Source of the DNA: a virus
Lineage: Duplodnaviria; Heunggongvirae; Uroviricota; Caudoviricetes
Direction: 5' to 3' (one strand)
DNA length: 20,229 bases
IMG/VR virus record: IMGVR_UViG_3300010201_000017
Under the pieces are notes generated by a model, which ran no database searches, was not told where the DNA came from, and saw nothing but the letters and a program-made list of their open reading frames with translations. The translations under genes and the position numbers were made by a program. The first letter of the stretch is position 1. Every line of letters starts with the position of its first letter. Shown here piece after piece: positions 1-20,229 of this stretch.

Positions 1-699
1 CTATTCTTCAGCCTCATTGGCCGACTTGTCAGTGATCTCCAAGACGGGATGATCGCCTTGGATCGCCGACAGTCCAGCACGCATCACCGTGCTGGTGACA
101 TACGCATTGACCTCAACCTTCGCCTTCTCGACGGACTCTTCCATGTGTTCGGAGAAGCTTCGTACCACAAAAGGCGTGTTGCTTTCGAGTTGTTGAATGG
201 CGCGCTCAATCGGCCCAAGCACCTGCTCTTGAACCTTCTTGGGCATCTTGATGACAGCCGCCAGAATCTGATCGCGCTCAGCCTTCAGTTCTTCGACAGA
301 CTGCTGCAACTTCTTTTCAAGCTCCGCGTCGTAGAGCTTCTTGGTATCGCGGCGCGGCAGACTCGGTACGATGAAATCCTTCTCCGTATGGAGGATGGTG
401 CAGGGGACGCCAGACCGATTCGGCGAGGAGATCATAGTCGCAAACTGGGCTTCACTCAGCGCGATCTCGCAGACCATCTCGCGTTCGAAGTTCCAGTCAC
501 GATTGAGGCTGCGATGAAGCTCGCTGCGTTTGATCGTCAGCGTCACATAGTGACGGTGCTCGAAGTCGGAGCCATAGAGATTGGCACAGCCACTAACGTG
601 GCTGACCGACACCTGCCCAAACGCAGGGTGCGAGAGGATTTCCCGCTCGTCGCCCCCGTGCATATCCTTCCGGATGGTCGGTTCCTGAACTTGCCTCAT
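1..699 (-). CDS. Conserved phage/plasmid-type hypothetical protein, 232 aa
   Basis: Start re-called to ATG 699 (MRQVQEP), preceded by GAGG and a TTGACA-17-TATGCA promoter. The N-half motif HPAFGQVSVSHVSG..LYGSDF.H..Y...I..SE....L..DW and SEAQFA..ISS.N.SGVPCT matches a family I recall from proteobacterial phages and plasmids. The C-half is coiled-coil-like. Stop TAG at 1-3. Confidence 0.8.
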   Translation of the reverse strand: MRQVQEPTIRKDMHGGDEREILSHPAFGQVSVSHVSGCANLYGSDFEHRHYVTLTIKRSELHRSLNRDWNFEREMVCEIALSEAQFATMISSPNRSGVPCTILHTEKDFIVPSLPRRDTKKLYDAELEKKLQQSVEELKAERDQILAAVIKMPKKVQEQVLGPIERAIQQLESNTPFVVRSFSEHMEESVEKAKVEVNAYVTSTVMRAGLSAIQGDHPVLEITDKSANEAEE

Positions 700-748
700 C
701 TTCGTACCTCTAAGACTCGATGGCCCAAAAGGACCCAATTCTTGAACC

Positions 749-783
749 TGCATAATCGTCCAGACGTGACTTGTCAACAATTT
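749..783 (-). promoter_or_regulatory. Sigma70-type promoter with AAATTG-TTGACA motif (copy 1)
   Basis: Minus strand reads AAATTG TTGACA N17 TATGCA, about 50 nt upstream of ATG 699. Confidence 0.6.
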
Positions 784-858
784 GGCTGCTGTCGTTTCGT
801 CTCGAATATGGCTCGTTGATCTACAAAGTCCTGCTGTGCGACAATAACGGATGCCACT

Positions 859-1626
859 TTGGCCTATTCACTTCCGATAGCGATTGGAGATCATCCGTTG
901 GACCGTAAACTCGTCATCTTCACAGGGGCCGGCATTTCCGCAGATTCTGGAATTGCGACTTTTCGCGATGCCGACGGTCTTTGGGAAAAGCACTCAATCG
1001 AGCGAGTTTGCAATTACCTGACCTGGAAGAGCCATCGAGAAGAAGTGCATCGGTTCTACAATGCCAGACGCATGCAGCTTGCAGAAGCGATGCCGAACGA
1101 CGCCCACCGCATGGTGGCGAGGCTTCAAGCACACTTTCCGAATACGTCGATCATCACCCAAAATATCGACAATCTTCATGAACGAGGTGGAGCCAGGGAC
1201 GTCCTGCATGTTCACGGCAACCTGACTGAAATGAAGTGCGAAGCATGTTCGCATGTCTGGGATATCGGGTACTCCGAGTGGGGCCTCGACGATCGTTGCC
1301 CAAACATTCGTGGCGGCGTGCAATGCGGCTGCAAGAAGGCGGTTAAGCCGAACGTCATCATGTTCCACGAAGCGGCCCCGAACTATTCGCCAATGTGGAA
1401 AACACTCTCAAGTCTGACCGACCGAGATTTTCTTCTGGTCATCGGTACCAGCGGGTCTGTGATCCGAATCGGCGAAATCGCTCTTCAGAGCCGAGCCACA
1501 ACGATCCTTTCCAATCTCGAGAGCGCTGACACGATCCGCGATGATCAGTTTGATTACGTCATCCACGGTCGGGCTGCGGAGACTGCAGAAAGGATTGAGC
1601 AGTTCTTTAGAAAATTCGCCTTTTGA
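859..1626 (+). CDS. cobB: Sir2-family NAD-dependent protein deacylase (CobB-like, class III)
   Basis: GAGISADSGIATFRD..GLW, FYNARR, TQNIDNLHERGG, HVHGNL, CxxC...C..CxC zinc site, KPNVIMFHE, IGTSG. The TTG start is uncertain. Confidence 0.9.
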   Translation: MAYSLPIAIGDHPLDRKLVIFTGAGISADSGIATFRDADGLWEKHSIERVCNYLTWKSHREEVHRFYNARRMQLAEAMPNDAHRMVARLQAHFPNTSIITQNIDNLHERGGARDVLHVHGNLTEMKCEACSHVWDIGYSEWGLDDRCPNIRGGVQCGCKKAVKPNVIMFHEAAPNYSPMWKTLSSLTDRDFLLVIGTSGSVIRIGEIALQSRATTILSNLESADTIRDDQFDYVIHGRAAETAERIEQFFRKFAF

Positions 1627-1753
1627 ATAAAGAGCGGGCGATCTGAAGGCGTGTTATTTCGGTTGCCACAACACGGAGAGCGGCGCCGACCGACACTAAG
1701 ATCCATCCCATCCGTTCAACGTGGGGATACAACCGTGATATCTGGCCGTTCAT
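1607..1753 (-). CDS. Possible 48-aa small protein after the dotM-like gene (below the ORF-track cutoff)
   Basis: GGAGG lies 9 nt before ATG 1753, which is 23 nt after the dotM-like stop. Sequence MNGQISRLYPHVERMGWILVSVGAALRVVATEITRLQIARSLFKRRIF. It overlaps the cobB 3' end by 20 nt. Confidence 0.3.
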   Translation of the reverse strand: MNGQISRLYPHVERMGWILVSVGAALRVVATEITRLQIARSLFKRRIF

Positions 1754-1776
1754 CGCAGCTCGCCTCCGTAGCCGAC

Positions 1777-2334
1777 CTAGTTGACCACGAGACTTGAATT
1801 TTGTTTGGTCAAAAACGAGAAATCCACCATCTGTAAAGGCTTCTTCAATCTACATTCGAGTTCGAATTGCGCAAACGCCCCAACGCATTCAGCGATATGA
1901 TTTTGTCGACCAAATCCGTTTATTAATCTCCAGAAGGCGAGGTCATGAGCCCTTAGCCAAGCGAATTCCGATGATGCGACGACGCCGTAACTATTCTTCA
2001 TTCTCTGGATCATGCCTAAGGTTACGGTCGCCACATAAGCATGCTTAGAAGCCGCCTCATCCGCCATCGCTTCGGCTTCTGGAACCAACGCATCCATTCC
2101 AAGCATATGCTCGAGCTTTACACTTCGACGGCGACCGAGGATGACTGACGCCACCTGTGACAGCGCAAGTTTGCGCCAGAGTGGGAGCGCTTCGAAGCTC
2201 GTCCAGCTTCCCTCCAATTGATCCACCAGGCAGATTGGGGATCTCTGAGGAGACTCAAGATTCAACACGGGCTTCAAGGAAAGCCCCTTCAATCTTGCGA
2301 TCGAGGCAATTGCCGGCGGCAACGATACAATCAT
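1777..2334 (-). CDS. dotM: IcmP/DotM (TrbA)-like protein, C-terminal cytoplasmic domain only, 185 aa
   Basis: HAYVATVTLGMIQRMKNSYGVVASSEFAWLRAHDLAFWRLINGFGRQNHIAECVGAFAQFELE matches the DotM C-domain pattern HAY..TV.......R..GV..SSEF.WL...D...W..LN..GRQ....E..G.FAH...E. Start re-called to ATG 2334 (GAGGAG RBS just after the dotL stop). No transmembrane segment. Confidence 0.75.
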   Translation of the reverse strand: MIVSLPPAIASIARLKGLSLKPVLNLESPQRSPICLVDQLEGSWTSFEALPLWRKLALSQVASVILGRRRSVKLEHMLGMDALVPEAEAMADEAASKHAYVATVTLGMIQRMKNSYGVVASSEFAWLRAHDLAFWRLINGFGRQNHIAECVGAFAQFELECRLKKPLQMVDFSFLTKQNSSLVVN

Positions 2335-2350
2335 TAGTGCGATCTCCTCA

Positions 2351-4123
2351 TCAACACTCTGGAAACGTGAAAAGGTTCTTTGGCACTCGGAGAACCTGCT
2401 GCGCACTCATAATCTCATCGAGAATTGAAACGGCAATGGCAACAGCTTGGCGTTCTGGCTTCCTTTCCTCTTGTCGCCCCTCTGTCTCAACGGCCTGTTT
2501 TGCAGCGGACGACAGCCTCCGCCTCAGAGATCGCATGCGTTCTCGTTTGGCTTCAACGTCCATCCAGTTCTGAACGAAAGAGGACGTTTCATAGAATCGC
2601 GAAAGGACGATTCTATGCCTGTTGCCCTCAATTTGGATGAACGGAGCATATCCCCACTTGTTTCGACCACCGTGCACTACCAGCATTTGCCCAGGCTGTA
2701 GCATCTGAAGGCGTACTTCTAATATATCTGGTGGAATCGATCGCGCTTTATCGAGAGCCTGATCGTGAAGGCGGGACATTGCCTCAACATTGTAGCTCGA
2801 GTTCCACGGTTCGGCATAATGTAAATTGAAGTGATGAATTCCGACTTTTGCGCCGTGAATTTCCTTTTCGATTGCCCGGGTGTGCCGATCTTGCTCGGTA
2901 ATTATACGAATTAGGCTCCCCAGATTGGCGCCACCAGGATTTTCTGCCTTCAAGAAGATTTTTGTGTTCGTATTGGCCAAGATAGCGCTCGCCTCAGCCG
3001 AATTTTTCGAAAACATCGAGTCGACTTCTTGTGTAGCGAAAACAAGTCCGATTCCAAGCGACCGCGCTTGCGCAGCCATAAGCCCCATTCCATCCGACAT
3101 ATAATGACCGACCTCGTCCATGATAACGAGATATGGAGGCTCGACATGAGTAGCGCTTTTGCCAACAACGGCGTCCCATTCTCCTTCAACCGTTGATCGA
3201 AGAGCTTTACCCATCAGACTTTTTAGCAAGCTAACGAGCATACGACCGATCGAGCCGATCTCGCTGGATGACTTCTCAAGTGAAGGTAACAGAACGATCA
3301 GGATTCGCCGATTCTTGACGACATCAGCCAAGTCTACATCGGGTGTAAGACTGCCGAAGATATGATTATAATGGTCCGCAATCAGCCCAAACATCCTAGT
3401 GAACTGCATTGAGAGATAACCGTGCTGATCATTGGTGGTTGACGATTGGTTCGTCCTGCCACTGTCGAAACCAGGCAACGATAACAGATACCCGCGAAGT
3501 CCCGCCGTTATCCGCTCTGGCGCATTATACTCAATCGCTTGATCAAGAAGAGCGATTACTCCTTTTAAAGAACTCACCTCACGTAGTCTGTCGAACCCAA
3601 ACGGCATATTCATTTCATCTCGGCACCAGACCAACATAGGGATGATGGCTCCCATGAGTGCGATCGCGCGCCCCCTCCACATTGCATGGTCGCCTGATGA
3701 CGATTCCTCTACGAAGCTGGAAACAAATTGCAGAATCTCATCGCCTGCCATCGACGCAAGAGGATTGATGGTGTGAGAACGGAATGCATTCGTTGCTCCG
3801 CTCTGGCCCTGCATAAAATTCAGGACATAGATGTCATCTTCTCGTCCGAGAGACGTCGCAACAGCATGAAGCTTTGCGAACAGGGACATATCGCTCTTCC
3901 CGTCGATGATAGTCACACCGCTGCCCCACGCCATCGCATTAGCAGCCATCGAAATCAGAAGCTCCGATTTCCCTGAACCTGTCGATCCGGTCACGAAAGT
4001 ATGCGTCCGAACCTGATCGTCGGTTAGCCACATCTCGGTGTCATCAACACTATTCCCAAGATAGAGGAGCGACTTCTCGCTTTTCCCTAAGAACGGATCA
4101 GCGGCCCTACTGAAATCGACCAT
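2351..4123 (-). CDS. dotL: IcmO/DotL (TrbC)-like type IVB coupling ATPase, 590 aa, no N-terminal transmembrane region
   Basis: YLGN...EMWLTDDQVRTHTFVTGSTGSGKS (Walker A), GSGVTIIDGKSD, GREDDIYVLNFM, WRGRAIALM, DVVKNRRILIVLLPSLEKS, LVIMDEVGHY (Walker B), AQARSLG...VFATQE and ANTNTKIFLK are all DotL-family signatures. AGGAG RBS, and the ATG overlaps the upstream stop (TGATG). Confidence 0.88.
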   Translation of the reverse strand: MVDFSRAADPFLGKSEKSLLYLGNSVDDTEMWLTDDQVRTHTFVTGSTGSGKSELLISMAANAMAWGSGVTIIDGKSDMSLFAKLHAVATSLGREDDIYVLNFMQGQSGATNAFRSHTINPLASMAGDEILQFVSSFVEESSSGDHAMWRGRAIALMGAIIPMLVWCRDEMNMPFGFDRLREVSSLKGVIALLDQAIEYNAPERITAGLRGYLLSLPGFDSGRTNQSSTTNDQHGYLSMQFTRMFGLIADHYNHIFGSLTPDVDLADVVKNRRILIVLLPSLEKSSSEIGSIGRMLVSLLKSLMGKALRSTVEGEWDAVVGKSATHVEPPYLVIMDEVGHYMSDGMGLMAAQARSLGIGLVFATQEVDSMFSKNSAEASAILANTNTKIFLKAENPGGANLGSLIRIITEQDRHTRAIEKEIHGAKVGIHHFNLHYAEPWNSSYNVEAMSRLHDQALDKARSIPPDILEVRLQMLQPGQMLVVHGGRNKWGYAPFIQIEGNRHRIVLSRFYETSSFVQNWMDVEAKRERMRSLRRRLSSAAKQAVETEGRQEERKPERQAVAIAVSILDEIMSAQQVLRVPKNLFTFPEC

Positions 4124-4701
4124 CAACGGCTCCTAAAAGCAGACTTTGCTGCTACAATAATGTCCTCGATCGGCCATTTTGACATCCTCTCCTTGTCAAA
4201 CGCCAGAGGGATAACACGAAGACCAATCTCAGCATCGGCCCGGATTTCCGGATTCTCTTCGATAAGTGTTTGAACATCTTTGATGTCAGAAGAACCAAAG
4301 AGGTCGACAGCTATGTCTACCGCACCGAGAAAGACATCATTCATGAGATCCTTTGCTGCCGCCTCTATTTTTGCCTCCAAGTCCTTAGGGCTGAAATAGT
4401 AAGTTGCTCCACTAACCTCTACTACAGCCAGCAGTTCTGCCGACTCCGCCCCATCGCCATTTGGTTTCTCAGCGAGCATTTTCCGAATTCTATCTGGATA
4501 AGCTGCACAGTAAGCGAGAACGCGAACAGAATTTGACACCTCTTCCTGTGACATACTCGGTAACCAAGCAGCTTTCACAACGACTCCTGATAGTACGTCT
4601 CGTCGTTTTGCTGCGAGACATTCGATACACATTGGAATGTTGTTCGGCTGTGCTATTTTTGGAGCGTCCGCCTCAAATCCGCATTTACATCGATCAGGCA
4701 T
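4123..4701 (-). CDS. dotN: IcmJ/DotN-like protein, 192 aa
   Basis: N-terminal CKCGF...CIEC Cys cluster followed by AWLPSMSQEEVSNSVRVL resembles DotN C..CGF...C..C and IYLPE.TQ.ELN.L..VL. It is translationally coupled to dotL. Confidence 0.6.
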   Translation of the reverse strand: MPDRCKCGFEADAPKIAQPNNIPMCIECLAAKRRDVLSGVVVKAAWLPSMSQEEVSNSVRVLAYCAAYPDRIRKMLAEKPNGDGAESAELLAVVEVSGATYYFSPKDLEAKIEAAAKDLMNDVFLGAVDIAVDLFGSSDIKDVQTLIEENPEIRADAEIGLRVIPLAFDKERMSKWPIEDIIVAAKSAFRSR

Positions 4702-4934
4702 CGTTCATCCTACTTAATGTCCGTCTTTGATAATGATGAACAGCAGTTTGAGGAGACGTCTACTCGCTTTCATGAGACGCCATTCGATGCGAGCGCGACG
4801 CTCCGCCTCGACATAACTACTTACTATGTTTGCTTTGGCCTCCGCACCTCACATTAAGACTTGAAAGCGCTACCAAAAAAATACCGCTTGCATCAATCTG
4901 CCGAAGACTCCACATTATTTTCAGCCCGATTAAC

Positions 4935-5099
4935 GCACGTGCCCGCGGTCCCTCGTGACCAAAGCAACGACGAACGGGCCTTTCCGAACCCGACGGGGTC
5001 CAAACCCGACGGATTACGCCGAAGGGCTTTTCTTCATTGCAGGACGCGCATCGCGGTTCACCCCCGAGACGTATCCCTGAAAAATTCGAGGAATTCGTC
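4935..5099 (+). ncRNA. speF / alpha-r45-like structured leader upstream of ornithine decarboxylase (divergent)
   Basis: GTGCCCG..GTCCCT...ACCAAAGCAAC..GAAC.GGGC, in which GCCCG 4941-4945 pairs with CGGGC 4975-4979. Then AAGGGCTTTTC and GAGACGTA (5066-5073). These resemble blocks I recall from the Rhizobiales speF motif, and the position directly 5' of an ODC gene fits. Confidence 0.55.
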
Positions 5100-6260
5100 A
5101 TGGACCGCATTTCCGAGTTCATCCGAGCCAATGACATCGACGGACCATGCCTCGTCATGGATCTTGATATTGTTCGCTCGAATTTTCTGGCGTTCAGGAA
5201 AGCGATGCCGAAGAGCCGCGTCTTCTATGCGGTGAAGGCCAATCCTGAAGAGGCGCTGCTCGCGCTACTGGCCGACCTCGGTTCCAATTTCGATTGTGCG
5301 TCGGTTGCCGAAATCGATGTCGCCCTTGCGGCCGGCGCGGCGCCCGACCGGATTTCATACGGCAACACGATCAAGAAGGAGCGGGACATCGGAAAGGCCT
5401 TTTCCCGTGGCGTGCGGTTGTTCGCAGTCGATTCCGTTCCGGAAGTTGAGAAGCTCGCTCGCGCGGCTCCAGGCTCTCAGGTGTTTTGCCGTATCCTTTG
5501 TGAGGGCCATGGAGCCGAATGGCCCCTGTCTAGGAAATTCGGTTGCGAACCAGAGATGGCCGTCGACGTCCTGCGCGCGGCCGCCAGGCTGGGCCTGGAG
5601 GCCTACGGCGTCTCCTTCCATGTCGGATCTCAGCAAACCAATGTGGACGCTTGGGACGACGCCCTTGCCTCGGTGGCAGGCGTTTTCAAGGCCTGCTCCC
5701 GGCACGGCATTGAGCTGTCCATGGTCAATCTGGGCGGCGGCTTTCCGACCGAGTACCTTCGTAAAATTCCCAGCGTCCAAAATTTTGGAACGGCGATCGA
5801 GAGGGCTTTGCGCCGACACTTCGGGAAGAAGCTTCCTGAAACCATTATCGAACCAGGTCGCGGCATGGTGGGGAATGCCGGCGTCATTAAAGCCGAAGTC
5901 GTCCTCGTTTCTCGGAAGAGCTCCAGCGACGATGTGCGTTGGGTCTATCTTGACATCGGCAAATTCGGAGGCCTCGCGGAAACCATCGACGAGTCCATCA
6001 GATATCGAATTCGCACGGCTAAGGATGGGAATTCCACTTCTCCGTGTATCGTTGCGGGTCCAACCTGCGATTCAATGGATGTCCTTTACGAAAAGTATCC
6101 GTACGATCTGCCCAACAACCTCGAGATCGGCGATGAAATCTATATCGAAGGAGCTGGAGCCTATACGACGACCTATTCCAGCGTCGCATTCAATGGATTC
6201 GCTCCATTGACTTCTTTAATATTGGAGGCTACTCCAGTCGAAGAGCGCATTGCAGCCTGA
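5100..6260 (+). CDS. speF: Ornithine (lysine/ornithine) decarboxylase, PLP fold-type III, 386 aa
   Basis: FYAVKANP (PLP lysine), FDCAS, YGNTIKK, KFGC, FHVGSQ, NLGGGF, EPGR, GPTCDS, GAYT. It closely resembles Rhizobiales ODC. Start re-called to ATG 5100 after GAGG. Confidence 0.93.
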   Translation: MDRISEFIRANDIDGPCLVMDLDIVRSNFLAFRKAMPKSRVFYAVKANPEEALLALLADLGSNFDCASVAEIDVALAAGAAPDRISYGNTIKKERDIGKAFSRGVRLFAVDSVPEVEKLARAAPGSQVFCRILCEGHGAEWPLSRKFGCEPEMAVDVLRAAARLGLEAYGVSFHVGSQQTNVDAWDDALASVAGVFKACSRHGIELSMVNLGGGFPTEYLRKIPSVQNFGTAIERALRRHFGKKLPETIIEPGRGMVGNAGVIKAEVVLVSRKSSSDDVRWVYLDIGKFGGLAETIDESIRYRIRTAKDGNSTSPCIVAGPTCDSMDVLYEKYPYDLPNNLEIGDEIYIEGAGAYTTTYSSVAFNGFAPLTSLILEATPVEERIAA

Positions 6261-6326
6261 CGGAATCCCTCCAAAAGCATTCAATGCGTAAGCGCACGGC
6301 GGATGTTTCGGTTGGAGAGCTTGGCC

Positions 6327-6983
6327 ATGGGTGTCGCCAGTGAACGTCTAGAACTCAGGCACCCATGGCTGGCGCATTTCGAAAAGGCGCCGAAGACAGC
6401 CTTCAGTGAGCTGCTTTCTGGCTATGCTGAAATTCATCCTTACGAGCGATTGGAAGCTCCAGAAGCGGCAAAAGTCCTATTTGGGTCGCTTCCCCCGGAA
6501 GACGGTGCAAGGACAGCGCTGGGCCCGACGATCATTGGCTGGCTTGAACATCAGCGCGATGAAGCGCTGAACGTCAGAAAATCAACGTTACAACGCCGCA
6601 TCCGAGAAATCTGCGAAGCACTCGAGATCGTTTCGCTGCTTCAACTCAGCGCGGTCGCTCTGGATTTGCGTCACCGGCGCGAAACATGGGGCCATTGGTT
6701 TGAACAACTCGCTTCCACACCTGCTCGTGATGCGAGAGCCGAGTTTTTCCGAACACTAGCTCTTACGCAGCGGCTCGCTGCAGAGTCCGATCCCAACATC
6801 GTTGAAGATGAACTTGCCTCGACTTGGCACGCTCTTATCAGCCGCGGAGGGGCTGATTTGCCAGCTTCATATCGCTGCATCGGCGAACTCGGATTGAGAG
6901 AGATATCACCATCATCAGCAAATGCTGTGACCGCATACCGATGGAACGTCCCATCCCGTAATCGGACAATTTCACCAGCGTAG
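6327..6983 (+). CDS. Hypothetical helical protein, 218 aa, possibly the N-terminal fragment of a longer gene
   Basis: GGAG 9 nt before ATG 6327. Protein-like up to about ...IGELGLRE, followed by a low-information tail. No catalytic motif recognised. Confidence 0.6.
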   Translation: MGVASERLELRHPWLAHFEKAPKTAFSELLSGYAEIHPYERLEAPEAAKVLFGSLPPEDGARTALGPTIIGWLEHQRDEALNVRKSTLQRRIREICEALEIVSLLQLSAVALDLRHRRETWGHWFEQLASTPARDARAEFFRTLALTQRLAAESDPNIVEDELASTWHALISRGGADLPASYRCIGELGLREISPSSANAVTAYRWNVPSRNRTISPA

Positions 6984-7147
6984 CGCAAATTGAAAGAGTG
7001 TCCGTTCAGCTACTGGCACTCAATCTGACGGCCGAATCCTCCGTAGGGTGGGTCGTTAGCCAAATTCGACTTCTGGAGGCGTTACGATTATTGTGCTTGT
7101 GGTCGCTTAAATACTCGCCTCCCGTGTTCCTAAAAAGGATGATTTCT

Positions 7148-7408
7148 ATGTCGATGAAGGACATTCCGGACCATCTTGTCTGCAAAGCTTTCGTCGACTC
7201 GAAGGCCTTGAATTGGCTACGTTCTGCAGATGAATTGCTCGCAGAATGGACAGGGCAACCGCGCAAAGTTTGCTATCGAGCAATGGAACGCGCCCATCGC
7301 AACGGCCTTGTTGAATATGGCGTCTCTCTCCGAACTGGATGGGTTACTGAGCGGGGGGTTCATTTGCTCGACGTTCATGGCGAGTCAACAGCGGCGCCGC
7401 ACATCTAA
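7148..7408 (+). CDS. Small phage-type hypothetical protein (possible winged helix), 86 aa
   Basis: AAGGA RBS. KDIPD..VC.A...ELL.EWTGQPRKVCYRAMERA.R.GLVEYGVSLRTGWVT.RG matches a small phage family as I recall it. The ORF-track extension to 6998 is not supported. Confidence 0.75.
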   Translation: MSMKDIPDHLVCKAFVDSKALNWLRSADELLAEWTGQPRKVCYRAMERAHRNGLVEYGVSLRTGWVTERGVHLLDVHGESTAAPHI

Positions 7409-7467
7409 TAGCATTAGGTGGCATATTGTGACGACAGGCGACCAGCGATAAAACGGAGCAACTCCAG

Positions 7468-7683
7468 TTGCTGAACTCAGAAATTAATGCCGCCACTAAA
7501 GCCACTCGCCTTTGGTATGCCCTAGCGGCCTTGGCAGCGCCGGCAGTATGGACTGCGCTATCCTTAGTTTATGGTCCGGTTAGCCTCTCGGTCGCTGTGC
7601 TGCTCGGCTGCATCTGGATTGTCGCCGCCATCGCGGCGTGGGCGTTACTTTACCGCGGAAGGCCGAAGGTGAATGGCGGCTAA
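7468..7683 (+). CDS. Small membrane protein with two transmembrane segments, 71 aa
   Basis: GGAG 9 nt before TTG. Two hydrophobic stretches are followed by basic RGRPK. Confidence 0.55.
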   Translation: MLNSEINAATKATRLWYALAALAAPAVWTALSLVYGPVSLSVAVLLGCIWIVAAIAAWALLYRGRPKVNGG

Positions 7684-7893
7684 ATCTAACCGCGGCCAGC
7701 CTCCCGAAACAGGTCAACAACTGACAGCGACGCCGCGCGCCGGATTTCGCCAATAAAGTCGTGCACAAAAATACGTCGTCGAGGAAGCCGGCTGGGGGCC
7801 GACACCAAAAGGCTCGGTTCCGAGTCCACCATGACCCGCGGTGTTTCTCATACCAGAGGCGCGCTAGATCGGCTTCGAGGTGAGCTCCGGGCT

Positions 7894-9255
7894 TTACCGA
7901 TTAGATGCGAACCGAAGACTTGCGTCCTGTGATGGATCGTATCCTTTAACGCCCCACCGCCGATCGAGCGATATGGACCCAGCTCCAACGATGTCACCGG
8001 TCGCCTTGTCCTGCACTACCCAGACATTATTGTCCTGGCTAAACCGAATCTGTTCAGATTCCTTTTTGAACTCGATGATCTCGTTGAACCCTGGAGCTGT
8101 CGCTGGTCGGAAGCCGATGCGTGGACCAATCTTCTCATCGTCCAGATCAGGGACCTTGTGGGGTTTTGTATAATCCCGAAGCATCGCGGATGCAGTCTTA
8201 TCTCCACCTTTGCTCATTTCCTTTAGGATCGACTTAAAGCCATTCGAATTCGTTTCGAACGGCTTGAGCGTCACCGCGCCGAACATGAGATTGTTGCTCA
8301 GTGTTTTGAGACGCGCGAACTCTGGGATCGTTTGGGCGTGATACGTCACCCAATCTTCTGGAGCGACCCTCTGCACTCCACTCTCGACTGGAATGTAGTG
8401 CGCCTTCATGTTCCCGATCTCGTTGAGCGAGACCCTGAAATGTCGGCGATGCTCAATCTCCTCGTTTGAAAGGCCGAATTCTTCCGCGAGTTCATTGGCA
8501 AGCGACGCGATTTCCTTCATGCCCATCGACATGAATTTGGGACTGTTACGCAACCGATCCTCGACCGCGAGGATGTTCCACAGCGTCTTCGAAATGAAGT
8601 AGTCACCGCCGAATTCAGGAGACGACCATTCGTCAAGCTCGCGCCAAGTCGCAAGCATCGGCAGTATTTTCCGATTGTCTGAATGGCGGATCGTCATCAG
8701 AGCGGAAAACGTATCAGCCTTGTTCTCCGATCCACCCAGCAGACAATGGCCAAGCTCGTGCCAGAAGATCGATTTGTACAGATCCTCGCGACTCACTCCA
8801 GAAATATCCATCTCGCCATCTTCGTCGTGGAAGAATTCGCGGACACTTTGATTTGGACGCGGTCCTACAACAACGCAGATTGGTTTTGCTGATGAACCCA
8901 TCACACCAAATGTGACCGCCCCACGTTCATCAACTTCTTCGCGGAAGCCGTCAGCCTCACGAACAAGCGACTTGTCGATACGTTTCGCTTCTTTCTTGAA
9001 GTCCTTCTGAGACATGTCGAAGAATTCGATTCGGTCTTTAGAACCTGCGAATTCATTCTCCACCTGCTTCCGGACACCATCGAGTGCATTCCGATATGGC
9101 ACTTCACCAAGATCCGACGTATTGACCTTAATACGAGCGCCATTCAGAATCTTTGCGGCTCGCGCAGCGTAATTGGAGGCGGTGATTGGAGCCTCGATGA
9201 CAAAAGGCGTGTCGGCAAATTTCGTAATGACTTGCCAGTCAACCATGTCCATCAT
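7894..9255 (-). CDS. HExxH zincin-like protein, paralog A, 453 aa
   Basis: FWHELGHCLLGGSENKADTFSALM (HExxH plus E..AD.F). GGGAG RBS. Colinear full-length similarity to 9271-10665. No signal peptide or transmembrane segment. Confidence 0.8.
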   Translation of the reverse strand: MMDMVDWQVITKFADTPFVIEAPITASNYAARAAKILNGARIKVNTSDLGEVPYRNALDGVRKQVENEFAGSKDRIEFFDMSQKDFKKEAKRIDKSLVREADGFREEVDERGAVTFGVMGSSAKPICVVVGPRPNQSVREFFHDEDGEMDISGVSREDLYKSIFWHELGHCLLGGSENKADTFSALMTIRHSDNRKILPMLATWRELDEWSSPEFGGDYFISKTLWNILAVEDRLRNSPKFMSMGMKEIASLANELAEEFGLSNEEIEHRRHFRVSLNEIGNMKAHYIPVESGVQRVAPEDWVTYHAQTIPEFARLKTLSNNLMFGAVTLKPFETNSNGFKSILKEMSKGGDKTASAMLRDYTKPHKVPDLDDEKIGPRIGFRPATAPGFNEIIEFKKESEQIRFSQDNNVWVVQDKATGDIVGAGSISLDRRWGVKGYDPSQDASLRFASNR

Positions 9256-9270
9256 GACGCTACTCCCGCA

Positions 9271-10665
9271 CTATCTTCTCGGTGCCAACGCGGCGATCTC
9301 TGTGACCGTGGCGGGCTTGGAAGAGTTGGACTTAGTCTCGTTCGACGCTGACGCGCTTGGGAACTGCCACCGACTGTCGAATGACACCGAGCCGGTTTTC
9401 ACAAGATCGCCAGTCTGGGAGTTTCGTATCTCCCAAAGGTCGTTGTCGAAGCTAAACGAAATGCGCTCTCGCGCTGGATCGAACTTGATATCACCGACGC
9501 CAATTGGCTCGATCTGGCGCATGCCGACGCGCTCCGCGAGAGACGCGGAGGATGCCATCTGCGGATACTCTGTCCCTTGGTAGAATGCTTGATAGGCGAT
9601 CGCCGTCGGGTCGCCAGCCTTGGCCAGTCTAACGATCGCATCCGTGAACTTATCGATGTCCACCGACTCGTAGACAGGCAACGGCGCGCCCTGTTTCAGA
9701 TTCGCAACGACAGACAACAGGCGCTTGAACTCAGGAATCTCCCGCGCTCTGGCTTCGATCCACTGTTCGACGTTAACCGCTCGCAGACCGTCAGAGACCT
9801 GCACGTAATGCGCCCGCATACCGACGATTCCGTTCAAGGCCTGCCTGAACTGTCGGATGTGCGCCTTTTGGTCCTTTCCGGGGCTGTAATCAGTCACAAT
9901 CTCTGATGCCAGAGAGGCGACTTCCTTCAGGCTCATTTCCTTGAACTTGGTACTGTTGCGGAGCTTGTCCTCGATCTTTGTGAGGCTCCAAAGCATTGGA
10001 GAGACAACCCGGTCGTCCGCCTTCAACGGATTCGTCATCTCCTCGAATTCATTGAAGGCGGCGAGCAAAGGAATGACCTTGCTGTTTTTACCGCTTCTGA
10101 TTTCCATCAAAGCAGCAAAAATATCAGCTTTGTTGTCGGAGTTTCCGAGCAGGCAGTGGCCGAGTTCATGCCACATGGCGATGCGCTGCGTCGTCTCATC
10201 ATCGACGCCAGCGGCGTTGATCCCGATGCCAGACCCTCGAGCAAAGAAATCCTTTGCAGTCATCGAAGGCTGAGGGCCAACGACCACACATAGTGGCTGA
10301 CCAAACGTATCCTTCGTGTCGATGGAGTAGGGGCCTTCTATTTGTGCACGTTCAACCATCGCTGAAGCTGATTTGGCGAGGGTCATATCAATCCTGAGAG
10401 CCTCTTTCACAGGCTGCTTCTCGGACATGTCGAAGAATTCAACACGCTTTTCATTATTGAGAAACGTCGATTGGACTGCCTTCCGAACAGCATTCAGCGC
10501 CTTGCGATAAGGGACGTTTCCAATATCGTCGGTATTGATCTTCAGACGATTTCCAGCGAGCATTGCGCTCGCTCGCGCGAGGTATTCAGCGGCTGACGCA
10601 GACGACTCCACGACGAAGGAAACATCCGTAAAATCGTGAATAGTTTTCAGGTCTGCGCCATCCAT
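9271..10665 (-). CDS. HExxH zincin-like protein, paralog B, 464 aa
   Basis: MWHELGHCLLGNSDNKADIFAALM. Shares N-terminal (VPYR.AL..VRK.V), central (EFFDMS, P.CVVVGP.P, ED.LRNS.KF, IPEF.RL) and C-terminal (I.FS.DN..W....TGD.V..GS.S.D.RW) blocks with paralog A. Confidence 0.8.
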   Translation of the reverse strand: MDGADLKTIHDFTDVSFVVESSASAAEYLARASAMLAGNRLKINTDDIGNVPYRKALNAVRKAVQSTFLNNEKRVEFFDMSEKQPVKEALRIDMTLAKSASAMVERAQIEGPYSIDTKDTFGQPLCVVVGPQPSMTAKDFFARGSGIGINAAGVDDETTQRIAMWHELGHCLLGNSDNKADIFAALMEIRSGKNSKVIPLLAAFNEFEEMTNPLKADDRVVSPMLWSLTKIEDKLRNSTKFKEMSLKEVASLASEIVTDYSPGKDQKAHIRQFRQALNGIVGMRAHYVQVSDGLRAVNVEQWIEARAREIPEFKRLLSVVANLKQGAPLPVYESVDIDKFTDAIVRLAKAGDPTAIAYQAFYQGTEYPQMASSASLAERVGMRQIEPIGVGDIKFDPARERISFSFDNDLWEIRNSQTGDLVKTGSVSFDSRWQFPSASASNETKSNSSKPATVTEIAALAPRR

Positions 10666-10666
10666 T

Positions 10667-10942
10667 TCACACCCTCACTGCTGTAACCTCTGAAGCCCGG
10701 GTCGGCTTGCCGACTGGGGTCATCTCGCAAATCGAAATCTTGCTACGCTTTCGAGCCTGGGCGGCGATGCGGCTGCTGTAAGTCTCCGCAGACAACGTCT
10801 TGCCGCCGGCCAAAATCGTCACACAATGACCCGAGACGTTAAACGCTTCCGGCCGCTCCTCGAGCGGCGGAACGATCAGCATCACCTCACCACGCTCGTT
10901 GACTGCGCCGACACCGGTGATCCGCTCGTTGTTTGAATTCAT
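10667..10942 (-). CDS. Small hypothetical protein, 91 aa, first gene of the HExxH operon
   Basis: GGAG 7 nt before ATG 10942. Its stop is separated from the next ATG by one base (TGA-A-ATG). Confidence 0.65.
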   Translation of the reverse strand: MNSNNERITGVGAVNERGEVMLIVPPLEERPEAFNVSGHCVTILAGGKTLSAETYSSRIAAQARKRSKISICEMTPVGKPTRASEVTAVRV

Positions 10943-11075
10943 GGTCCAGCTCCATTGATGTCTATGAGGTTGATCGTACGCCGCGCATCCGACAAGCGAT
11001 ACGGACGAATTCATGCGGGCGGGAAGGCTAAGGCGACACGACGGTGCCCTTTGAAGGATTCAACATAGCTCTTGT

Positions 11076-11109
11076 AATTGTTGACAAGATGTGCGATACG
11101 GGCTGCTGT
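11076..11109 (+). promoter_or_regulatory. AATTG-TTGACA motif (copy 2) upstream of a small-gene run
   Basis: TAATTG TTGACA at 11075-11086, 43 nt before ATG 11130. The -10 element is poor (TGCTGT at spacing 17). Confidence 0.5.
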
Positions 11110-11129
11110 AACGCGATTGGAGCCCTCAG

Positions 11130-11690
11130 ATGGATTTTCGGTTTGAGACGGACGAGGATGTCGAGGCGGCAGTCAAAGCGGCTTCTTCGGAAGCGTGCCA
11201 AGTTCTCGACGCCCTGTTTGCTGGCTTCGACAAGGACGGGATTACCAGCAATTTCCAGGGGCATTTGAAGAATGTCCTGACGGAGATGCTGAAGGGACAC
11301 GCTCCTGCGATCCATGGGCAGCGTCCGCCGCATCTGCCGAAACTCGTCGTGGACGAGACTTTCTTCGGCAATCCGCTGCAGGGCGGCGATGGCTTCCTCG
11401 TCACGAAGTTCTCCGATCCCATTTGGGAAAAGGACCAAGCAACAGGACGTTTTATTCCGCAGCGGCATCTCCTTGCGCTCGATCTGGATACGCAATCGTT
11501 CCGGCCGATCTCGCAAGTCAGCGACGCGTGGACGTCCTTCGAGCTGGCGGCTTCTTCGGCTATCGAATATCTCAAGAAGCAGGGATTTTCGATGGAGCAG
11601 GCTCTGGCCGAGGGCCTTTCCGTCCGGGCCGTCACTCCGAATGTCGAAGGTGGCTATTCGGTCGACGCCGGCATCAAAATCGCAGGCTGA
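11130..11690 (+). CDS. Hypothetical protein, 186 aa
   Basis: GGAG before ATG, protein-like composition, and first of a co-directional run with short gaps. Confidence 0.75.
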   Translation: MDFRFETDEDVEAAVKAASSEACQVLDALFAGFDKDGITSNFQGHLKNVLTEMLKGHAPAIHGQRPPHLPKLVVDETFFGNPLQGGDGFLVTKFSDPIWEKDQATGRFIPQRHLLALDLDTQSFRPISQVSDAWTSFELAASSAIEYLKKQGFSMEQALAEGLSVRAVTPNVEGGYSVDAGIKIAG

Positions 11691-11707
11691 CGAGAAGGGG
11701 GCATTGA

Positions 11708-11929
11708 ATGTACTACGTCTATCGTCGCACTGGCCGGGGCGCATCCCTCTCTTGGCAATATCACTCCGAGCACATACAGCGCGAGGACGCTGAGGAAGCC
11801 GCGATTGGGCTGGTCCCGAAGGGAAGCGAACTCGCAACGGAACCCAGCTCCGAACTGGATCGAGCCTATTTCGGAGCGGCCCACCAAAGCACTTGGTCGT
11901 CTTGGATCACCTGCAAGAAGGTCGCATAA
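11708..11929 (+). CDS. Small hypothetical protein, 73 aa
   Basis: GAAGGGGG RBS, starts 17 nt after the previous stop. Confidence 0.65.
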   Translation: MYYVYRRTGRGASLSWQYHSEHIQREDAEEAAIGLVPKGSELATEPSSELDRAYFGAAHQSTWSSWITCKKVA

Positions 11930-11956
11930 TCCGACGACGTAAGAGAGAACACGACG

Positions 11957-12157
11957 ATGATTGAACGGGTCTGGAAGCACTATTTCGTGGGATCGCTTAG
12001 CCAAATGATGATTTCGGCTGGCTATCAAAGCTTGGACGAAGCGATCAAGATTTCCTACGAACACGCAGACACCCAATTCCTCGAATGCGGCAGTGACGCC
12101 GATCCGCATCGCGCGGCCCGCGCCACATTCGAAGCACTCGCAGAATTTGTTCAATAG
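11957..12157 (+). CDS. Small hypothetical protein, 66 aa
   Basis: Purine-rich AAGAGAG upstream and fits the run. Confidence 0.6.
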   Translation: MIERVWKHYFVGSLSQMMISAGYQSLDEAIKISYEHADTQFLECGSDADPHRAARATFEALAEFVQ

Positions 12158-12173
12158 TTCGAGGAACATCAAA

Positions 12174-12371
12174 ATGTGCAGCGAACTTTATCAGTGCGTG
12201 TGCGACGGCGAGTTGTCCCATCAACAGCGCCTAGAAGCTGAACTCTACGCACTCGAAGCGATGGCCCGCTTCTCAGAAAATCCGATCCTTTCCAACATCC
12301 GTGATCGGCGCTACGAAGCGCTCAAGGACGAGCTGGCTCGGATTACTGCTTCCAAGGACCCCGTCCATTGA
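12174..12371 (+). CDS. Small helical hypothetical protein, 65 aa
   Basis: GAGG RBS before ATG 12174 (re-called from 12093). Confidence 0.6.
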   Translation: MCSELYQCVCDGELSHQQRLEAELYALEAMARFSENPILSNIRDRRYEALKDELARITASKDPVH

Positions 12372-12562
12372 TCGCCTCCAGTAACTCTCTTCACGACGAC
12401 GCCCTCGATGTCCCATCATCGCTGGAAGATCGTGCTTGCGTCCACCGCATCACTGTGACGCCTCGCTGGGGAGCACCGCACGGGGCGGGGTTTGCCTGTG
12501 GTCTCTCTGGAGGCCATTGCTTCATGAAGCCAAATTGCGGATTCCAGACATCCACCGCGTGA
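12368..12562 (+). CDS. Possible small Cys-containing protein, 64 aa
   Basis: TTG start overlaps the previous stop (TTGA). C..R...CGLSGGHC...C. Support is weak. Confidence 0.35.
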   Translation: MIASSNSLHDDALDVPSSLEDRACVHRITVTPRWGAPHGAGFACGLSGGHCFMKPNCGFQTSTA

Positions 12563-12669
12563 TCAGCGCCGCCCCCTCTGAGCAGTCAGGCGTGAATTAC
12601 GGCAGCGCCCGGTGACGTCTAGCTATATCGAGACATCACTTCTACAGTCCGCATCGGCATGCGATCTCA

Positions 12670-13101
12670 CTAAAGCGCATAGGTTTCTTCAAAGGAGGCG
12701 ACATCCATCGCTTCGTCGATCTTCTGGATAAACACGTCATCAGCCCCGATGACGATATTCTCGCGCTTCGTCCAAACGTATCCCGAACCGATTTCATAGA
12801 CCGAAGGCGGAATGTCGATTTCGTAGACGCCATCGTCGGGGATCAGCGCCACGACGAACACGTGGTTTTCGCCCACCGACGAATGAATCGTCAGCGCGTC
12901 ATCAATTCCGTTTTCCGACAAGGCCTGAATCATAGCCGCGGCAACGTCCTGGCAGATACCTCCGGCACCAAGAACGTCGTCCATCCCATCGATTTGCTGC
13001 CATCCAGAGTAGATCGACATGGCAGCCTCGGCCAATTTCGGCCGTAGAGCATCGAGAGCCTCTGGAATTTTGCCGGGCGGCAGCGGAAACCGAGACGTCA
13101 T
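12670..13101 (-). CDS. Minimal transglutaminase-like / papain-fold protein with Cys-His-Asp pattern, 143 aa
   Basis: GGICQDVAAAMIQALSENGI...NHVFVVA...DGVYEID has the order and spacing of the transglutaminase-like triad. Start re-called to ATG 13101 (GGGGA RBS); the ORF-track extension overlaps the membrane-protein gene. Confidence 0.6.
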   Translation of the reverse strand: MTSRFPLPPGKIPEALDALRPKLAEAAMSIYSGWQQIDGMDDVLGAGGICQDVAAAMIQALSENGIDDALTIHSSVGENHVFVVALIPDDGVYEIDIPPSVYEIGSGYVWTKRENIVIGADDVFIQKIDEAMDVASFEETYAL

Positions 13102-13118
13102 CGAGAATCCCCAATCAA

Positions 13119-13640
13119 TCAGGCAAGTCCAACGATATTGACGATCGCGTGGAGCATATACAAGACCACCGCAGCAAGAGCCGCAGCGATCACGCCCCGA
13201 GTGAGAAGCCTGATGGGCGACCGCCGAATGCTTTGGCCTGGAGTCGGGATCATCATGCAATAGCCAATGATCCCGACGAAAGGAAGGATGCCAATCCAGA
13301 CATCCAGCTCTCGCATCCGGAAGTCGGCGATGACCTCGTTCAAAGCGACGGATCCGCCAAGGAGAACGCCGAACACGGCGACTCCTAGGGCCGCCGTTAC
13401 GATCGACCGCCCGATCGCAACGATCAAAATGGCAGGCTTTTCTCCCCACGGCTTCGACGCAATGGTCAGCATTGCTGCGGCTCCTAAAAGGGTCACGAAC
13501 AAGGTGATAGCAAACACGATCACCATGAACGTCGCCGACCCAGAAGCAGCTCCAGCCGCGATCGCAAAGGTGAGGGCGAGAATGGCCTTCACCAATGTGT
13601 CCTGAAATCCAGACGTCCCAGATGGGGTTGTATAACTCAT
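13119..13640 (-). CDS. Integral membrane protein with about 5 transmembrane segments, 173 aa
   Basis: Several long hydrophobic stretches, AAGG RBS, and ends 17 nt before the next gene. Confidence 0.75.
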   Translation of the reverse strand: MSYTTPSGTSGFQDTLVKAILALTFAIAAGAASGSATFMVIVFAITLFVTLLGAAAMLTIASKPWGEKPAILIVAIGRSIVTAALGVAVFGVLLGGSVALNEVIADFRMRELDVWIGILPFVGIIGYCMMIPTPGQSIRRSPIRLLTRGVIAAALAAVVLYMLHAIVNIVGLA

Positions 13641-13731
13641 CCTTTAATCCCTTTCGGGAAAAATGCTATGACGTCAACAATACGACCGTCAAACGGGTGG
13701 ACCGCAAATTTTCCTGTCAACACCATTCGCT

Positions 13732-13764
13732 CGTCATCATGGATAAAATGGATTCATGATGACG
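13732..13764. repeat. Perfect 10-bp inverted repeat (CGTCATCATG N13 CATGATGACG)
   Basis: Read directly from the sequence. It lies between the stop at 13816 and the start at 13640, so it could be a terminator-like hairpin or an operator. No U-tract. Confidence 0.6.
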
Positions 13765-13815
13765 GCTAAGCTAATACTGGATCGCTCAAAAGTGACGACT
13801 TAGACGGCAACCCAT

Positions 13816-14307
13816 TTACATCCCAGGCACCGGCGCGTCGTCCCAGATCGTATTGATCAACGCATCTGCCGTGTTCACAACAATGCGTTCACCTCCGATT
13901 TCTATCTCGGCTCGGTCAGGCCAGGCCATTTTGATTGGGCCGCTATAAGACCTTCCGTCGGGCCAAGCGATGTAAAACGTTGCATAGTCACGGGCAAACT
14001 TACCTTCACTCTCCTCGTTGACGGCCGTTTCGATCGGAGTCAACTCTCTCGGAGTTGCAACATGGTTTAAGCGGGGTCCAAACGCTACAATCGGACCCTG
14101 CAAATAACTGATATCAATTTCCGCGTCAGCCGTGTCGATGACGAAATTGGTATCTCGCAACCCAGTAACCGAAACCCAATCAGGCCCGACTTCGGCGACG
14201 GGCGCACAGAGATATGATCCATCTGAGAAATAGAGTATCACATGATACTTGCAGCCGGTATCTCCAGCCTCACCGCACGCATGTTCAATGTTCGTGAATT
14301 GATTCAT
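13816..14307 (-). CDS. Hypothetical protein built of two tandem beta-rich repeats, 163 aa
   Basis: GGGGAG RBS. Unit 1 LYFSDGSYLCAPVAEVGPDWVSV...FVIDTADAEID aligns with unit 2 IAWPDGRSYSGPIKMAWPDRAEI...IVVNTADALIN. Confidence 0.75.
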   Translation of the reverse strand: MNQFTNIEHACGEAGDTGCKYHVILYFSDGSYLCAPVAEVGPDWVSVTGLRDTNFVIDTADAEIDISYLQGPIVAFGPRLNHVATPRELTPIETAVNEESEGKFARDYATFYIAWPDGRSYSGPIKMAWPDRAEIEIGGERIVVNTADALINTIWDDAPVPGM

Positions 14308-14357
14308 TCTGTACTCCCACCACTTTATTCACCGACAATTCTCAAAGACCCATCTCT

Positions 14358-15038
14358 TCAGACTAAGTAGACTGCGTCACGGGGCTGTTGAGAGCCATCT
14401 TTCGTCATTTCTGGGGTCACTTTTCGACCCTTCGAGAACCACCCTGCTACTACGGCTTCGATGTTCCCGTCCTTGAATTCGAACCTCTCGAGAGCCGGCA
14501 TCGTTCGGTCACCAGCGTCGAGCTTGTCGCCGACGAAGCGGCGCACGGTCACCCCTTTGTCATCGATGCTCATTTCGTCGAGCTGACGATCTTCGGCAGC
14601 AAGCTGTTTCTTGAAGTCTTTGTAAGCAACGTCATCCATCACGACCGGAACGTCGTCCGTTGCTTGCTTCACAAGCCAAATCTTGCCTTTCCGAACGGAT
14701 GTAACGTCGTCGGACATTGCTGCGATCTTGGCGACAATCTCTCTCGTCTCCGGAGATTCGAAAAGCTTGGCAGTCCTGGTCTCCAGATCCCACCGCTCCA
14801 CTCCGGCCTTGGCTCCGATCAGGCACCCCACAAGAACTCCGGCGGTGAACATGAGAGAGTTTCCAGGAACCACAAGCTTCCACGCCTGGGAGAGACCGAC
14901 CGCAAGGACGCCGGTCGTCGGGAGCCGATCAGAGACCTCGTGGATGATCGACGCCATTACCCCGGACCACCGGGAGGACGCTGCAGAATCGTTCTCATCC
15001 AAGTGAAATGGGGATTTTGCAGGTCTGGTGTCGGTCAT
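14358..15038 (-). CDS. Membrane-anchored hypothetical protein, 226 aa
   Basis: One hydrophobic segment (SLMFTAGVLVGCLIGA). The C-terminal FVGDKLDAGDRTMPALE...G....GWFSKGRK resembles one unit of the phage-type Y.NGKLHR.DGPA.E...G...WY.NG repeat. Confidence 0.7.
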   Translation of the reverse strand: MTDTRPAKSPFHLDENDSAASSRWSGVMASIIHEVSDRLPTTGVLAVGLSQAWKLVVPGNSLMFTAGVLVGCLIGAKAGVERWDLETRTAKLFESPETREIVAKIAAMSDDVTSVRKGKIWLVKQATDDVPVVMDDVAYKDFKKQLAAEDRQLDEMSIDDKGVTVRRFVGDKLDAGDRTMPALERFEFKDGNIEAVVAGWFSKGRKVTPEMTKDGSQQPRDAVYLV

Positions 15039-15223
15039 TTCTTAATCCCGAAAGGTTTGACAGTTTACGTATAGTGTCACCAAACAAGGAAAGAACCCAG
15101 ACTTCGAAGGATTCCCGGCAACGAATCCTTGCGCCCACCCTCGATTATGGTCTAATCAGAGAGGCGAATATCGCACTCTTCGTTCAAATTGGGTCCAAAT
15201 CGGCGGGTTTCTCAGGATTCGGC

Positions 15224-15895
15224 ATGTTTTGCATCTCCACAAAGATCACTCAGGATACGATTCGCCTGACGGGTTACTCGTGCAGCCGTCCTGAAACGAA
15301 ACGGACGATCCGGGGCGACGTCCTCGCTTGGCAATACTACCGCCGCGGCCTGGCGTCCGACACTGCTGCTCATGTCAGCGTCGAATTCAACAAGAAATGC
15401 CTCTGCGGAGTCGTCCGAATCGCCGCTTTCGATCCAATCGCACACGAGCTCTATCTGGAATCGTCAAAGACGATATACGGCACCCTAGATGATCTAGTCT
15501 GCTGCGCCGCAGATGCCCTCGACGAACTCAAGGAAATGCAGGTCTACGATCATGAGCGCAATTTGGCTGCCGCTCTGCTCTACGACAATGGTTTCCTCCC
15601 GGGAGACGAAGGGGGGACCAACGACGGCGGGCGATATTGGGTAAGAGACGACCGCTTCTTTGTGGATTGCTGGCACATCATTCGCCCCGCTTCAAAGGCC
15701 CGCTTGATCGAAAACCCAGACGACGATTGTGAAGTCAACTTCGGCGCGATCCAGATCGGCGGCTGGACGGCCGTCCGGTGTCCGAACCTTCGCATGGCGA
15801 TCGGAATGCTCGACAGCGGCATGATTCCACGCCCAAAGAAAAAGGGATTTGCGAAAATCTCGTTCGACACAATCTTAAGCGCCGCAAACGCGTAG
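15224..15895 (+). CDS. Hypothetical protein, 223 aa
   Basis: AGGA RBS before ATG 15224 (re-called from 15008). Ends 26 nt before cysS and is probably co-transcribed with it. Confidence 0.7.
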
Positions 15896-15921
15896 ACGAG
15901 AAACGTTCTTTTGGGAATTCG

Positions 15922-17361
15922 ATGAGCCTAAAGCTTTACGACACGCTGACAAAAGCAAAACGCGAATTTACCCCGCTCGACCCGTTAAACGTTCGTATGT
16001 ATGTGTGCGGGCCTACGGTCTATGACTTCGCCCACATCGGCAACGCTCGACCTGTCATCGTTTTTGACGTGCTGTTTCGTTTGCTTCGGCACATCTACGG
16101 CGAACAGAACGTCACCTATGTCCGCAACATCACCGATGTCGATGACAAAATTAACGCGCGCGCTGCACGCGATTACCCCGGATTGCCGCTAAATGAAGCC
16201 ATCCGGAAGGTCACCGATAGAACTGAAAAGCAATTTCACGACGATGTCGATGCACTAGGCTGCCTGCGACCTTCGATAGAGCCGCGCGCCACCGAGTTTG
16301 TGGTGCCACGTGCCGATGGAAAGCTAGACATGGTGACGCTGATTAAGCGGCTCCTCGCTGGCGGCCATGCCTACGAAGCGGACGGCGAGGTTCTTTTCGA
16401 CATACAGTCCATGCCAGATTACGGCCGCCTGTCTGGTCGAACCCTCGGAGACCAATTGGCGGGGGCTAGGATCGCCGTAGAAGCCAATAAGAAGCACCCA
16501 GGGGACTTCGTGCTGTGGAAGCTGTCATCTGAGCAGGAACCCGGCTGGGAAAGCCCGTGGGGCCGTGGGCGCCCTGGTTGGCATATCGAATGCTCAGCCA
16601 TGAGTGCGGCATACCTTGGTACCGTTTTCGACATTCACGGAGGCGGACTCGACCTGATCTTCCCGCACCATGAAAACGAGATCGCCCAATCCCGTTGCGC
16701 GCACGACACCGATGTCATGGCGAACTATTGGCTTCACAACGGCTTCCTACAGGTCGAGGGACAGAAGATGTCGAAGAGCCTCGGCAACTTCATCACCATC
16801 AGGGAGCTGCTCGACACAGACCGGTTTGGCGGAAGCACGTGGCACGGAGCCGAGCTGAAACTCGCTATGCTCCGAACCCACTATCGCCAGCCAATCGACT
16901 GGACAGCCCAAGCGCTTGAAGAAGTCAGAAAGCGTCTGACAAGGTATCGCCGGACGCTGGAGAAGTTTCCGGAAGCTGCGGCTACCGAAGTGCCGACTGC
17001 TGTGTTGGCCGCATTACAGGACGACCTGAACACACCCGGCGCGTTGGCAGAACTGGACGCCATCAATCGATCGGCAAATCTGATCAACCACGACACCAGT
17101 TCGATCATTGCAGCGGCCCAGCTCAAGGCTTCTTTGCGACTGCTTGGAGTTTCAACAGATGCTGGAGCAGCGCTGACGTCCGACGAACTCTTCAGGCTCA
17201 ACGTTCAGGATCTTCTGGACCAGCGTACGGCCGCCCGGGCGAAACGAGATTGGAAGAGCTCTGATCGTATTCGGGACGTCCTGCTCGAGATGGGCGTTTC
17301 GCTCAAGGACGGCAAGGACGCTCAAGGCAATCCGATCACGACGTGGGAGTTGGGGTGCTAA
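15922..17361 (+). CDS. cysS: Cysteine--tRNA ligase, full length, 479 aa
   Basis: [18 protein letters not shown] (HIGH-type), [58 protein letters not shown]-type AL.DDLNTP and the anticodon-domain DW..SDRIRD.L. Start re-called to ATG 15922. Confidence 0.95.
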
Positions 17362-17446
17362 GGATCGGCGGCGATGTCAGCCCGCGGCCGTCCTGCCGCG
17401 CGCCTCGTTATCTTTCCCGCCATCAGAGAAGAGGGCGCTCCCCTTG

Positions 17447-17484
17447 GTCTTGGTGATGCGGACGAACCCGAGCATCACCAAGAC
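17447..17484. repeat. Perfect 13-bp inverted repeat (GTCTTGGTGATGC N12 GCATCACCAAGAC) between convergent genes
   Basis: Read directly from the sequence. No U-tract on either strand. Confidence 0.7.
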
Positions 17485-17546
17485 ACCGTCTCCATCTTCA
17501 TCCTTCGTCCGGCGCTAGGTTTTCGTTTAACGAATTCCTTTTAGCG

Positions 17547-17867
17547 CTATTCGTCTTCAGCGTTCGCCGGGTCTTCAAGCGCCTGTTTCAGGGCGTCCCA
17601 ATTCTCGATGATCAGGCTACCAAGCTCATTCAAAAACTGCGTCTGCTCATGTCGATCCCCATCGTCATAACAATAGGGAAACAAAGCGATCTCCTTGGTC
17701 AGCGTTGAGAAATGTTGCCGGCGAATCTTCGGTTCGAGGATTTCAACGACACGCTGCACTTCATCAACTGACTTCAGATAGCTCTCCCACGACTGGGCAG
17801 CAGCTTCGGAGTCATGCTCGCGCCCGTCGTACGACATCCACTTCTCACGAGTAACGCGGTCAACCAT
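17547..17867 (-). CDS. Phage-type hypothetical protein, 106 aa
   Basis: W.SYDG.EH.SE.AA..WE N-terminal pattern. Last gene of a minus-strand run. Confidence 0.7.
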   Translation of the reverse strand: MVDRVTREKWMSYDGREHDSEAAAQSWESYLKSVDEVQRVVEILEPKIRRQHFSTLTKEIALFPYCYDDGDRHEQTQFLNELGSLIIENWDALKQALEDPANAEDE

Positions 17868-17923
17868 CGATCCATTCCGAACAGTTTTTGGCAGCAGTCA
17901 CGCCACCGCCTATTGATGTGGTA

Positions 17924-18088
17924 TCAAGAGTGGGAAGGGCGATATTTTCCCTTACCTGGCCGCTTCGATGAGAAGCCAGCGGTGTCACCGATCCGCCAAA
18001 GGTACGCGGTCGTATGGATGGTTCTCGGCACGTGCCGCGGCCGATAGACACCCTTCTTCGGCTTATAGCTTCCAAACATTCTGATCAC
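17924..18088 (-). CDS. Possible 54-aa basic protein (not in the ORF track)
   Basis: GAGG 6 nt before GTG 18088, 3 nt after the previous stop. MIRMFGSYKPKKGVYRPRHVPRTIHTTAYLWRIGDTAGFSSKRPGKGKYRPSHS fills the gap in the run. Confidence 0.4.
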   Translation of the reverse strand: MIRMFGSYKPKKGVYRPRHVPRTIHTTAYLWRIGDTAGFSSKRPGKGKYRPSHS

Positions 18089-18091
18089 GAT

Positions 18092-18310
18092 TCACCTCGG
18101 TGCCGTTTGCGAGTCCCATTCAGAAAGATACGGAAGCCATGGCAGACCTTCGATGTTCTCGCGCCACCCGTTTTCCGTCCAAACGGCTTCAACATAGTGC
18201 CAAGGATTGCTCGGGTTCCCCCAATCACGGCCTCGCGCTCGGATGATTTTGCCGTTCTTTTCCGCCGTTTCGATTGGCTTCCAACGTCGCGCCATATGCT
18301 TATCCATCAA
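18092..18310 (-). CDS. DUF551-like small phage protein
   Basis: WKPIETAEKNGK.I...W..W pattern (W.PI.TAPKDG type). Exact start uncertain. Confidence 0.65.
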   Translation of the reverse strand: MMDKHMARRWKPIETAEKNGKIIRARGRDWGNPSNPWHYVEAVWTENGWRENIEGLPWLPYLSEWDSQTAPR

Positions 18311-18343
18311 AAGTCAGATCGCTACGCTAGCGAGCCAGCTTGC

Positions 18344-18532
18344 TTATTCCTTGGGCTTTTCCTCAATCGAATAGGCGGTGTAGTCCGGCGTTTCATCTAC
18401 GACCAGACGAAGCCCCAAGCGACCGAGCAGATCATGAAAGAGCCTTGTCATGTCGGCAGCCGGAATTTCCTCATCCGGTTCGACGAGACGTTGCCAAGGG
18501 CTCAAGGTACCGGGTTTTCGCTGGGCGCTCAT
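18344..18532 (-). CDS. Small hypothetical protein, 62 aa
   Basis: ATG overlaps the upstream stop (ATGA). Confidence 0.65.
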   Translation of the reverse strand: MSAQRKPGTLSPWQRLVEPDEEIPAADMTRLFHDLLGRLGLRLVVDETPDYTAYSIEEKPKE

Positions 18533-18804
18533 TGAATGGTACCCGCCGAAGAAGTCCGCATTTCGATCTCGATGGCGCGAAGTGAGGCTTTGGCGGCGAT
18601 GGCGTTAACGTCGCCGCCAACCCTGAACTCCAGCGCCTTCCGAAGCCGCTCCTCGACCTCAGCACGCGTCGGAGTGCCATTCAGAAACGAGGCCTTGATA
18701 TTGGTCCACTCGTTCTCAATGACCTCGGTTTCGACGCAGAAATCGATTGCGGGATCGGGGTGATGACCGAACCTTCCAAGGTTCTCGACAGCCTGCAAAT
18801 CCAT
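18529..18804 (-). CDS. Conserved hypothetical protein, 91 aa
   Basis: GAGG 7 nt before ATG 18804. GRFGHHPDPAIDFCVE...ALEFRVGGD..A..AK pattern recalled from Rhizobiales mobile DNA. Confidence 0.7.
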   Translation of the reverse strand: MDLQAVENLGRFGHHPDPAIDFCVETEVIENEWTNIKASFLNGTPTRAEVEERLRKALEFRVGGDVNAIAAKASLRAIEIEMRTSSAGTIQ

Positions 18805-18835
18805 GTGCATACCTCATTCGTTCAGTAAAGCGATG

Positions 18836-19294
18836 TTACCATTTCGCAGGCGCACACCAATAGGCAATCCGCTCGAGCTTCGCGTCACGCCCCGGCACAT
18901 AGGGCAACACCAATTTCTCCTTCAGGAGAACGGTCCCGGCGTCGCCCGCCACGGTTTGCACGTTACCCAAGGTGCGGCCGTAGCGGTCAATTCCCGAGCG
19001 CGTGATTTCGACCTTTCCTGCACGGATCAGAGCCGCCAAGCGCTCCTTCGCGACAAGGCCAGCGGTCCGCTCAGCCTCGCACGACGGGCTGAACGTCTCC
19101 GGAGCGTCGATCTCGGTTAGGCGCACCTTTTCAGCACAATCGCGATAAGGCGTATCACAGGGGAGCGCGATGGTATCGCCATCGATGATGATAATGCGGG
19201 TTCCATCATAGGTCTCGGCCGAGGCGATCGATGTCATCAGCACCGACACAGCGAAAACAGCCACCGACGATAGGGCGCGAAAAGAACCACGCAT
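18836..19294 (-). CDS. Thermonuclease (SNase-like) family protein with signal peptide, 152 aa
   Basis: Signal peptide ending ASA. IDGDT, VRL..IDAPE and DRYGRTL carry the SNase catalytic and Ca-binding residues. GGAG RBS. Confidence 0.9.
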   Translation of the reverse strand: MRGSFRALSSVAVFAVSVLMTSIASAETYDGTRIIIIDGDTIALPCDTPYRDCAEKVRLTEIDAPETFSPSCEAERTAGLVAKERLAALIRAGKVEITRSGIDRYGRTLGNVQTVAGDAGTVLLKEKLVLPYVPGRDAKLERIAYWCAPAKW

Positions 19295-19323
19295 GCCGAA
19301 AACTCCACAGTTGATCTCGGCTC

Positions 19324-19358
19324 TATCTAGACCGCTAAAGATCTCATGTCAACAATTT
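19324..19358 (-). promoter_or_regulatory. Sigma70-type promoter with AAATTG-TTGACA motif (copy 3)
   Basis: Minus strand reads AAATTG TTGACA N17 TAGATA, about 30 nt upstream of ATG 19294. Confidence 0.6.
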
Positions 19359-19488
19359 GAGGATCGAAACCGCCCCACTTCCTCCACGAATCCTTTTGGC
19401 AGTCCGGATTCAAGCCGGCGGACGAATTCAATTTTAGGAGATGTGTTATCGTTTCCAGACTCGGCGCGGCTCTAGCAAGGATTCAACG

Positions 19489-20229
19489 ATGGAATTGAAA
19501 TCACCTCGGCGGATCGCAACGACGATCATCAGCATCTGCATAACCTCGTTGCTTGCGTACATCATATTGATCGGATCGCTGGTTTCCGCCCAAAGGCAAT
19601 TCATCTTCCCGGTTCCGAAAACAGCCATCGTGACCCCCGACATCCCAAGATTTGAAAAGACAACCATTCGCACCTCCGATGGGCTCGATCTGGTCACTTG
19701 GCACGTCGCTCCAACACCTGGGTATCCTGTGATCATCTATTTCCATGGCAATGGAGAACAGCTTTCGTCAGGCGTTGGACTCTTCAAGAAGTTCGCGGCC
19801 GCCGGTTACGGGCTGGTCGCCATCGACTACCGCGGGTATGGCGGCTCGCCTGGCACGCCAAGCGAAACTGGATTGGTTGCCGACGGCATGGCTGCTTGGG
19901 AATTCGCAACGAATATGTACGGATCCGAACGCACTGTCGTCTGGGGCTATTCGCTTGGAACAGGGGTCGCTGTCGCTGTGTCTTCGAAGCGAAACGTGGC
20001 GGCTGTTGTTCTGGAAGCTGCCTTTTCATCGGCGCTTGACGTCGCTTCCGACAAAATATGGTTCGCGCCCATTCAATTCATGATGATCGACCGCTTCCAC
20101 TCCGATCATAACATCTCAACCGTCAGGGCACCGATCCTCTTTATGCATGGTGACGAAGACGAGACGATCCCGATGAAGTTTGGCAAGCGCCTATTCGAAC
20201 TAGCGAACGAACCAAAAACGTTCGAAACG
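19489..20229 (+). CDS. Membrane-anchored alpha/beta hydrolase (ABHD/Bem46-like), 3'-partial, absent from the ORF track
   Basis: Hand translation from ATG 19489 (AAGGA RBS): N-terminal hydrophobic anchor, IYFHGNG, IDYRGYGGS.G.PSE.GL..D, nucleophile GYSLG, HGDEDETIP. The frame stays open to the window edge. Confidence 0.9.
   Translation, partial: MELKSPRRIATTIISICITSLLAYIILIGSLVSAQRQFIFPVPKTAIVTPDIPRFEKTTIRTSDGLDLVTWHVAPTPGYPVIIYFHGNGEQLSSGVGLFKKFAAAGYGLVAIDYRGYGGSPGTPSETGLVADGMAAWEFATNMYGSERTVVWGYSLGTGVAVAVSSKRNVAAVVLEAAFSSALDVASDKIWFAPIQFMMIDRFHSDHNISTVRAPILFMHGDEDETIPMKFGKRLFELANEPKTFET

What the first reader, a model, noticed from the sequence alone, without database searches (positions are those of the whole stretch)
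1777..4123. DotL and DotM have both cleanly lost their membrane anchors while the ATPase motifs stay intact
Seen: DotL starts only about 20 aa before the YLGN/Walker A region, with an AGGAG RBS and an ATG overlapping the dotN stop, so this is a designed start and not a break. The DotM-like protein is only the 185-aa C-domain with its own GAGGAG RBS. Neither has a transmembrane segment. Walker A (GSTGSGKS) and Walker B (VIMDE) are intact, and DotL keeps a shortened C-terminal tail. Established: canonical DotL and DotM are inner-membrane proteins anchored by N-terminal helices. Inference: this is a soluble complex that could dock onto, hetero-oligomerise with, or dominantly inhibit a membrane-bound coupling protein (adaptor or fertility-inhibition-like role).
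Basis: partly seen in the sequence, partly recalled or inferred. Interest (0 to 1): 0.7.

Follow-up and report, generated by a model that had tools for sequence, protein, structure and literature searches.

The report
Anchor-less DotN-DotL-DotM coupling complex paralogue
This three-gene operon encodes intact but membrane-anchor-free copies of the three core proteins that normally feed cargo into a Legionella-type (type IVB) secretion machine; it belongs to an old, conserved and apparently undescribed family found on giant plasmid-like replicons of soil and water bacteria.

Summary
On the minus strand lie dotN-like (4701-4123), dotL-like (4123-2351) and a DotM cytoplasmic-domain-only gene (2334-1777). 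Start and stop overlap as described, both ribosome-binding sites are present, and Walker A/B are intact. None of the three proteins has a hydrophobic helix.

It is not a singleton truncation. At least 36 protein clusters from other assemblies have Walker A at residue 39-55 and no anchor, against about 135-145 plus helices in canonical DotL. They form one clade that is sister to the canonical DotL of Rhizobiales/Rhodobacterales megaplasmids. DotN-like and DotM_C-only partners travel with them: they are adjacent in Rhizobium leguminosarum pRlX5 and lie on the same contigs in six other lineages. Predicted folds match Legionella DotN (Z 11) and the DotM cytoplasmic domain (Z 16).

The two complete replicons with an anchor-less copy that I could inspect also carry a canonical DotL, DotM, DotH and DotI.

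Best reading: a duplicated, cytosolic DotLMN ATPase module that assists or modulates a type IVB machine. Function is inferred, not shown. A secretion-independent role is not excluded, and the window's own replicon could not be searched.

I rate it a new variant of a known kind. The scan had noted this same stretch before (e1-5435319, follow-up withheld); no look-alike was recorded on other DNA.

The parts
4123..4701 (-). dotN-like gene (192 aa), first gene of the operon. It has an N-terminal Cys motif (C5, C7, C25, C28).
   Evidence: ORF and AGGA ribosome-binding site. There is no Pfam or NCBIfam hit. AlphaFold model pLDDT 76, pTM 0.71. The top PDB matches are all Legionella DotN: Foldseek prob 0.97-1.0; VIA Z 11.1/11.0/10.6, 135-143 residues aligned, next unrelated Z 3.6. 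Homologues P0127-P0130.
4618..4689 (-). Cys-x-Cys ... Cys-x-x-Cys motif of the DotN-like protein (candidate zinc site).
   Evidence: Read from the translation. The motif is shared with P0127, P0130, R. leguminosarum P0121 and the Bosea homologue. Zinc binding is inferred, not tested.
2351..4123 (-). Anchor-less dotL/icmO-like coupling ATPase gene (590 aa).
   Evidence: Pfam TraG-D_C, TrwB_AAD_bind and T4SS-DNA_transf. NCBIfam TrbC 264.9 bits over model positions 118-496. Legionella DotL 104-498, E 8e-83. No TM segment. Member of the anchor-less clade.
4130..4134 (-). AGGAG ribosome-binding site of dotL-like, 6 nt before the ATG at 4123, which overlaps the dotN-like TGA by one base.
   Evidence: Sequence read.
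3965..3988 (-). Walker A, GSTGSGKS (residues 46-53).
   Evidence: Sequence read. G46, T48, G49, S50, G51 and K52 are invariant in 24 anchor-less homologues.
3113..3127 (-). Walker B, VIMDE (residues 333-337).
   Evidence: Sequence read. D336 and E337 are invariant in the clade.
2351..2590 (-). Short C-terminal tail of the DotL-like protein (about residues 512-590).
   Evidence: Position after the last core block shared with canonical DotL. The tail is conserved in P0002/P0003 (97-98% query coverage at 63-66% identity). Its role in binding DotM and DotN is inferred from PMC7280309.
1777..2334 (-). DotM cytoplasmic-domain-only gene (185 aa).
   Evidence: Pfam DotM_C 68.5 bits. Legionella DotM 273-346, E about 1e-11. 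AlphaFold model pTM 0.75. VIA Z 15.0-16.3 to the DotM 153-380 crystal structures, model 10-185 on DotM 164-367, next Z 3.3. No TM segment.
2344..2349 (-). GAGGAG ribosome-binding site of the DotM_C-only gene, 9 nt before the ATG at 2334.
   Evidence: Sequence read.

Best explanation
The operon encodes a cytosolic paralogue of the core of the type IVB secretion coupling complex.

Shown:
- The three genes are intact homologues of DotN, DotL and the cytoplasmic domain of DotM.
- Both normally membrane-anchored partners lack their anchors.
- The anchor-less DotL proteins form one old, diversified clade. It arose by duplication of the canonical DotL of Rhizobiales/Rhodobacterales-type megaplasmids, and it keeps every ATPase motif.
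- DotN-like and DotM_C-only genes travel with it.

Inferred:
- The three proteins assemble through the same cytoplasmic interfaces as in Legionella: the DotL tail in the DotM groove and on DotN.
- The result is a soluble, ATP-hydrolysing DotLMN complex.
- It most likely works with the replicon family's type IVB machine as a second, membrane-free recruitment or hand-off module for a subset of cargo, or as a modulator of the anchored coupling complex. It is unlikely to be a channel-forming coupling protein itself.
For: - Gene anatomy, translational coupling, ribosome-binding sites and intact Walker A/B.
- No hydrophobic helices, with canonical homologues as positive controls.
- 36 anchor-less clusters with Walker A at residue 39-55 (P0105 excluded as a truncated member of a canonical group).
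- One clade in two trees: SH-aLRT 99; UFBoot/SH-aLRT 96/92 including one anchored basal paralogue. It is sister to canonical megaplasmid DotL, with a joint node of 100/99.
- Same gene order (Zn-Cys protein, anchor-less DotL, DotM_C-only, with overlapping stop/start) in R. leguminosarum pRlX5. A DotN-like gene plus anchor-less DotL in Bosea pBSY19_1.
- Fold matches to DotN (Z 11) and to DotM 153-380 (Z 16).
- The DotM GRQ motif, which contains a DotL-contact residue mutated in PMC7280309, is kept as G142-R143-Q144.
- pRlX5 and pBSY19_1 also carry canonical DotL (946- and 942-aa frames), full-length DotM, DotH/IcmK and DotI/IcmL.
- The window's replicon is kin to the Bosea megaplasmids. Its 453-aa zincin-like protein has PLSDB homologues only there.
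Against: - No experiment and no complex prediction was possible, so assembly is an inference.
- The window's own replicon could not be searched for a canonical type IVB machine.
- Among the 120 best DotL hits, none besides the anchor-less one sits on the 0.82-Mb relative's contigs. That lineage may lack a canonical DotL on the same replicon.
- The Arg pair that binds Glu-rich export signals in Legionella DotM (R314/R315, PMC5802825) is Leu-Ala here. Cargo recognition, if any, differs.
- The tail lacks the length needed for an IcmSW-binding part, and no dotY, dotZ or icmSW genes lie nearby.
- Engineered anchor-less coupling proteins (TrwB deltaN70, PcfC deltaN103, MobB deltaTMD) do not support transfer (PMC7431656).
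- No sigma-70-like promoter was found upstream.
Confidence: 0.5

Rival explanations
1. Exapted, secretion-independent machine. The soluble DotLMN complex has left type IV secretion and uses the FtsK/HerA-type hexameric motor for a cytoplasmic job on the giant replicon, such as DNA or protein handling, maintenance, or defence.
For: - It is a stand-alone three-gene operon between unrelated genes, with no other T4BSS gene in 20 kb.
- No canonical DotL is seen on the 0.82-Mb relative's contigs among the top hits.
- The Glu-rich-signal Arg pair of DotM is lost.
- There is precedent for coupling-protein-like ATPases in defence: the PADLOC mad8 model of the MADS system matches at E 2.5e-29, and MAD7-MAD8 is an ATPase-nuclease module (PMC13662399).
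- The pRlX5 copy lies next to an AbiEii toxin gene.
Against: - The mad8 match is generic. Canonical DotL scores higher (130-139 bits) than the anchor-less forms (99-111 bits).
- No other mad or defence model hits the neighbours.
- Retention of both DotM and DotN partners, which are known only as secretion coupling subunits, argues for a secretion-linked role.
- Both inspectable replicons with the paralogue have a complete-looking T4BSS.
Confidence: 0.25
2. Negative regulator. The anchor-less proteins titrate substrates or poison the hexamer of the anchored DotL/DotM (dominant-negative or fertility-inhibition-like), limiting costly secretion or the transfer of rival elements.
For: - It coexists with canonical DotL/DotM on pRlX5 and pBSY19_1.
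- Chimeric or altered coupling proteins can be negatively dominant (PMC7431656).
- The operon is absent from the related pANAM02, as expected for an accessory modulator.
Against: - Walker A, Walker B and many core residues are invariant over identities down to about 34%, which a passive decoy would not need.
- Three subunits are co-conserved.
- No fertility-inhibition family matched.
Confidence: 0.15
3. Decaying remnant. The genes are truncated leftovers of a lost T4BSS, with no function.
For: There are no T4BSS neighbours in the window. G+C (49-52%) is lower than in the flanks (53-58%).
Against: - The frames are clean, with coupled starts and ribosome-binding sites, and there are no remnants of the anchor-coding parts.
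- At least 36 independent clusters share the same architecture and form one clade.
- Catalytic motifs are invariant.
- Partners are co-conserved.
Confidence: 0.03

Closest known systems
Legionella pneumophila type IV coupling complex core DotL(IcmO)-DotM(IcmP)-DotN(IcmJ) (PDB 6SZ9, 5X1H, 5X42, 6EXA-E; PMC7280309, PMC5802825)
   Same: All three proteins are homologues. DotL core E 8e-83. DotM cytoplasmic domain Z 15-16. DotN Z about 11. Walker A/B are present, the genes are adjacent, and the DotM GRQ contact motif is kept.
   Different: - DotL lacks the first ~90-100 residues with the anchor. DotM lacks residues ~1-150, including its three helices.
- The tail is about 80 aa instead of 212, so there is no room for the IcmSW-binding part.
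- No dotY, dotZ or icmS/W genes lie nearby.
- DotM R314/R315 is Leu-Ala.
- The proteins fall in a separate paralogous clade.
Canonical DotL/DotM of Rhizobiales/Rhodobacterales megaplasmids (R. leguminosarum pRlX5, Bosea pBSY19_1 and pANAM02, Sulfitobacter, Roseivivax)
   Same: Sister clade in the tree (100/99 joint support), with 43-45% identity over the core. The same kind of giant replicon.
   Different: Those proteins are 850-950 aa with N-terminal helices and long tails, and they sit in replicons with the channel genes. The window's protein belongs to the duplicated anchor-less lineage.
Naturally TMD-less coupling proteins, e.g. TraJ (Orf10) of pIP501 with its membrane partner TraI (review PMC7434980)
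   Same: A natural coupling-type ATPase without a transmembrane domain.
   Different: Those are Gram-positive VirD4-type conjugation proteins that are brought to the membrane by a small membrane protein. Here no membrane protein is in the operon, and the usual membrane partner (DotM) has lost its anchor too.
Engineered soluble coupling proteins (TrwB deltaN70, PcfC deltaN103, MobB deltaTMD; PMC7431656)
   Same: The same architecture: nucleotide-binding plus all-alpha domain without the anchor.
   Different: Those are laboratory truncations that no longer support transfer. This is a naturally selected, diversified family with its own partners.
MAD8 of the MADS anti-phage system (PADLOC PDLC04140; PMC13662399)
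   Same: A coupling-protein-like ATPase domain used outside secretion. E 2.5e-29.
   Different: The similarity is generic to DotL-type ATPases. No MAD7 nuclease or other mad genes are present.

Membership tests
DotL/IcmO (type IVB coupling ATPase; IncI TrbC) | VirD4/FtsK-type nucleotide-binding domain with Walker A and B | tested here: met
   GSTGSGKS and VIMDE are present and invariant in the clade. Pfam TraG-D_C, TrwB_AAD_bind and T4SS-DNA_transf score above their cut-offs.
DotL/IcmO (type IVB coupling ATPase; IncI TrbC) | Continuous homology to the DotL core, including the all-alpha domain | tested here: met
   Residues 18-396 align to Legionella DotL 104-498, E 7.6e-83.
DotL/IcmO (type IVB coupling ATPase; IncI TrbC) | N-terminal transmembrane anchor | tested here: not met
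   There is no hydrophobic segment (maximum 1.52, below 1.6). An in-frame stop lies 3 codons above the start.
DotL/IcmO (type IVB coupling ATPase; IncI TrbC) | Curated full-length model score (NCBIfam TrbC NF041447, cut-off 800) | tested here: not met
   264.9 bits, over model positions 118-496 only.
DotL/IcmO (type IVB coupling ATPase; IncI TrbC) | C-terminal tail that binds DotM, DotN and IcmSW | tested here: inconclusive
   A tail of about 80 aa is present and conserved in close relatives. No complex prediction was possible, and the tail is too short for the IcmSW part of the Legionella tail.
DotM/IcmP | DotM_C cytoplasmic domain | tested here: met
   Pfam PF23127 68.5 bits against a cut-off of 27. 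VIA Z 15.0-16.3, 152-170 residues aligned, rmsd 3.3-7.6.
DotM/IcmP | Three N-terminal transmembrane helices (Legionella residues 19-115) | tested here: not met
   The protein is 185 aa with no hydrophobic segment, and the frame cannot extend upstream.
DotM/IcmP | NCBIfam DotM_IcmP_IVB equivalog score (cut-off 230) | tested here: not met
   58.7 bits, over model positions 257-334.
DotM/IcmP | Conserved Arg314 of the Glu-rich signal-binding patch | tested here: not met
   In the alignment, R314/R315 correspond to L132/A133. The Arg is kept in the R. leguminosarum subfamily.
DotN/IcmJ | DotN fold | tested here: met
   VIA Z 11.1 (rmsd 3.1, 135 aligned), 11.0 and 10.6 to 5X1H, 5X42 and 6SZ9_C. The next hit is Z 3.6. 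Foldseek ranks 1-8 are all DotN.
DotN/IcmJ | Zinc-binding cysteine cluster | not testable with these tools
   C5, C7, C25 and C28 are present and shared with homologues. Metal binding was not tested.
TMD-less coupling proteins with membrane adaptor (TraJ/TraI of pIP501 type) | A small membrane protein encoded beside the ATPase that recruits it | tested here: not met
   The operon has three genes, none with a hydrophobic helix. The flanking genes are divergent or convergent and soluble.
MADS defence system (MAD7-MAD8 module) | Presence of the other mad genes, and a specific mad8 match | tested here: not met
   Only the mad8 model hits, and canonical DotL scores higher on it.

The most novel reading that the evidence does not exclude
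The anchor-less DotL-DotM-DotN complex is a free-standing cytoplasmic motor that no longer needs a secretion channel. This would be a first example of a whole type IV coupling complex (ATPase plus both adaptor subunits) exapted for an intracellular task on giant replicons. Candidate tasks are selecting, unfolding or moving proteins or DNA for element maintenance, inter-element conflict or defence.
Probability: 0.25. Interest if true: 0.75.

Novelty: new variant of a known kind. Interest (0 to 1): 0.58.

Why it matters
Coupling proteins are regarded as inner-membrane gatekeepers. In the Legionella model the anchors of DotL and DotM together are proposed to form the inner-membrane channel.

Here a naturally selected family has shed both anchors while keeping the ATPase and both adaptor subunits. 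That suggests the cytoplasmic part of the coupling complex has a function separable from the channel.

It also offers a naturally soluble DotLMN complex for biochemistry and structure work, which has been difficult with the membrane forms. And it points to unexplored biology of the megabase-sized, T4BSS-bearing accessory replicons of Rhizobiales-type bacteria, some of which carry two or three DotL paralogues.

Tried and rejected
Gene neighbourhoods of most database homologues could therefore not be read; I used contig-length fingerprints instead.
- **Scan of metagenome contigs** with a clade-enriched Walker-A/DGK pattern: likewise.
- **Viral contigs** gave nothing relevant.
- **Sample of 401 alphaproteobacterial species genomes**: 29 had canonical DotL, mostly Micavibrio-like, and none had a clear anchor-less form. 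The sample includes the unpublished genome G044, on which no claim rests. 'Order of G148' held only 3 genomes.
- **PLSDB tblastn** with P0001, P0009, P0080 and the DotN-like and DotM-like proteins: only pRlX5 and pBSY19_1 were found as carriers.
- **Defence reading via mad8**: rejected as generic.
- **Split gene with the anchor in a separate ORF**: rejected. There is no membrane ORF in or beside the operon.
- **Mis-called start**: rejected because of the in-frame stop.
- **Shared C-terminal address tag** among window proteins: none was seen.
- **Promoter scan**: no sigma-70-like site.
- **P0105**, which first looked 'short', is a truncated member of a canonical group.
Full report
**1. Observation**

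The minus strand of 1777-4701 carries three tightly packed genes.

- **Gene 1** (4701-4123, 192 aa) starts with a Cys-x-Cys...Cys-x-x-Cys motif.
- **Gene 2** (4123-2351, 590 aa) starts at an ATG that shares one base with the TGA of gene 1. AGGAG lies 6 nt upstream. An in-frame stop sits three codons above the neighbouring TTG, so the protein cannot be longer at its N-terminus.
- **Gene 3** (2334-1777, 185 aa) has GAGGAG 9 nt upstream. It starts 17 nt after the stop of gene 2.

Walker A (GSTGSGKS, residues 46-53) and Walker B (VIMDE, 333-337) are intact.

A 19-residue Kyte-Doolittle scan gives maxima of 1.26, 1.52 and 1.26 for the three proteins, below the 1.6 threshold. With the same settings, 24 of 26 canonical homologues show one or more helices between residues 13 and 79.

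**2. Identity of the three proteins**

*Gene 2.* It matches the coupling-protein Pfam families and the IncI TrbC model over positions 118-496 of 685. It matches Legionella DotL residues 104-498 at E 7.6e-83. This is the DotL core without the first ~90-100 residues.

*Gene 3.* It passes the Pfam DotM_C threshold (68.5 bits). An AlphaFold model (pTM 0.75) superposes on the crystallised DotM cytoplasmic domain (residues 153-380). Z is 15.0-16.3 over 152-170 residues, and the next unrelated hit is Z 3.3. It is the whole cytoplasmic domain and nothing else. Legionella DotM has three helices at residues 19-115 (PMC5802825).

*Gene 1.* It has no family hit. Its model (pLDDT 76) finds Legionella DotN as Foldseek ranks 1-8 out of 350,542 chains. 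VIA gives Z 11.1, 11.0 and 10.6, and the next hit is Z 3.6.

**3. Not a singleton**

The protein search returned 1760 relatives. The best-matching 30-odd are 586-661 aa and cover 82-98% of the query. Canonical IcmO/DotL proteins are 750-950 aa and cover about 65%.

In the anchor-less set Walker A sits at residue 39-55; in canonical proteins it sits at about 109-145.

- A quick tree puts all 37 anchor-less rows (36 clusters plus the pRlX5 copy) in one clade (SH-aLRT 99).
- A careful tree puts 26 anchor-less rows, plus one anchored basal paralogue from Bosea, in one clade (UFBoot/SH-aLRT 96/92).
- That clade is sister to the canonical DotL of R. leguminosarum pRlX5, Bosea, Sulfitobacter and relatives, with a joint node of 100/99.
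- The label 'anchor-less' needs only one change on that tree.

Walker A, Walker B and some 60 other positions are invariant across members that are only 34-66% identical.

Named carriers are Agrobacterium rubi, Rhizobium sp. MHM7A, R. leguminosarum, Bosea sp. RAC05 and a compost metagenome. The family is rare: no clear member was found in 401 sampled alphaproteobacterial species genomes.

**4. The partners travel with it**

*R. leguminosarum pRlX5 (1.32 Mb).* The order is the same: a Zn-Cys protein with the shared '...P.(L/M)SQ...SN.VRVLA' block, then an anchor-less DotL of 550 aa, then a 184-aa DotM_C-only protein whose start overlaps the DotL stop. This copy lies in the deepest branch of the clade, so the arrangement is ancestral.

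*Bosea pBSY19_1.* A DotN-like gene (E 7e-10 to the window's) directly precedes an anchor-less DotL of 529 aa.

| Contig length (bp) | DotL-like | DotN-like | DotM_C-only |
|---|---|---|---|
| 823,350 | P0132 | P0128 | P0150 |
| 820,224 | P0002 | P0143 | not seen |
| 54,472 (set of 8 contigs) | P0004 | P0129 | not seen |
| 20,372 | P0005 | P0130 | not seen |
| 4,203 | P0003 | not seen | P0124 |
| 3,426 | P0131 | not seen | P0125 |

A profile search also found 172-187-aa DotM_C-only proteins in further samples.

**5. Genomic setting**

The window has no other type IVB gene, and no whole genome is held for it. Earlier notes of this scan describe the replicon as an unusual ~0.8-Mb element with translation-related extras. 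The 820/823-kb contigs of the closest relatives fit that description.

The window's 453-aa zincin-like protein has PLSDB homologues only on the two ~0.7-Mb Bosea megaplasmids, which links the window to that replicon family.

- Those megaplasmids and pRlX5 all carry DotH/IcmK and DotI/IcmL, canonical DotL and full-length DotM.
- Their T4BSS genes are scattered. In pRlX5, DotH/I are at 35 kb, DotL at 280 kb and DotM at 877 kb.
- The two complete replicons with an anchor-less copy thus also have the anchored complex and a channel.
- pANAM02 has the machine but no anchor-less copy, so the module is accessory.

**6. How it most likely works**

In the Legionella complex every DotL-DotM-DotN contact is cytoplasmic. 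The DotL tail (from residue 572) runs through a groove of DotM and then binds DotN, and DotM also touches DotN (PMC7280309). Nothing in that architecture needs the anchors, so a soluble DotLMN unit is feasible.

- The DotM 'GRQ' stretch holds Q326 (mutated with T327 in the M4 interface mutant). It is kept as G142-R143-Q144, and G142/R143 are invariant in the family.
- The Arg pair R314/R315 that binds Glu-rich export signals (PMC5802825) is Leu-Ala here, although the Arg is kept in the pRlX5 subfamily.
- The tail is only about 80 aa, too short to carry an IcmSW-binding part as well.

I therefore read the module as a duplicated, ATP-driven, membrane-free coupling unit. It would recruit or process some cargo and hand it to the anchored machine, or modulate that machine. 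Assembly, cargo and docking are all inferred.

**7. Rivals**

- **Secretion-independent exaptation** stays open at roughly one in four. The operon stands alone. No canonical DotL appears on the 0.82-Mb relatives' contigs among the 120 best hits. Coupling-type ATPases do occur in defence (MAD8). However, the mad8 match is generic, because canonical DotL scores higher.
- **A pure inhibitor** is less likely because the catalytic motifs are invariant.
- **Decay** is nearly excluded.

**8. Comparison with what is known**

Natural TMD-less coupling proteins are a recognised subfamily (TraJ of pIP501, recruited by the membrane protein TraI; PMC7434980). Engineered anchor-less versions are inactive in transfer (PMC7431656).

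I found no paper describing anchor-less DotL together with anchor-less DotM and DotN. Databases label members only as generic 'DNA-binding domain-containing', 'HerA-like', 'DUF87' or 'DotM-related' proteins.

Measured against the family definitions, the proteins meet the domain and fold criteria of DotL, DotM and DotN. They fail the anchor criterion and the curated full-length model scores. The best description is a new architectural variant of a known complex.

**9. Limits**

- Hydrophobicity was scored with a simple scale, not a dedicated predictor.
- Neighbourhoods of most clade members are known only through contig fingerprints.
- The trees used LG+G4 without the mixture model, and three long branches (pRlX5, Bosea1, Bosea2) sit near the base.
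- The window's replicon could not be searched.
- No multimer prediction was available.

Noticed in passing
L208:4599-8142 (Bosea sp. RAC05 pBSY19_1, record 697598-701141, minus strand): This is a third DotL paralogue: 499 aa, WITH N-terminal hydrophobic helices but no Walker A consensus. It is followed by a short (285 aa) anchored DotM_C protein. In the tree it sits at the base of the anchor-less clade. It may be an intermediate or a degenerate, ATPase-dead coupling pair.
   Followed up: partly
P0136-P0141 (DotM_C-only proteins of the R. leguminosarum subfamily), alignment A4: All of them end in ...LGL(V/I/A)-COOH or ...IGL(A)-COOH. This recalls the D-L-G-L C-terminal 'address tags' that earlier notes of this scan reported on T4BSS-bearing Pseudomonas megaplasmids. 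The window's own DotM_C protein ends differently (SSLVVN).
   Followed up: no
window 7894-10665 (minus strand): The tandem ~460-aa zincin-like paralogues have homologues in PLSDB only on the two ~0.7-Mb Bosea megaplasmids (30% identity, 92-95% coverage). That ties the window's replicon to this megaplasmid family.
   Followed up: partly
window 11054, 15107, 15123, 19388, 19477: The 8-mer AAGGATTC occurs 5 times against 0.96 expected (0 of 100 shuffles reach 5). None lies in the 335-nt region upstream of the dotN-like gene.
   Followed up: partly
window 859-1626 (+) and 5037-6260 (+): The operon is flanked by a CobB/Sir2-type deacylase gene (NCBIfam 189.6 bits, below the cut-off of 243) and a PLP-dependent ornithine/DAP-decarboxylase-like gene. 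Both look like extra, element-borne metabolic copies. Neither neighbour is conserved beside the pRlX5 or Bosea copies.
   Followed up: partly
L045:12910-15836 (R. leguminosarum pRlX5): The pRlX5 copy of the operon lies next to an AbiEii nucleotidyltransferase toxin gene and an HTH protein with a weak RNA-ligase match, so the neighbourhood looks defence- or toxin-antitoxin-like.
   Followed up: no
W01 (pRlX5): 35 kb, 280 kb, 877 kb, 1262 kb: The canonical type IVB genes of this 1.32-Mb plasmid are widely scattered: DotH/DotI at 35 kb, DotL at 280 kb, DotM at 877 kb and a second DotI-like gene at 1262 kb. MOB-suite types the plasmid as non-mobilizable.
   Followed up: partly
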